Shown: piece after piece, positions 1 to 43,088 of the stretch
How the letters are laid out: each line of letters starts with the position of its first letter
How positions within the stretch are numbered: the stretch's first letter is position 1
IMG/VR virus record: IMGVR_UViG_3300005468_000008
Span: 1 to 43,088 of that record
DNA length: 43,088 bases
Source of the DNA: a virus
Strand: one strand, 5' to 3'
The notes under the pieces: model-generated
What the model was told of the DNA's origin: nothing
Databases searched by the model: none
The model's input: the letters and a program-made list of their open reading frames with translations, nothing else
Translations under genes and position numbers: made by a program

Positions 1-110
1 TGTATTCGAATCTACACCCATTTGAGGGGAAACCTTGTCGCCTCCGGCGAGGTTCGTTTCGTTCACTTTGTTAGGGGATTCGTGGGGAATCGGTGATTAT
101 GGCACGCTCT
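1..110. repeat. Terminal redundancy, copy 1 (identical to 42979-43088)
   Basis: Base-for-base identity of the first and last 110 nt of the window. It implies either a circular assembly or a short direct terminal repeat. Confidence 0.97.
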
Positions 111-500
111 TATGCTCTTGATCTTAAATGCTTTACCTTAAAAACACCATGCATCATCCCTGAACTACTCTTACCCTCGTTCTCTCCCTTGGAACTCAAT
201 CGACTCTAAAAGAGAAACAAATCAAAAGCTGGTCTCAGTTCCCGAAAAGCGGTAGTTAGGAAAAGAAATCCCGCCGAGTGCGTAGATCGTGCGAAATTCG
301 GCAATAAAAGATTGAGGCCGTTGCCATCCGGCTCGCAGAGCGGGCTTTCCGGGCGGCCCCCAAATTGTTCCTTGACGATGTAAAGAATACTTGACACGGT
401 GGGAATATACGGAAATGTCGGGAGACTTGCAACCGTTACCCGATTTACCCGATAATCTAGTGATGGGGGTCACGGAAAAGCGGAGGGATAAAGATTTCTC

Positions 501-529
501 TTGACTTCCTTAAAACCGCTCCGTATATT
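501..529 (+). promoter_or_regulatory. Sigma70-type early promoter (rightward)
   Basis: TTGACT (501-506), a 17-nt spacer, then TATATT (524-529). It lies 28 nt upstream of the first rightward ORF (GGAG SD, ATG 557). Confidence 0.55.
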
Positions 530-556
530 TGGTATGTCAAACATTTGGAGACTGAG

Positions 557-700
557 ATGAAAACACAGCTTGAAATCCTTCTCAATCGTCTGCACCGTCC
601 AATGTATCGGGCCAGCCTGAAACTCAATCCCAAAAAGGCGGAAGAGGTGCGACTATTTGTTTTAAGGGTCTACGGGATTGATCTGTCTTTGGAGGTGTAA
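557..700 (+). CDS. Small hypothetical protein (47 aa), first early gene
   Basis: ATG 557 is preceded by GGAG (547-550). The ORF (MKTQLEILLNRLHRPMYRASLKLNPKKAEEVRLFVLRVYGIDLSLEV) runs to TAA at 698-700. It is below the ORF-track size cutoff. Confidence 0.4.
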   Translation: MKTQLEILLNRLHRPMYRASLKLNPKKAEEVRLFVLRVYGIDLSLEV

Positions 701-787
701 ATGATCCTCGCCATGCTCTTAATTTGCTGTCTACTCCCCGCCGTAACATGGGGCTTGTGGACACTCATTCGGATGTTGAGACCGTAA
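701..787 (+). CDS. Small hydrophobic peptide (28 aa, one predicted TM helix)
   Basis: ATG 701 directly abuts the previous stop, with GGAGG at 691-695. Sequence: MILAMLLICCLLPAVTWGLWTLIRMLRP. Confidence 0.35.
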   Translation: MILAMLLICCLLPAVTWGLWTLIRMLRP

Positions 788-806
788 TTCACTATTGGAG
801 ACCGCC

Positions 807-1115
807 ATGACCTACACCGAAGCAAAAGAAGCAATCGAATCATCAGACCGGGCAACCCTGGAGTCGGCCCTTGCTGAGTTTGACGAGGAAATTGTACTTG
901 CCGCGATAGCTTGCTCCATCAATCTCTCCGATATTGGAGAGGCGTACCAAGGTAGACACGCATCCGACGAGGATTTCGCCCAACAGCTATGTGAGGACGT
1001 CGGAGAGATCCCAAAAGATTTCCCGGCGTACATCCGTATTGACTGGGAAAGAACGGCGAGGAATATAATGATGGATTATTCGGAAGATAACGGACATTAT
1101 TTTCGCAACCTTTAG
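807..1115 (+). CDS. ardA: ArdA-like antirestriction protein (short form)
   Basis: The ORF-track entry is 795..1115; ATG 807 has better GGAG spacing. The acidic C-terminal half DEDFAQQLCEDVGEIPKDFPAYIRIDWERTARNIMMDYSEDNGHYFRNL follows the ArdA C-terminal pattern (IP..L..YID....ARDL...DY...G.YF). At about 103 aa it is shorter than canonical ArdA. Confidence 0.6.
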   Translation: MTYTEAKEAIESSDRATLESALAEFDEEIVLAAIACSINLSDIGEAYQGRHASDEDFAQQLCEDVGEIPKDFPAYIRIDWERTARNIMMDYSEDNGHYFRNL

Positions 1116-1124
1116 GGTGACGAA

Positions 1125-1442
1125 ATGACAAACAATACCAAACAACAGCACACGGCGGGAAAGTGGCGGGTCGGTAACCGTCTACCGGAAGATAACACGC
1201 TGGAAGTCTGTGGTGAGAGTCTAAAGGAATCTCCGTTAGCGTATATTTCGCCGCGCCCGCATTACGACGATACGCAGGTCGCCAACGCCCGCCTGATCGC
1301 CGCCGCGCCGGAGATGTTGGAGGTGTTGAGGAATCTCGTGGATTGCTCAACAGAAAATCCGGGAGACTTCAACCCACGGTTTGACCCGTTTTTATCGAAC
1401 GCCCACGCCATCCTCGCCAAGATCGAGAAGGGGGGAGAGTGA
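1125..1442 (+). CDS. Hypothetical protein with ANARLIAAAPEMLE motif
   Basis: 105-aa ORF. It contains the ANARLIAAAPEMLEVL motif that recurs in many small phage and bacterial hypothetical proteins. Function unknown. Confidence 0.7.
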   Translation: MTNNTKQQHTAGKWRVGNRLPEDNTLEVCGESLKESPLAYISPRPHYDDTQVANARLIAAAPEMLEVLRNLVDCSTENPGDFNPRFDPFLSNAHAILAKIEKGGE

Positions 1443-1621
1443 TGACCTGGATCGGGATAGTCGTTCTGATCTGTGTGGTTCTATTCGTCCGCCTTGCTCG
1501 GAATGGTGGTGGGGGGGAGGTGGGGAGGCGGATAAGAAACTCGGATCACTTCGCTTGGGAGTGCGCCATCCAGGAACAAGAGGAAAAACTGCGTGAACTC
1601 CGGGAGGCTGAGCCTAAATGA
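1439..1621 (+). CDS. Small membrane protein (N-terminal TM helix)
   Basis: ATGA overlap with the upstream stop. The hydrophobic N-terminus WIGIVVLICVVLFV is followed by a charged tail. Confidence 0.6.
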   Translation: MMTWIGIVVLICVVLFVRLARNGGGGEVGRRIRNSDHFAWECAIQEQEEKLRELREAEPK

Positions 1622-1911
1622 ACGCCAACATTCGCATATACGATAACGGCGGTAAAACGTTCGACCGCTACACGGTCGTCTACATGGACGAACCAGACTT
1701 CGGTGGTGGATACGAGGGGTGCTACGCTTGCGTGGGAATGTCAGAGCATCCCTTTGACCCTCAGGGGTTCAGTCAACACTCGACCGCTCGGCCCGGCCGA
1801 CACCTAGGCTGGAGAATCAAGTGGGAGGACTTGCCGGAGGATTGCCAGAAGCTAGTCCGGCGCGATCTTGCGGTAGACGTTCAGGACATTGAATCAATCA
1901 CCAGACTCTAA
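1618..1911 (+). CDS. Hypothetical protein
   Basis: 97-aa ORF with an ATGA overlap with the upstream gene. The N-terminal IRIYDNGGKTFDRYTVVY motif is typical of a conserved phage hypothetical family. Confidence 0.7.
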   Translation: MNANIRIYDNGGKTFDRYTVVYMDEPDFGGGYEGCYACVGMSEHPFDPQGFSQHSTARPGRHLGWRIKWEDLPEDCQKLVRRDLAVDVQDIESITRL

Positions 1912-1923
1912 GGAAAACACGCA

Positions 1924-2106
1924 ATGAAACACCCCTCCCTCCTCGTGTTGATCGGCTTCACTCCCTGGGTCGCCGTGCTACTCGCCGCTCAACTCGCCCG
2001 GACATACTACGGCCTACCCTGGGGTGACATTGTGCAAAGTAGTGGGCTTCTAATCGCTGTTGCGGTAACACTTTACAGCGCATTTCGATATATCGTTAAC
2101 AAATAA
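1924..2106 (+). CDS. Small membrane protein (2 predicted TM helices)
   Basis: 60-aa ORF with hydrophobic segments LLVLIGFTPWVAVLLAA and LLIAVAVTLYSAF. Confidence 0.6.
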   Translation: MKHPSLLVLIGFTPWVAVLLAAQLARTYYGLPWGDIVQSSGLLIAVAVTLYSAFRYIVNK

Positions 2107-2118
2107 ACCGAGGGAAAC

Positions 2119-2319
2119 ATGGAAACTGTCATTGTGAGTAAATCTTTCTACGAGGCCGTACAGAAGCTAGCTGATGCGGCTGATGATGCAATTGACTACC
2201 TCGGCAATGAAGACCACTTGGGGTTAGAGGCGGTACGCCGGGAAGTCAGGGAAACTTTAACCGTCGTCCTAGATGAATTTGAAGAGATGGAACGACTGAA
2301 AATCGCCGGACTTCTGTAA
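2119..2319 (+). CDS. Small acidic hypothetical protein
   Basis: 66-aa ORF, with GAGGGA upstream of the ATG. It is acidic and looks helical. Confidence 0.6.
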   Translation: METVIVSKSFYEAVQKLADAADDAIDYLGNEDHLGLEAVRREVRETLTVVLDEFEEMERLKIAGLL

Positions 2320-2341
2320 ACAATTTCAAACGAGGGAACAA

Positions 2342-2911
2342 ATGACATTTAAACAGTTACAAGAAAAGATCGGCAAACAGAAACGCGCCGACTGGAAACA
2401 GCATCCCAACGGGAAGGGGTGGGTGAACAAGGCGGCAACCGTAGACGCTTCGGTGTTTATTGGAGACAGTGCAATCGTGTGGGCTGGTACGGTCTCGGGC
2501 GATGCGCAGGTCTACGGCAATGCGCAGGTCTACGGCAATGCGTGGGTCTACGGCTATGCGCGGGTCTACGGCAATGCGCAGGTCTACGGCTATGCGCGGG
2601 TCTACGGCAATGCGCAGGTCTACGGCAATGCGTGGGTCTACGGCAATGCGCAGGTCTACGGCAATGCGCAGGTCTACGGCAATGCGTGGGTCTACGGCAA
2701 TGCGTGGGAGAAATCCCCGCTCTACATCCAGGGTTCGCGTCATCCCCTCACAAACGCCAAACACGGCCACATACAAATTGGATGCCACCTCGGGACGTTC
2801 GCGTGGTGGGCTGAGAACTACAAACAGGTAGGCAAAGAGGCCGGGTACACCCCCGACGAAATCGAGGAATACGCCGAATACATCAAATTATTCAAGAAAG
2901 TAGGGCGATAG
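2342..2911 (+). CDS. Hexapeptide-repeat (left-handed beta-helix-like) protein
   Basis: 189 aa. The centre is 12 copies of G-[NYD]-A-[QWR]-V-Y. These are flanked by looser hexapeptide-like turns and by a C-terminal domain (SPLYIQGSRHPLTNAKHGHIQIGCH...). Confidence 0.8.
   Translation: MTFKQLQEKIGKQKRADWKQHPNGKGWVNKAATVDASVFIGDSAIVWAGTVSGDAQVYGNAQVYGNAWVYGYARVYGNAQVYGYARVYGNAQVYGNAWVYGNAQVYGNAQVYGNAWVYGNAWEKSPLYIQGSRHPLTNAKHGHIQIGCHLGTFAWWAENYKQVGKEAGYTPDEIEEYAEYIKLFKKVGR
2498..2713 (+). repeat. Tandem repeat, 12 x 18 bp (GGCAATGCGCAGGTCTAC)
   Basis: Units were read directly from the sequence. Only nucleotide 4 and nucleotides 10-11 of the unit vary, except in the last unit. Confidence 0.95.
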
Positions 2912-2913
2912 CC

Positions 2914-3954
2914 ATGTGTAAATTCTTAAGCGCAATCGTAAAACGTGACGGCGAGGTATTGTACCGTCCCGAAACAGACTCCCACGAGAACCTCGTGGAC
3001 TACTTTGGCTTGTCGGACTCGGGGGTGGATAACTTTGTGAGGGTGGAGTTTACATCGGACACCCCCGACAAACCGGATACCTATAAACTCCGGGTGGACG
3101 AGACAAAAACGCCCGCCTGGTTTGAGGAATATCGGGAGAAATCAATATCATATCTGCGTGACAAGATCAAGTCTATAATCGTCACGGGTGAGCGCAAAAT
3201 CCTGATGGGTGGGTGTTGGATATTGTCGGAGGCAAAGGTTGGGCGACTCTTGGCGACGAGGGTGATCTGGATGAAGAACTCTCAGGTCAACGAGATGCGG
3301 GAGAACTCTCGGGTCAACGTGATGTGGGAGAACTCTCAGGTCAACGCGATGCGGGAGAACTCTCAGGTCAACGCGATGCGGGGGAACTCTCGGGTCAACG
3401 TGATGTGGGAGAACTCTCGGGTCAACGTGATGTGGGAGAACTCTCAGGTCAACGAGATGCGGGAGAACTCTCGGGTCAACGTGATGTGGGAGAACTCTCA
3501 GGTCAACGTGATGTGGGAGAACTCTCAGGTCAACGCGATGCGGGGGAACTCTCAGGTCAACGAGATGCGGGGGAACTCTCAGGTCAACGAGATGTGGAAG
3601 AACTCTCAGGTCAACGAGATGCGGGAGAACTCTCGGGTCAACGTGATGCGGGAGAACTCTCAGGTCAACGCGATGCGGGGGAACTCTCAGGTCAACGTGA
3701 TGTGGGAGAACTCTCAGGTCAACGAGATGTGGAAGAACTCTCAGGTCAACGAGATGCGGGAGAACTCTCGGGTCAACGTGATGCGGGAGAACTCTCAGGT
3801 CAACGTGATGTGGGAGAACTCTTGGGTCAACGTGATGCGGGGGAACTCTCAGGTCAACGTGATGTGGGAGAACTCTTGGGTCAACGTGATGTTGGAGAAC
3901 TCCAAATCTCCCAACCCGCCCAAACAAGACTTCCGCGAAAAGGCTTCCCAATGA
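2914..3954 (+). CDS. Nonapeptide-repeat (predicted beta-solenoid) protein
   Basis: 346 aa. A non-repetitive N-terminal domain of about 120 aa is followed by 23 copies of [EGK]-N-S-[QRW]-V-N-[VAE]-M-[WRL]. The start follows the upstream stop by 2 nt, and the stop overlaps the next ATG (ATGA). Confidence 0.75.
   Translation: MCKFLSAIVKRDGEVLYRPETDSHENLVDYFGLSDSGVDNFVRVEFTSDTPDKPDTYKLRVDETKTPAWFEEYREKSISYLRDKIKSIIVTGERKILMGGCWILSEAKVGRLLATRVIWMKNSQVNEMRENSRVNVMWENSQVNAMRENSQVNAMRGNSRVNVMWENSRVNVMWENSQVNEMRENSRVNVMWENSQVNVMWENSQVNAMRGNSQVNEMRGNSQVNEMWKNSQVNEMRENSRVNVMRENSQVNAMRGNSQVNVMWENSQVNEMWKNSQVNEMRENSRVNVMRENSQVNVMWENSWVNVMRGNSQVNVMWENSWVNVMLENSKSPNPPKQDFREKASQ
3274..3894 (+). repeat. Tandem repeat, 23 x 27 bp (GAGAACTCTCAGGTCAACGTGATGTGG)
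   Basis: All 23 units were read out. 20 of 27 positions are invariant; variation is restricted to unit positions 1, 2, 10, 11, 20, 25 and 26. Confidence 0.95.
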
Positions 3955-4220
3955 CCGAGTTTACCAACATTTCACTCTACCCCCCCTCCATCCAAACGGG
4001 GAAAACGCAACACCCGGTCGTAATCGCCTGTATTGGGTGTCACGACGATTCCTTGGGGCTGACAGATGGCCCGGCTGAATCGGTGAGGCTCAACCTGTAC
4101 CGGAGTACTGCGTACCACTTGTGCCCAAAGTGTATCACGCCGGGACAGGCGGCCAGGAGGGATAAGGGGGTGACGGACTATCACCATCATAAATCGGCAG
4201 GGAAGAAGGTGGGGGGTTGA
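3951..4220 (+). CDS. Small zinc-ribbon protein (CxxC...CxxC)
   Basis: ATG 3951 overlaps the upstream stop (ATGA). Sequence begins MTEFTNISLYPP and carries CIGC and CPKC pairs. It shares a frame with the alternative repeat-frame ORF 3213..4220. Confidence 0.55.
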   Translation: MTEFTNISLYPPSIQTGKTQHPVVIACIGCHDDSLGLTDGPAESVRLNLYRSTAYHLCPKCITPGQAARRDKGVTDYHHHKSAGKKVGG

Positions 4221-4245
4221 CATTCACCGGAGAATTGATTATATT
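4217..4245 (+). promoter_or_regulatory. Near-consensus sigma70 promoter with no downstream ORF
   Basis: TTGACA (4217-4222), a 17-nt spacer, then TATATT (4240-4245). Downstream there are only 6- and 11-codon ATG ORFs before a hairpin at 4455-4473. Confidence 0.6.
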
Positions 4246-4251
4246 GTCCTC

Positions 4252-4473
4252 CTGCACTGGCCACGCAGACTTTTTCCCTCATTCACCGAACCTTCCCCGT
4301 GGCCGGAGCAGAGTTCTATCGGTGGGTGGGGGAAATTTTGTTTCTACCGCGTTGCCTGGGGGTGGCCCCAAAACTTCCGCCGTAAATGGTGGTTGGGTCG
4401 AGTAGAGAGGCCTCGATGATCGCGCCGGTCGAGAAAAGCGTCCAGTTCTAAAAACCCCCCTGTTGAAAGGGGG
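4252..4473 (+). ncRNA. Candidate non-coding transcript 1 (class unknown)
   Basis: Bounded by the promoter at 4217-4245 and the CCCCC/GGGGG hairpin at 4455-4473. It contains the helices 4259-4265/4298-4304 (GGCCACG/CGTGGCC) and 4357-4370 (TGGGG-GTGG-CCCCA). No credible ORF. Confidence 0.3.
4455..4473 (+). terminator. GC hairpin (possible terminator of transcript 1)
   Basis: CCCCCC-TGTTGAAA-GGGGG. There is no immediate U-tract, so intrinsic-terminator status is uncertain. Confidence 0.3.
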
Positions 4474-4706
4474 TGGGGGGATAGTAAAATGACGTTTTTG
4501 CTCTAGGCTTTCCGGGCTGGGCGACCCTTCGGGTGTGACGCTTACTCGCCGTCGCTCGTAAGCGGATGAGAGTGTGAATGTCAGTCGGGAGAAATCAAAG
4601 TCGGTCGAACTTCGGCCAGCACACCTATAAAAACCGCTCTTGATCTTGAATAACTAGAGCGGGTGAAAATGCTTTTCGAATCAAACTGGGGATCGCGGCG
4701 GGAACG

Positions 4707-5099
4707 ATGGGAAGAGGTAAGGCGAGAAAGTTCGGAGAGGGGTATTACAAGGGGGTTTGGTCAAGGCGAAATAAAGACTACGGGTTCGTGTACGTTTTCG
4801 ACCTCGGCTTTGATACCCTTTACAAAATAGGATGCTCAAAAAGCTGGGAGAAACGACTCAGGCATCTCCGTGCGGGGAACCCAAACATGGGATTGGTTGC
4901 ACTCTGGAGGGTGGGGCATATGAAGCGAGACGAAGAAAAAATCCATCTTGTGATGTCGCACCGGTGGGTCGAACGAGAAATCTTTAGGTTGCGGGGGGAT
5001 GATATCTTATTATTAAAACAGTTCTTTCAGGATCACCCAGTCGATGACTTCCGCGACGATAATTGGAAAGTCCTTCGCAGACTCGCAGGTATCGAATGA
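4707..5099 (+). CDS. T5orf172 / MUG113-type (GIY-YIG-like) domain protein
   Basis: 130 aa. YGFVYVFD...LYKIGCSKSWEKRLRHLRAGNP...EEKIHLVMSHRWVEREIFRL matches the T5orf172 domain pattern (G.vYv...-KIG.S....RL..L...-P...E..iH......-E.F.L). Confidence 0.75.
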   Translation: MGRGKARKFGEGYYKGVWSRRNKDYGFVYVFDLGFDTLYKIGCSKSWEKRLRHLRAGNPNMGLVALWRVGHMKRDEEKIHLVMSHRWVEREIFRLRGDDILLLKQFFQDHPVDDFRDDNWKVLRRLAGIE

Positions 5100-5138
5100 G
5101 TCTGCTTCATGATTTACCCATTTATCTATCCCCCGCAC

Positions 5139-5167
5139 TTGACTCTGAGTTTCCCTTTGTGTATAGT
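5139..5167 (+). promoter_or_regulatory. Sigma70-type promoter driving a non-coding leader or RNA
   Basis: TTGACT (5139-5144), a 17-nt spacer, then TATAGT (5162-5167). The spacer shares TGAGTTTCCC with the promoter at 5513. Confidence 0.5.
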
Positions 5168-5173
5168 GAAACA

Positions 5174-5507
5174 CGGTGGCGCAAAGAGGGAGGTCTCGTG
5201 AGAACGAGTGATGGGTGGGTCAGCCGGATAAGGAATCCATCCCAAAGGGCCGCCCCACACCGAACGCCGAGTGACCCATGCGCCACCGTTAATTTATACA
5301 CAGTCACCCCACGATCAACCAGGATAAACGATGTCAGCCTCCCCCTATAAGACGTTAGCCCTCCAACCAAGGTTCGGCCACCCGGAGAACTCGGTGGTGA
5401 AGATTCTCGATTTCCCCGATCCTGAAAGTTGGATGGACTTCGTGGAGGCAATAAATATCTTGGGGGGCGGGAACCGGCGGGGGTTAAGATGAAAATAAAT
5501 CCCGCCG
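5174..5507 (+). ncRNA. Candidate structured RNA 2 (long leader or stand-alone ncRNA, class unknown)
   Basis: Perfect 11-bp long-range helix 5173-5183/5279-5289. GNRA-capped hairpin 5195-5208 (CTCGT-GAGA-ACGAG). Helix 5217-5222/5272-5277. Hairpin 5378-5397. Two mutually exclusive 7-bp pairings of 5500-5507 with 5466-5472 or 5475-5481. All overlapping ORFs look non-coding. Confidence 0.35.
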
Positions 5508-5512
5508 TCCTC

Positions 5513-5541
5513 TTGACATTGAGTTTCCCGCTTCGTACCAT
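5513..5541 (+). promoter_or_regulatory. Sigma70-type promoter immediately upstream of the lipoprotein gene (leaderless geometry)
   Basis: TTGACA (5513-5518), a 17-nt spacer, then TACCAT (5536-5541). ATG 5547 begins 5 nt after the -10 hexamer, and there is no SD. Confidence 0.4.
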
Positions 5542-5546
5542 TCAGA

Positions 5547-6200
5547 ATGAAACCCCTCCTCCTCTCCCTCGCCCTTCTTGGCTGTTCCCCTTCGTCGGAG
5601 ACCATTCTCACCCGTCCGGCGTCTACCTGGTCTGCGACGGACGCCCTCACGGTGGTCGCCGCCAACACTTACCACAACATGAAATCGGGTTCCAATGTTT
5701 TGGTGATGGCTACACCGTTTACGCCAGACGTCGCCAGGGCGTTGACACGGTTGAACCAGATAAAGGACGGTCTCTCCGATTCAGCCACCTATGAGAAATT
5801 GTATTGGCTCACCAGGGCTGGAACGGGTCTCCATATTGACCGGGATGGTAAGATGTATGGGAGAGTGGACTCGTTAATGGTGATGGTGACACTCACTAAC
5901 AGGCAATGGCCTTGCACTCCCCCGACAATCAACGGTAGGCCGATCCTCGCCATGTCTGCCGTCCCATGTGAGACCCCAAGCATCGACGACATCGACCGGA
6001 GACTATCCCTCACCACGTCAACCGGGGACACCATGTACCCGGATGTTGTGTGGGGTCGTCGGAACGACATTCTCACCGAGGACGAAACACTCCTGATCGT
6101 TTTCAGATTCACGGACAGATCTTTTATGAAGTCAACGCCGGTCACGCTTGTTGTGGGCGGAATTGGTGATAGTGTGGAGTTTGAATTGAGGGGACAATGA
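5547..6200 (+). CDS. Predicted lipoprotein
   Basis: The N-terminus MKPLLLSLALLGCSPSS has a signal peptide with lipobox L-L-G-C. 217 aa, no recognised domain. Confidence 0.75.
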   Translation: MKPLLLSLALLGCSPSSETILTRPASTWSATDALTVVAANTYHNMKSGSNVLVMATPFTPDVARALTRLNQIKDGLSDSATYEKLYWLTRAGTGLHIDRDGKMYGRVDSLMVMVTLTNRQWPCTPPTINGRPILAMSAVPCETPSIDDIDRRLSLTTSTGDTMYPDVVWGRRNDILTEDETLLIVFRFTDRSFMKSTPVTLVVGGIGDSVEFELRGQ

Positions 6201-6592
6201 GGGAGATCAAATTCCGGGTTTATGATACCGAAGTCCGGAGGATGTATGTTAATTGTCCCAACGTGATGGTGGACTACCGAGGTCATCCCTTGTGGCAATT
6301 TGGGTATGATGAGCCACGATATATGACTGATTGTGTCGTGATGCAATTCACCGGACTCGAGGACAAGAGCGGGAAAGAGATTTACGAGGGGGATTTGATG
6401 TGTACGGTGAAGGGGGTCTTAATGGTTGTGCGGTGGAGCGATCTTCGGGCAAAGTTTTGCGTCGCGTGGAGAAACAGCTACAACATCAAAGCGGCGACTC
6501 TTTTTTATAAGGGTATGGAGTATGCCAGCCGAGAGGCCGAAGTCATCGGCAACATCTACGAGAATCCCGAACTTCTCAAAGGCGGACAATGA
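6197..6592 (+). CDS. YopX family protein
   Basis: MREIKFRVYD...DKSGKEIYEGDL...AEVIGNIYENPELL is the characteristic YopX pattern. ATGA overlap with the upstream gene. Confidence 0.85.
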   Translation: MREIKFRVYDTEVRRMYVNCPNVMVDYRGHPLWQFGYDEPRYMTDCVVMQFTGLEDKSGKEIYEGDLMCTVKGVLMVVRWSDLRAKFCVAWRNSYNIKAATLFYKGMEYASREAEVIGNIYENPELLKGGQ

Positions 6593-7074
6593 ACTGGATA
6601 AACGTATTCCTCGCGGTGGGCATCCTACTCGCCCCCGGCCTAATCGTCCGGCATTTGATGGGAATGGTCTCAGAGGGGATCGTGGGGGAGCCCGCGCCCG
6701 CTTTTGCATATACCGACCTGTCTGGGGAGACCGACGACATATTTAAAACTAGTAACTATGACCACATCACCCTATTGGTGTTCTCCGCCTCCTGTCCCCA
6801 TTGCCGGGACATCGTACCCACATGGAACGCGCTTGCCTCCGGGCATGATGGGGAGTATGTGGGGCTTTCTATATCCCCCCAGGAAGAGACTTTGATATTT
6901 ATATCGGATAACAACACCCATTTTCCCGTGATCTTGGTGGGGACATCCTTCTTGACCGGCTACCGCCTATCTGGTACGCCATCCACTATTGTGGTTAAGC
7001 GCGGCATCATCGACAGGCTCATTCAAGGAAAGCCCTCGAATGAAGACCTGGCGTATCTGAACAACTTAAACTAA
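6589..7074 (+). CDS. Membrane-anchored thioredoxin-fold thiol-disulfide oxidoreductase (TlpA/ResA/redoxin-like)
   Basis: N-terminal TM helix, then the APAF...LLVFSASCPHCRDIVPTW CxxC active-site context and a downstream G.P.T...V..G motif typical of redoxin-fold proteins. Confidence 0.85.
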   Translation: MNWINVFLAVGILLAPGLIVRHLMGMVSEGIVGEPAPAFAYTDLSGETDDIFKTSNYDHITLLVFSASCPHCRDIVPTWNALASGHDGEYVGLSISPQEETLIFISDNNTHFPVILVGTSFLTGYRLSGTPSTIVVKRGIIDRLIQGKPSNEDLAYLNNLN

Positions 7075-7089
7075 CAATGAGGGAATAAT

Positions 7090-7536
7090 ATGGAAAAGCG
7101 CATCGTCGAAATCAACGGGGTCAAGTTAGAGGTTGACCTCACAACCGCAAGAGTCGTCGAGTCCTACCGCGTCGGCGACAACGTGAAAGTCCTCATTAAG
7201 AAATACGGCGATTCCTTCGAGAGCCATCCCGGCGTGATCGTCGGGTTCGACCCCTTCGTAAACCGCCCCACAATCGTCATCGCATTCCTCGAAACCGGGT
7301 ACAATTCGGCGGAAATCAAGTTTGTCCACCTGAACGCCGACACGAAGGATTGCGAAATCTGCCCGATGATCGAGAAGGAGTTCCCGTTCGACAAGGCGCG
7401 GGTGGAGGGGATGTTCAACCGGCACATCGGGGCGGCAGAGGCGGCTCTGGCCGAAGCGAAGAACAAGAAAGCGTATTTCCTCGCTGAGTTCGGCTCGTAC
7501 TTCAAAGCCCCGGAAGAAGTTGCCGCGAAATCGTAA
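7090..7536 (+). CDS. Hypothetical protein
   Basis: 148-aa ORF with GAGGGA upstream. No recognised motif. Confidence 0.8.
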   Translation: MEKRIVEINGVKLEVDLTTARVVESYRVGDNVKVLIKKYGDSFESHPGVIVGFDPFVNRPTIVIAFLETGYNSAEIKFVHLNADTKDCEICPMIEKEFPFDKARVEGMFNRHIGAAEAALAEAKNKKAYFLAEFGSYFKAPEEVAAKS

Positions 7537-7562
7537 TAACAAACCAAACATAGGAGACTACC

Positions 7563-7778
7563 ATGAAGACCCTTTTAATCCTCTTCTCGCTCAATGCGTT
7601 CCTGTGGAGTGCGTTTGCTGTCATCAAAGATGTGGTGCCGTCACTGGCGGCGGGGCCAACCTGCCAGAAAGTGTGTGATTGTGACCCGTACCTCAACGAT
7701 GGACAGGGTGGTACGGGATCGACCAGGTGTACTATTGGGTCGCAGAGCGTAATGTGCGCCGATTTTTGCGCGAGATAA
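7563..7778 (+). CDS. Secreted cysteine-rich small protein (6 Cys in a mature region of about 52 aa)
   Basis: Signal peptide MKTLLILFSLNAFLWSAFA, then CQKVCDC...C........CADFC. SD AGGAGA upstream. Confidence 0.65.
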   Translation: MKTLLILFSLNAFLWSAFAVIKDVVPSLAAGPTCQKVCDCDPYLNDGQGGTGSTRCTIGSQSVMCADFCAR

Positions 7779-7801
7779 CCCCATGACCCCCCCGCAAGAA
7801 G

Positions 7802-8068
7802 ATGTGGCAACAGATCACGGAGAAGACATGGACGAAGGGATGGTTTGCTCGCACCGTTGGTGGCCGCAGGTGTAGTGTCGATTCCGAAAAAGCCGTGAGG
7901 TGGTGTGCGGAGGGTTGGATGAGGAGAGTTTATGGCGACGAATGGATAGATAAAACCGCCCTGTTCGCGGCGAAGCTGGGTATTGAAACTTCTACCCACT
8001 ATTGGCAGGATGAGAAATCCCGCACCTTCCGCGAAGTGAAGGCGGCGTTTAAGAGGAGTGACCTGTGA
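7802..8068 (+). CDS. Hypothetical protein (C-terminus carries junction-cassette copy A)
   Basis: 88-aa ORF. The last 11 residues, EVKAAFKRSDL, are encoded by the repeat at 8033-8055. Confidence 0.7.
   Translation: MWQQITEKTWTKGWFARTVGGRRCSVDSEKAVRWCAEGWMRRVYGDEWIDKTALFAAKLGIETSTHYWQDEKSRTFREVKAAFKRSDL
8033..8055 (+). repeat. Junction cassette core, copy A (GAAGTGAAGGCGGCGTTTAAGAG)
   Basis: Identical 23-mer at 8033-8055, 8354-8376 and 9022-9044. Confidence 0.9.
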
Positions 8069-8343
8069 GGGCCGACAAGCCGTACCCGGAATCCCGGGTT
8101 GTTAGGTGGGCGGTTTTCTGGCGTAGTGGAGATGGGAAAGAACGCGGGGATCGGCACTTTATGTGGAACTACGCGACGACGTTGACGTTCAATACGCGGC
8201 GCGAGGCAAGGGCATATATCGAGGAGCAATACGGATACATTCGCACTCGGCCCGATCTCCGACAAGAGCCTTTCCGTTGGAGGTTGCCAGAAGCCGTGCG
8301 GGTGGATGTGATTCTTCGCAAACACAAAACAGGAGGCTCGTAA
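8065..8343 (+). CDS. Hypothetical protein
   Basis: GTG start overlapping the upstream stop (GTGA). 92 aa, ending ...KTGGS inside cassette copy B. Confidence 0.65.
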   Translation: MRADKPYPESRVVRWAVFWRSGDGKERGDRHFMWNYATTLTFNTRREARAYIEEQYGYIRTRPDLRQEPFRWRLPEAVRVDVILRKHKTGGS

Positions 8344-8376
8344 AGACATGGATGAAGTGAAGGCGGCGTTTAAGAG
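8329..8376 (+). repeat. 48-bp junction cassette, copy B
   Basis: ACAGGAGGCTCGTAAAGACATGGATGAAGTGAAGGCGGCGTTTAAGAG is identical to 8997-9044. It contains the upstream gene end (GGS-stop), an AGGAGG, and the mini-ORF 8348-8389 (MDEVKAAFKRCNL). Confidence 0.95.
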
Positions 8377-8402
8377 GTGTAACCTTTAAGAAGGAGGATG
8401 GA

Positions 8403-9011
8403 ATGAGTTACCACACGAAAGAAACGATCCTCAAAAGTTTTGAGGAAATACAGAAGGCGTGGGGCACGATACTGCACGTCTGCCCCAATGTTCAATTCTC
8501 CGGCTCGGGTAATCCAATTACCGGAGTGTTGGAGGGGAGTATTGAGGTTGGGTCTAACGTGGGACAGCCCGTTGATCGGATGTCGCAGTTTTCAGTTTAC
8601 CACGATCGGTCGGGTCTTTTTGAGTGCGGTCGCCCAAAGATTATCGGAAAGGATTTTTGGATTTGGCGGAGCGACTACCTGAAAATGCACGGGTCGGTTC
8701 ATGTTCCATATAAAATATTCACGATGGAGCCGGGGATGTCTGGGGAGGATGGCAAGACCGTACCTGCGCGGATAGCGGAACGCGAACACACCCTTCAGTT
8801 GAGATTGCGTTTCCCTTCGTTCGGTATTTCTTCGTTGCTCACAGATGAGAAAAAGGTGCGTGCCGCATTGGACGGCGCACCGCCGGAGTTCCGCGAACAG
8901 TATCAAACTGCGGTTGATGCCGCAATCAAGGACGTTATGGAGTGGCAGAAGGTCTTGAAGGAAGCCGCCGCCGGGTTCGAGGTAGCAAATTCCGCCACAG
9001 GAGGCTCGTAA
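8403..9011 (+). CDS. Hypothetical protein
   Basis: 202-aa ORF with a strong SD (GAAGGAGG). It ends ...ATGGS inside cassette copy C. Confidence 0.8.
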   Translation: MSYHTKETILKSFEEIQKAWGTILHVCPNVQFSGSGNPITGVLEGSIEVGSNVGQPVDRMSQFSVYHDRSGLFECGRPKIIGKDFWIWRSDYLKMHGSVHVPYKIFTMEPGMSGEDGKTVPARIAEREHTLQLRLRFPSFGISSLLTDEKKVRAALDGAPPEFREQYQTAVDAAIKDVMEWQKVLKEAAAGFEVANSATGGS

Positions 9012-9044
9012 AGACATGGATGAAGTGAAGGCGGCGTTTAAGAG
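8997..9044 (+). repeat. 48-bp junction cassette, copy C
   Basis: Identical to 8329-8376. The mini-ORF 9016-9057 (MDEVKAAFKRAGL) has a stop that overlaps ATG 9057 of the next gene. Confidence 0.95.
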
Positions 9045-9056
9045 AGCGGGACTTTA

Positions 9057-9377
9057 ATGGACACGAAGAAAAAATATCGTTTCAGTGGAACAATGAGAAA
9101 TCCAAACAACGTTGCCGGTAATATTATTCTCAGTATTGGGTGCAATCTCCGTTCTGACCATCAATTGTGGTCTGATCCGTCTGAGCGAGAGGCCATTAAG
9201 ATTCGCCTCGACGAACCCCACAAGCGGAAGATCGACCTTGCCGACGGAGTGCTGGTGTTGAACGTCGACGGCTACATCGGCGACAGCACGTGGAGTGAGA
9301 TTGAGTACGCCCGAGCGCACAACAAACCGATCCGGTATCTGGAACCCGCCCCGACAGATAAGGAGAGAACGGAGTGA
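9057..9377 (+). CDS. Small Rossmann-like protein (nucleoside 2-deoxyribosyltransferase-like / DUF4406-like C-terminal pattern)
   Basis: KIDLADGVLVLNVDGYIGDSTWSEIEYARAHNKPIRYLE resembles the conserved C-terminal segment of NDT-like phage proteins. Confidence 0.6.
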   Translation: MDTKKKYRFSGTMRNPNNVAGNIILSIGCNLRSDHQLWSDPSEREAIKIRLDEPHKRKIDLADGVLVLNVDGYIGDSTWSEIEYARAHNKPIRYLEPAPTDKERTE

Positions 9378-9727
9378 ACATTTATATGGGCTACGTCGAA
9401 GACCCGCGCGAGGGGGCGGCATTGATATTTGCTTGTAGCGTCCGCGAGGCGAAGTTGCTGGCGTGGTCCATATTGAGGTCGTGGTTTCAGGTGGATTACA
9501 TCGACATCTCTGTGCGACTCGTTAAGGATTCGGAATACCTTTACGCGGAGGCCGATCAAGAAAAGCTCGCGCTCGACATGCCTCATGTTGTTGAAAGCCC
9601 CCGCACCTGTAAAGACTGTGAACTGTGGGGAGTGAGTGAACTCAACGAAGAAGGATATTGCAACGATTGTCAAGACGAGCGTGAAGCAGACTCTCCCGCC
9701 CTTCCCGCAGATGGGGAGGGGAAGTGA
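9374..9727 (+). CDS. Hypothetical protein with C-terminal CxxC...CxxC zinc ribbon
   Basis: 117-aa ORF with a GTGA overlap (alternative ATG at 9386). Carries CKDCELWG...CNDC. Confidence 0.7.
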   Translation: MNIYMGYVEDPREGAALIFACSVREAKLLAWSILRSWFQVDYIDISVRLVKDSEYLYAEADQEKLALDMPHVVESPRTCKDCELWGVSELNEEGYCNDCQDEREADSPALPADGEGK

Positions 9728-10377
9728 TCGCGTTTAAGCCATATCGACTCCGGAAGATCGCGTCGCATCTCCCTATCACCCCAATAATCTTGGAGGTTGG
9801 GGCGGGATTCCACTCCCCATCCATCACTAGGAAATATATTCCACATTGCGTATACTATGGCATCGAGAAACCCGGGTACGAGGGGATCAACTCCACCCCC
9901 AACACACGCGACGACCTTGACTGTATTGACCGCCACATCCTCACCGATCTCGAACAGTGGCCTAACCTGGAAGAGCATGGGGTTCGGGAGAAGATGTTCG
10001 ACGCGGTGATTGCGGCCAACACCTTAGAACACCTCGCGCCAGCCACCGCCAAGTTCTATTTGACCCGTCTACCGCAATTCCTTAAATTGGGTGGCGTGTT
10101 CTACGTTGAGGTTCCAAGCCACCGCGTGTTCAAATGCTGGCTCCCGTCGAACTATGATGGCATCGAACACCGGGCCTTTCTTGACCTAGCCGACCTCATC
10201 AACCCCATATTGTCCACCTGTGAAATCTTGGAAGCCGGGACTAGGCGGGATTGGCGGAATATCCTGCGGTCTCCGTTGAGTCTGCCGGTCAAGTTGGCGT
10301 TTATGTCATCATACCCCACAGAATACACCGATCTTCTGGGGTTGTCGTATTACGTTTTGGCAAAAAGAAACCGATGA
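9724..10377 (+). CDS. Class I SAM-dependent methyltransferase
   Basis: Motif I ILEVGAG, and a post-motif DAVIAANTLEHL typical of Methyltransf_11-type enzymes. No DNA-MTase DPPY or PCQ motifs were seen. Confidence 0.8.
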   Translation: MIAFKPYRLRKIASHLPITPIILEVGAGFHSPSITRKYIPHCVYYGIEKPGYEGINSTPNTRDDLDCIDRHILTDLEQWPNLEEHGVREKMFDAVIAANTLEHLAPATAKFYLTRLPQFLKLGGVFYVEVPSHRVFKCWLPSNYDGIEHRAFLDLADLINPILSTCEILEAGTRRDWRNILRSPLSLPVKLAFMSSYPTEYTDLLGLSYYVLAKRNR

Positions 10378-10745
10378 AGACTAAGAACGATACCGTAGAC
10401 ATCTCCCGGCTCCACCCCGATCTCAAGGAAGTCCTCCCCTTTGTCGAGGCCGTCTACAATACCACCTTAGAAGAAATGGGTGTGGGGTGGGTTGAGATGG
10501 TTGTAACAAGTGGACACGAACTCACAAGCAAGCATGGTGTCGGCAGTAAACACTACACCGCGAACAACGAGTCCGGGCTGGGTGAGGCGGTGGACATCCG
10601 ATGTAACCTGTTGAATGGCACTCAGGGGACGGAGATGTGTGGGATGATTGCGAGACATCTAAGACTCCATTACCCAGGCAGGTTCAAATGTTTCTTCGAG
10701 GGATGCCTCAAACCGGAGGCTCATTGTCACATTCAATTAGCGTGA
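10374..10745 (+). CDS. Peptidase M15-like (Hedgehog/DD-peptidase fold) zinc hydrolase, candidate cell-wall hydrolase
   Basis: ATG 10374 overlaps the methyltransferase stop (ATGA); the ORF track extends to 10251. It has SGHE...SKH-x13-D (GEAVDI) and a terminal H-C-H, resembling the H..D...H zinc triad of M15 peptidases. Confidence 0.6.
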   Translation: MKTKNDTVDISRLHPDLKEVLPFVEAVYNTTLEEMGVGWVEMVVTSGHELTSKHGVGSKHYTANNESGLGEAVDIRCNLLNGTQGTEMCGMIARHLRLHYPGRFKCFFEGCLKPEAHCHIQLA

Positions 10746-10755
10746 GGGGAAAATA

Positions 10756-11109
10756 ATGGAATCACGCAGAGAATACCAACGCCGTATCGACGAGGCCAAC
10801 AAGAGGGCTGAAAAGTTTGGCCCCGTTGGCCCAACCCCACTCAGCCACCCGAAGCCCGTGGTGGTCAAGGAGTTACCGAAAGTCCCGGAGACCCGGCCCG
10901 AGTCGTTCGACAAACCCCTCTTGACCATCGACGAGGAACGCGATGCCACCGAACGCCTGTTGGGCCTCCAAGTTCTCAAGAACGAACTCGCCAAGGCGTT
11001 AGCGGGGAAGATACCCGTTCGATACCAGTTGAAGGGGTTGCTTGCGGGCGGGATAGGTGGTATCTTGTTGGGCGTGGGGATGTTGATGTTCAGAGGTTGT
11101 GGGGGATGA
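10756..11109 (+). CDS. Tail-anchored membrane protein (C-terminal TM helix)
   Basis: 117 aa, with a charged N-terminal part and the C-terminal segment LLAGGIGGILLGVGMLMF. Confidence 0.65.
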   Translation: MESRREYQRRIDEANKRAEKFGPVGPTPLSHPKPVVVKELPKVPETRPESFDKPLLTIDEERDATERLLGLQVLKNELAKALAGKIPVRYQLKGLLAGGIGGILLGVGMLMFRGCGG

Positions 11110-11306
11110 AGAAAGACCCGATGGTGACGAGAGCCGCGAAAGAGTACGAGGCCACCCTTCGCCGTGGGGCGAAATCACGCAAGATAAGATACTACCGAAG
11201 TCGCACCTTCGACTTCACCTGTAAGTCGTGTGGTGAGAAGACGCGGGTAAGGGTAGGCGTGGTTCCGGGGGCAACATTTGTCGTGGTAGTGGTGGAGAAG
11301 AAATGA
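11106..11306 (+). CDS. Small basic protein with a CxxC motif
   Basis: ATGA overlap at 11106-11109 (the ORF track starts at 11097). Contains FTCKSCGEKTRV. Confidence 0.55.
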   Translation: MKKDPMVTRAAKEYEATLRRGAKSRKIRYYRSRTFDFTCKSCGEKTRVRVGVVPGATFVVVVVEKK

Positions 11307-11416
11307 TCGACTACCTCCTTCTCCTGTGCATGACGCTCCTCGCCGTAGGATTCATTCTTGTTCCTCTGGCCTACCTACTGAGGCCAAGGAAACGCAAACA
11401 ACATCCACATCTATGA
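11303..11416 (+). CDS. Small membrane peptide (37 aa)
   Basis: ATGA overlaps at both ends. Sequence: MIDYLLLLCMTLLAVGFILVPLAYLLRPRKRKQHPHL. Below the ORF-track cutoff. Confidence 0.4.
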   Translation: MIDYLLLLCMTLLAVGFILVPLAYLLRPRKRKQHPHL

Positions 11417-11910
11417 AAAAGAACCCACGATTAAAGGCGGTTCCCGGGTATCCGGGATACTTCGCGACTAGGGATGGGTTTGTGTGGTCAAAAAGAAAAG
11501 GCGGCCTCATTAGACTTCGTCCATACACTAATAGAACCGGGCATCAGTGTATTGTTTTCTCATACCCAGGCAAGAAGACTACTAGGCTCGTCCACCGCGT
11601 GATACTCGAAACTTTTGTAGGCCCATGTCCACCAAAACATGAAAGCCTACATGGGCCAAACGGTGTGGTGGATAACTCGGCGGGAAACCTCCGATGGGGA
11701 ACGAGGTCGGAGAATGAGTTAGACAAGGCCCGCGACGGAACGTCCCTGCGCGGAGAGAATCATTTCAAGGCTAAACTGAAAGAGGTGGATGTGAAATTGA
11801 TTAGAATAATGTATCCCCGATACACTCAGACGATGATCGCTAAAATTTTCGGGGTGCAGAGGGAAACAGTGGGCAGTATAGTGCGTGGCATCAATTGGGG
11901 GTGGCTATGA
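11413..11910 (+). CDS. NUMOD4-HNH homing endonuclease (paralogue 1)
   Basis: It has the N-terminal VPGYPGYFATRDGFVWS (NUMOD4) and VHRVILETFVGP...HGPNGVVDNSAGNLRWGTRSEN (HNH_3). The C-terminus is the HTH IAKIFGVQRETVGSIVRGINW. The ORF-track start 11326 is probably too early. Confidence 0.85.
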   Translation: MKKNPRLKAVPGYPGYFATRDGFVWSKRKGGLIRLRPYTNRTGHQCIVFSYPGKKTTRLVHRVILETFVGPCPPKHESLHGPNGVVDNSAGNLRWGTRSENELDKARDGTSLRGENHFKAKLKEVDVKLIRIMYPRYTQTMIAKIFGVQRETVGSIVRGINWGWL

Positions 11911-12467
11911 AGGTAGCTTGCTTCGACCTGGAGACCTCTTCGCTCTACGCTAACTCCGGCATCATCCTGTGCGCCAGCATCAAACCGTATGGTAGCCGGA
12001 AGATTACCACGTTCCGCGCCGACAAGTACCCAAGCTGGAAGACCAACAAGAGTGATAATGAGGACTTGGTGCGGGCTATCATGGCCGAGTTGGCTGAGTA
12101 TGACATCCTCATAGCCCACAACGGACAGTATTTTGACAAGGCATGGCTCAATACCGTGTGCCTCAAATACGACCTCATTCCAGCCCTGCGAAGTGTGAAG
12201 TTTGTTGACCCCGTACTTCTCGCTCGCCGTCACCTACGCATGGCCCGCAATTCCCTGGCGGCCCTGATCGACTACTTCGACATCCAAGAGGAGAAGTCTC
12301 CAATCCGTTTCGCCTACTGGATCGAGGCGTCGCATGACGGCAATAAGAAGTCTCTGGACTACATCGTTAAACACTGTGAGAAAGATGTGATAGCCCTTGA
12401 GAGGGTGTACGATAAAGTCCGAAGGCTCGTCAAACAGATAGATGACGGCGGGAGTGCTTTTAGATGA
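11907..12467 (+). CDS. DEDDh 3-prime-5-prime exonuclease (RNase H-like, DnaQ/YprB-type)
   Basis: ExoI FDLETS, ExoII HNGQYFD and ExoIII HCEKDV motifs. ATGA overlap with the HNH gene. Confidence 0.85.
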   Translation: MKVACFDLETSSLYANSGIILCASIKPYGSRKITTFRADKYPSWKTNKSDNEDLVRAIMAELAEYDILIAHNGQYFDKAWLNTVCLKYDLIPALRSVKFVDPVLLARRHLRMARNSLAALIDYFDIQEEKSPIRFAYWIEASHDGNKKSLDYIVKHCEKDVIALERVYDKVRRLVKQIDDGGSAFR

Positions 12468-12664
12468 AACCCTCCGACCAACTTCCCAAAATCATTATTG
12501 ACCAGAAGGCTGAGACCGCCCTTGAGATCATGGCCCAGACCCCACACAAGAGGTGTTGGGTGGACAGGCTCGCAAAGGAGATGGTGGCTTCCGGCAAGTG
12601 GGAGCGGGTCTACAAGAGGGTGGGTGGAAGGTTGACTCCTGCGTACAGGGTTCGCCAAAAATAA
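12464..12664 (+). CDS. Hypothetical protein
   Basis: 66-aa ORF with an ATGA overlap with the exonuclease gene. Confidence 0.6.
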   Translation: MKPSDQLPKIIIDQKAETALEIMAQTPHKRCWVDRLAKEMVASGKWERVYKRVGGRLTPAYRVRQK

Positions 12665-12678
12665 ATCCCCCACACCTA

Positions 12679-12707
12679 TTGACTTTCTGGAATCAGTTCC
12701 TTATCAT
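12679..12707 (+). promoter_or_regulatory. Sigma70-type promoter with leaderless geometry
   Basis: TTGACT (12679-12684), a 17-nt spacer, then TATCAT (12702-12707). ATG 12713 begins 5 nt after the -10 hexamer, with no SD. Confidence 0.45.
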
Positions 12708-12712
12708 ACACC

Positions 12713-12952
12713 ATGTCATTCGACTCGCTCAACCCAACCTACCCAGACCCACCCACATGGGACGAATGGCAATCCCGGTGGGCCAGGGAGGTCGCGAGCC
12801 TCAACGCTCGTCCGGGACAGGCCGGTAGAGACCGGCGCAACCAGGAGTACCGAGACTCCGGCGTTGAGATTGACCCAAACAGGTATCACCCTTACTCGGA
12901 GTGGGAATACGAATACGCAGATTGGATCGAAGGGGTGCTTGCGAAATGGTAG
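12713..12952 (+). CDS. Hypothetical protein (Trp/acidic-rich)
   Basis: 79-aa ORF starting at the predicted transcription start. Confidence 0.6.
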   Translation: MSFDSLNPTYPDPPTWDEWQSRWAREVASLNARPGQAGRDRRNQEYRDSGVEIDPNRYHPYSEWEYEYADWIEGVLAKW

Positions 12953-13128
12953 ACTGTGACCACATGACATACGATAGGGCCAAAAAGGTGTTGGATGGGA
13001 TGGTTGAGGCTGGGATTGTTTCCTTCTCGGCCAAGTACGACATTATGAAAATCGTTATTGCCTACGGTGGGTATAGGGGCCGCGAGGCAACCAACGACGC
13101 CATCAAGATATTCACACACAGCAAATAG
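12946..13128 (+). CDS. Small hypothetical protein
   Basis: The in-frame ATG 12946 overlaps the upstream stop (the ORF track starts at GTG 12901). 60 aa. Confidence 0.5.
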   Translation: MVDCDHMTYDRAKKVLDGMVEAGIVSFSAKYDIMKIVIAYGGYRGREATNDAIKIFTHSK

Positions 13129-13137
13129 GGGGAGAGA

Positions 13138-13359
13138 ATGTTTGTGTCTAGTAAGCGGTTGCGGCTCATAGAGGACAAGGTAGATCGCCTAGACCGAGCG
13201 GACGATAGAAGGTCTATGGGGGTTTCTGGTTGCAGGTCTGGTGTAGAGTCCCTCCAAATGACGATCGACCGGCTCCTAGATTACATGGGGCTGTACCAAA
13301 CCGAACAACCCCATCAAATCGTGATCCGCAAGAAATCCAAGTCAACCAAATCCAAATAA
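13138..13359 (+). CDS. Hypothetical protein
   Basis: 73-aa ORF with SD GGGGGAGAG upstream. Confidence 0.6.
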   Translation: MFVSSKRLRLIEDKVDRLDRADDRRSMGVSGCRSGVESLQMTIDRLLDYMGLYQTEQPHQIVIRKKSKSTKSK

Positions 13360-13375
13360 CGAGAGGGAGAAACAA

Positions 13376-13627
13376 ATGGATGATCTGTGGGGATTCTTCT
13401 GGGCGGGGATTGTGATTGTGGTAATCGCCCTCCTCGTTCTGATGACTGTTCAACATCGGCACGTCGCCGGGTACTATCTTACAGGAAACACCTACCCAAC
13501 AATAGGCGTTGATGTCGAGTGGGGTGTAGATAGATATATTCCGCTTGTCGGAACATCCTATCAAGACGCCGTTAAAATTATCGATTCACTTAACAAAACA
13601 ATCACTATAACTGAGAGGGAGAACTAA
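13376..13627 (+). CDS. Membrane protein (N-terminal TM helix)
   Basis: 83 aa with the hydrophobic segment FFWAGIVIVVIALLVLM. SD GAGAGGGAG upstream. Confidence 0.65.
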   Translation: MDDLWGFFWAGIVIVVIALLVLMTVQHRHVAGYYLTGNTYPTIGVDVEWGVDRYIPLVGTSYQDAVKIIDSLNKTITITEREN

Positions 13628-13629
13628 CC

Positions 13630-14184
13630 ATGCCTATCATGGCACAGGAAACAGGAACCGATTTTGAACAGCCCACCCCGGGGACAACCCAGGCGGTGTG
13701 TGTGTTCATCCACGACATCGGTATCCAAGAGAACAATTTCAGCGGCGAGACCAAGCGTGCCCACAAGATAATCATGGCGTTCGAGTTGGCTCAGAAGCGA
13801 ACAATTGGGGAGAACGCCGGGAAGCCGTTCATCTTGTCGAGCTTCTACACCCTGTCGCTCCACGAAAAGGCGGCTCTCCGCAAGGACTTGGAGGCGTGGC
13901 GGGGGAAGAAGTTCACCCCGCAGGAGTTGAAGGGATTCGACGTGGAAACCGTGAAGGGCGCGAACTGTCTCCTGTCCATCGTTGCCACCGAGAACGGCAA
14001 GCGGAAGATTAATGGGGTTATGGCTCTCCCCACCGGGATGCCGACCATCACCGCGAGTCTCACCGAACCACCTGACAAATATATCGAGTGGATCGAAAAG
14101 GAGAAATCAAAACAGATCAAGCCCGAGCCCACCACGGAAATAATCCAAGCCGAGCCCACAGATGACACGACTCCACCCTTCTGA
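13630..14184 (+). CDS. Putative ssDNA-binding protein (DUF669-like)
   Basis: 184 aa. LHEKAALRKDLEAWRGKKFTPQELKGFDVETVKGANCLLSI resembles the conserved core of DUF669 phage proteins. This is recognition from memory only. Confidence 0.5.
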   Translation: MPIMAQETGTDFEQPTPGTTQAVCVFIHDIGIQENNFSGETKRAHKIIMAFELAQKRTIGENAGKPFILSSFYTLSLHEKAALRKDLEAWRGKKFTPQELKGFDVETVKGANCLLSIVATENGKRKINGVMALPTGMPTITASLTEPPDKYIEWIEKEKSKQIKPEPTTEIIQAEPTDDTTPPF

Positions 14185-14187
14185 CCC

Positions 14188-14490
14188 ATGCCAATCGAAG
14201 CCAGAGAAGGTCTACCCGAGCGCGTCTTCGTCGGTAAGGGGTGGGAGAACAAGGGTGGCATCTCAATCTCGATCAAACAGGCCCAAATCGCCTCGCTTGT
14301 CCCTAACGAGTGGGGCGATGTCCGCCTGTTTGTCGGGAGGCTGAAGACACCGGAGGAACGATCCAAGGCCACCCATTTTGTCGCGGTGAGTGAGGGGCGG
14401 AAGACGAACGGGTGGGTGCCACCGAGGGCACCAAGTGGGATGCCGAGTGATCCTCCCGGACACACGGAGAAAGAGGATTTACCGTTTTGA
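14188..14490 (+). CDS. Hypothetical protein
   Basis: 100-aa ORF. Confidence 0.65.
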   Translation: MPIEAREGLPERVFVGKGWENKGGISISIKQAQIASLVPNEWGDVRLFVGRLKTPEERSKATHFVAVSEGRKTNGWVPPRAPSGMPSDPPGHTEKEDLPF

Positions 14491-14648
14491 TGGGGTCGGG
14501 GCGACTTCGCCGTATACTCGCCGACCGAGGTGGTCTCAAACGCATCTACCCAGACGGTGCCGCCTCAATCCGGGAAGACGCGGTTGACACACTTAATTCT
14601 GGTGACTATGGATACACTTCAATGGACGCAAAACTCAGAGGGAGAAGG

Positions 14649-15266
14649 ATGAGGAAAAAGTGTCTGGTGTACCTGAGTGGCCCATACTCGGGCGAGATAG
14701 AAAAGAACATCGCCGCCGCCAGGGAGGTTGCGATCAAACTGTGGGAGGCGGGTTATTGGGTGATCTGCCCACACCTGAACACCGCCCACTTTGAGGTTGA
14801 TTGCAAGGTGGGCTACCAAGACTACATCGACGGCGATTGCCGCATGATCGACGGGTGTGACGCCTTGGTGATGCTACCGAATTGGGCTGAGAGCAGGGGG
14901 GCGGTTATTGAGAAAGACCACGCCACAGGTCGCGGCATACCGTCCTATGTGTGGCCGTCTGTCCCACCGCTCGAAGTCACCCCGGAGAACGTCTTACAGG
15001 AGGCCAACCGCCTAGTCCACGGGAATCGCGGGGCAGACTATGGGCACCCTCTCGACGATTTCTCCCGTACTGCCCAAATGTGGTCTGCGATCATGGGTCG
15101 CCAAGTCACAGCCAATCAGGTCGGCCTCTGTATGGTGGCGGTGAAACTGAGCCGCGAGTGCAATAAGCCCAAACGGGACAATCTCGTTGATGTCGCCGGA
15201 TACGCCGAGACCGTACAGATGCTCAAAGAGGAGGCCGTCAGACGAGCCTTCGTAGACGATAAATAA
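14649..15266 (+). CDS. DUF4406 (nucleoside 2-deoxyribosyltransferase-like) fused to a DUF6378-like domain
   Basis: VYLSGPYSG...CDALVMLPNWAESRGAVIEKDHA (DUF4406 pattern) is followed by HGNRGADYGHPLDDFSRTAQMWSAI...KLSRECNKPKRDNLVDVAGYA (DUF6378 pattern). Alternative in-frame starts exist at 14490 (TGATG overlap) and 14622. Confidence 0.75.
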   Translation: MRKKCLVYLSGPYSGEIEKNIAAAREVAIKLWEAGYWVICPHLNTAHFEVDCKVGYQDYIDGDCRMIDGCDALVMLPNWAESRGAVIEKDHATGRGIPSYVWPSVPPLEVTPENVLQEANRLVHGNRGADYGHPLDDFSRTAQMWSAIMGRQVTANQVGLCMVAVKLSRECNKPKRDNLVDVAGYAETVQMLKEEAVRRAFVDDK

Positions 15267-15287
15267 CCCCCAACCACAAGGATAATA

Positions 15288-16598
15288 ATGACTAAGATCA
15301 GTCGCCTGATTCTACCCACCCTGGCCCTCCTTTTACTCAATACTCTGAGTAATTCACAAGACCTCGTTCGCTACGTCTGGATACCCTCATGGGACGTAAA
15401 CATCCCATCGACTACCTCGAACTATGGTGACATGCCGCTCTCGGAGTTCAGGTGGAGCGTGGGTACACACTACTCCTCGTTTGCCGTCCCGATGGCCTCA
15501 AATGGCTCCTCGATCACATGGAACAATCTCCTGATCGACCGGAGGCAACAGGTGAACGCGGCGGCACACGCGGCGGGTAAGCCTATATATTTGTGCCTTG
15601 GGGGGTCTGGGTCTGACGGGTGGATGACTTCGGCGTTCTCACCGGCAAACAGGGCCAACGCGATCCAAACGTTACTCGCGGCTCGCAGAGAATACAAGTA
15701 CGACGGGTTTGACTTCGATTGGGAGCCGTTCGGTAGGTCTGACACCGCAATCTTCTATCCCTTTGTCCGTGAACTCTATGCCGCCCTTGCCAACGAACCA
15801 ACCTACTTCGGCACACCGGAACGTCCAGCAATCGTCCTCACCATGTCCCCTGCCGGGAACCAGTGGGGGTTAGCGTTGAAACCGATGGGACCCTACCTCA
15901 AGTTTGTCGTCCTGATGGCTTACGACAAGATGGGGACGTGGACCGTCGTATCGTACTACGATTGCGCGGTGACATCCGGTGGGGTGCGTGTAGGCTCACA
16001 GGAGCCAGCCACAATGGAGCGTCAGGCCGGACAAACAGTGGGCTTCGACCCCAAGAAGATCATTGTTGGCCTGGATGTGATGGGGGCATTAATGAGCGGC
16101 GTGACAGCCCCAATGCAAACCATCCCGTCCGGCGTAACCATCAACGCAGACTACAAGTTCGACACATTCTACCGGGATGTGCTGATGGCTGATCCCAAGC
16201 CGGAGATAAAGTACGACGCCGTGGCGGGTGCGTATTGGTGTGCTAAGGGTGGGAACTTCTACTCGTTCATGGGTGCGCCGGGGCACGACCTGGCAATCGG
16301 CAAGGCGTTCTCATTCCTCAAGGGGAAGGGGTACGGTGGTGTCGCCTTGTGGAATTGGTCGGAAGCCTACTTGGGGTTTACCAAGTTCACCCCATCCAAC
16401 TATCCGGTCTTGGATAGGGACTGGGCTGGAAGCGCGTTCCTCAAGTATGCCGGGGTGGTAGTCCCACCTCCTCCCCCGCCACCCCCAACCGATACATCAG
16501 CGTGTGACACGGTGTACCGGGTTATCACGATCAGAGATTCCCTGTTCTTCCGGCTTGTGCCCATTATCTCCGGGTACGACACCGTGAGGGTGAGGTAG
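15288..16598 (+). CDS. Secreted glycoside hydrolase family 18 (chitinase-like) protein
   Basis: Signal peptide MTKISRLILPTLALLLLNTLSNS. The GH18 catalytic motif DGFDFDWE is present. A run of nine prolines forms a linker to a short C-terminal segment. Confidence 0.85.
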   Translation: MTKISRLILPTLALLLLNTLSNSQDLVRYVWIPSWDVNIPSTTSNYGDMPLSEFRWSVGTHYSSFAVPMASNGSSITWNNLLIDRRQQVNAAAHAAGKPIYLCLGGSGSDGWMTSAFSPANRANAIQTLLAARREYKYDGFDFDWEPFGRSDTAIFYPFVRELYAALANEPTYFGTPERPAIVLTMSPAGNQWGLALKPMGPYLKFVVLMAYDKMGTWTVVSYYDCAVTSGGVRVGSQEPATMERQAGQTVGFDPKKIIVGLDVMGALMSGVTAPMQTIPSGVTINADYKFDTFYRDVLMADPKPEIKYDAVAGAYWCAKGGNFYSFMGAPGHDLAIGKAFSFLKGKGYGGVALWNWSEAYLGFTKFTPSNYPVLDRDWAGSAFLKYAGVVVPPPPPPPPTDTSACDTVYRVITIRDSLFFRLVPIISGYDTVRVR

Positions 16599-16975
16599 TG
16601 TCGAGGAGGCGCAAGTCCAAACGCAAGAAACTCGTCCCCATGCCGCGCCTGATGCGGGATGCTGTATCCGCGTTCAACGGGTGGATACGAAGACGGGATT
16701 TCGCGTGTATGACTTGCGGAACGACCAAGAAGCCTACCGCGAGTCATCTGATAACGGCTAGGAGGGTTGCTACCCGATTCTCTGAAATCGGCGTAGTGAA
16801 GATGTGCCGGGATTGTAATATGAGGCATGAGTTCTTTCCAGAACTGATGACTTCCAAGTGGCTCAAACAATATGGACTCGTCGCCTACCACAACCTTGTC
16901 GCGGAATCCCTCAAGCCGAAGAAATACAAACGGCACGAACTAGAGAACATCATCCAGACTTACCTCAACAAATGA
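16598..16975 (+). CDS. ninG: NinG/Rap-like recombination protein
   Basis: The GTG start overlaps the GH18 stop. FNGWIRRRDFACMTCG...ASHLITARRVATRFSEIGVVKMCRDCN resembles the NinG core (yIR.Rd..C..Cg....aGH...R.....Rf.e.N...C..CN). Confidence 0.6.
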   Translation: MSRRRKSKRKKLVPMPRLMRDAVSAFNGWIRRRDFACMTCGTTKKPTASHLITARRVATRFSEIGVVKMCRDCNMRHEFFPELMTSKWLKQYGLVAYHNLVAESLKPKKYKRHELENIIQTYLNK

Positions 16976-17370
16976 GTCCCGAGGTATTAGAGGCGTGGGC
17001 GCGTTACCTGTTACACTGTGAGGAAATGGGGAAGAAGTTGTCCACCCCAGCGGTCAAGATGGCCCTGGTGAAAGTGTTTGAGATTGCCAACGGGAACGCT
17101 TCGATGGCCGAAGCTCTCATCAACCAATCGGTTGAAAGCGGGTGGGTGCAGATATACCCGCTGACGGCTCACAACATGGAACGGTACAAGGCGAGAGAGC
17201 GGGATAAGAAGAAGTTTATGGTGACTCCTTGCGCCTACTGCCAGAAACCGATTACCGAGAGTAACCGCAGTTGGCATGAGGGCAATGAGTGTCCAAACTT
17301 CAAGCTGGCCGACCCGCAACAGGTGGCAGACGCGGTGAAACAGTTGACCGAGAAGTGGAAGGTAAACTAG
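16972..17370 (+). CDS. Putative replisome-organizer/DnaD-like domain protein
   Basis: ATGA overlap at 16972 (the ORF track starts at 16858). W..YL...EEMGKKLSTPAVKMALVKV.E...GN....ALINQSVESGWVQIY resembles the DnaD-like C-terminal pattern. A C-terminal CxxC...C is present. Confidence 0.5.
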   Translation: MSPEVLEAWARYLLHCEEMGKKLSTPAVKMALVKVFEIANGNASMAEALINQSVESGWVQIYPLTAHNMERYKARERDKKKFMVTPCAYCQKPITESNRSWHEGNECPNFKLADPQQVADAVKQLTEKWKVN

Positions 17371-17669
17371 TGGCGAAGGTCGCAGAGGGCAACCGTATAG
17401 ACAAGTACCACTACTTGCGGAAGTCGTACCGCAAGGATGGTATATATCTCAAAGTCCACGAACTCCCCATCCCAGAGCAAAAGGAACTCTTTAGCCAACT
17501 CTTCCACGCCCACGACTTCGAGCGGGAGTTCATCGTGAAGCGATTTCTTGCTAGGCGGATTGTGGCTGAGTGTCGAGAGAAGCATATCGAATGTGACCCC
17601 AAATTGATTGCGTTAGCTAAGTCCGAATTTGTGCCAAACGTTGTCCCATCGGAGGAGGATGATGAGTGA
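17370..17669 (+). CDS. Hypothetical protein
   Basis: In-frame GTG 17370 overlaps the upstream TAG. About 99 aa with an acidic C-terminus. Confidence 0.5.
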   Translation: MAKVAEGNRIDKYHYLRKSYRKDGIYLKVHELPIPEQKELFSQLFHAHDFEREFIVKRFLARRIVAECREKHIECDPKLIALAKSEFVPNVVPSEEDDE

Positions 17670-18261
17670 AATCACCCTCGCCAAAAAGGTCAACCCGAAC
17701 GAGGTTCGCTACGGTGAAACCTTCAACTGTATCGACTGTGGGGACGATGTGGTCAGGGGTGGGGCAACCCATTTCAGGTGCCCCCGGTGTGCCAGAGAGG
17801 CCACCCTTGGTATCCGATCCAAAAAGATCGCCCACTATTTCCCCGTGGTTAGGGACGACATGGCGTGGCTCCCGTCCTACCTGTTGAGTAGGGACGAAGA
17901 CGACACCGACAGGGCGAGGGAGGTCGGTATCCCAAAGCGGGATCGGCCCGGTGAATGGTTGGAATCGGCCCTCAACATCAAGTCCCCGTGTGGTGGGTGT
18001 GGTAACGCCCCAAGGTGTCGAGACCAGAAATTGATGTGTAAGGCGTTCTATGTGTGGGCCGATGGAAGGAAGAGTAAGAACGGGTGGGGTAAGAGGATCG
18101 ACCCATCCAGGAAGTATTACAAGATGAGTTTCCCCAATGACAAAGAAGAAAGTACGACCTCAGCCCAACAAAGAGCCCGTCGAAACACCCACCCTTCCAA
18201 CACACCTTCAAAAGTGGGTAGACGAAAATGGTCTTCCCTCAACAGTGAGAATCCCCGATGA
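17659..18261 (+). CDS. Zinc-ribbon protein (multiple CxxC pairs)
   Basis: GGAGGAGG SD, with ATG at 17659 or 17662. Carries CIDCG...CPRC and CGGCG...C...C. The last 40 or so codons overlap ORF 18137-18328 and look compositionally poorer. Confidence 0.6.
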   Translation: MMSEITLAKKVNPNEVRYGETFNCIDCGDDVVRGGATHFRCPRCAREATLGIRSKKIAHYFPVVRDDMAWLPSYLLSRDEDDTDRAREVGIPKRDRPGEWLESALNIKSPCGGCGNAPRCRDQKLMCKAFYVWADGRKSKNGWGKRIDPSRKYYKMSFPNDKEESTTSAQQRARRNTHPSNTPSKVGRRKWSSLNSENPR

Positions 18262-18328
18262 TCTGGAAGACCCGTGGGGGACAACCGGTGGGAGCGGTGG
18301 GAAGGTAAAAAAGAGGGAGGTTGAATAA
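18137..18328 (+). CDS. Possible small ORF in the +1 frame overlapping the previous gene end
   Basis: 63-aa ORF whose composition looks more protein-like than the overlapping frame. There is no SD. It ends 4 nt before the next gene. Confidence 0.3.
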   Translation: MTKKKVRPQPNKEPVETPTLPTHLQKWVDENGLPSTVRIPDDLEDPWGTTGGSGGKVKKREVE

Positions 18329-18332
18329 GAGT

Positions 18333-18845
18333 ATGAGAGCTATATCGGGTTTCCCCGGTTACTTCGCAACGGAGGGCGGGAATATCTACTCGATTAAACG
18401 TCGGGGGCGACATGGTGGGTATGGCCCACTCCACAAGCTTGTGCCAACGAGAGACCGAGAGGGCTATCTTATCGTGAATCTGTATAGGGGTGGAAAGCCG
18501 CACCTTCGGATGGTGCATCGGCTAGTTTTGGAAACTTTCATAGGCCCGCGCCCATTGGGGATGGAGTGCTGTCATGGGCCGAGCGGAAAACTCGACAACT
18601 CTATCGGGAATCTTGTGTGGGGTACGCGCTCCAAAAATTATGGCGAGGATAGGGTGAGAGATGGCACTCATTGTCGAGGCGAACGTCATCCATTCGCCAA
18701 ACTCAATTCTCTTCAGGCTCGCGTGATCCGGCGGGCCTATTCCAAGAGAGGGGGTGGTGGGCTGTCTGGGCCAGCATTAGCAAGAGTTTTCTTGGTAAGC
18801 CACTCGACAATCGGTCGGATTATCAGGATGGAGAGCTATGTCTAG
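18333..18845 (+). CDS. NUMOD4-HNH homing endonuclease (paralogue 2)
   Basis: ISGFPGYFATEGGNIYS (NUMOD4), VHRLVLETFIGP...HGPSGKLDNSIGNLVWGTRSKN (HNH_3) and a C-terminal HTH LARVFLVSHSTIGRIIR. This is the last gene of the rightward arm. Confidence 0.85.
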   Translation: MRAISGFPGYFATEGGNIYSIKRRGRHGGYGPLHKLVPTRDREGYLIVNLYRGGKPHLRMVHRLVLETFIGPRPLGMECCHGPSGKLDNSIGNLVWGTRSKNYGEDRVRDGTHCRGERHPFAKLNSLQARVIRRAYSKRGGGGLSGPALARVFLVSHSTIGRIIRMESYV

Positions 18846-18956
18846 TGGAGATACATTATGGGGCCAGCCCGATCAGCGCGTGGAGGGAGGGACGCACCGA
18901 CCAGAACCGGCCCCAAATGGTACTTAATCGAGCGGGAACGACCCTCCTAGCCCGTT

Positions 18957-19166
18957 TTACCGGGGAGGGGTAGTCTCGATAGCCTTCGCCTGCTTGGCGA
19001 CAGCCAGCCTGATCGTGCCGATCCCCAGCAACTCGATAATCTGTTGAAACTCGGGACTAGCGAAGAACTGCATAATCGACAAATCCCCGGTGAGGAAGTG
19101 AACCGCTTGGATGAGAAGCCCGAGTATCACCAGAATGTACGTTTTCTTTCCTGCAAGCCACGTCAT
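18957..19166 (-). CDS. Small membrane protein (holin-like candidate)
   Basis: 69 aa with hydrophobic segments YILVILGLLIQAVHFL and IIELLGIGTI. This is the last gene of the leftward arm. Confidence 0.55.
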   Translation of the reverse strand: MTWLAGKKTYILVILGLLIQAVHFLTGDLSIMQFFASPEFQQIIELLGIGTIRLAVAKQAKAIETTPPR

Positions 19167-19185
19167 GATTGTTGTTCCTTTGTGA

Positions 19186-19386
19186 TTATTGTCCGAAAAA
19201 TGGCAGTAGCTCCATCAGGCTTTTGAGTTCCCCGATGTGGTGTATTGCCAGACCATACACCCAGATGTGAAACAAAACAACAAGTAGCGTCATCTTCTTG
19301 TGGGCCATCACGATAGGTAGAATCTCCGCAATCACCACGGCTAGCGCCGCATACTGATCCGACATTACTTCGTGGGGCTTCCTCAT
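19186..19386 (-). CDS. Small 2-TM membrane protein (holin-like candidate)
   Basis: 66 aa with AALAVVIAEILPIVMA and TLLVVLFHIWVYGLAI. Confidence 0.55.
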   Translation of the reverse strand: MRKPHEVMSDQYAALAVVIAEILPIVMAHKKMTLLVVLFHIWVYGLAIHHIGELKSLMELLPFFGQ

Positions 19387-19658
19387 TTCTTCTGCGACAC
19401 CAACCTTTCGATACGATCCAACTGTTCTTTGATGGCCCCCATCCTCTCAGACTGTATGGCGTCAACGATACTGTTGGCTTGATCGGCCACCACGTTGGCC
19501 TGTATCGCCGCCGTGTTCTCTTTGACATCGGTGAGGACGGATTGCCCGCCGTAGGCAACAACACCCAAGAGGATAGCGATAAGCCCAAGGGCGGCCCTCC
19601 AAATATTTTTATCGATGATGTAACTTCCATTGTTATCGGATTTGACCATCGGTTCCAC
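19383..19658 (-). CDS. Type II membrane protein with a coiled-coil ectodomain (i-spanin-like candidate)
   Basis: 91 aa. The N-terminal TM helix AALGLIAILLGVVAYG is followed by a helical Q/A/E-rich region. ATGA overlap with the downstream gene. Confidence 0.5.
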   Translation of the reverse strand: MEPMVKSDNNGSYIIDKNIWRAALGLIAILLGVVAYGGQSVLTDVKENTAAIQANVVADQANSIVDAIQSERMGAIKEQLDRIERLVSQKK

Positions 19659-20066
19659 TTATACCCCCTGCGGTTTGTCAGTCGGCTCGGGTGATCCGGC
19701 CAACATGAAATCAAGGTTCACAAGGTCAAGCGGCGAGAGGCCCGCCTTCTCAAACTTGGCAATCGGGATGGGCGGTTCGATGTTTGGGAGAATGACCTCG
19801 CCCTCCATCAACTCGTCCAACTCCGCCTGAAACTTATCCACCTCCGCATCACGAATCTTCCTGCCACCACCCTCCACCTTGTCGCCGTATTTCTCGTATA
19901 GTGAATCGGTGAGTTTCTGAATCCTCGTCAACTCTTCTGTGGCCGCTTGGAGGAATTTCCCCATTCTAAACGCGGTGTAGATGTCTACCGAGTGGGCCGG
20001 GGGGCTGGCGACACGCTTGAGACTGTCAGTTTTACTGAGGAACGATTTAACTGTGAATTGTGGCAT
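19659..20066 (-). CDS. Hypothetical protein (possible fibre or tail assembly factor)
   Basis: 135-aa ORF between the fibre-associated lipoprotein gene and the membrane-protein genes. No motif recognised. Confidence 0.65.
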   Translation of the reverse strand: MPQFTVKSFLSKTDSLKRVASPPAHSVDIYTAFRMGKFLQAATEELTRIQKLTDSLYEKYGDKVEGGGRKIRDAEVDKFQAELDELMEGEVILPNIEPPIPIAKFEKAGLSPLDLVNLDFMLAGSPEPTDKPQGV

Positions 20067-20094
20067 GGTTTCCCTCTTTTGGATTGTTGTTGGA

Positions 20095-20505
20095 TTAGTT
20101 GTCTTCCGTGATCGTCTGGATTACGATGGTCGCCGTTTCACCGGGAGTGGTGCCGATATGATTGATCGGGGCGGCTTCTTGGCCGTTGACACGCGGCACA
20201 AATGCGTCGGGGGTGATGTATCGCCCCGACAACACAGACCCCGAGGCAATCTGAGTGCCGCTGTTCGATGTGGCGACGTATGACGTTCCGTTGGTGAAAA
20301 CCGTTACAGAGTAAATCCTGCAATTATGATCCACCGTGTATGAGCCATCCCAATATAGCGTGCCGTACTCCCATTTGAACGTGAAAGCTGACTGCCCCCC
20401 GCCACCCGGCGGATTAGACGAGATGAATTTTGGTATGTTGATGTCGGGTTCGTTTTGACACCCGATAACGAAGGTTGTAAGTAACAGTAGTATGATATAT
20501 TTCAT
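20095..20505 (-). CDS. Predicted lipoprotein encoded immediately after the tail-fibre gene
   Basis: The internal ATG 20505 gives MKYIILLLLTTFVIGCQNEPD, a signal peptide plus lipobox. AGGAA lies upstream. The longer ORF-track start (20592) overlaps the fibre gene. Confidence 0.7.
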   Translation of the reverse strand: MKYIILLLLTTFVIGCQNEPDINIPKFISSNPPGGGGQSAFTFKWEYGTLYWDGSYTVDHNCRIYSVTVFTNGTSYVATSNSGTQIASGSVLSGRYITPDAFVPRVNGQEAAPINHIGTTPGETATIVIQTITEDN

Positions 20506-20516
20506 TTGATTCCTAG

Positions 20517-23207
20517 TTATGAGATGGAATTGAGGACTTCGGCATGAACTGAAATCTGGCGAACCTTGTGGGCCGAAGATGCCGCACTCCATGTAGCGGA
20601 GAACTTCAGATCGGCCCCGGCGGTGAAATCCACGGCGGTTGTGTTAGTGTTGATTATGGCTGTTTGATACGCCGATCCAGTAAAAAGATATTCAATCGCG
20701 TCCACCTGGACAACCCCGGCGGCTCCTCCCGTCCTGACGACGATCCTCCACTCGATTTCCCATGGATCAAGAGTGGTAGACACAGCCGCGAACGGTATGG
20801 CTCCTGTCTGCGCCAGAATGGTTGCCCCGAGTTTCAACTTGATGTTCAGGGTGGGCGTAGTGTTGTTGTGGTCACAGGTGAAAAGGGATTGAACCCTTAT
20901 CACCATGCCCTGCGTGATGGCGTTCGCTGGTACTGCGAATACCTGGCTAAAATCGGTTTCTGATGTTGTGTTGGAAATGTCGGACGAGTTGGCCGTGGTC
21001 GTCCAAAACATTCCTTCGAGACCAATTCTACCAAGTTTTTGATAACCCCGGAAGCCGAGTGCGGTAGATTCCCTATACCACAATTCCCCCTCTGTCGCCG
21101 ACACGGGATCAAGGAATGGTGATAGGACTAGCCCACCACTATCAATTTTTGAATATCCGCTTACAGCCAAAGAGTAGCCCGCCGCCGGAGCCATGTTCAC
21201 CCCGAGCGTGTTGTTGTTGATGTAAACATCGCCAACGATTTCAACATCAACGGTCGGTGCGGTTGTGAACAGGCCAACCCGATCAGAAAAGACATACCCT
21301 TCACCGGCCTCTGCCCGGAAGTGGAATCCGGCCTTCCCCGCCGTACCACCACGATCAGCCACCCACATCTGTGCCACGTCTGCCGGGGATGTGGATGGGG
21401 CAGTACCCGATGCAAGCGACAACACCTTATCCGCGCTTGTACCGAAGCCCGTCTGTGTGCCGAGGCCAAAATTGTTGCCGAGGACAAACAGCGACCCATC
21501 CTCAGACCTTCCATGCAGACTTGCCTTCCCGGCAGTTCCCCCCAAGTCGGCAGACCACAAGGCAAACGCATCAGCCGGGGACGTTGATGGGGCCGTGCTT
21601 GACCCCATAATGATTCCACCGTTGGCAGACGTGCCAAACGCGACGTTGCCGAGTGAAAGCCGTACCGCCGTCAGGTCTCCAGCCGTCGTGTTCGCCGGGG
21701 CGGTAAGGCTTCCCACGCGCAGATGTGTCAGCAGAGTCGCGTCGCCAGCCGAAAGGAGTTGGAAGAGTGTCGCGCTGTTATATTGGAACCTGTGGGCAAG
21801 CGTCGCCGTCGTGGTGACGTTATATCGTGCGCCAGAGGTATTGTTCGTCGAGGTGAAGGAAAGAACGGGAGAGGCCCCGGAGATGTGAACGTCGGTAGCC
21901 GGAGCATTTGTCCCAACACCAAAACGACTGTTCGCCCGCGACCAATATAGGAGCGTGTTGGCCTCGTCAAGTTTTCCAGCCAATCCGCCGAAAATTACTG
22001 AACCGTCTGTCGGTGTAAACCACGATGGGGTAGTGGATGCACCTGAGACAAGCGCGAGACCGGCGGTAGCCGTACCAGCAAGGATGGCCCCGGCTGTGGT
22101 GGTTGAGTAGAATATCCCACCATTGGAGGCTGTGAGGTTCGCGTTTGTGCCACCATTGGCAAGTGGGAGGAGGCCGGTCACAGCATCGGTGTCAGCCAGA
22201 TCGAGCACACCCCAAGCATATGTGGATACCCCTGTCACACGGAGAACCTGCCCCACGGTAGAAGAATTGGTGATCGCTGTGATCGCCGATGTGCCGTTAC
22301 CCTGCAATAACCCGGTCAACGTGGACGCACCTGTGCCGCCCCGAGCAACAGCGAGTGTCCCAGTCCATCCGAGTGTCAAAGACGTAGCCGCCAAGAGTGC
22401 GGTGGTCGGAGAACCGCCAAGTGTGAGTGTGACGTTTGTATCGTCAACCCGAGTCAACGCCTGTCCGCCGGTGATCGAGGATGCGGCGGGCGTAATCAGG
22501 ACATCGGTGGCGGCTGTGAGTCTCCCGGTGGCGCCAACTGTGAACGTGGGTGACATTGTTGCCGACCCGTAGGAGCCGGGAGTGACGGCTGTAGTTGACA
22601 ACCTCGCGTCAGCCAGCGTCCCCGTCCAACCAAGTGTCAATGTCTGTGCGGCAATCGAACCCGTAACATTGGTATCATTGACAACCGCTTGCACCACGCT
22701 CGCATTGAGGCGGGCGGCGGCGAGCGTGCCAGTCCACCCAAGTGTCAACGAGGTGGCGTTGAATAGCGCGGTGGTAGGCGACCCACCGAGCGTCAGCGTG
22801 ACGTTGGTATCGTCGGTTTTCGAGAGTGCGGCTGTGGAGGCCCAGAGGGGATCAGTGCCATCTGATGCCAAGTATTGCCCCGAAGTCCCCACGGCCAACG
22901 TAGCCCAAATCCCAAGCGAGTTCACCCTCAGTAAATCGCCACGCACCTTGGCACTAACGAGCGTGTCGGTGTGGGTGGTGGAAAGGATGTCGTGGTTGGC
23001 GGTGGAGATGACGGTAGTTACCGTTGAACCGGAGCCACCCGTGGTCTCCGTGGGGGTGGTGGTGGTCGCTAGCGGGGGGGCGGTGGCCCGAATCACCTTC
23101 GAGAGAACGACGAACTCATTCCTCACCCTTGAGGTCAATTCCTTCGACCAGGTGTAGAGGTCGTCCTTGGAACGAGGTTCGGGGATATGTCCGGGGGTGT
23201 AGGACAT
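20517..23207 (-). CDS. Tail fibre / receptor-binding protein
   Basis: 896 aa. Internal repeats DDTNVTLTLGGSPTTAL (x2) and LTLGWTGTLA.AR (x3), an RGGTGAS motif, and Thr/Ser/Gly/Ala-rich composition. TAATG overlap with the upstream gene. Confidence 0.85.
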   Translation of the reverse strand: MSYTPGHIPEPRSKDDLYTWSKELTSRVRNEFVVLSKVIRATAPPLATTTTPTETTGGSGSTVTTVISTANHDILSTTHTDTLVSAKVRGDLLRVNSLGIWATLAVGTSGQYLASDGTDPLWASTAALSKTDDTNVTLTLGGSPTTALFNATSLTLGWTGTLAAARLNASVVQAVVNDTNVTGSIAAQTLTLGWTGTLADARLSTTAVTPGSYGSATMSPTFTVGATGRLTAATDVLITPAASSITGGQALTRVDDTNVTLTLGGSPTTALLAATSLTLGWTGTLAVARGGTGASTLTGLLQGNGTSAITAITNSSTVGQVLRVTGVSTYAWGVLDLADTDAVTGLLPLANGGTNANLTASNGGIFYSTTTAGAILAGTATAGLALVSGASTTPSWFTPTDGSVIFGGLAGKLDEANTLLYWSRANSRFGVGTNAPATDVHISGASPVLSFTSTNNTSGARYNVTTTATLAHRFQYNSATLFQLLSAGDATLLTHLRVGSLTAPANTTAGDLTAVRLSLGNVAFGTSANGGIIMGSSTAPSTSPADAFALWSADLGGTAGKASLHGRSEDGSLFVLGNNFGLGTQTGFGTSADKVLSLASGTAPSTSPADVAQMWVADRGGTAGKAGFHFRAEAGEGYVFSDRVGLFTTAPTVDVEIVGDVYINNNTLGVNMAPAAGYSLAVSGYSKIDSGGLVLSPFLDPVSATEGELWYRESTALGFRGYQKLGRIGLEGMFWTTTANSSDISNTTSETDFSQVFAVPANAITQGMVIRVQSLFTCDHNNTTPTLNIKLKLGATILAQTGAIPFAAVSTTLDPWEIEWRIVVRTGGAAGVVQVDAIEYLFTGSAYQTAIINTNTTAVDFTAGADLKFSATWSAASSAHKVRQISVHAEVLNSIS

Positions 23208-24001
23208 TACTTTTTGGCCTTCATCGTGGCGGCTTGTCTACGGAGATTCTCCGACATCTGGCTATTGATGGTGCCACGATTGACGAAGTTCCCCGAGGCG
23301 TCGAGTTCTATTAGTTTCTGCGCCTCTTCCGGCGAGACATAGCCACGCTTTACGAGGTCGTTCACCCCCGCCCCAGACATCTCATCAATATACTGTGTGG
23401 GCCACACATTGCGGCGGGCCATCTCTTCGACAAGCGCGTGGTCTGGGAGTGACGCCGATTCTGGGCCAAGTAGTTTTTGGTAAGCAACCCTCTGGCTGTT
23501 GGGAAGCCCGTATTGTTTGGCGGAAGCAATCATTTCCTCAACCTGCCCCATCTCCGCCGGTGTGGGGGCGAGTTTCCTCGCGGCACTCTTTCCGGCCTGT
23601 ATCGCGGCGGCACCAGGAGTCACTTCGTGGGAATATACCACCGGCGCATTGCGGGCCTCCTTCACGGCAAGGTACGCCGCCTCTCTGGGGTCTCTGGCGG
23701 CGTTCCGCATGAACCTTCCCATTCCAGCCGCCCTTTCTGCCATCGTTGCCGTTTTTCCAGCGGGGCCAATGGGGGCCGCCATCGAAAGTGCCACATCTGC
23801 CACATCACCAACAAGGGGTGTGGTTGCTCTACCAAGGGCCTGTGTGAGGGGACGCAGAACGGCTAGTGGTGAACCTATGTCGCCTCCGGCTGGGACGGCA
23901 GTAGCACGATTCACCGGAGGGGCACCCTCAAACGGGGTGTGGATATTCTCCCCCAACTTTTTCAGGAGGAACGCGATAAACCCGTTGGGATCGTTGGGCA
24001 T
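23207..24001 (-). CDS. Putative internal virion / ejection protein
   Basis: 264 aa. Assigned from its position in a T7-like gene order upstream of the fibre. TAATG overlaps at both ends. Confidence 0.6.
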   Translation of the reverse strand: MPNDPNGFIAFLLKKLGENIHTPFEGAPPVNRATAVPAGGDIGSPLAVLRPLTQALGRATTPLVGDVADVALSMAAPIGPAGKTATMAERAAGMGRFMRNAARDPREAAYLAVKEARNAPVVYSHEVTPGAAAIQAGKSAARKLAPTPAEMGQVEEMIASAKQYGLPNSQRVAYQKLLGPESASLPDHALVEEMARRNVWPTQYIDEMSGAGVNDLVKRGYVSPEEAQKLIELDASGNFVNRGTINSQMSENLRRQAATMKAKK

Positions 24002-25383
24002 TATTCCTCCGGTTCTCTGGGTGTCTGGGGTATGGCGCGGCCAACCGTTGCGGCGGTCGAGACCTTACTCTTCTTGAAACCACGCTTCTTGGCTTGGTCG
24101 AGGGCGATACCGAGGGAAGCCTTGAATCGGGGGCTATCCATGATTTGTCTCGCGATCATGGCCTTAATCCCTATGGATGGAGACTTTGAGCTAGCCGCAA
24201 ACACAGCACCCGTCATTGGCGCACCGATCCCCATGAGGTTCACATTCTCCGCCCTATTTAACGCCTTCTCGATTTCCGGCTCTAGGCGGAGCATGTTGGA
24301 CTCTCTAGCGTTCAAACCCTGTGCCGCCGGAAGTTCGGCCACGATGTCCTCTTTGATACCACGAATCAACGCCTTCTTGCCCTCGATGAGCGACTGCTTC
24401 ATCTCACCGTAACTCTTGCGGAGGATGGAGCCCGCCGTCTGCTTGATCCTCTGAGCTTCATCAATAGGGATGGTTCTACCGTGGGCGGCTATAAACCTTT
24501 TCTTGAGATTCTCAAGTTCCCGAAGGTGTGGCTTGGGATCAATGTCGCGCTTGAAATAATCTGCCACATCGTCAATCCTAGAGACAATCGAGCTAGTGTT
24601 TAGAGTAACCCCCCTACTCCCTGCATCCTCGGTCAACGCAAGAATCTGCTTATTCAGGTCGCCAATCTTCTCGTGTAACTTGAGGTATCCAGACTGAGTC
24701 GGGTGAATTTGCTCTGTGAGGCCGGTCGAAATAATCGCCTCACGCTCTAATGGGGATAACGACGTGGACGGCTTCACCGCGCTCCGGTATAGTTTGCGGC
24801 TCGCCGTTTCGAGTGGTAGGGCTTTCTTGGCGAGTCCAATAGGGCCAGCGATGGGGTCAACCATCGCCCCGGCCTTGCCGATAGCACTCCCGACCTCCGC
24901 CATCTTCCCGCCACCACTAGCCGCTTTCAATGCGGCACCACCACCACTCAACACCAACGAAAGATCACCAAGCACACCAACCGGATCGGTCTTGAGGGTG
25001 TTGGTGAAGTTGTCCCACCCGCCGTAACGGTTGGCTAGGTCTTCGGCTAACGCAGAGAGATGTGGCGTATCTCCCGGATTGATAGCCATACCGAGACCGG
25101 AGAAAGCCCCCGGATTCTGCGCGGCTGTCACCCCAACATCCCGGATTAGTCCACCGATCCCTTTGGCGGTCTCAATTGGCGACGTGACTATGTTGGCGAT
25201 GTTGCCAAGGAACTTCCCGGCACTCTCGGGGACGTTGCTAAGCAATTCCTCACCGTATGAGGGTGCCTGTTGTGGAGCGTTCACCGGAACGGTGGAATCA
25301 ACCGCCGCGCCCTTATCTTGGAGATAGGCGTTCGGGTTGAACCCACCCTTCTTTTGGAGATATTTATTAGGGTCGAAGCCCAT
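24001..25383 (-). CDS. Putative internal virion / ejection protein
   Basis: Start chosen at ATG 25383 (TAATG overlap with the upstream stop); the ORF track extends to 25449. 460 aa. Confidence 0.6.
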   Translation of the reverse strand: MGFDPNKYLQKKGGFNPNAYLQDKGAAVDSTVPVNAPQQAPSYGEELLSNVPESAGKFLGNIANIVTSPIETAKGIGGLIRDVGVTAAQNPGAFSGLGMAINPGDTPHLSALAEDLANRYGGWDNFTNTLKTDPVGVLGDLSLVLSGGGAALKAASGGGKMAEVGSAIGKAGAMVDPIAGPIGLAKKALPLETASRKLYRSAVKPSTSLSPLEREAIISTGLTEQIHPTQSGYLKLHEKIGDLNKQILALTEDAGSRGVTLNTSSIVSRIDDVADYFKRDIDPKPHLRELENLKKRFIAAHGRTIPIDEAQRIKQTAGSILRKSYGEMKQSLIEGKKALIRGIKEDIVAELPAAQGLNARESNMLRLEPEIEKALNRAENVNLMGIGAPMTGAVFAASSKSPSIGIKAMIARQIMDSPRFKASLGIALDQAKKRGFKKSKVSTAATVGRAIPQTPREPEE

Positions 25384-26594
25384 TACTGTATCCCATGCAA
25401 TTTCAGGATTTGTGCCGAACGGGGATCGTTGGGATTCTGCCTCGCCCAATCAACCGCCTCCTGGTCTTCGGGAGAGAGTTGTTGAGTCCCTTCGTCGAGC
25501 ATATCGAGAATGTCAGCCTCCTCGATTTTCCCCTTGTTGGCTTTGGAGTAGGTCTTAGCGTATTGCTTTGCCATATTGGAGCGTCGGACTTTGGCACTCT
25601 TACTCATCACCAACGCGAGACTCTTGACGAACTGCCTGTTGTCGGCGGTGAGTGCGCCTGTCGTAGCCCTCTGGGCAACCTGCGCGATCCGTTGGGTGAG
25701 GGCGGCACTCCCACCAAACGGTGCCTTGTCAGCTTCCGACAAGTTGCCCACCTCACCAGACGCCCTAGCCATGAACGTGGGGATGGCGTTGTCGGCCACG
25801 GGGTTTCCGCTGTCAAGCAGGGAAACGATGGTGTCTGAGGCGTCAATCATTTGCACGTCCTTGCGAACGGAGGGATCGGCCAAGAACCTACCGGCGACGG
25901 TGTTGAGGATGGACTCTCTGGGAAGGCCAGCCCTTGATTCGTCGTCGATCTTCTTGAACTCGCTCCCCATAGATTGTTTCGTGTTGGGGTCGATGAGTTC
26001 ATACTCTTGGAGTCTTGCGCCGCCTTCCGACCTAAAGACCGGATTACCAGCCTCGTCGAGTTTGGCGCGGGAGTATGGAGAACCGGATTTCGTTGCCGTT
26101 CCAGCCCTGCCACCAACCCTCACAGGGACTTGGCCTTCACCCTTTTGGAAGATGTCGTACCCTCCACCCTCTTGGTTCATTATGTCGTAGGTGGGGATTC
26201 CGATATTCCGCATACCCATAAACTGCGACAACACCCCCGGTTCACTCGCGGCTTGCGAGAGGGCGTCAACAGTCCCAGGAGAGCCGATCTTCCGGCCAAA
26301 CGGCACAACATCGACACCACGAGTCTGCGGTGTGACCTGTGGAGCCATCTGTGTCGGCCCATACGACCCATCAGGACGAAGTTGTGGGGCTGGGGCTTGC
26401 TGTGGCACACCCGGTGTCGCTGGTTGCTCCTTGTACGATTGGAACGACATCAGGAGATTCCTGAGAAGCTGTTGCTTCTTGAAATCTTCCTCCTCCTTTT
26501 TGCGTAGTGTCTCCTCGGACTCAAAGTGTCGTTGGAGGCCACCGGCAAGCCCCGAGAGACCTTGATAGATTCCAGAACTGAGTTCGTTAGGCAT
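25383..26594 (-). CDS. Putative internal virion / ejection protein
   Basis: 403 aa with a Gln/Pro-rich N-terminal third. Assignment is positional only. Confidence 0.6.
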   Translation of the reverse strand: MPNELSSGIYQGLSGLAGGLQRHFESEETLRKKEEEDFKKQQLLRNLLMSFQSYKEQPATPGVPQQAPAPQLRPDGSYGPTQMAPQVTPQTRGVDVVPFGRKIGSPGTVDALSQAASEPGVLSQFMGMRNIGIPTYDIMNQEGGGYDIFQKGEGQVPVRVGGRAGTATKSGSPYSRAKLDEAGNPVFRSEGGARLQEYELIDPNTKQSMGSEFKKIDDESRAGLPRESILNTVAGRFLADPSVRKDVQMIDASDTIVSLLDSGNPVADNAIPTFMARASGEVGNLSEADKAPFGGSAALTQRIAQVAQRATTGALTADNRQFVKSLALVMSKSAKVRRSNMAKQYAKTYSKANKGKIEEADILDMLDEGTQQLSPEDQEAVDWARQNPNDPRSAQILKLHGIQ

Positions 26595-26606
26595 TAAATT
26601 GCTCCG

Positions 26607-27068
26607 TTATCTATTGTAGGCGCGTCGTCCACCGCCACCACCAGCCATGAGGCCGGGGATGATCGCACCACCGAGTTCACCGAGGCCGCCAATCAGACCA
26701 CCCAAGGCACCCTCAGACCTTTGACCCGCAATACCAGATTGAAGCCCTAGGAGTTGCATTAGGCTTGAAATCTGCGCCCCCGCACGACCCTGTTCCAACT
26801 GGCCGAACTGTGGGGCGAATTGGCCGTATACATCATTCTCCGCACGTTGGGCGTAAGCGAACGGGTTGGTGAATCCCATCGAATAGCCCCTCCCGGCACC
26901 GAGTTGACCAGCCTGAGCAACGGCGCGATTCTGCTGTTGGGTCAGGTTACGACCCGACACATCGTAGAGGTTGTTGACCATCGGTGAGAGACCACCATGG
27001 ATCAGGGAGTTGATGTAACTCTCAAGTCCACCGAGGGAGTTTTCGCGTTGATTAGTGAAGATGCTCAT
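26607..27068 (-). CDS. Gly/Gln-rich small virion-associated protein
   Basis: 153 aa with a low-complexity G/Q/A-rich sequence and a glycine-rich hydrophobic C-terminus. Assignment is positional. Confidence 0.55.
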   Translation of the reverse strand: MSIFTNQRENSLGGLESYINSLIHGGLSPMVNNLYDVSGRNLTQQQNRAVAQAGQLGAGRGYSMGFTNPFAYAQRAENDVYGQFAPQFGQLEQGRAGAQISSLMQLLGLQSGIAGQRSEGALGGLIGGLGELGGAIIPGLMAGGGGGRRAYNR

Positions 27069-27077
27069 ATTAGCCTG

Positions 27078-27106
27078 TTGCGTTTTAGGTAGAAATTCGT
27101 TATACT
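27078..27106 (+). promoter_or_regulatory. Sigma70-type promoter for the antisense-oriented HTH gene
   Basis: TTGCGT (27078-27083), a 17-nt spacer, then TATACT (27101-27106), followed by AGGAGAG and ATG 27133. Confidence 0.4.
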
Positions 27107-27132
27107 ATGGAAACTTCAGGAGAGAGAACCCC

Positions 27133-27264
27133 ATGAAAAAATCCCCGGATACCCCGGCTTGGGGTACGCCAATATCCGGCGCAGAACTTGCACGGATGTT
27201 TCATCGCGGAGAGTCCACCATTTACAATATTCTTTACGGTAACACCTGGAAACATCTGTTATAA
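27133..27264 (+). CDS. Orphan 43-aa helix-turn-helix protein, oriented against the late operon
   Basis: MKKSPDTPAWGTPISGAELARMFHRGESTIYNILYGNTWKHLL. The HTH resembles the C-terminal DNA-binding tails of the two NUMOD4-HNH ORFs. The 3-prime end overlaps the convergent gene by 6 nt. Confidence 0.5.
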   Translation: MKKSPDTPAWGTPISGAELARMFHRGESTIYNILYGNTWKHLL

Positions 27265-28632
27265 TTTCTTCTTGTAGAGTACCCCAGGGTTTCCCGCCGA
27301 CGGGCTGTTTTGGCCAGCCGTACCTTGCACCGCGCCGGTTCCAGTTGCCGTACCCGGTGCGCCACCCAGCCCTATGTCCCCGCCAGCATAATTAAGTGTA
27401 AGCGAGTCGGTGTAATTGTGGTAGAAGAGGTCTATGAGACCACCATTCCCCGGCCCGCCAGCCCCGCCGCCATGTCCAGACTCGTTGGCTGTGGTTCCCC
27501 CTGACGCATTTGCGCCTCGTCCACCGGGGCCACCCTTGCCGCCCTTTACGGTGATCGTGCCGTTACCCTCTATGGTATGAAAAGCAACCCACACTTTCCC
27601 ACCCGGCTGTCCGGGTGATCCCCCTACACCATGCCCCCCTATACAGTAACCAGCCCCGGACGTTCCCGAAATCCCGCGCGCCCCACCACCACCACTCCCG
27701 GAACCAGCCGCATATCGGACAAACTTAACGAAGTCTGTCAGCGCGGTTGTGGCTGTGGTGAACGCCCGATCCATATACATAGTGATGAAGTCGAGTCGTT
27801 TCCCACTAATCGCTGATGGGGCGGTGCAGGAACCAGCCGCTCCACCTACCCCGCCAGTTTGCGCCCCGGCCCCACCCCCATTCCCACCAGCCACTCCATT
27901 AGAACCGATACAGTCTGTGACAGTAGACCCCGCGCCACCGTTTGTCCCGGCTCTGACACCAGCGTCGCTCCCATCTCCTCCGGCGGGGCCAGCCGTTGCA
28001 GAGGCACCACGGGTGAGATATTGGTCACTCTTGGCGGTTGTCGCTCCGCCATCAGAACCACTCGCGCCCACCGTGGAGTTCGTCGTGTTGGCGGGAGCGT
28101 CTCCACCAGCCGCCCCGGCCGCCCCCGTGTCATTTAGGGTTCCATATAATCTCAGACGACCAGTTCCAAAGATTCTAAACCCAGCCGTATAAATGTCAAT
28201 CCCCGGATTAACTGTTAGATTGATGGCATGCATATCCCGCGTGAGTGTCGTGTCTGCGGTCGGAGTTATTGATCCGTCTATTCCTCCGCCCCACCAAGCA
28301 TCAACTGCGTCCAAGTCTGCGATAGTCGCAATGACCGTCGTATCCACCTTGATGGTGTCGCGTGTACCTGGGGAAATGTTGATGGTGGTGTCGCCGGTGA
28401 CAGACGTACCCGCCGAGTCCAGCCTGACTATCCCGTTCCGGTACGAGTAGTACACCCCCGCCGACCCTCGGGCAAATATGAACCCATGATCCCACCCTGT
28501 CACACTCTGTGTGCCGAGGGAGTCAAAGTCCACACCCTTGTTCACCTTCGCCGTGTCCATTTGCCGGTTCTGGGCGAACGATTGCCCAAATGTCAATACC
28601 AGCGAGATTAGTATTAAATTGATATATCGCAT
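27259..28632 (-). CDS. Glycine-rich beta-solenoid-like protein with an N-terminal signal peptide
   Basis: The 457-aa protein starts with MRYINLILISLVLTFGQSFAQ, a Sec-type signal with an A-x-A-like site. Long GG.G/GGAG-rich tracts then resemble the glycine-rich domains of phage fibre proteins. Confidence 0.7.
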   Translation of the reverse strand: MRYINLILISLVLTFGQSFAQNRQMDTAKVNKGVDFDSLGTQSVTGWDHGFIFARGSAGVYYSYRNGIVRLDSAGTSVTGDTTINISPGTRDTIKVDTTVIATIADLDAVDAWWGGGIDGSITPTADTTLTRDMHAINLTVNPGIDIYTAGFRIFGTGRLRLYGTLNDTGAAGAAGGDAPANTTNSTVGASGSDGGATTAKSDQYLTRGASATAGPAGGDGSDAGVRAGTNGGAGSTVTDCIGSNGVAGGNGGGAGAQTGGVGGAAGSCTAPSAISGKRLDFITMYMDRAFTTATTALTDFVKFVRYAAGSGSGGGGARGISGTSGAGYCIGGHGVGGSPGQPGGKVWVAFHTIEGNGTITVKGGKGGPGGRGANASGGTTANESGHGGGAGGPGNGGLIDLFYHNYTDSLTLNYAGGDIGLGGAPGTATGTGAVQGTAGQNSPSAGNPGVLYKKKL

Positions 28633-31600
28633 TTATTCTCCTGACCGCGAGACTCGCGGCCTTGTCCGACCGAAATACTCCACCGAGGCTATCTGGAACA
28701 CGCTCCCAGAGGAAAGCCGTTCACGGCTCGATGCCGCGTTATTGTATTCAATTTTGAATGATTGTCCCACCCTCTTGACGTAGGGGGTGAACTTGAGGAC
28801 AAGTCTTGTTGCGGACACACTCTGGGCGGTGGTATCCAAGCCTTCGGCGTTCTCATTTTTGATGTCCACTTCCAAATTACCCGTCATTGTGGAACTTGCA
28901 CCGGCAGAGTCCTTAAAACTCCGGTTGATGACCACCTTACTCAGCAACGCCTCAACACTCTCCCCGTCAAACAAGAGGTCGCCGGTGTTGAAGTGTGGAA
29001 CGATGGCCGTCCCGTTGTCGCTGTATGTGAATGGGTACGCCCCAGCACTGTATGACCGCGTAAGACGATATGTGTTGGGGGAAGTCTCGGTGGACGTCCC
29101 TAAAATATGGCCATTCCTTAATTGAGTTACCCACCGGAAGGACAGTGTGGGGACACCAGCGAAGGCGGTCTCCTTGAGTGAAATCTTTGACCACAACCCC
29201 TGATGGAAAAGGTATTGCTTGTCGGTGAAATCGACAGACGCCTTCGTGTTGTCAAAGAGGAATAAGACACTCTTGAGTTCCGGGAGGTAGACGACTGTTG
29301 CCGACTCCTTGTTGGCCGAACTGATCTTCGATGGCGTTCGGTAGGTGTCGAGCCAATCGTTCTTGTCGGGCCTCTCGATAATCGGGGTGAGGTTGCCCTC
29401 CCGGAAGGCGTAGATGTCGTCGTATCCGGGGAAGTAGATGATCCCCACGTCGTCCTTTGTCCACCCGTTCACTGTTGACGCGCCCACATCCTTGCTCTCG
29501 ATTGTCTGGACAAGATCAATCAGTTGGCCGATCACAACAATCCTGGCCCTGATGACCCCGCGCTCCTTGAGAACGATGAACTCGTCTACCCCGGAGGGGA
29601 TGATGGCGTTGACCTTTGTTCCCACCATGGGATCAACACGCAGGAGGTAGACACCCTCCTCGTTGGAGAAGATGTCGGGCTGTATGACCCCACTATTGAG
29701 GTCAACCGCACCACCAACAGGATTTGTGAATACATGGTCACGGTCAACCATCGTTTGTGAGACAATGTAAGCGTTTGCAATCAGCCTCCGGGAAGACACG
29801 ATTTCCTCGGTAGAATAGGCGTACATGATGTCGGGGGTGTCGATGTTGTACCCCGAATCAGTCTGGAACGTCTCTCCCCCAATACCAAAGAGGTTCCCAT
29901 CCACAACGATACTCTGTGTGAACCTGCCTGTTGATCCGGTGAACGTCCACCCGGAGGCGTACTTGTCGGCTTGGGTCAGCGATACGGTAGCGAGATATTG
30001 GTACGGGTTCTTCCTGACCGTCGCCTGTCCGTCGTCCTGGGCGATATAGATGCGTATTCCCGTCACCCGTTTGTTGAGTGTGGCAAGGGAGAACGACAGG
30101 TTGACGGTCAGGCCCCCCGTTCCATCGGGGAGGTAGTTGTTCGTCCAATGACCCGAGGCAACACTGTAATCAGACACCGTTTCCCACTTGGTCGGTTTGC
30201 CGATCTGGAACCCGTCGTAGATGAGCGCGGTGGCGAGCCAGTACGTCTTGGCGGTCGGGAGGGCAACGGCCTCGGGATCGACGTACTGATAATCCAACTT
30301 CATCCATGCTAAGTCAACGGCATTTGTCGAAGCGTTGGCGCGGTCGAAGCGAATCATAAACTTCTGGATACTTGCCAGATCACCAAGGGCGGAATTATTG
30401 ATAACGATGGTTTGAGTGGTGAACCCAGCCACTCCAAGAGACAAATAATCGGTCGCTGAAAATTCAAGGTTCGCGCCGCCTCTAGCAATAAATAATTGAA
30501 CGCGGAGTGACGCGGTTGAATTAACGCGATAGCGAAACGTAATCGTCAACGTCCCCTGATTGTGGAGCAGGTGCGTCAGGGGGGCAAACTCGATTTGAAG
30601 CCCAGTGTTAAACCCCAGGGCTGTTTGTGTTGATGCGGCAGTCAGATAGTCGGCATCATTGGTGGATGGCCCATCGTCAATCGCCGTATGAAGTTGTCCC
30701 GCTGTGCCACCAGTCTGAGTCCAAGTCCCAGCACCAGCCGCCCCGGAAGCGAACGCATACACCGGATCGCCACGTTCCTCAAGGAACCCACCGTTTGACA
30801 TGGTGAACTTGGTGCTCCCGAGAACGTCGGTCTCGCTCTTGCACTCCCTCTCAGCCGCGTATGTCCCGTCGAAGGCCAGAGTCCTCGTATGGGACGGCAG
30901 GAACGAGCGGGTGAGTCTGGGTGTGATGTGGATGCCCCGCAAGCCCCGCGTTGTGCCCTGACCACCAGAAAGACGGAGAATACTATTCTCGGCGTTGACG
31001 GTCGGCGGATTGGCCTTGTCGTCGTTGTAGGTTGGTGCAAAATACCTAATCAGGTATGTGTTTGTAACAACCCAAGAAAGTGTGGACGGGTTGCCCGAGA
31101 GTGTGAAGGTCGATGTTCCAGCCGCCGCCGCGTCGTACTGGTAGTCGCTGATGAGAAGCCGCTCGGTCTGCGTGACATTAACGAGCGTCCACCCATCGTA
31201 GAAGTCGTCGGTCGAGGAGAGGCCGAGCGCATCGGAGCCGGTGATGATTACCTGTGTCGAGGACACACTACCGGCGGCCCCGGTGAACACCTTGATCGCG
31301 GGGATGTTCTCGTGGAAGTTCCAGTAAAGCACAATATCGTCTGTGCCCGTCCAGTTAAGTCCGGTAGCGTCTACGTCTTCAACCAGGGTCAGGATCGGTG
31401 ACGCCCCACCCGTAGAGGTCTTCACCTGTGCGGTTTCACCCTGTGTGATATTGCGAACACTCCACCCGTTATAGTAACTTGTGGCTGTATTGTATCCGGC
31501 TGGCGCAGATGCCCATTGCATCTGGTTCGCCGTCGGCATGGTGAAAGTGTCAGTTACGAGCAACTGGTAGTCCAGTGGGATTATTTCGGTGTTCCTCGAC

Positions 31601-31914
31601 GTTCCTATGTAGTGCGGAGAAATCCAAATCCTCTTATCCGAGTTGTCCGTGAAATACAGATGTTCGTCGTCGTCCTGGGGGTTCTGGATGGGCTTGGTAA
31701 TCAGGATTTCCGTACCCGTGGGTATGGTGATCCCACCATGCGACACATCGTATATCTCGTAGCCCGTCCTGATGCGACCTATCCCATCACTAAGGTTGGG
31801 GACAAGATTCACCAATGACTGAAACGCACCCGGCAGTCGTTCCTTAACGACCCGCGTAGCGTCGGCAAGCCACGCTTTCGTGATTTTCAGTAAAGGTTTC
31901 TCGGCTATCTTCAT
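28633..31914 (-). CDS. Large virion structural protein (nozzle / tail-tubular-B-like by position)
   Basis: The 1093-aa ORF is the largest gene. It lies downstream of adaptor-like genes in a T7-like order. No motif recognised. Confidence 0.7.
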   Translation of the reverse strand: MKIAEKPLLKITKAWLADATRVVKERLPGAFQSLVNLVPNLSDGIGRIRTGYEIYDVSHGGITIPTGTEILITKPIQNPQDDDEHLYFTDNSDKRIWISPHYIGTSRNTEIIPLDYQLLVTDTFTMPTANQMQWASAPAGYNTATSYYNGWSVRNITQGETAQVKTSTGGASPILTLVEDVDATGLNWTGTDDIVLYWNFHENIPAIKVFTGAAGSVSSTQVIITGSDALGLSSTDDFYDGWTLVNVTQTERLLISDYQYDAAAAGTSTFTLSGNPSTLSWVVTNTYLIRYFAPTYNDDKANPPTVNAENSILRLSGGQGTTRGLRGIHITPRLTRSFLPSHTRTLAFDGTYAAERECKSETDVLGSTKFTMSNGGFLEERGDPVYAFASGAAGAGTWTQTGGTAGQLHTAIDDGPSTNDADYLTAASTQTALGFNTGLQIEFAPLTHLLHNQGTLTITFRYRVNSTASLRVQLFIARGGANLEFSATDYLSLGVAGFTTQTIVINNSALGDLASIQKFMIRFDRANASTNAVDLAWMKLDYQYVDPEAVALPTAKTYWLATALIYDGFQIGKPTKWETVSDYSVASGHWTNNYLPDGTGGLTVNLSFSLATLNKRVTGIRIYIAQDDGQATVRKNPYQYLATVSLTQADKYASGWTFTGSTGRFTQSIVVDGNLFGIGGETFQTDSGYNIDTPDIMYAYSTEEIVSSRRLIANAYIVSQTMVDRDHVFTNPVGGAVDLNSGVIQPDIFSNEEGVYLLRVDPMVGTKVNAIIPSGVDEFIVLKERGVIRARIVVIGQLIDLVQTIESKDVGASTVNGWTKDDVGIIYFPGYDDIYAFREGNLTPIIERPDKNDWLDTYRTPSKISSANKESATVVYLPELKSVLFLFDNTKASVDFTDKQYLFHQGLWSKISLKETAFAGVPTLSFRWVTQLRNGHILGTSTETSPNTYRLTRSYSAGAYPFTYSDNGTAIVPHFNTGDLLFDGESVEALLSKVVINRSFKDSAGASSTMTGNLEVDIKNENAEGLDTTAQSVSATRLVLKFTPYVKRVGQSFKIEYNNAASSRERLSSGSVFQIASVEYFGRTRPRVSRSGE

Positions 31915-32565
31915 TTAACCGGCCTTGCCCCCGTTTAGTGCGCCCTCTGCCCCCAGAATCTTGGCAAGCGTGATCTTGACACGCTCGGCCCTGATTGGGA
32001 GCGACCCCAAATCCCCGATCTCGGAGAAGTAGAGCCCGCAAGCCATATCAACCACCGTATCCCACCACACACTCGGGATGCTCACATCGGTTGTCCCCTG
32101 AATCCCCTCGTCTTTCTTGAGGTGGTAGAAGGTGCCTGTGCCGGACGAAAGGATTGTCCCTGCGTCGTAGGCGTATATCTTGTCGGCCTCCACCACGAAC
32201 GCCGCATCTCCAATATGGGGGATCGTGTCATTGTCGAGGTCGTCCTTCCTGGGGTGGTAAGTGAACCGCTTGGTTGACCCGGACTTCGTGAGGGCCAACG
32301 GCATATTGTTGTACGTTGATTCAGGCGTGACGCCAGCCGAAGCGAACGTCACCGCCTGGGTGTCAACGAGCGGTTGAAATATGGTTCTCGCTTTGGCCTT
32401 GTCCACCAATGAGTAAACAAGGTGAACGAAGTCATTGATGGCCCGGTTGATGTAGTCGCTACGCTGGGCTACGGTGAGTGTGGTGCCAGCCGCGCTTGCG
32501 GCGGCGGGGTCTTCAATCGCTCGGGCGAACCGCAGATGAATTTCGTCGAAGTTTGCCGACGGCAT
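31915..32565 (-). CDS. Virion structural protein (adaptor / tail-tubular-A-like by position)
   Basis: 216 aa. It directly abuts the downstream large gene. Confidence 0.6.
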   Translation of the reverse strand: MPSANFDEIHLRFARAIEDPAAASAAGTTLTVAQRSDYINRAINDFVHLVYSLVDKAKARTIFQPLVDTQAVTFASAGVTPESTYNNMPLALTKSGSTKRFTYHPRKDDLDNDTIPHIGDAAFVVEADKIYAYDAGTILSSGTGTFYHLKKDEGIQGTTDVSIPSVWWDTVVDMACGLYFSEIGDLGSLPIRAERVKITLAKILGAEGALNGGKAG

Positions 32566-32575
32566 CTAGTGATCC

Positions 32576-33529
32576 TTAAAATTCGTGGAAGAATATCTGG
32601 TGAGGCACAGACTTGCGCGTTCTCTGCACACCGATTGCCCTGCCAATCTCGTTGGAATACGCCTGAGAGTAGTACCCAATCTGGTCTGAGCCCACCACCG
32701 GAGCGAGTTCGGCGGTTGCACCGTAGAACAACGCGGCGTCGAAGTGTGAAGGTGTCTCAGGTTCTGCCGATGCCGAGATGTTCGTCGTCGGAATCTTGTA
32801 GTAGTAGATGACGTAGGTGGCGTTGGCAATCGGCTCCGGGTAGAACGTGATGACGTTGTTGTAGAGCGAGAAGAACAACGGACTCTGACCCGTTGATGTC
32901 AGGGGCTCGCGCTCGAAGGCGTCCCTATTGATCGGTGATACCTCCTCAAGCTGGAACTGGAACGACGCCGGTAACTGGATGTAGCGCATCCTAAAGAAGC
33001 CGGAAGACGTTGCACCAGCCGGGTTCTCGATGGAACTTGCCACCGAGAGAACGATGAACCGCACCAGCGTGTTGTCTGAGGTGGATTTGAGCGTCATGCC
33101 GGTCAGGGACTGAGAGACAATCGTGATCTCCTCATTTGTCGCGCCCGTCCCGCCAATCCTCGCCTCCTGAACAACGAAGCGGTACGAGGGAACCGTGGCC
33201 CCATAGGAATCAACGTATGTCTGCGTGAAAGCCTTGTCCCACACAAACGCCGTGTTGGTGGAATTGATTATCACGTCCGTCCGGTTGCTCACGGTGCCGT
33301 ATTGGGCTTCGGTGAGAAGGACGCCACCAGCGGTAGCCAGATCATACGACGCACCCCCAGAGGAGATGGTGACATTCATGTTCTCTTCGAGGCACAGAGT
33401 ATCCTCTGCGATCCTGCGGGAGATGTCATCCATCGTCTGAAAGATAATGCTATCGGTGAGCCTGTCGTCGTTGATGGCCCCCAAGGTGGCCCTGATGCGA
33501 CCCGATATTTTGGTGCTACGGTTTGCCAT
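32576..33529 (-). CDS. Virion structural protein (head-tail connector/adaptor-like by position)
   Basis: 317-aa ORF that follows a hairpin at 33571-33588. Confidence 0.6.
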   Translation of the reverse strand: MANRSTKISGRIRATLGAINDDRLTDSIIFQTMDDISRRIAEDTLCLEENMNVTISSGGASYDLATAGGVLLTEAQYGTVSNRTDVIINSTNTAFVWDKAFTQTYVDSYGATVPSYRFVVQEARIGGTGATNEEITIVSQSLTGMTLKSTSDNTLVRFIVLSVASSIENPAGATSSGFFRMRYIQLPASFQFQLEEVSPINRDAFEREPLTSTGQSPLFFSLYNNVITFYPEPIANATYVIYYYKIPTTNISASAEPETPSHFDAALFYGATAELAPVVGSDQIGYYSQAYSNEIGRAIGVQRTRKSVPHQIFFHEF

Positions 33530-33570
33530 TTAGGAATCTGTCCTTTTAAAAAGGATACAATAGTCCTCAT

Positions 33571-33588
33571 GGGTGAGTCTCCTCACCC
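33571..33588 (-). terminator. Stem-loop after the capsid-proximal gene block (possible attenuating terminator)
   Basis: GGGTGAG-TCTC-CTCACCC, a 7-bp stem, lies 13 nt downstream (transcript sense) of the 33601 stop. A second palindrome, TCCTTTTTAAAAGGA, follows. Confidence 0.4.
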
Positions 33589-33600
33589 ACAAGGAGGAAG

Positions 33601-34041
33601 CTAGTTCAGGAGCCTGATGTAAAACCTGACCGTCGCGCCCGTCACAAGCGTGGTAGCGGTGATGTAGTTGATCTCGAACTTGATCTGATCGTAACCACCA
33701 ACGGTCGCAATCGGAAGATTCGCAATCAACTGGTCTCCACCGGAACCCGCGAGTTGCAGGGTGTCCGCGAGAACAAACGCGGTCTCAAGCCCGGTGACGG
33801 ACTCCTTGAGCATGTAAGAAACGATAACATACGCGCTATCGGTAGCCGACCCCAGGATCACGATGTTGTCGGCGGGAGCGAACTGCCGGTACACCGTGGT
33901 GTCGGTTGCCGAAGAAGCGACGTAGTTAAGCTTCTTGTAAACCTCCGTCGTTACGTTCTGGGTGGGAATCACCTGGGCCGTCGCCAGCGACGTCCAGAGA
34001 AATCCCGCCAGAATGAACGCCAGCGTGAACTTGTTTTTCAT
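33601..34041 (-). CDS. Secreted small beta-rich protein (signal peptide)
   Basis: The 146-aa protein starts with MKNKFTLAFILAGFLWTSLATA followed by QV. AAGGAAAG lies upstream. It looks distantly similar to ORF 41662-42117. Confidence 0.7.
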   Translation of the reverse strand: MKNKFTLAFILAGFLWTSLATAQVIPTQNVTTEVYKKLNYVASSATDTTVYRQFAPADNIVILGSATDSAYVIVSYMLKESVTGLETAFVLADTLQLAGSGGDQLIANLPIATVGGYDQIKFEINYITATTLVTGATVRFYIRLLN

Positions 34042-34435
34042 CTTTCTTTCCTTCTTTTTTATAAGCGTTGTGAACTCGTTTGGCGTGGTTCATAAGTGCG
34101 ATAGCTTTCTCGAACTCTTCACCACACTGTTTACATCGGAGCATCTTAGTGTACGGTCTCACGACTCCTTCGGTATGGAACGCCCTGTTGTGAGCGGCAA
34201 GTGCCATAGGCAACTTGAACCCCAAATCACACTTCGGACAATAAAGGGGGGCAGTTACTTCACCCCCCCTAAACATACCAGAGAAACGAGAATCCCGCAG
34301 TATCCTACTGGCCACACCATCCGGGAGATCGAGGTACGGGTGGAAGTCGTACTTCCTTGTCCGCAACGCTCCCCGGCGTGCCCGTAAGGACACCGAAAAA
34401 CCATCAGACGTGCCGATGTATGTTACTCTGACCAT
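33926..34435 (-). CDS. Tandem classical C2H2 zinc-finger protein
   Basis: Two fingers, YCPKCDLGFKLPMALAAHNRAFH and RCKQCGEEFEKAIALMNHAKRVH, both fit C-x2-C-x3-F-x5-L-x2-H-x4-H. TAATG overlap with the HNH gene. The 3-prime 116 nt overlap the next gene out of frame. Confidence 0.7.
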   Translation of the reverse strand: MVRVTYIGTSDGFSVSLRARRGALRTRKYDFHPYLDLPDGVASRILRDSRFSGMFRGGEVTAPLYCPKCDLGFKLPMALAAHNRAFHTEGVVRPYTKMLRCKQCGEEFEKAIALMNHAKRVHNAYKKEGKKDEKQVHAGVHSGGISLDVAGDGPGDSHPERNDGGLQEA

Positions 34436-35400
34436 TACGACCAGGTAGTCGGGATGGTAGCCGCCGTCGAGTGCGTGTAGAGAATCGCAGACGACTGGTT
34501 GACGACTGTGGAATCAACCCCGGAGTCCTGCGAGAGCGCGTAGTCCGCCCTGCGATCACCGTAGATCGAACCACCGGCAAACCCCATGAGGTTGCCGTAA
34601 TCCATATTGTTACTACCGCTTTGGTCTGGGGAAACTTGAGCGGCGGGAACCACATTTCTGAGTTCCTCTTGCGTTTCATTTATATCGCAAGATCGGACTA
34701 TTGCATCCCATTGCTGGGTCTTCTCGTTTAGTCTCTCACGGTGGCTCACGCCTTCCGCCTCGTTGTCCCGTCGGACTTTCGAGTCAATTAGAGAAGATTT
34801 ATAGAGGACAATTATATCCTTAGAGTTCTTCCATTCCAAAAGGGTCTTATCGCGCTTACTCCAGTTACATTCCTTGCAAACTACCGCAAGATTTGTAATG
34901 TCGCCCGATCCACCTTTTGAAACTGGAAGAATGTGGTCTATGTGATACTGAGTGATTTCCTTTGCACAATACTTGCATTTGCCGTCCCACTCGCCTAGAA
35001 GTTTCACGATGGCCGCCTTGGTCGGCTGATACTGACCAAATTTCACACGACGAGCGTGTTGGTTGGCGCGGTTCATAATCGCGTACTCTTCTTTGTGTTC
35101 TGCAATCCAGCGACGAGTCGCGGCCCGATGTTTCTCCGGGTTAGCGGCCCTTTTGGCTGTTTGACGAGCAAGTATTGAGTCCCGGTTCTTCAAGTAGGAA
35201 CGCCTTTTATAAAGCTTGTTGCGTTCTTTGTCGAGTTCGGGATGGAGTTTACGCCACTTCCGACAAGCCTCTGCGCCATGAGCCGACTGCCACCTCTTCT
35301 TTGCGGACATCTCGTTGCCGGAATAACAATCACAGCAGAGAGTCCCGCGTTTGCGGAATTGGTCAACAGTTTTCTCGATATGGCACTGAGCGCAGATCAT
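34435..35400 (-). CDS. HNH endonuclease (classical HNHc) with a Cys-rich N-terminus and an unassigned C-terminal extension
   Basis: CKYCAKEITQYHIDHILPVSKGGSGDITNLAVVCKECNWSKRDK is a canonical HNH motif. TAATG overlap with the capsid gene stop. Confidence 0.85.
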   Translation of the reverse strand: MICAQCHIEKTVDQFRKRGTLCCDCYSGNEMSAKKRWQSAHGAEACRKWRKLHPELDKERNKLYKRRSYLKNRDSILARQTAKRAANPEKHRAATRRWIAEHKEEYAIMNRANQHARRVKFGQYQPTKAAIVKLLGEWDGKCKYCAKEITQYHIDHILPVSKGGSGDITNLAVVCKECNWSKRDKTLLEWKNSKDIIVLYKSSLIDSKVRRDNEAEGVSHRERLNEKTQQWDAIVRSCDINETQEELRNVVPAAQVSPDQSGSNNMDYGNLMGFAGGSIYGDRRADYALSQDSGVDSTVVNQSSAILYTHSTAATIPTTWS

Positions 35401-36524
35401 TAGGCGTACACTTCCTCGGTCAGGAAGTCCTCAATATACATCGTGCCACGTTCCTCTAAGTTGTTGTCTGATAAGGGTTTATCCTCTTTCCGACGCTCCA
35501 TGTAATTTTCAAGGCCATACGCCCTAGCAACGGCGTTTGCACCAATGAGAACATTCATGTGAACGTCGGTGGCGGAGACACCAGCACCCATCGTCGCGGC
35601 AGTCAGGTCTTCGAGCTTATTGGCCGCCACCGTGATGACGTTGTAATCGAACGACGTTTCCACGATGTTCGACTCACGCACCACGATACCAGCCCACGAA
35701 CCGATGGCGTTCTGAAATACCGGGTTGTCCTTGGAGCGCGGCATCCCATTGATGTTACCGTCCTGCCAGAGCGAGTCCGCCCGGAGAGTCCGTCCACCAC
35801 GCGGGTGAATCAGGAGGATCAGATGACCCTCGCCGTCCACGTTGATGGCCGAGATGTTCTCCTGTTGCCAGAACACACGGCACAGTTCGAGCGCGTCCGT
35901 GTCGAGCTTGTCGGTCGAGTCCACATCCGGCAACGTCGCCTTGCCCTTACCGAAAATCCGGTTAGGATGTGCGGTCGGGTCGGCTTCGGTCACACCGAGT
36001 TCCCTAAGCACGTTCGGAGAAAATCCCGAATACAGCGCAAAGAGTATTGAGCGGTCGTACTGCGACGCCAGCGAGTTGGCAAGGGCGTTCTTCGCCTCAC
36101 TCATCAGGCTGTAAGGCGAACGCTGTAACGTTGACCGCCCGTTGATCTTGACGCCCTGACGAATGTGGGCAATCTTGACCTTGACGTTGTGCATCGTGAT
36201 GCCGTCCTCGCTGTCAACCAACTGGACGTTCCCGACAACACCATCGTTGAACCATGCGGTCGTTCCGCCTCCTCCGACACCGGAGAGTTTCTTCATCAGG
36301 CCCATCGTGATCTGATCGCCGCTGTCCTTGGACAACTGCGTCTTCTGCACGATAGGCTTGTTGAGGATGTGAGCGTCAAGCGCACCTTCCCCGCCCTTGT
36401 CGGTGCCAATAAGCCCCTTAAAGACGAGAAGGTTGTTGACCTGTTCGTGAAGCAGGGTATCCCAGGCTTTGCGCGTATTCTGATGCGCACTCGCCTGTGC
36501 AAACCCCGTAGTGTAATATCCCAT
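35400..36524 (-). CDS. Major capsid protein (HK97 fold, N4-gp56-like family)
   Basis: 374 aa following the scaffold gene. Segments such as KDSGDQITMGLMKKLSG and VKIAHIRQGVKINGRSTLQRSPYSLMSEAKNALANSLASQYDRSILFALYS resemble N4-gp56-type capsid proteins. Confidence 0.85.
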   Translation of the reverse strand: MGYYTTGFAQASAHQNTRKAWDTLLHEQVNNLLVFKGLIGTDKGGEGALDAHILNKPIVQKTQLSKDSGDQITMGLMKKLSGVGGGGTTAWFNDGVVGNVQLVDSEDGITMHNVKVKIAHIRQGVKINGRSTLQRSPYSLMSEAKNALANSLASQYDRSILFALYSGFSPNVLRELGVTEADPTAHPNRIFGKGKATLPDVDSTDKLDTDALELCRVFWQQENISAINVDGEGHLILLIHPRGGRTLRADSLWQDGNINGMPRSKDNPVFQNAIGSWAGIVVRESNIVETSFDYNVITVAANKLEDLTAATMGAGVSATDVHMNVLIGANAVARAYGLENYMERRKEDKPLSDNNLEERGTMYIEDFLTEEVYA

Positions 36525-36554
36525 GACTTATTTCCTTTTTCGTTAGTTTGAGCC

Positions 36555-37529
36555 CTAGAGGGATTCCATCAGGGCTTCCTCCACTTTGGCCTTCGTGAAC
36601 TTCTTCATGGCCGAATCTGAACCATACTTTGATATATGGCCTAAGATGTCGTCCACCTTCACGCTGACCTTTGGTGCGGAGGCCGCAACAGGACTCCCAG
36701 ATTTCTGGGCCGTTTCAAGTTGTTTAGTGACCTCCTTGCGGGCGTCTTCGAGAGCTTGGGATTTCAGGTTGTCGTATTCCATGATCTTCATGACGTCGGC
36801 AAGACTCCAATCGTTAGAGCGGCCTTTGGCGTACTCCAACACCCTCTCGGGGTCTTTGTCGGGGAACTTCGACTTGAAATCCATCTTCGCTCGTTCAAGC
36901 GCGTTTTGCTGTTCCACTTGGCCTAGCCGTGCGCCGATCCTCTGGTCAATCGTCCTCTCGTAGTAAGCCTTGATGTCGGCGTCGTATTTAGCGGCACCTT
37001 CCTCGCTATACATATCGTAGGATTTACGGTCGGGGATGCCCGTCTGGTTGTAGGCTTCCAGCATCGCGGGATTGTAGTACGCTTGAGCGGCTTGCTCCAT
37101 AAAGGTGCGCAAGGTCGGGTCTTTAGCCATCTGGTCGAGAAGTTGCTGAACCGGCTTAACTTTCTCATTGACCTTGGTGTATTGACCCTGTATCTCTTTG
37201 TACCCCTTGACTATCTCGGCAACCGATTTGTAGGGAGTCTCGGTGAGAGCCTTAAACTGCTCTTCGAGTTCCTTCGCTCGGGCCGCATAGTCAATTTTCT
37301 CTTCCGGCTTGGCCTCGGGGGTAGCATCCGGGGGTGCCTCGGTCGCCTTATCCGCTACGGGAGCGGCTTCGGTGACATCATCTTTGACGCCTTTGGCGTC
37401 TTGGGTTGCGGGTTCACCAGTGGCTGAACCACCTAAAGATTGGCCGACTTCCGCTGACGGTTCCCAGCCCGCCTCCGCGTTCGTCTGCTTCTCAAGGTCT
37501 TGTTCGTTGATCTGTTGATTGTCCGGCAT
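36555..37529 (-). CDS. Scaffolding protein
   Basis: 324 aa, highly acidic and helical with coiled-coil composition. It lies between the portal and capsid genes. Confidence 0.75.
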   Translation of the reverse strand: MPDNQQINEQDLEKQTNAEAGWEPSAEVGQSLGGSATGEPATQDAKGVKDDVTEAAPVADKATEAPPDATPEAKPEEKIDYAARAKELEEQFKALTETPYKSVAEIVKGYKEIQGQYTKVNEKVKPVQQLLDQMAKDPTLRTFMEQAAQAYYNPAMLEAYNQTGIPDRKSYDMYSEEGAAKYDADIKAYYERTIDQRIGARLGQVEQQNALERAKMDFKSKFPDKDPERVLEYAKGRSNDWSLADVMKIMEYDNLKSQALEDARKEVTKQLETAQKSGSPVAASAPKVSVKVDDILGHISKYGSDSAMKKFTKAKVEEALMESL

Positions 37530-37589
37530 GGTAAAAAGTCTCTCCTAAAATATGGAATTGGTTATTTAAAGTTGGAAGTTAAAATTGCA

Positions 37590-39539
37590 TTACCCAAACT
37601 GTGCGCCCGATGTGTTGCCGAGCAAGTCGGTCTCGATTGCCTTGGAAGGCGTTGCGGACTGATTGGGTTTCGCGGCACCACCGGCCTGAGATGCGGCGAT
37701 AAGCATTTGCATCCGGGCCTCCTTGATGTGGGCGATATACTTCTGTTTGCCCCGGATGTCCGAGGTCTCGAAGATGTCCTCCCAGAGCATCGGTGCCCCG
37801 AGAGCCATCATGTTCATAATGTCTAGATGTTCAGCCCTGCGTGCCGTGGGATTGGACGCAACGTGGTCGATGACCAGATCAAACCGACCAACCGTGATGT
37901 CGTTCCAGACCTTCTCGCCAATCTGCTTGTTGATGGTGATAATCTTCTGCCCTTGCTCCACCGACACCAACCCGGAGGCAACCGCCTGCTCCATCTCGGG
38001 CGGGATGTAGTTGGGGTTGTAGTCGCCAAGAATCCTGACACGCCTCTCGGTCGTGTAATTCTTCTGCATGATCTCGATGATCTTTTTCCCCTCGATCTTA
38101 CGAGAAACAAAGAAGTTGTCGAACGCCTCACTGATAATGGTCTCTCCTGGCCCCTGCAACGCTTGGATGCCACGGCCACTTTTGACGCCCTGCGGAACCT
38201 GTCCGAGAGAGGCGTCACCCAGACCGGAGATTTCCTTCATCTCGGCTGTCGCGGCCAAGTCCATGTTGACAATGGCGGGGACAGCCGTCAGGTCGGAGGT
38301 AATCGGCGTCACCGCGTCACGCGGGATACCGTTGACCTCGATATACTGCCCCGTCATACCAAGGCGACGCTCCACCGCCTCCACGTCATCGACGGCACCC
38401 TTCTTGCCAAAGAAGGAGTTCTTGGCCGCCGTACCAAGGATGTGAATGATCTGGGCGTGACGCTTGTTCTTCTCGTCCTGGGGGTCGAGCAAGTCCTGGA
38501 CGATCCCGGTGATTCGCCCGTTGTCGGTGTAGGCGAAGTACCCGGTGATGTCGAAGTGCTGGTACTCGGATCGCTCGTTGGAGAGCATGATCCGTCCAGC
38601 CGAGTAACTAATCTGAACGGTCTTGATCCGTTTGTTGATGAGCTTGTGGGGGACACCTGTGGTGGCTATCGCAAGTTCAACCGCCGCCTCGACATCCTTC
38701 TTCTTGAGTCCATCCGGGACGGCGGTACGTTCACCCGTTGCCTCATTGACGATGAACTGTGCGTCAATCCATTTGTATTTCTGGCAACGCAGGACAATAA
38801 TCTTCTGGGCTTCCTTGTCGTAGATGAAGTCCCGCGAGACCCCGCCAGCAAGGCCGTAGTCTTCTGTGCCCGTGCCCTCAAACTTGAACGAGTCCGACGT
38901 TTCACCCTCGGTAGAAAGGTCTCCGATCTCATCCTCGAACTCGGGCCACCGGGCAATCATGGCGTCCTTCGACATCGGGACTTCCTCAATCACCCCATCG
39001 CGGTCGGTGAGGTCATACCTCTCATGGTCGCCAATGACGTACACGCGGAACGGGTTGATGCGGCGAACCGTCACCTCGCCAAGGGGGTCAAGCTCATCGC
39101 CCCACTCGCATTTGGAATACCCCCTACCGCAGATAATCATGTCGCGGAAAATCTTAGCCCGCTCGATGTCCAGGTTGTTGACATCGCTGACGTATTTGAG
39201 AAGATCGGTCATTATCTCCGCGATCAGGTAGTCGCTCTTATCGTCGCGGGGGTAGACCTTCTCGTCGGCCTTCGATTGTCGCTGGGCACCACAGATTCGG
39301 TTGACGAACTTCCTGATCTCGTTGAACGAGATGATTGGCCGGTTCTGGGATTTGAGTTTGGCCCGGGCCTCGGTGGACCATTGGCCAAGCTCGCCATCCA
39401 CCCAGTTGTTGACGTAGGCGAAACACTTGAGCCAAATCTCACGTTCCTTCTCCTCGGCGAGTTTTGCGTCGCGGTAGAGTTTGAGGATGTGAAGCGGCTC
39501 GGAGTCGGCGTCTGTGATTTCTTTTTTAGATTCTGCCAT
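37590..39539 (-). CDS. Portal protein
   Basis: 649 aa. Its size, its position directly after TerL and its overall sequence pattern are typical of podovirus portals. Confidence 0.85.
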   Translation of the reverse strand: MAESKKEITDADSEPLHILKLYRDAKLAEEKEREIWLKCFAYVNNWVDGELGQWSTEARAKLKSQNRPIISFNEIRKFVNRICGAQRQSKADEKVYPRDDKSDYLIAEIMTDLLKYVSDVNNLDIERAKIFRDMIICGRGYSKCEWGDELDPLGEVTVRRINPFRVYVIGDHERYDLTDRDGVIEEVPMSKDAMIARWPEFEDEIGDLSTEGETSDSFKFEGTGTEDYGLAGGVSRDFIYDKEAQKIIVLRCQKYKWIDAQFIVNEATGERTAVPDGLKKKDVEAAVELAIATTGVPHKLINKRIKTVQISYSAGRIMLSNERSEYQHFDITGYFAYTDNGRITGIVQDLLDPQDEKNKRHAQIIHILGTAAKNSFFGKKGAVDDVEAVERRLGMTGQYIEVNGIPRDAVTPITSDLTAVPAIVNMDLAATAEMKEISGLGDASLGQVPQGVKSGRGIQALQGPGETIISEAFDNFFVSRKIEGKKIIEIMQKNYTTERRVRILGDYNPNYIPPEMEQAVASGLVSVEQGQKIITINKQIGEKVWNDITVGRFDLVIDHVASNPTARRAEHLDIMNMMALGAPMLWEDIFETSDIRGKQKYIAHIKEARMQMLIAASQAGGAAKPNQSATPSKAIETDLLGNTSGAQFG

Positions 39540-39582
39540 ATATTTGTGGCTTAAGCCTGTATAGCGGCGGCATATGCCGTAT

Positions 39583-40925
39583 TTATGCGGCCATCCAATC
39601 AGATGTGGCGTGTTCCCTGCGCCGAGCGTTCAAGAACGCCTTCCAGCCCCTGACGGGTTCCTTCTGCGTTGGCATCCCATAGATGTGTGCGATGGCGTAT
39701 TTAATGAGGTCACACATATGATCTTGCTTTTTCTCGGGACGCTCAACGGGGTTCTTGTCTTCGCCAACCTTCAAGTCTTTCCACTTGTAGACCTGCAACT
39801 CTTCCCTGGCGTGCTTACACGACCTGAATATCTTTAGCTTGGGAGTCCCATCCTCGCGAATCTTGAAGTATTCCTTAACTCTGTTGATCCCAGCCCTGAC
39901 CTCATTCTCAGCCGGGTCGAAGTAGAGCCCGTTATCCGAAAACTCGTCGATGACGGATCGGCCCGTCTTCCCGTCCCGGTTGCGGCAGGAGGGGTCAATC
40001 AAGTATTGCCGGATGGTCTGTTCATGAGACTTGGTTTTGATAATCTCCGCGACCTCACTTACCAGACGGCTGGACTGATAGAACTCGTCGTAGAGATAAA
40101 CGTCCCCCTTTGGGGAAACGGCGAACCATCCAACGCCGGTGGGGTTACGAAAGCCATGATCGAGCGAGATGAACCTGTACCAGTTATCAGGAATCTCGAA
40201 ATCTTCGACGACGTGAGGAGCCTTGTCTTGGAACTCCTTATACACCAACCCCTCGAACGAGTCGAACGAGCCGTAGATGTACCGCTTGATCCACTCCTCG
40301 GGGTACTGAGCCAGCATCCCCTCAACATATCCCTTGGGGAGGTAGGTATTCTCGAAGGTTGTCGAATGAACCCAGAAATAATCGGGCGTTGGGTTCTGAA
40401 CGAACATCTGCCACACCCAATCGCGCCCCTCGGGGTTGGATGTCCCAAACCCGGTGTGATGTACCCTCTGGCGACGAAGACGGCCCACCAGGGCCAACCA
40501 CATATCCTTGTTGCACTCGGTCAACTCATCAACGTAGAAGAAGCCCAGGTTTAACGACTTGATCTTGTCGAAGGCATCTTCGAGGGCGCGGAAGAGAATC
40601 GTTGAGCCGTTGGCAAATTCGAGCGAGTTCTCCGACTGATTGAACTTCTTGACGAACCCGGACTCTTTAAGGGTGGTTCTGTGGCCGTCCACATCGACGG
40701 GAAATTCAAGAATCTCCTTGCGCGTGGTGTCCCGGAGTTCCGGGTAGGTCATACGCCCAACGAGGCCCAGGTTGTTGGGGTACCACATGGATTGGAGGAT
40801 GGCCTCCGCCGAACCACAGATCGTCTTGGCGCAACCCATTCCCCCGAAATAGCCCCGGAACTTCGCTTTCGACCCATGGAACAGGGCTTGTTTGGGAAGC
40901 GGGGTGTAGGCGAGTTTGATTTCCA
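39583..40925 (-). CDS. terL: Terminase large subunit
   Basis: Walker A-like GGMGCAKT and Walker B LGFFYVDELTE, followed by a C-terminal nuclease-type region. Start chosen at GTG 40925, directly after the upstream TAG with GGAGAAG 6 nt upstream; the ORF track extends to 40974. Confidence 0.9.
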
Positions 40926-41138
40926 CTACGGCTTCTCCGCCCCACACACGGGGCACGCCTTGGCAAACGCCCAATTCGTCCTACTACACCGGCAATCCCA
41001 CCCCTCATCACCAGCCCCCTCGTATTTGTAGATCATGCCGGGGACTTCGGCACCGTCGTGTTTGCGGGAGACAATCCGATAATGCGCCCCATGGCGTTCA
41101 CGGGCTGGGACTACGTGCCCTGAGAAGACTAAACTCAT
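40926..41138 (-). CDS. Small protein with a RanBP2-type-like zinc finger
   Basis: 70 aa. WDCRCSRTNWAFAKACPVCG fits W-x-C-x-C-x3-N-x6-C-x2-C (the canonical spacing between the first two Cys is x2-4). ATGA overlap upstream. The stop abuts the TerL start. Confidence 0.6.
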   Translation of the reverse strand: MSLVFSGHVVPARERHGAHYRIVSRKHDGAEVPGMIYKYEGAGDEGWDCRCSRTNWAFAKACPVCGAEKP

Positions 41139-41422
41139 ACAATCTCCCCTCGGGTCTCAGAGTTCACACCCAGACGATCTAGAAATACAGTAAACTCGTC
41201 CGGGAACATAGTGAAGAATTGTTTGTCGGTAGTTTCCCTTATAAACCATTTACCGTAAGACGGCCACACTATGGCGGGATCACCGACACCCCATCCCCAC
41301 GGATGGGGTGCTCGTCCTTCGTACACCTCGGGTGAATTTAGAAACGCCTCATATTCTCGATTTGGAACACGGAAGACTGTGTTGACAGAGACTTTCCGAG
41401 CCCCATTAACACCACCTGTCAT
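41135..41422 (-). CDS. Hypothetical protein
   Basis: 95-aa ORF with a strong SD (GAGGAG) upstream of ATG 41422. Confidence 0.65.
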   Translation of the reverse strand: MTGGVNGARKVSVNTVFRVPNREYEAFLNSPEVYEGRAPHPWGWGVGDPAIVWPSYGKWFIRETTDKQFFTMFPDEFTVFLDRLGVNSETRGEIV

Positions 41423-41560
41423 TTATCTCCTCTTCTGACACCTCTAGCCAAACACCAACCCATAGTGGATGGTGGAGCAGTGACGGAAGGAAATTCCAAA
41501 GATAAACCGCGATCCAAAACCGTCTTTGGCCAAGTAGGGTGAGTAGAAAGTGCCTCATTT

Positions 41561-41595
41561 GGATTCAGGATTCGGAATGATTCCGGAATCCGGAT
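41561..41595. promoter_or_regulatory. Cluster of GGATTC/GAATCC half-sites including a 12-bp perfect palindrome (operator-like)
   Basis: GGATTCAGGATTCGGAATGATTCCGGAATCCGGAT, in which GATTCCGGAATC is a perfect palindrome. It lies in the 239-nt gap upstream of gene 41422 (transcript sense). Confidence 0.3.
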
Positions 41596-41632
41596 TTTGT
41601 GTGGGAATATACCCCGGAAACGAACACCCTTT

Positions 41633-41671
41633 TACACGCGATAGTCCCATTGTGGGGGTCACTATCGTGTA
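41633..41671 (-). terminator. Long stem-loop overlapping the stop codon of gene 41662-42117
   Basis: TACAC(GC)GATAGT pairs with ACTATCGTGTA (11 bp with a 2-nt bulge), plus an inner CCCA/TGGG stem. There is no U-tract. Confidence 0.35.
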
Positions 41672-42117
41672 TAAAACTGTTGCTGGATGGCGTAATTGAC
41701 CGTTGGCGTGGTGAATCCGTTCGCCGAGCCCGCATAGGTCACGAAGAAGCGGTATTCGTCCACTAGGGGCGCAAGTGTGATCGTCGCCACCCGCGCACCA
41801 GCCGCCGTTCCAGCAACCGCCCCGACGAGCGTATCACCGGCCACAACCGCTAGAACCTCGTTATTGACCACCCTACGCATGATTACGTTGGTCACGGAGA
41901 ATGAGTCCCCAAACGCCACACTAAAGGCGGCACCGGCAAGCCCCGAGGGGCGGGTGTATTTAAGGGTATCCACTTGGGAATTGGCGAATGTCCTTGTCCC
42001 ATCAATGATCGCCTTGGAGTAGGATGACGGCTGGAACCCCTGGTTGATACCAGCCCCAATCAACACAAGAGCAAAAGCGGTGATTAACGAAAAGAGCGCG
42101 AATCTGTTCATGTTCAT
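41662..42117 (-). CDS. Exported small beta-rich protein (signal peptide or N-terminal anchor)
   Basis: 151 aa starting MNMNRFALFSLITAFALVLIGAG. It looks distantly similar to ORF 33601-34041. Confidence 0.65.
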   Translation of the reverse strand: MNMNRFALFSLITAFALVLIGAGINQGFQPSSYSKAIIDGTRTFANSQVDTLKYTRPSGLAGAAFSVAFGDSFSVTNVIMRRVVNNEVLAVVAGDTLVGAVAGTAAGARVATITLAPLVDEYRFFVTYAGSANGFTTPTVNYAIQQQFYTR

Positions 42118-42357
42118 TCCCTGAAAGTCCTTCGTATTCAGTAAATTGGGCCTAGTTTAGAAACACCACATACACCGAGATCATCCCAGGTGAGTACCTG
42201 ACATACGTTACCGCATTATGGTTAGCAGCCGATCCCAGGATGATTGTCATTTGCTTGTCTCGGGCGATCCTACGTTGAATACGGGGTATTGTGGTGTAGT
42301 GTCCAACATCGCCAAACATTTGACTACGGGTGGAGGGTGTACCGTGTGGAGGTGTGA

Positions 42358-42385
42358 CTCCCACCCCAACCCCACCCACCCCACC
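42358..42385 (-). other. G-quadruplex-forming motif on the transcribed (minus) strand
   Basis: The minus strand reads GGTGGGGTGGGTGGGGTTGGGGTGGGAG: five G-tracts of at least 3 nt, separated by 1-2-nt loops. It starts 6 nt after the terS-like stop codon. Confidence 0.6.
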
Positions 42386-42390
42386 TGTCG

Positions 42391-42930
42391 CTACCCCCTC
42401 CCCCCATCCTCCACCGTGCCACCCGATGTAACCTGTTGATCCTGTTGTACCTGTGGGGGAATGTCTACCATGGGGGGATTGGTTGCTGTTGCATCACGAG
42501 GTACAGCCTCACCAGGCGTAACCTGTTGTCCTAGCTCACCCTCCCCGGCTACGCCGGACTCATGGGGATTAGGTATACTGGTTGAGATGTTGATTTGTAC
42601 CGGTGTTGATGTATTGGTTGAACTCTTCCACTCAGGGTTGTATGTTTCCAACACCTTAACGGCCAACCATTCCTTACCTTCTACGTCCATTCTGTCAGCT
42701 ACCACACGGAGGGCACGGTCGCTTAAGGTGAGATTTGCCACCCTCTTTAATTCCTCTACCCTCTTTGCAAACTCTGGGTCGGTATGTTTCCAGGACTCAA
42801 CAGCGGCATGGGTGACACCCACCTTGTTTGCACACAATGAGAGGTAGGGGAACACGGTGAACAGGGTGATAAACTTAGCCTTACGTTCCTCTGTGGTATC
42901 CTGACCCACCACGCGGGGTATTCGACCCAT
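42391..42930 (-). CDS. Terminase small subunit-like HTH protein
   Basis: EERKAKFITLF...LSLCANKVGVTHAAVESWKHTDPEFAKRVEELKRVANLTLSDRALRVVAD matches the common TerS N-terminal HTH pattern. Start chosen at ATG 42930 (AGAGGG SD 7 nt upstream). The ORF-track version begins at GTG 43044, inside the terminal repeat, and has no SD. Confidence 0.65.
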   Translation of the reverse strand: MGRIPRVVGQDTTEERKAKFITLFTVFPYLSLCANKVGVTHAAVESWKHTDPEFAKRVEELKRVANLTLSDRALRVVADRMDVEGKEWLAVKVLETYNPEWKSSTNTSTPVQINISTSIPNPHESGVAGEGELGQQVTPGEAVPRDATATNPPMVDIPPQVQQDQQVTSGGTVEDGGRG

Positions 42931-42978
42931 CTTACGACCCTCTTTAACCTGAACACCTGTTTTCACCATGTTTAGCGA

Positions 42979-43088
42979 TGTATTCGAATCTACACCCATT
43001 TGAGGGGAAACCTTGTCGCCTCCGGCGAGGTTCGTTTCGTTCACTTTGTTAGGGGATTCGTGGGGAATCGGTGATTATGGCACGCTCT
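42979..43088. repeat. Terminal redundancy, copy 2 (identical to 1-110)
   Basis: Base-for-base identity with positions 1-110. Confidence 0.97.

Follow-up and report, generated by a model that had tools for sequence, protein, structure and literature searches.

The common Gln/Arg/Trp alternation of two adjacent phage solenoid-repeat genes is better explained by the genetic code and selection than by a paired system

The stretch of virus DNA analyzed here (43,088 nucleotides; hereafter, the window) carries two adjacent genes that consist largely of near-identical tandem repeats and in which variable codons alternate among CAG (Gln), CGG (Arg) and TGG (Trp). An earlier note on this DNA took the common alphabet to reflect a mutational or selective process acting on the pair and proposed a paired decoy, mimic or anti-defense function. 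We find that the adjacency of the two genes characterizes a single lineage and does not mark a conserved two-gene system, and that the genetic code combined with selection explains the Q/R/W pattern better than a paired system does. The genes are probably independent members of two families of early phage proteins, in which repeat arrays are homogenized while selection maintains a mixture of bulky, exposed residues. The paired reading thus gives way to a testable general rule, namely, that homogenized phage solenoid repeats keep a few, apparently exposed positions heterogeneous and that the genetic code limits the residues that appear there. The analysis also brings to light a large, unannotated family of early phage proteins that are candidates for host take-over or counter-defense functions.

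Results

Two unrelated repeat genes in an early operon

Both genes described in the earlier note, denoted gene 1 and gene 2 below, were confirmed as open reading frames, with an 18-nt and a 27-nt repeat array, respectively. The operon that contains them includes the following features:

501..529, + strand: promoter-like site upstream of the operon, TTGACT-17-TATATT, 10 of 12 consensus positions
795..1115, + strand: ArdA-like gene of the same early operon, upstream of gene 1 (PF07275, 29 bits with a cut-off of 27; phrog_14321, anti-restriction, 2e-12)
2342..2911, + strand: gene 1, 189 aa, YdcK-type hexapeptide beta-solenoid of a family widespread in phages
2914..3954, + strand: gene 2, 346 aa, N-terminal head and nonapeptide solenoid, undescribed family
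3951..4220, + strand: gene for an 89-aa protein with CxxC...CxxC, probably next in the operon (from the list of open reading frames; called in the sibling contig L050 at 8579-8848)

The end of the ArdA-like gene is separated from the start of gene 1 by 1,227 nt, in agreement with the previously given distance of about 1.2 kb. The TAG stop codon of gene 1 is followed by a 2-nt spacer and then by gene 2, the stop codon of which is overlapped by the ATG of the next gene (ATGA); for this 89-aa CxxC...CxxC gene, there was no family match. Scanning the window for Rfam families and tRNAs gave no hits. Homologues of gene 1 are located among the early and DNA replication/recombination genes of Sfi19, Aer_P220, Boilgate and phiRM10, and in Dulem virus 35, a gene 2 homologue directly follows a cro-like repressor. 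Because the genes sit in early operons, a host-directed binding role, possibly an anti-host one, is plausible.

The two families are unrelated, as previously claimed: their comparison with hhalign yielded a probability of 5%, and homology of the two proteins was rejected given that the BLASTP alignment is limited to the GN[A/S]QV motif and has a gap of 3 residues in every unit.

Gene 1 is a YdcK-type hexapeptide solenoid

Gene 1 consists of an array flanked by two conserved segments:

2342..2494, + strand: N-terminal segment with the motif DWxQHxNGxGW and the first irregular coils (alignment A4)
2495..2710, + strand: hexapeptide array, 12 units YGNAxV, where x is Q in 6, W in 4 and R in 2
2711..2908, + strand: conserved C-terminal domain, about 66 aa, SPLxIxG..H....G.I.IGC...W...GYT..EI.EY

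The protein matches PF18836 (B_solenoid_ydck; E 1.4e-18, 65.6 bits with a cut-off of 30, 7 matched stretches), phrog_5070 (2e-29), phrog_7964 (2e-28) and the sequence of the solved YdcK structure (2F9C/2PIG; E 1.1e-9), a similarity from which a left-handed beta-helix fold can be predicted. Hexapeptide acyltransferase was rejected as an identification, with 13.3 bits for PF00132 (LpxA-like) compared to the cut-off of 27 and with the NCBIfam acyltransferase models far under their cut-offs. We identified 7,026 homologues of gene 1 in the database, along with 77 phage records; this set and the set of 152 gene 2 homologues were gathered via common 5-residue words and are, therefore, biased towards query-like repeats. 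The shortest arrays among the gene 1 homologues have about 4 units and the longest more than 25. Within 40 homologues (alignment A4), W18, Q20, H21, N23, G24, G26 and W27 are invariant or nearly so, and P126, G131, E176 and Y177, in the C-terminal domain, are invariant in the same alignment. The C-terminal domain matches phrog_32789 (1.3e-4) and shows a weak, sub-threshold match to VMAP-M19. We found no relevant literature on the YdcK solenoid/PF18836, DUF7666 or Sfi19 orf229.

Tandem Repeats Finder places the 18-nt array at 2498-2704 (11.5 copies, 91% matches). Among the 12 units, position 5 is encoded by CAG (Q) in 6, TGG (W) in 4 and CGG (R) in 2, and position 3 by AAT in 9, TAT in 2 and GAT in 1, with TAT (Y) confined to the two R units. 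The remaining codons are identical across the units, except for the end units, with TCG in the first and GAG in the last.

Gene 2 represents a large family of head-and-solenoid proteins

Three regions are distinguishable in gene 2:

2914..3276, + strand: N-terminal head, aa 1-121 (alignment A1, profile search)
3277..3897, + strand: nonapeptide array, 23 units NS[Q/R/W]VN[V/E/A]M[R/W/L][E/G/K]
3898..3951, + strand: short C-terminal tail NSKSPNPPKQDFREKASQ, basic and rich in Pro, disordered in the model

A search with the single gene 2 protein found 3 viral loci, and the shared-word index yielded the 152 homologues mentioned above; relatives were also sought with a degenerate DNA pattern covering two consecutive units. 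At E<=1e-3, the head profile retrieved 2,634 representatives; of the matches listed, nearly all begin at residue 1 or close to it. At 50% identity, the family amounts to 2,600 clusters or more. In alignment A1, the head residues M1, F4, S6, H24, E45, D62, P67 and W69 are invariant, and C2, S23 and F41 nearly so. The solenoid tails attached to this head are interchangeable and consist of nonapeptides, octapeptides, heptapeptides or pentapeptides; K/P-rich tails similar in kind to that of gene 2 are found at the ends of its homologues.

Searches of Pfam, PHROG and PADLOC with gene 2 produced no match. Comparison of the head and the whole protein to PDB folds detected nothing significant (best E for the head, 0.098), the head profile found nothing among PDB sequences, and the BFVD matches of the head are all uncharacterized phage proteins. 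The gene 2 family is large and undescribed in phages, with a head fold that has no match. The earlier statement that no system with this architecture had been described accordingly holds for gene 2, for which Pfam, PHROG and PDB give no match, but not for gene 1, given its assignment to PF18836 and phrog_5070/7964. In public records, gene 2-type proteins are often misannotated, as antisense open reading frames, false CRISPR arrays, 'glycerol kinase' or 'MFS transporter'.

In the AlphaFold2 model of gene 2 (pLDDT 82.4, pTM 0.72; head, pLDDT 92.3; residues 330-346, pLDDT <50), every unit forms a single strand of 5 residues (positions 3-7) and a single turn of 4 residues. The folds closest to the model are the beta-solenoids of RTX proteins, SufBD and autotransporters, none of these similarities being significant.

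The 27-nt array (3275-3902 in Tandem Repeats Finder; 23.3 copies, 91% matches) is made up of 10 unit types, with block duplications, in the order ABCDBBABEDFGAHDEGAHEIEJ. Across the 23 units, position 3 is encoded by CAG (15), CGG (6) or TGG (2), position 6 by GTG (12), GAG (7) or GCG (4), position 8 by CGG (12), TGG (10) or TTG (1), and position 9 by GAG (16), GGG (5) or AAG (2); outside these four positions, the codons are identical in all units. The alphabet noted earlier is, thus, real, and the codons at the Q/R/W sites of both genes are CAG, CGG and TGG only, plus one TTG; however, the most variable positions of gene 2 are 6 and 8 rather than 3, and the restriction to Q/R/W does not extend to two more variable sites that use V/E/A and E/G/K. 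At the codon level, there are no synonymous differences between the units of either gene.

The two families occur independently of each other

We examined 36 loci that encode a gene 2 head (303 kb), among them one complete phage genome and one phage scaffold of 43 kb; 24 gene 2 loci had at least 1.5 kb of upstream sequence. A gene 1 homologue was present at one of the 36, the sibling contig L050 of the same phage, and was absent from both the complete genome and the 43-kb scaffold. Gene 2 was, in turn, absent from 7 of the 7 gene 1 phage loci checked, with no gene 2 homologue within 3 kb of the gene 1 homologues of AP1, phiRM10, Sfi19 and the Aeromonas, Vibrio and Mycobacterium phages. L050 is 99.7-100% identical to the window, shows zero point differences in gene 1 and lacks exactly 459 nt of array, or 17 units, although unit counts from short-read metagenome assemblies may be wrong.

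These observations bear directly on the possibility that the two genes form a dedicated system, a paired decoy, mimic or anti-defense module that shares the Q/R/W alphabet as a result of co-evolution. The 2-nt separation, with probable translational coupling, the location in the same operon as the ArdA-like gene and the retention of the pair in the sibling contig are all compatible with such a module. We nevertheless consider it very unlikely: the sibling contig is the same phage, no other gene 2 locus among those examined carries a gene 1 homologue, and each family displays the alphabet alone. No component of known anti-phage defense was detected with PADLOC at E<=0.1. The composition of the proteins does not support a decoy or mimic either, and DNA mimicry was rejected for both genes on charge, because the pI of the gene 1 protein is 9.2 and that of the gene 2 protein 6.2 (5.3 in the repeat region), unlike acidic DNA mimics. 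The pair-specific reading of the earlier note accordingly falls, because homologues of the two genes occur independently. Its idea of a common process survives in a general form, in that both arrays are homogenized and a few codons, probably for exposed residues, are polymorphic, but this process does not act on the pair as such, since each family shows R/Q/W or R/W without the other.

The same toggles recur across each family

The R/Q/W site is found in gene 1 homologues of Acidovorax phage AP1 (CGG 10, CAG 7, TGG 4), Ruminococcus phage phiRM10 (CGG 11, TGG 8, CAG 6), Streptococcus phage Sfi19 (TGG 6, AGG 5, GAG 2) and Aeromonas, Vibrio and Mycobacterium phages; among the top 120 homologues, R accounts for 31%, Q for 26% and W for 21% at this site. 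The R/W site of gene 2 is present in more than 100 homologues that have no gene 1 neighbor. Across about 1,210 units of the gene 2 family, position 8 is occupied by R in 504 and by W in 438, and both residues are present at this position in 101 of the 115 arrays; the codons are TGG (126), AGG (79), CGG (72) and AGA (6), even at 30% G+C. A third repeat type on the gene 2 head, GGTVNxI[R 39%/W 31%/C 14%], exhibits the same toggle. Among the relatives found by the head alone, R and W together make up 39% at position 8, and position 3 is occupied by Q (19%), K (19%) and T (16%), with W not among the residues listed. Exclusive use of Q/R/W does not hold among homologues: in distant relatives of gene 2, the variable sites are also occupied by Y, S, L, C, K and T.

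The transition closure of CAG, stop codons left out, is exactly {Q,R,W}, and the genetic code is, therefore, the source of the alphabet common to the two genes. The previously proposed linkage of codons by single transitions applies to the neighbors CAG, CGG and TGG but not to GAG/GTG, GAG/GCG, TGG/TTG and AAT/TAT, which are transversions, so that mutation bias alone is insufficient to produce the observed alphabets.

Might the variable sites simply be unconstrained positions of recently amplified repeats, with the resemblance arising by coincidence or neutral drift, in the absence of selection? The closed neighborhood of CAG, the block duplications in gene 2, which spread a few original mutations, and the many residues used by distant homologues all fit this explanation. 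We find it rather unlikely all the same, because the same positions are polymorphic in independent arrays, whereas synonymous polymorphism is nearly absent: among 30 distinct arrays of the gene 2 family, amino acid polymorphism was observed at position 6 in 30, at position 8 in 30 and at position 9 in 29, compared to synonymous polymorphism in 1-5 arrays per position. Moreover, homogenization has fixed array-specific synonymous codons, yet neither R nor W; Pro, Gly and Ser are rare at these positions despite being equally accessible by mutation; and the Arg codons used remain a single step away from TGG even in places where one would expect AGA.

Targeted hypermutation, whereby a diversity-generating retroelement or a deaminase-like activity would rewrite codons in both arrays, could account for variation that is entirely non-synonymous and limited to a few codons, and some of the differences are of the appropriate type (CAG to CGG and GAG to GGG both replace A with G, and GAG to GTG or GCG is a change at adenine). 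We regard this explanation as extremely improbable and rejected the arrays as retroelement targets. There is no reverse transcriptase in the scanned open reading frames, which cover nearly all large ones; neither repeat unit was found elsewhere in the 43,088-nt window, that is, there is no template copy; and C/T and G/T differences are present, CGG/TGG and TGG/TTG not being adenine changes. Furthermore, gene 1 is free of point differences between the window and the sibling contig, arrays are identical at the DNA level across independent contigs, with relatives differing by unit indels, and the same toggles appear in phages of many unrelated hosts.

The missing 17 units of the sibling contig, along with the many metagenomic contigs that end in or beside such arrays, also raise the question of whether the arrays, or their variant pattern or length, are short-read chimeras rather than a real haplotype. 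This is quite improbable given that the unit types and variable positions of gene 1 recur in the cultured, fully sequenced Sfi19, AP1, phiRM10 and Boilgate and that identical arrays were assembled independently from several samples; an assembly artefact could alter the number or order of units but not the alphabet.

The order of units was also analyzed. In gene 2 arrays, there was no R/W autocorrelation at lags 1-7, so that a simple alternating Arg/Trp cation-pi ladder is unsupported and was rejected. In the gene 1 family, unit order deviates from random (z of -6.6, +4.2 and +2.0 at lags 1, 2 and 3, respectively), which fits higher-order repeats rather than a ladder.

Discussion

In the explanation that we favor, homogenization combined with selection for mixed residues in two independent families, each protein would consist of one or two conserved end domains and a variable-length beta-solenoid rod of near-identical tandem units. 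Homogenization, for which unequal recombination is the most likely mechanism, has given the copies within each array codons particular to that array, and what distinguishes close relatives is the presence or absence of complete units. Polymorphism nevertheless persists at a few positions in practically all arrays of both families. Most of the residues at these positions are bulky, namely, W, R and Q in the gene 1 family and W/R, followed by Y, L, C and F, in the gene 2 family, with Arg almost always encoded by CGG or AGG, one step from TGG. The polymorphic positions probably lie on the solvent-exposed surface of the solenoid, where selection would maintain the mixture of residues either by tuning a binding stripe or by keeping the regular rod soluble and stable, because a Trp-only or Arg-only ladder would be unfavorable. 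Early in infection, the proteins might serve as rods that bind a host target or provide a scaffold for it, with the end domains carrying the specific activity and the solenoid setting length and valency.

A more specific, unlikely version is that the toggles E/V, R/W and E/G at nonapeptide positions 6, 8 and 9, each a single base change, together with R/Q/W in the hexapeptide, form a combinatorial recognition stripe, and that the gene 2 head, with Cys2, His24, Glu45 and Asp62, acts as an enzyme or effector. The stripe would then be reshuffled as units are gained, lost and exchanged and would so track a fast-evolving host target, such as a defense protein or a polymer; were this the case, the proteins would be solenoid-based variable binders.

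Comparison with known systems

ArdA and Ocr are anti-restriction DNA mimics. The two genes share with them an early-operon position, here beside an ArdA-like gene, but unlike these mimics are not acidic, and no sequence or fold similarity or family match to them was found.

The RTX nonapeptide consensus, GGxGxDxUx, binds calcium. The RTX beta-roll (adenylate cyclase toxin blocks, 6SUS) has in common with gene 2 a 9-residue unit of strand plus turn and is among its nearest folds, weakly and without significance (E 0.13). In contrast to RTX, the gene 2 unit NSQVNxMxx contains neither GG nor D, so the calcium consensus is not matched, and gene 2 is an early phage product in which a secretion signal was not recognized by eye.

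Bactofilins (PF04519) are polymer-forming, beta-helical cytoskeletal proteins. Many gene 1 homologues carry a precomputed PF04519 match, and several phage records of the gene 1 family are titled polymer-forming cytoskeletal proteins; gene 1 itself scores 16.7 bits, under the PF04519 cut-off of 27.9, and was not accepted as a bactofilin.

The pentapeptide-repeat proteins Qnr and MfpA are DNA-mimicking solenoids, and proteins of this class have a rod-like beta-solenoid form as in gene 2. In some proteins with the gene 2 head, tails of classical A(D/N)LxG pentapeptides take the place of the nonapeptides. By comparison, gene 2 has a period of 9 rather than 5, is not strongly acidic and has no Pfam match; to our knowledge, there is no link between gene 2 and gyrase or DNA enzymes.

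Finally, the YdcK family (PF18836; Salmonella YdcK, 2F9C and 2PIG) and gene 1 are alike in the hexapeptide pattern V-x-G-x-A-x. Gene 1 differs from YdcK in being a 189-aa phage protein with far more regular units, near-identical at the DNA level, and in having its own N-terminal motif and 66-aa C-terminal domain.

Genome setting and operon organization

The ~43-kb window represents all, or a large part, of a phage genome and encodes a P22-type portal, a large terminase, a capsid protein, an SU10-type adaptor and HNH genes. A GH18 chitinase-like protein is also encoded (15288–16598, plus strand), and an HNH endonuclease gene is inserted amid the head genes (34435–35400, minus strand). On the plus strand, a run of small, close-packed genes begins 3' of a promoter-like site at 501–529, with the following features:

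795–1115, plus strand: ArdA-like gene (PF07275, 29 bits against a cut-off of 27; phrog_14321), within the same gene run as genes 1 and 2
2342–2911, plus strand: gene 1, hexapeptide repeats, 189 aa, ribosome-binding site GAGGGA
2914–3954, plus strand: gene 2, nonapeptide repeats, 346 aa, starting 2 nt past the TAG stop of gene 1
3951–4220, plus strand: ORF of 89 aa whose ATG overlaps the gene 2 stop (ATGA), an annotated gene in L050, the sibling contig of this phage

The product of the last ORF carries a zinc-ribbon-like CxxC...CxxC pattern and has no family match. This ORF shares its frame with a stop-free alternative frame spanning the entire nonapeptide array (ORF 3213–4220), so that a -1 frameshift within the array would produce a fusion with the ORF; no canonical slippery site for such a shift was seen by eye. 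The ~750 nt 3' of gene 2 (3955–4706), with few good ORFs, two promoter-like sites (4217–4245, matching at 11/12 positions, and 4463–4490) and a terminator-like hairpin on the minus strand (4473–4455), are probably an operon boundary. A T5orf172/MUG113 (GIY-YIG-like) protein is encoded just downstream of the repeat genes (4707–5099, plus strand).

Codon usage in the two arrays

Tandem Repeats Finder delineates an 18-nt array at 2498–2704 and a 27-nt array at 3275–3902, with 91% matches each. The gene 1 array comprises 12 YGNAxV units, with x encoded by CAG (6), TGG (4) or CGG (2), and an N-to-Y change (AAT to TAT) is confined to its two R units. The 23 NSxVNxMxx units of gene 2 vary at position 3 (CAG 15, CGG 6, TGG 2), position 6 (GTG 12, GAG 7, GCG 4), position 8 (CGG 12, TGG 10, TTG 1) and position 9 (GAG 16, GGG 5, AAG 2). 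The remaining codons are identical across all gene 2 units and, apart from two end units, across those of gene 1, with zero synonymous differences between units in both arrays. These codon tables bear out the Q/R/W (CAG/CGG/TGG) toggle that an earlier note had reported in both genes; that description is accurate, but gene 2 has two further variable sites with other alphabets, and some of the changes are transversions. The order of the 10 unit types in gene 2, ABCDBBABEDFGAHDEGAHEIEJ, shows block duplication. Both arrays lack stop codons in three forward frames and one reverse frame (2357–2831 and 3148–4220), and therefore give rise to long spurious ORFs, for example, 2357–2788 and 3148–3951 on the minus strand.

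Gene 1 and the YdcK-type solenoids

Gene 1 matches PF18836 (YdcK beta-solenoid repeat; 65.6 bits against a cut-off of 30), phrog_5070 and phrog_7964, as well as the solved YdcK protein 2F9C (E 1.1e-9), and falls below the thresholds for bactofilin and hexapeptide transferases. There are 7,026 homologues in the database and 77 phage records. Across 40 aligned homologues, the N-terminal motif DWxQHxNGGGW is conserved, the number of hexapeptides behind it runs from ~4 to >25, and a C-terminal domain of ~66 aa is again conserved. Among cultured phages, homologues sit amid early or replication genes, for example, in Sfi19 and Mycobacterium Boilgate, upstream of the RNA polymerase in Aeromonas Aer_P220, and between cox and gam/rad52 in Ruminococcus phiRM10. 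In hexapeptide left-handed beta-helices, positions i and i+4 point inward and i+5 points towards the solvent; we take V and A of the gene 1 hexapeptide to be the inward-facing i and i+4, and x to be the solvent-facing i+5.

Homologues of gene 1 are often misannotated in public records (loci L051, L053 and L054; database hits H19, H27 and H37): the annotated ORF of Acidovorax phage AP1 (L051, 3127–4005) is the antisense one through the repeats, 'CRISPR spacers' are called inside the hexapeptide array in Vibrio phage records (e.g., 1.034.X, L054), and others are labelled 'MFS-type transporter' or 'glycerol kinase'. The hexapeptide array DNA of the window (2491–2708) is 91.7% identical to that of AP1 (L051, 3501–3718), an identity that amounts to one shared 18-nt unit because the arrays are homogenized; the end domains of the two proteins differ. 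This likeness could stem from convergence on the same codons or from array modules being exchanged.

Gene 2: a head domain with exchangeable tails

Gene 2 has no assignment in Pfam, PHROG, NCBIfam or PADLOC. An AlphaFold2 model built with 62 homologues (pLDDT 82.4, pTM 0.72) consists of a compact head, residues 1–121 (pLDDT >90), and a solenoid with one 5-residue strand (unit positions 3–7) and one 4-residue turn per nonapeptide; going by this strand-and-turn assignment only, positions 6, 8 and 9 would be exposed. The closest PDB folds are beta-solenoids, including RTX blocks, SufBD, tapirin and autotransporters, none of them significant (best E 0.058). The head modelled alone (pLDDT 92.3) has no match in a PDB fold search (best E 0.098) or a PDB sequence search, and its BFVD matches are uncharacterized phage proteins only. 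M1, F4, S6, H24, E45, D62, P67 and W69 of the head are invariant, and C2, S23 and F41 nearly so; the near-invariant Cys2, directly after the initiator Met, together with His24, Glu45 and Asp62, suggests a putative catalytic or metal-binding site.

A profile search with the head retrieved 2,634 representatives at 50% identity (E<=1e-3), and in nearly all hits listed the match begins at or near residue 1. The tails behind it vary by protein: nonapeptides, octapeptides (GGTVNxI[R/W/C] and AGYATIQD), heptapeptides and classical pentapeptide repeats. NSQVNxM[R/W] arrays also occur in a second architecture (homologous proteins P0010, P0018, P0036, P0037, P0077 and P0080), in which a short N-terminal segment precedes the array and a C-terminal domain of ~150 aa follows it, weakly DUF7666-like and sub-threshold (22–25 bits against a cut-off of 27). 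Hence, the solenoid is a module that can be swapped.

Independent occurrence of the two families

The earlier note read the shared alphabet as suggesting a common process acting on the pair. Among 48 loci with gene 2 homologues, 24 of which have at least 1.5 kb upstream, a gene 1 homologue was found in L050 only, many of these loci being short and many contigs breaking at arrays. L050 is the window's own phage (99.7–100% identity across 5 kb, gene 1 identical), but its gene 2 is 17 units short, a difference of exactly 459 nt (L050 8001–8582 compared with 3277–3897 in the window), which is either real copy-number variation or short-read repeat collapse. Assembly may alter unit number. Many of the metagenome and viral contigs L002–L049 end inside or a few bases from the nonapeptide array; metagenome assemblies therefore cut nonapeptide genes short systematically.

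The complete Dulem virus 35 genome and the 43-kb scaffold MT835516 encode gene 2 homologues without a gene 1-family gene detectable by profile HMM, the long contigs around P0012 and P0058 contain no neighbouring PF18836, and the gene 2 homologue is absent from all seven phage loci with gene 1 homologues. By profile comparison, the two families are unrelated (probability 5%), and only the local motif GN[A/S]QV is common to both. Thus, outside L050, the families are found independently, and the pair-specific interpretation is not supported.

Nor is the alphabet special to the pair. Among the 120 best gene 1 homologues, x is R in 31%, Q in 26% and W in 21%, and the R/Q/W site appears in cultured phages of unrelated hosts: x codons are CGG 10, CAG 7 and TGG 4 in Acidovorax AP1, CGG 11, TGG 8 and CAG 6 in Ruminococcus phiRM10, and TGG 6, AGG 5 and GAG 2 in Streptococcus Sfi19, with similar sets in Aeromonas, Vibrio and Mycobacterium phages. 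In 120 gene 2 homologues, position 8 is R in 504 and W in 438 of ~1,210 units, and both residues are present in 101 of 115 arrays. The codons at this position are TGG (126), AGG (79) and CGG (72), with only 6 AGA even in contigs of ~30% G+C; the Arg codons thus stay a single step away from Trp. At position 3, Q predominates, with R in some cases and W seldom, and the Q/R/W alphabet there is a peculiarity of the window's phage and a few relatives.

Because word-indexed searches lean towards query-like repeats, proteins found via the head domain alone are a less biased sample; here, position 8 is R in 24%, Y in 19% and W in 15%, followed by S, L, C, H and F, and the residues at position 3 are Q, K, T, V, S and R. 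The strict R/W toggle is therefore a trait of NSQVNxM-type arrays, as a subfamily, and of the octapeptide GGTVNxI (R 39%, W 31%). Each family shows an R/Q/W or R/W site by itself, leaving the proposed process on the pair without support.

Unit exchange, the genetic code and proposed selection

Each array has its own fixed codons (GGC/GCG/GTC/TAC in the window, GGT/GCA/GTC/TAT in Sfi19 and GGT/GCT/GTA/TCC in phiRM10), a signature of concerted evolution by unit exchange. Despite this homogenization, the variable codon is still mixed in every array. Across 30 distinct nonapeptide arrays, amino-acid polymorphism is present at positions 6 and 8 in all 30 and at position 9 in 29, compared with 2 arrays for positions 2 and 7; synonymous polymorphism affects 1–5 arrays per position. 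Of 11 hexapeptide arrays, all are polymorphic at positions 2 and 4, and 10 at position 6.

Enumeration of codon neighbours indicates that the non-synonymous transition neighbours of CGG are TGG and CAG only; transitions lead from CAG to CGG, CAA or stop and from TGG to CGG or stops, and closure of CAG under transitions, stops excluded, yields exactly {Q,R,W}. Pro, Gly and Ser are rare at the variable positions though mutationally accessible, which we interpret as selection favouring bulky residues where the solenoid is exposed. Such selection would favour a mixture of these residues, working on a codon neighbourhood that supplies W, R, Q and, less often, L.

A diversity-generating retroelement was rejected, as no reverse transcriptase was found among the ORFs scanned, which covered nearly all the large ones, and no template repeat in the window, and so was hypermutation: independent contigs share identical array DNA, and the differences between relatives involve whole units. 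For gene 2, the lack of autocorrelation discounts a simple ladder of alternating Arg and Trp. In the gene 1 family, the same residue is avoided in neighbouring units (z -6.6) and enriched at lags 2 and 3, a pattern that fits 18-residue higher-order units.

Functional implications and relation to known families

The original observation on the repeat genes holds overall. Both genes are located in early operons, with conserved end domains, variable solenoid length and exchangeable tails, and the heterogeneity at the variable positions, which are presumably on the surface, appears to be selected. An acidic DNA mimic does not fit the pI values (9.2 for gene 1 and 6.2 for gene 2). The products might be rod-like proteins that act on a host component as binders or scaffolds, a class of function that we put forward tentatively and consider somewhat improbable; any particular host target is far less probable still. 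In a bolder and improbable reading, such proteins would present a variable recognition stripe, reshuffled via unit exchange. With respect to described systems, gene 1 adds a member to a known family, and gene 2 stands for a large, so far undescribed phage protein family.

Follow-up and report, generated by a model that had tools for sequence, protein, structure and literature searches.

The stretch of DNA analysed here (hereafter, the window) comprises the 43,088 nucleotides of the IMG/VR virus record IMGVR_UViG_3300005468_000008, at 54% G+C. Its first 110 nucleotides repeat its last 110, and the record therefore represents a circular genome of approximately 42,978 bp; its portal and terminase are of the P22 type. 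Small early genes form a rightward block headed by an ArdA-like anti-restriction gene (positions 807 to 1115, plus strand; PHROG 14321, E = 2.2e-12), for which the Pfam ArdA family gives a weak match on the identical copy found in contig L001. The gene considered here, at positions 2914 to 3954 of the plus strand, lies within the same block and encodes an early protein of the phage, which is P22-like. It is preceded on the same strand by the gene for a 189-residue YdcK-type hexapeptide beta-solenoid protein (2342 to 2911; PF18836, E = 1.4e-18; PHROG 5070 and 7964), inside which Tandem Repeats Finder locates an 18-bp array (2498 to 2713) of units reading GNAQVY, GNAWVY, and GYARVY. Downstream, also on the plus strand, an 89-residue gene (3951 to 4220) is translationally coupled to it through an ATGA overlap.

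The ORF at 2914 to 3954 begins with an ATG three bases past the stop of the upstream gene, at 2911, and its own stop overlaps the start of the next gene as ATGA at 3951. The frame is secure, given this start placement, the ATGA overlap, and homologues that are conserved in the same frame; the minus strand and the other frames also contain long ORFs, which are by-products of the stop-free repeat. The encoded protein of 346 residues has a conserved N-terminal domain followed by 23 nonapeptide repeats and then a short tail. The N-terminal domain (residues 1 to 120; 2914 to 3273, plus strand) is delimited by two family alignments, A1 and A2, and by an AlphaFold model, in which its last strands (residues ~89 to 120) cap the solenoid. 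The 27-bp array that follows (3274 to 3894, plus strand) encodes units of the form (E/G/K)NS(Q/R/W)VN(V/A/E)M(W/R/L); it ends in a partial 24th unit, GAGAACTCC (E-N-S; 3895 to 3903, plus strand), which forms its decayed 3′ edge. The C-terminal tail, KSPNPPKQDFREKASQ, together with the stop codon (3904 to 3954, plus strand), is predicted from pLDDT to be disordered.

Across positions 3275 to 3902, Tandem Repeats Finder reports a 27-bp period with 23.3 copies, 91% matches, and 0 indels, and all 23 units lie in the frame of the ORF. The initial annotation, made from the letters of the sequence, had described 23 in-frame units in which 20 of 27 nucleotides and five codons never change, with variation confined to codons 1, 4, 7, and 9 and never synonymous. 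A count by column agrees: the N, S, V, N, and M codons are invariably AAC, TCT, GTC, AAC, and ATG, and the seven variable columns (1, 2, 10, 11, 20, 25, and 26) are all first or second positions of the four variable codons. The variable bases are A/G, T/A/C, C/T, and G/T, and each of the eight variant states is non-synonymous. Its statements on linkage between states likewise hold, with R4 or W4 accompanied by V7 in eight of eight units (P = 0.001) and A7 by R9 in four of four (P = 0.056). Its estimate of about eight unit types was too low, as the array contains 13. The confinement of seven variable columns to at most four codons, with no third position among them, is significant within the window array (P = 0.0011). 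The lack of synonymous change, taken in this array alone, is not (0 of 8 states, P = 0.11); it becomes so once the relatives described below are added.

A word-index protein search returned 152 homologues of the window protein, all of them hypothetical proteins, and an exhaustive search with a profile of the N-terminal domain recovered 2,626 clusters at 50% identity (E <= 1e-3). The domain has a recognizable signature: approximately 120 residues with an MCxFxS start, followed by S23-H24, E45, D62, P67, and W69, and then by a short-period array. The residues conserved in A1 and A2 are C2, F4, S6, S23, H24, E45, D62, P67, and W69; the window protein forms the first row of both alignments and carries every invariant residue of the domain. 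In the clusters, the domain is invariably N-terminal, whereas the tail varies; most tails are built of 9-mers, but 8-mers and genuine pentapeptide repeats also occur, and the periods found are 9, 18, 27, 8, 16, or 5. Two members, P0184 and P0186, bear bona fide pentapeptide repeats instead of nonapeptides. The same nonapeptide, mixed at the same positions, appears in relatives whose N-terminal domains are only 30–60% identical, and it is also found between a different N-terminus and a DUF7666-like C-terminal domain that falls below the Pfam threshold.

Neither the window protein nor its N-terminal domain has a meaningful match in Pfam, NCBIfam, PHROGs, or PADLOC; the protein matches no Pfam family at E <= 0.1 and no PDB sequence profile at E <= 0.001. 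Scans of IMG/VR and of GTDB genomes with back-translated peptides recovered no relatives, and among 50,697 GenBank phage records only two carry a homologue, both weak and uncultured. We found no literature on solenoid proteins with this N-terminal domain. The family is undescribed but widespread, with almost all clusters deriving from uncultured phages.

Repeat DNA was compared across seven further arrays, five built of the nonapeptide (L002, 35% G+C; L004, 31%; L005, 56%; L006; and L012, 31%), one of an 8-mer (L010), and one of pentapeptides (L011). Within each array, the only columns that vary are those of the equivalent variable codons. The fixed codons do differ synonymously from one lineage to another (AAC/AAT, TCT/AGT/TCA/TCC, GTC/GTA). 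Synonymous differences that separate lineages but are missing within arrays indicate concerted evolution under purifying selection. When the window array and the seven others are pooled, two synonymous variant states stand against 38 non-synonymous ones, where 9.8 synonymous states are expected (binomial P = 0.0012), a roughly sixfold non-synonymous excess. The initial annotation had proposed a dN/dS-style comparison with related contigs and had argued that neutral drift of an old repeat would not produce the pattern; this comparison bears out the argument.

At the protein level, 109 arrays (1,094 units) tell a similar story. Polymorphism is seen at positions 1, 7, and 9 in 106, 109, and 109 of them, respectively, but at positions 2, 3, and 5 in just 27, 8, and 25. 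The same pairs of residues dominate: E (45%) and G (35%) at position 1, E (41%) and V (26%) at position 7, and R (43%) and W (35%) at position 9. The second residue of position 7 varies by lineage and may be V, A, T, L, M, K, or R. R9 is encoded without exception by CGG or AGG, each a single step away from TGG, including where such arginine codons are seldom used (P = 0.005). The annotation's suggestion of recent diversification at this locus does not survive the comparison, since the same positions carry E/G, E/V, and W/R in relatives with N-terminal domains only 30–60% identical and in genomes of 31–56% G+C. The recurrence of the same residue pairs in such divergent relatives argues for a constrained, family-wide dimorphism, not open-ended diversification. 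The annotation's reasoning was largely sound, but the pattern characterises a large undescribed family as a whole instead of marking diversification at one locus.

The AlphaFold model of the window protein, built on a 50-sequence alignment, has a pLDDT of 90 and a pTM of 0.83, and predicts the ordered solenoid that had been anticipated from the sequence. Confidence is high in the N-terminal domain (pLDDT 92.8) and through most of the array (94–98), and falls below 50 in residues 330–346. DSSP assigns to the model one five-residue strand, at unit positions 4–8, in every nine residues. This is the architecture of a parallel beta-solenoid, and on the strength of the model the array protein would belong to the known class of beta-solenoid repeat proteins, within a family that is itself undescribed. 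A Foldseek search of the PDB with the whole model and with the N-terminal domain gave no match at E <= 0.001. The closest folds are parallel beta-helices or solenoids, with PDB matches only at E >= 0.08; by probability the best of them is 3p4g, a calcium-dependent antifreeze protein with a beta-helix, and the match is weak (E = 0.15, TM 0.27). Matches in BFVD are uncharacterised phage proteins only, again beta-helices or solenoids.

The variable positions 1, 4, 7, and 9 are probably exposed on this solenoid. Variation in the pentapeptide array of L011 is restricted to positions 2, 4, and 5, which are the outward-facing positions in the solved pentapeptide-repeat fold (PMC10886550), and this restriction to outward positions supports, by analogy, the exposure of the four nonapeptide positions. 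Against this, simple in/out alternation over the continuous strand that the model has at positions 4–8 would put positions 4 and 7 on opposite sides.

Several known repeat families share features with the array protein. Pentapeptide repeat proteins (PF00805), among them Qnr and MfpA, likewise form short-period parallel beta-solenoid rods, and the pentapeptide arrays within the N-domain family obey the same rule, only outward positions varying; the pentapeptides of P0186 do conform to PF00805. The window protein, however, has a period of 9 instead of 5, without the A(D/N)LXX motif or a Pfam match, and cannot be placed in that family; its array is also near neutral, not acidic. The left-handed beta-helix of YdcK and other hexapeptide proteins (PF18836, PF00132), like that of bactofilin, is a closer neighbour in the literal sense: the adjacent gene is of this type, its GNAQVY unit resembles ENSQVN, and the motif GN[AS]QV is common to the units of the two genes. 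Yet each nonapeptide unit is longer by three residues (x-M-[W/R]) and matches neither Pfam family. RTX beta-rolls (GGxGxDxUx) also repeat every nine residues, and the weak match to calcium-dependent 3p4g is a second point of resemblance, but the unit xNSxVNxMx has neither the GG nor the D of the calcium-binding motif and does not match HemolysinCabind; moreover, RTX proteins are secreted toxins, while the window protein is a cytoplasmic phage early protein. The initial annotation had raised the possibility of a DNA mimic. The window array has a net charge of -1, each unit carrying on average 0.96 acidic and 0.91 basic residues, and arrays of the family have a median charge of -2. By charge count, a measure blind to spatial pattern, this does not suggest the strongly acidic surface of DNA-mimic anti-restriction proteins of the Ocr and ArdA type.

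Evidence for turnover of whole units comes from within the array and from comparisons between genomes. The longest exact internal repeat, of 98 bp, occurs at 3573 to 3670 and again five units downstream at 3708 to 3805 (both plus strand); this offset duplicate marks a recent multi-unit duplication. Contig L001, with approximately 11 kb of flanking sequence 100% identical to the window, has the array minus exactly 17 units (0–16), a six-unit version assembled as a MEGAHIT k141 contig. Three 35-kb genomes (L006, L007, and L008) have no mismatches in 14.1 kb of flanks and carry 11, 5, and 10 units, respectively, in differing orders. Members of clusters at 90% identity have identical N-terminal domains and differ in length by multiples of nine residues, and the array may be as short as 2 or as long as 23 units among close relatives. 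Certain arrays do not change from one sample to another, as in L002 and L003 and in P0010, which is present on six contigs. The initial annotation had read the array as pointing to recent expansion with recombination, or to selection or diversification at four positions. The gain, loss, and reshuffling of units are corroborated by the 98-bp duplicate, by L001, and by the 90% clusters; a local or recent diversification is not.

These comparisons draw on relatives that nearly all come from short-read metagenome assemblies (MEGAHIT contigs), and such arrays lie at the limit of short-read assembly, which calls for caution in practice. Internal exact repeats are shorter than 100 bp in every array examined. 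More uniform arrays would fail to assemble, and the observation that every array is mixed is therefore partly an effect of ascertainment; this effect leaves the avoidance of synonymous sites unexplained. In the window array, all k-mers of at least 99 bases are unique, and the array therefore assembles unambiguously. The array differences between otherwise identical genomes may be real, or may be assembly paths. Should they prove real, these arrays would be among the fastest-changing coding regions of phages and could serve as strain markers.

States at the variable positions are close to 50:50, and a state is almost uncorrelated with the others in its unit or with those of adjacent units. What appears to matter is composition, and not order. 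Autocorrelation of states at lag 2 is weak and negative (z about -2.2 to -2.5), and with only this weak signal a structural alternation of W/R or E/V at lag 2 or 3 was rejected as the main cause of the pattern. Across arrays, the densities of acidic and basic residues co-vary (r = 0.40, P = 1.5e-5, uncorrected for phylogeny).

Concerted evolution of the repeat DNA is established by the comparisons above; the mechanism that we consider probable is unit turnover opposed by selection on the protein that maintains a mixture of residues. The array would form a rigid beta-solenoid rod mounted on the conserved N-terminal domain of approximately 120 residues. Unequal exchange or slippage between 27-bp units would frequently duplicate, delete, and reshuffle them; because this turnover would keep the DNA of the units identical, synonymous differences would not build up inside an array. 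Selection at the protein level would fix the structural residues N2, S3, V5, N6, and M8, and would keep the outward positions mixed, at close to 50:50, between two or three residues that differ by a single nucleotide: position 1 (E/G), position 7 (E/V or another hydrophobic residue), position 9 (W/R), and sometimes position 4 (Q/R/W). The mixture most likely provides a charged, aromatic, and hydrophobic surface that would keep a long and almost perfect solenoid soluble and near neutral while forming a binding face. Such a biophysical or binding-surface constraint is favoured over an arms race or a code of the kind found in TAL effectors because the same residue pairs recur and their order is random.

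An arms race is nonetheless the best of the alternatives, if an unlikely one. Positions 1, 4, 7, and 9 would then contact a variable host target, or be seen by an immune sensor, and the shuffling of units and the changes within them would be positively selected, as on the leucine-rich-repeat surfaces of immune receptors. Those receptors (xxLxLxx) likewise combine fixed structural residues with interleaved variable strand residues, at which dN exceeds dS; they have nothing in common with the array in fold, repeat length, or biological setting, and the units of the array are kept identical at the DNA level by concerted evolution. A non-synonymous excess at fixed positions, arrays that differ among otherwise identical phage genomes, a lineage-specific second residue at position 7, and the location of the gene in an early region where anti-defence genes abound would all be expected of an arms race. 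The dominance of two residues per position in very divergent lineages, however, fits constraint better, and neither the statistically random order of states nor the identity of some arrays between samples is readily accommodated.

Chance or artefact is distinctly improbable as an explanation. Founder units that happened to differ non-synonymously might have been amplified recently, or a mixed population might have yielded a chimeric assembly, and the non-significant result for the window alone, the six-unit version of L001 in an otherwise identical genome, and the short-read metagenome sources could all be taken in that sense. Against this, the same pattern recurs in the seven other arrays, which represent independent lineages, as well as in the 109 protein arrays; the uniqueness of k-mers of at least 99 bases speaks against misassembly of the window array, and assembly error cannot confine variation to non-synonymous sites.

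TAL effector arrays consist of near-identical repeats with hypervariable RVD codons; each repeat is an alpha-helical unit of 34 residues, the DNA code is proven, and the order of repeats is meaningful. The window array bears the same DNA signature, with units homogenised by recombination that differ almost exclusively at a few non-synonymous codons and are gained, lost, and shuffled, and one could imagine by extension that a periodic ligand (DNA, RNA, or polysaccharide) is read one element per unit and that the order of units spells out the target. We regard this as highly improbable. The units here are nine-residue beta structures in which two states dominate each site, their order is near random and differs between genomes whose flanks are identical, close relatives carry anywhere from 2 to 23 of them, and the same N-terminal domain bears 5-, 8-, or 9-residue repeats of quite different sequence.

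Least credible of all is targeted mutagenesis, by which a diversity-generating retroelement or another site-directed mutator would rewrite the variable codons. Variation in the targets of such retroelements is likewise confined to certain codons of phage genes, at residues that are probably exposed, and in the arrays columns 2, 20, and 25 vary in every lineage through alternative codons that are single-step neighbours; yet there is no template repeat (all 23 of 23 unit matches with at most 3 mismatches fall inside the array) and no reverse transcriptase among the ORFs scanned, the changes show no specificity for adenine and leave the AAC codons untouched, the alternative codons GAA and TTA of L004 are two bases apart with no intermediates, and close relatives differ by the shuffling of units instead of by point changes.

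Three explanations at the level of DNA were also rejected. Deamination at CpG (CGG to TGG or CAG, GCG to GTG) is contradicted by the invariant AACG, whose CpG never changes, and by AT-rich relatives, which vary at the same codons through other bases. Selection to interrupt homology between units would be served equally well by synonymous changes, yet these are not used. Iterons or another DNA-level element do not fit either, because between lineages the unit changes at synonymous sites only.

Concerted evolution opposed by selection for heterogeneity within one molecule would find in these arrays an unusually clean natural case: synonymous sites are all homogenised, while the same three or four residues stay mixed in lineages from 31 to 56% G+C. 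The family is also large and unannotated, with some 2,600 clusters at 50% identity that lie in early blocks typical for anti-defence genes. The genes of relatives sit among small early genes near RecT, ERF, and YqaJ, and matches to Apyc1 and Acb2/Tad1, themselves weak, lie close by. From this early-region context we tentatively propose, as a possibility only, that the protein binds a partner in host takeover or anti-defence.

A more speculative and rather doubtful extension is that the family forms a class of self-diversifying binding proteins not recognised before, each a conserved N-terminal effector domain joined to a solenoid whose outward residues and length are re-dealt by recombination within the array. 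Were this the case, each phage population would hold a repertoire of surfaces with which to inhibit, or escape, variable host defence proteins, a recombination-based analogue of the targets of diversity-generating retroelements or of TAL and VLR arrays, and the 8-mer and pentapeptide versions, together with the YdcK-type neighbour, would work alike. In that neighbour, the 18-bp array varies only in codon 2 (N/Y/D) and codon 4, where it shows the same Q/R/W variation (CAG/CGG/TGG) as the nonapeptide, and none of its differences is synonymous.

The domain that precedes the nonapeptide solenoid in the 346-aa protein (N-terminal residues 1-120, window 2914-3273) is not restricted to this repeat type. 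Proteins of other phages carry this domain joined either to bona fide pentapeptide repeats (P0184 and P0186; DNA record L011, 1722-2474) or to 8-residue repeats of the form AGYATIQD (P0198; record L010, 3001-3837). The type of solenoid carried behind this domain is therefore interchangeable. Searches of Pfam, PHROGs, PADLOC, PDB sequences and PDB folds recovered neither a sequence match nor a fold match for the domain itself. Among the sampled relatives, Cys2, immediately after the initiator methionine, and S23 are nearly invariant, while F4, S6, H24, E45, D62, P67 and W69 are invariant; judged from this conservation, these residues look like a putative catalytic or metal-binding set.

A second architecture containing the identical nonapeptide repeat is represented by proteins P0010, P0018, P0036, P0037, P0077 and P0097 (record L012, 3001-4311), in which a different short N-terminus is followed by the nonapeptide repeats and then by a C-terminal domain of ~150 aa. 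This last domain is DUF7666-like, scoring 25 bits, just under the Pfam threshold of 27 bits.

A second coding array, of 12 units of 18 bp (GNAQVY), lies at 2498-2713, inside a YdcK-type solenoid gene (2342-2911) that adjoins the gene bearing the 27-bp array. Variation is confined to N/Y/D and Q/R/W (CAG/CGG/TGG), with 0 synonymous differences, the same signature as in the 27-bp array at 3274-3894. At the DNA level, the 18-bp array is 91.7% identical to an array in the cultured Acidovorax phage AP1 (L009, OM049504.1, 3001-3218), which is the sole megablast match for the window's first 20 kb. In OM049504.1, the hypothetical protein annotated at this array is read from the opposite strand; the stop-free repeat may have led to the wrong strand being called.

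The length of the 27-bp array differs in one public contig (L001; ENA ERZ27264822, k141_1595067; positions 10001-10582), which carries 6 units versus 23 in the window, within flanks of ~11 kb that are identical between the two. One exchange between unit 0 and unit 17 (numbered from 0), which have 51 nt of identity in common, would turn the window array into the shorter one. The shorter array is either a genuine deletion variant or the product of a mis-join during assembly.

The same contig spans the junction between the ends of the window. Positions 1-110 are identical to 42979-43088 over all 110 nt, which makes the window a complete phage genome, circularly closed and ~42,978 bp long. Elsewhere on the + strand, a 436-aa ORF (15288-16598) has a chitinase-like match to glycosyl hydrolase family 18 (E = 9e-23), which is unusual for a phage replication or early-middle region. 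Two HNH endonuclease genes (11326-11910 and 18321-18845; PHROG 59 and Pfam HNH_3) are scattered among the + strand genes.

Follow-up and report, generated by a model that had tools for sequence, protein, structure and literature searches.

A strong promoter and a nearby terminator-like hairpin in the largest intergenic gap of a novel soil phage probably give rise to a short (~90-base) non-coding RNA or to a regulated leader. The window analyzed here, IMGVR_UViG_3300005468_000008, is 43,088 nucleotides long and is a complete 43-kb phage genome. According to the reading we prefer, to which we assign a probability of roughly 0.48, the gap contains a promoter-proximal terminator or attenuator unit yielding an RNA of about 85-95 nt, followed by a second promoter-like site and the leader of the T5orf172 gene. 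The initial annotation had already proposed a promoter-driven non-coding RNA from this gap. Such an RNA is plausible from the sequence: we regard the promoter as very likely genuine, the gap has no coding signal, and the predicted transcript shows significant structure at its 5' end.

The intergenic gap and its promoter-like sites

The gap at 4221-4706 is the largest true intergenic gap of the genome, where the median gap is 11 nt, and its 3' limit is the T5orf172/MUG113 gene at 4707-5099. No frame across 4221-4670 scored as coding by codon usage, and small-ORF readings of 62, 28, 21, and 55 codons were rejected on their codon scores. The earlier description of a non-coding gap of ~490 nt is thereby borne out. 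The gap is flanked and occupied by the following genes and promoter-like sites.

3951..4220, plus strand: upstream gene P0003, 89 aa, with a zinc-ribbon CxxC...CxxC and a basic tail, from the translation (codon score +0.16)
4217..4245, plus strand: promoter P1, TTGACA-17-TATATT, 11/12 hexamer match, predicted start near 4252
4463..4490, plus strand: second promoter-like site P2, TTGAAA-16-TAAAAT, 10/12, predicted start near 4497, in the gap and co-directional with the genes
4707..5099, plus strand: downstream gene P0001, 130 aa, with a T5orf172/MUG113 domain (Pfam PF13455 and PF10544)

We consider P1 very likely to be a genuine promoter. Its sequence has sigma70-type hexamers separated by a 17-nt spacer, it lies at the largest gap, and it is co-directional with the genes. 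As described previously, it begins at the stop codon of the zinc-ribbon gene, with the -35 hexamer overlapping the TGA at 4218-4220. Six plus-strand sites match at least 10 of the 12 hexamer positions; each lies in an early-region gap and points the same way as the genes, and P1 is the best among them. The claim that P1 is the best promoter in the genome thus stands for the plus strand, but genome-wide it is tied with another 11/12 match on the minus strand (28199-28172), which lies within an ORF. A first-order Markov simulation gave an expectation of 0.12 matches of at least 11/12 per genome versus two observed, and of 3.0 ± 1.7 matches of at least 10/12 versus eight observed. On the minus strand, no promoter of at least 8/12 was found between 4445 and 5004, in a search extending through the gap and the T5orf172 gene as far as 5600.

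The flanking genes have few recognizable connections. P0003 had no sequence match in Pfam (E up to 0.01), PHROG, PADLOC, or the PDB, its AF2 model was unusable (pLDDT of 37), and an exhaustive HMMER search found two small and distant relatives in which both CxxC motifs are kept, one of 72 aa encoded on a 3,021-nt Logan contig and one of 66 aa on ENA contigs of up to 4,877 nt. P0001 scored above the cut-off for both of its Pfam families (32.3 bits for PF13455 with a cut-off of 22.3, and 29.5 bits for PF10544 with a cut-off of 20). A PADLOC scan of six neighboring proteins gave no match, and the early genes of the phage are for the most part orphans.

Interleaved helices and the adjoining U-tract

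The structure predicted above chance within the gap transcript is confined to 4252-4335, and it consists of two helices followed by a U-rich stretch.

4252..4311, plus strand: helix A, a 5'-terminal hairpin with arms 4252-4265 and 4298-4311, starting at the predicted transcript start (inverted repeat I6)
4273..4335, plus strand: hairpin B, a 17-bp lower stem (4273-4289 with 4319-4335, three G.U pairs) and an apical part, interleaving with helix A
4336..4345, plus strand: U-tract UUUUGUUUCU, 7/8 U, directly at the foot of hairpin B; predicted 3' end

Helix A has a fold energy of -23.1 kcal/mol (z = -4.63) and hairpin B one of -31.4 kcal/mol (z = -3.33; -30.6 kcal/mol in the genome-wide terminator ranking); in neither case was any of 200 shuffled sequences as good. 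Helix A and the lower stem of hairpin B share no nucleotides and interleave in a pseudoknot-like manner. When the nascent RNA was folded, helix A was the minimum-energy structure for 3' ends from 4305 to 4330, and hairpin B took over at 4335, with an equilibrium base-pair probability of 0.9997. The minus strand can form both helices as well. There, helix A is slightly more stable (-26.5 vs -23.1 kcal/mol), whereas the fold of hairpin B is 4 kcal/mol more stable on the plus strand because of its three G.U pairs. The initial annotation had noted a helix of 4259-4265 with 4298-4304, which is present but is only a part of helix A, and the dominant structure, hairpin B with its U-tract, had escaped it.

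The stretch UUUUGUUU begins at 4336, within 0-2 nt of hairpin B, so that hairpin and U-tract are arranged as in an intrinsic terminator. The U-tract has a tail score of 4.21 in our custom scan, and 53 comparable U-tracts occur on the plus strand of the 43-kb genome. Hairpin B, a clean single stem-loop in this ranking, and its U-tract come first among these 53 plus-strand sites and also surpass all 83 minus-strand sites. Qualifying U-tracts are spaced ~800 nt apart on average, and we estimate that one would start within 0-2 nt of the stem by chance in ~0.4% of cases. The start predicted from P1 and the end predicted from the U-tract would together define an RNA of about 85-95 nt. Several observations count against such a unit of promoter and terminator. 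In typical terminators, the stem is 5-14 bp long with a GC-rich base and the loop spans 3-8 nt. Hairpin B, which has 63 nt, an extensive apical part, and a stem that starts with three A-U pairs, is much longer than and unlike these; it is also absent from the list of a standard terminator scan. The slightly higher stability of helix A on the minus strand is a further point against the unit, as is the convergent junction at ~19 kb, which has no canonical U-tract terminator, so that the host may not rely on such signals.

The preferred reading builds on the motif matches, the fold energies, the genome-wide rankings, and the absent coding signal, all of which are observed. In the proposed mechanism, P1 would be an early promoter of the host sigma70 type whose transcript begins near 4252 and whose 5' end would fold immediately into an 85-nt element of two interleaved helices, helix A being the stable fold during RNA synthesis and hairpin B the equilibrium fold. 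Since hairpin B is directly followed by UUUUGUUUCU, it may act as an intrinsic terminator, and a terminator at this position would make the product of the unit a non-coding RNA of ~85-95 nt. The unit could thereby restrict how much transcription from P1 and from the early operon preceding it reaches the T5orf172 gene. Termination could possibly be tunable in an attenuator-like manner because helix A forms first and must yield to hairpin B. The remaining 360 nt, which are not specially structured, would accommodate P2 and the leader of gene 4707. From these features we infer that P1 is active and where the RNA ends, as well as any regulatory role of the unit and any action of the short RNA in trans.

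The remainder of the gap and alternative explanations

Downstream of the U-tract, the gap contains a possible mini-ORF and two hairpins that are followed by T-rich runs on the opposite strand.

4416..4451, plus strand: candidate 11-codon mini-ORF MIAPVEKSVQF with GAGG-N5-AUG, unproven; its stop adjoins the next feature
4455..4473, minus strand: CCCCC(C)/GGGGG hairpin with a T-run on the minus strand, CCCCCTTTCAACAGGGGG GTTTTTAGAA; terminator-like for the minus strand only
4634..4662, minus strand: 7-bp hairpin CCGCTCT/AGAGCGG (I11); the A-run upstream on the plus strand corresponds to TTTTTAT after the hairpin on the minus strand

The segments 4340-4385, 4346-4462, 4385-4450, 4497-4570, 4570-4625, and 4497-4720 folded no better than shuffled sequences (z from -0.15 to +0.84), 4428-4502 (z = -1.85) and 4625-4706 (z = -1.2) were weakly better, and the whole predicted transcript gave z of -1.0 to -1.5. 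The G-rich tracts and the small hairpins described earlier at 4259-4265/4298-4304, 4357-4370, 4524-4535, 4539-4564, and 4634-4662 do exist, but the suggested half kilobase of structured DNA reduces to 4252-4335. Short ORFs of 6 and 11 codons had been placed before the 4455-4473 hairpin; this does not apply to the 6-codon ORF, whose ATG at 4489 lies 3' of the hairpin, and the 11-codon mini-ORF has a codon score of +0.49 at a length too small for significance. The hairpins at 4455-4473 and 4634-4662 have the lead TAAAAACC in common (repeat D10), and the plus-strand fold of the latter segment is not significant (z = -1.2). A small RNA transcribed from the minus strand and terminating at the 4455 hairpin was rejected because no minus-strand promoter of at least 8/12 occurs in 4445-5004. 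A CRISPR-repeat-like reading of 4340-4374, made by eye, was dropped, as it had neither a repeat copy nor Rfam support.

Somewhat unlikely, in our view, is a plain long leader, in which transcripts from P1, with or without P2, span the gap as the 5' UTR of the T5orf172 mRNA and in which helix A or hairpin B serves only as a 5' stabilizer or RNase III site, with no discrete small RNA. Hairpin B excepted, the gap has no plus-strand terminator, and helix A starts at the predicted +1 like 5' stabilizer hairpins. Downstream of the neighboring promoter at 5139, too, a long hairpin starts at the predicted +1 (5173-5289, z = -3.1) and a small gene comes next, which favors this alternative. The stem of hairpin B (at least 17 bp) also falls within the size range of RNase III substrates such as those of the T7 early region. 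However, a plain leader does not account for a 7/8 U-tract exactly at the foot of hairpin B, and an untranslated leader of 455 nt needs a reason in a genome with such a short median gap. P2 would be redundant, and there is no obvious translational logic, the Shine-Dalgarno sequence of gene 4707 being weak. The initial annotation had instead envisaged a structured small RNA of ~220 nt extending from ~4252 to the CCCCC/GGGGG hairpin at 4455-4473. This model shares the very likely promoter and an interval without a credible ORF, and the hairpin is GC-rich and stable; it could stop transcription if terminators of the host lack U-tracts, as the 19-kb junction does. Nevertheless, an A-run lies upstream of the hairpin and a U-run after it is absent on the plus strand, so it reads as a minus-strand terminator, and the sole plus-strand terminator signal predicts an RNA of ~90 nt. 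Transcripts would first have to pass hairpin B and its U-tract, the CCCCC/GGGGG hairpin shares bases with the -35 hexamer of P2, and the folds of 4252-4500 (z = -1.0) and 4346-4462 (z = +0.5) are unremarkable. We therefore regard the 220-nt RNA as very unlikely.

The RNA folds might also be incidental to a feature of the DNA, either a regulatory or replication region (for example, GGTGGGGG binding sites or an R-loop origin) or the degenerated border of a mobile cassette carrying T5orf172. Of the four copies of GGTGGGGG in the genome, three are located within ~270 nt (4208-4480), an inverted repeat (4476-4491 with 5119-5134, 14/16) brackets the T5orf172 gene, the GC content of the gap (55%) is coding-like, and both helices form on either strand. 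The T5orf172 gene without detectable relatives and P0003 with two distant ones would fit recently acquired DNA. We consider such a DNA-level or chance origin quite improbable all the same: short repeats of this kind are near chance for a 1.4-kb region (about 0.3-1 expected by our estimate), no iterons, tandem repeats, or AT-rich unwinding stretch were found in the gap region, and such an origin does not account for a promoter, hairpin, and U-tract placed exactly side by side. An anti-defense RNA decoy, as a guide-RNA mimic like viral sgRNAs or a solitary-repeat RNA, seems extremely unlikely. Its outline of 21 free 5' nucleotides, a long imperfect stem, and a U-tail resembles a published 89-nt phage sgRNA, and it would be transcribed from a strong promoter within an early region where orphan genes abound, but nexus or tail hairpins are missing between the stem of hairpin B and the U-tract, no Acr or Aca gene was recognized near the gap, and Rfam at E up to 10 returned only two unrelated families at chance level. 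More broadly, the ~90-nt RNA from P1 could belong to a class of trans-acting phage RNA not described so far, serving as a regulator directed at the host or as an anti-defense decoy, with the interleaved helices of 13-14 bp and 17 bp as a built-in switch between read-through and a terminated, released form; we judge this improbable.

Searches for relatives and comparison with known systems

The Rfam check that had been proposed for the gap was performed with Rfam 15 on the whole window and gave no match at the gathering thresholds. The two chance-level matches in 4100-5450 at E up to 10 were to a miRNA family (16.5 bits, threshold 92) and a frameshift element (14 bits, threshold 40), and the CRISPR repeat, tracrRNA, T-box, riboswitch, and RAT families of Rfam did not match the region; a tRNA/tmRNA scan found nothing. 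Among GenBank phages, neither blastn with 3900-5400 nor tblastn with P0003 produced a match. Scans of IMG/VR with P0003, P0001, a 53-aa protein, and a 217-aa lipoprotein revealed no relatives. With YopX, 80 loci were found at 29-48% identity, none resembling the gap; with the portal protein, the nearest phages had 45-46% identity and lack the whole early region; and the N-terminal domain of P0002 gave three loci that are not syntenic. In a search of 5.8 billion proteins, P0001, P0003, and the 53-aa protein each matched only itself. The contigs with exactly matching proteins number three, are 99.97-100% identical, and have no SNP in the gap. Samples containing this phage are JGI 3300005549, SRR5456970, and ERZ27265262. 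Exact scans gave one chance match in IMG/VR with 17-mers, and in metagenomes two chance matches with 19-mers (one coding, one in an unrelated gap) and none with 29-mers. A scan of a genome collection with the portal protein recovered one MAG at 24% identity. The best duplex with the phage start regions reached -57.8 kcal/mol, and shuffled controls reached -51.8 ± 3.6 kcal/mol with a minimum of -65.2 kcal/mol; no target among the phage start regions was better than these controls.

Leaders with 5'-terminal stem-loops that stabilize mRNA or serve as RNase III sites, such as the E. coli ompA leader and the T7 early region, are not known to carry a U-tract at the foot of the stem. Helix A resembles them in that it begins no more than 2 nt from the predicted transcript start, and hairpin B does so as a long imperfect duplex in an early leader; the 5139 promoter has the same layout. 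The phage gap is unlike them in the U-tract at the foot of hairpin B and in having P2 between hairpin and gene. The trp, pyr, and bgl attenuators contain alternative hairpins in one leader. Similarly, an early-forming helix A would compete with a later terminator hairpin B in a short leader, but helix A and the lower stem of B interleave instead of sharing nucleotides, a leader peptide is absent, and the T-box, riboswitch, and RAT families of Rfam gave no match.

Phages also carry orphan promoter-terminator genes for small RNAs, including lambda OOP, PreS, and P22 sar (reviewed in PMC12197685). The unit described here shares with them an intergenic promoter, the lack of an ORF, a putative Rho-independent terminator hairpin with a U-tail, and a predicted length in the 50-100 nt class. 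Unlike these RNAs, it has no antisense partner, and its predicted targets are no better than shuffled controls.

Lambda 6S RNA, at 194 nt, is longer than the ~90 nt predicted here. In the lambdoid PR'-tR'/StxS arrangement, a constitutive promoter is closely followed by a terminator, and the resulting short RNA can function as an sRNA; StxS of Stx phages is processed to a 74-nt form, which likewise differs from our prediction (PMC7547250). The phage unit would follow this layout: a small gene and, immediately after it, a presumably constitutive promoter close to the consensus, a candidate intrinsic terminator shortly 3' of it, here at the level of sequence, that would yield a short non-coding RNA, and several hundred non-coding bases before the next gene. 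As in PR'-tR', the short RNA might be a by-product of regulation or an sRNA. In contrast to the lambda Q module, there is no Q-family protein, the upstream P0003 being without a Pfam, PHROG, or PDB sequence match, and the first 30 bases transcribed from P1 contain no visible -10-like pause element. The downstream genes are of early type and not late lysis and head genes, the late genes of the phage lying on the opposite strand, and the genome, unlike those of lambdoid phages, shows no sign of a temperate lifestyle. The unit is a sequence-only prediction from one genome, and the practical value of the analysis is a corrected transcription map of the region. If confirmed, the unit would provide an RNA terminated close to its promoter in a phage lineage that has hardly any annotated relatives, packed into a compact cassette of ~130 bp with promoter, competing helices, and terminator, and the lambdoid logic of making a short regulatory RNA from a promoter and its proximal terminator would reach beyond temperate coliphages.

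The probable promoter and its non-coding gap

The IMG/VR virus record is a complete genome, 43,088 bp long, that carries direct terminal repeats. The genes between approximately 0.5 and 19 kb are on the plus strand and are mostly orphans, the recognisable ones encoding YopX, a thioredoxin-like protein, an HNH endonuclease and a nucleoside deoxyribosyltransferase. The features that frame the region are as follows:

3951-4220, plus strand: P0003, an 89-aa CxxC...CxxC protein (translation)
4463-4490, plus strand: P2, a second promoter-like site (10/12)
4707-5099, plus strand: P0001, a 130-aa T5orf172/MUG113 protein
35400-36524, minus strand: major head protein
37590-39539, minus strand: portal
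39583-40974, minus strand: large terminase

The promoter match TTGACA-17-TATATT is present at 4217-4245 (P1), where its -35 hexamer overlaps the TGA stop codon of P0003. The initial annotation called it the best promoter in the genome; it scores 11/12 and is equalled only by a minus-strand match at 28199-28172. The latter (TTGACA-16-TAGAAT, 11/12) lies within the ORF 27259-28632, points in the direction of the late genes and may be an internal late-region promoter. First-order Markov simulation gave 0.12 expected matches per genome scoring at least 11/12 against two observed, and 3.0 +/- 1.7 scoring at least 10/12 against eight observed. All six plus-strand matches of at least 10/12 (501, 4217, 4463, 5139, 5513 and 12679) are located in early-region gaps and are co-directional with the genes, so on sequence grounds we regard P1 as a genuine promoter. 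At the left end (360-530), several promoter-like sites that contain TTGAC, at about 371-400 and 501-529, precede the first gene at 557, which fits a cluster of early promoters for the host polymerase.

P0003 is a genuine gene: two small relatives, found by an exhaustive HMMER search at 41% and 33% identity, retain both CxxC motifs. The family is tiny (66-89 aa), its other members found being these two metagenomic sequences only, and it conserves CxxC...CxxC, GL(S/T)xG and a Y-x-H-x-K motif near the C-terminus. Apart from these two distant relatives, P0003 matched only itself among 5.8 billion proteins, as did P0001 and a 53-aa protein. In other samples, three more contigs match the genome at 99.97-100% identity; they carry three SNPs, all outside the gap. 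Relatives in IMG/VR have only the head and packaging module in common (about 45% identity), P0002-family relatives lack synteny, and DNA-word scans returned chance matches only.

The gap of about 490 nt reported downstream of P0003 was confirmed as 486 nt (4221-4706), the largest true intergenic gap when P0003 is counted, in a genome with a median intergenic gap of 11 nt. Its lack of coding signal was also borne out by codon usage: a log-odds score, with 36 long ORFs as its training set, is negative in all three plus-strand frames over 4221-4670 and positive for both flanking genes. ORFs of 62, 28, 21 and 55 codons in the gap were rejected with codon scores of at most zero; the sole gap ORF with a positive score, at 4386/4416-4451, is too short for the score to mean much. 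The 11-codon ORF at 4416-4451 has a good GAGG-N5-AUG start and a stop that abuts both the hairpin at 4455 and the P2 -35 hexamer, and may be a candidate upstream ORF or micro-protein. The G-rich tracts noted earlier exist as well: the genome has four copies of GGTGGGGG, and three of them fall within 4208-4480 (4208, 4325 and 4472, plus strand; none on the minus strand), one of them adjoining the P1 -35 hexamer, and the related GGGGGTGG occurs at 4358 and 4469. The clustered GGTGGGGG is possibly a protein-binding or G-rich RNA motif. An inverted repeat (4476-4491 and 5119-5134, 14/16 complementary) on both sides of the T5orf172 gene could mark a mobile cassette, although it is near chance expectation.

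Structure at the start of the predicted transcript

The initial annotation proposed a small RNA of about 220 nt, ending at the CCCCC/GGGGG hairpin at 4455-4473, within half a kilobase of structured RNA. The proposed 3' end is not supported by the plus strand, which has an A-run before this hairpin and no U-run after it; in a standard scan the hairpin came out as terminator-like on the minus strand. The hairpin at 4634-4662 has the same orientation, with its T-run on the minus strand, and both share the lead TAAAAACC (4449-4473 and 4628-4662). No minus-strand promoter of at least 8/12 was found in 4445-5004. Nor is the structure extensive: folds of the whole transcript had energy z-scores against shuffled sequence of -1.0 for 4252-4500 and -1.5 for 4252-4706. 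Segments 4340-4385, 4346-4462, 4385-4450, 4497-4570, 4570-4625 and 4497-4720 gave z between -0.15 and +0.84, and slightly better values came from just two segments, 4428-4502 (z -1.85) and 4625-4706 (z -1.2). Of the earlier reading, a promoter-driven RNA is plausible and its 220-nt structured form is not supported, the fold being near chance beyond the first 85 nt of the predicted transcript. Above-chance structure is confined to these 85 nt:

4252-4265 with 4298-4311, plus strand: helix A, -23.1 kcal/mol, z -4.6, 0/200 shuffles as good
4273-4335, plus strand: hairpin B, -31.4 kcal/mol, z -3.3, 0/200 shuffles as good
4336-4345, plus strand: U-tract UUUUGUUUCU, directly 3' of hairpin B

Helix A starts at the predicted +1 of P1, and the lower stem of B is an unbroken run of 17 base pairs that includes three G.U pairs. 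Their arms are interleaved (A5', B5', A3', B3'): helix A is incompatible with B's apical part, and its coexistence with the lower stem of B would require a strained pseudoknot. When growing prefixes were folded, helix A had the lowest energy while the 3' end lay at 4305-4330, and from 4335 onwards B did, with an equilibrium probability of 0.9997. The plus strand is favoured by 4 kcal/mol for B and the minus strand by 3 kcal/mol for A; the strand preference is therefore modest.

In a purpose-written terminator scan, the 14-75 nt preceding each U-rich tail in the genome were folded with their ends forced to pair. Hairpin B is the top plus-strand candidate (-30.6 kcal/mol, tail score 4.21) and the only clean single stem-loop among the top candidates. 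With about one U-rich tail per 800 nt on the plus strand, we estimate the chance of finding one exactly at the foot of the hairpin at about 0.4%. The convergent junction near 19 kb has no canonical U-tract terminator, and efficient use of such signals by the host is therefore uncertain.

A proposed promoter-proximal terminator and the long-leader alternative

Predicted from sequence, the feature is most likely a phage regulatory unit of an ordinary type, in which a terminator lies close to the promoter; the lineage that carries it is unstudied. P1, A, B and the U-tract would together release an RNA of approximately 85-95 nt and reduce the read-through that reaches the T5orf172 gene, and transcripts from the upstream early operon would also end at B. 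Helix A would already be in place when the polymerase arrives at the U-tract, so that termination would depend on B displacing A, an attenuator logic that we only infer. For the gene at 4707, the natural promoter would be P2, giving a leader about 210 nt long.

As the main alternative, A or B could merely stabilise or process a long leader, a view favoured by the promoter at 5139-5167, which is likewise followed by a long hairpin from its predicted +1 (5173-5289, -52.5 kcal/mol, z -3.1). Against this stand the placement of the U-tract exactly at the foot of B and the extra promoter-like site P2, and a 455-nt leader would be odd in a genome this compact. The region 5139-5302 (TTGACT-17-TATAGT, a 117-nt hairpin from the predicted +1, then UUAAUUUAU) has the same design as P1 with A and B.

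Comparison with known systems

With its 21 free 5' nucleotides, long imperfect stem and U-tail, the predicted RNA of about 90 nt recalls in outline the recently described phage sgRNAs of 89 nt (preprint 10.64898/2026.06.01.729453), but unlike them it has no nexus or tail hairpins. Rfam returned nothing related to CRISPR, no neighbouring gene was recognisable as an Acr, and we regard an sgRNA-like role as highly improbable. That the RNA acts in trans as a member of any new class is somewhat less remote but still unlikely. The suggested Rfam search gave no match, and a duplex scan of phage start regions for targets did no better than shuffled controls.

The closest described arrangement to the proposed P1 unit is the lambdoid PR'-tR' unit. 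A Q module was considered and not assigned, as P0003 has no match in Pfam, PHROG, PADLOC or PDB and its single-sequence structure model is unusable (pLDDT 37). In lambdoid phages, the constitutive promoter PR' directly follows the Q gene with the terminator just downstream, and in Stx phages the short PR'-tR' RNA is the Hfq-binding sRNA StxS (PMC7547250).
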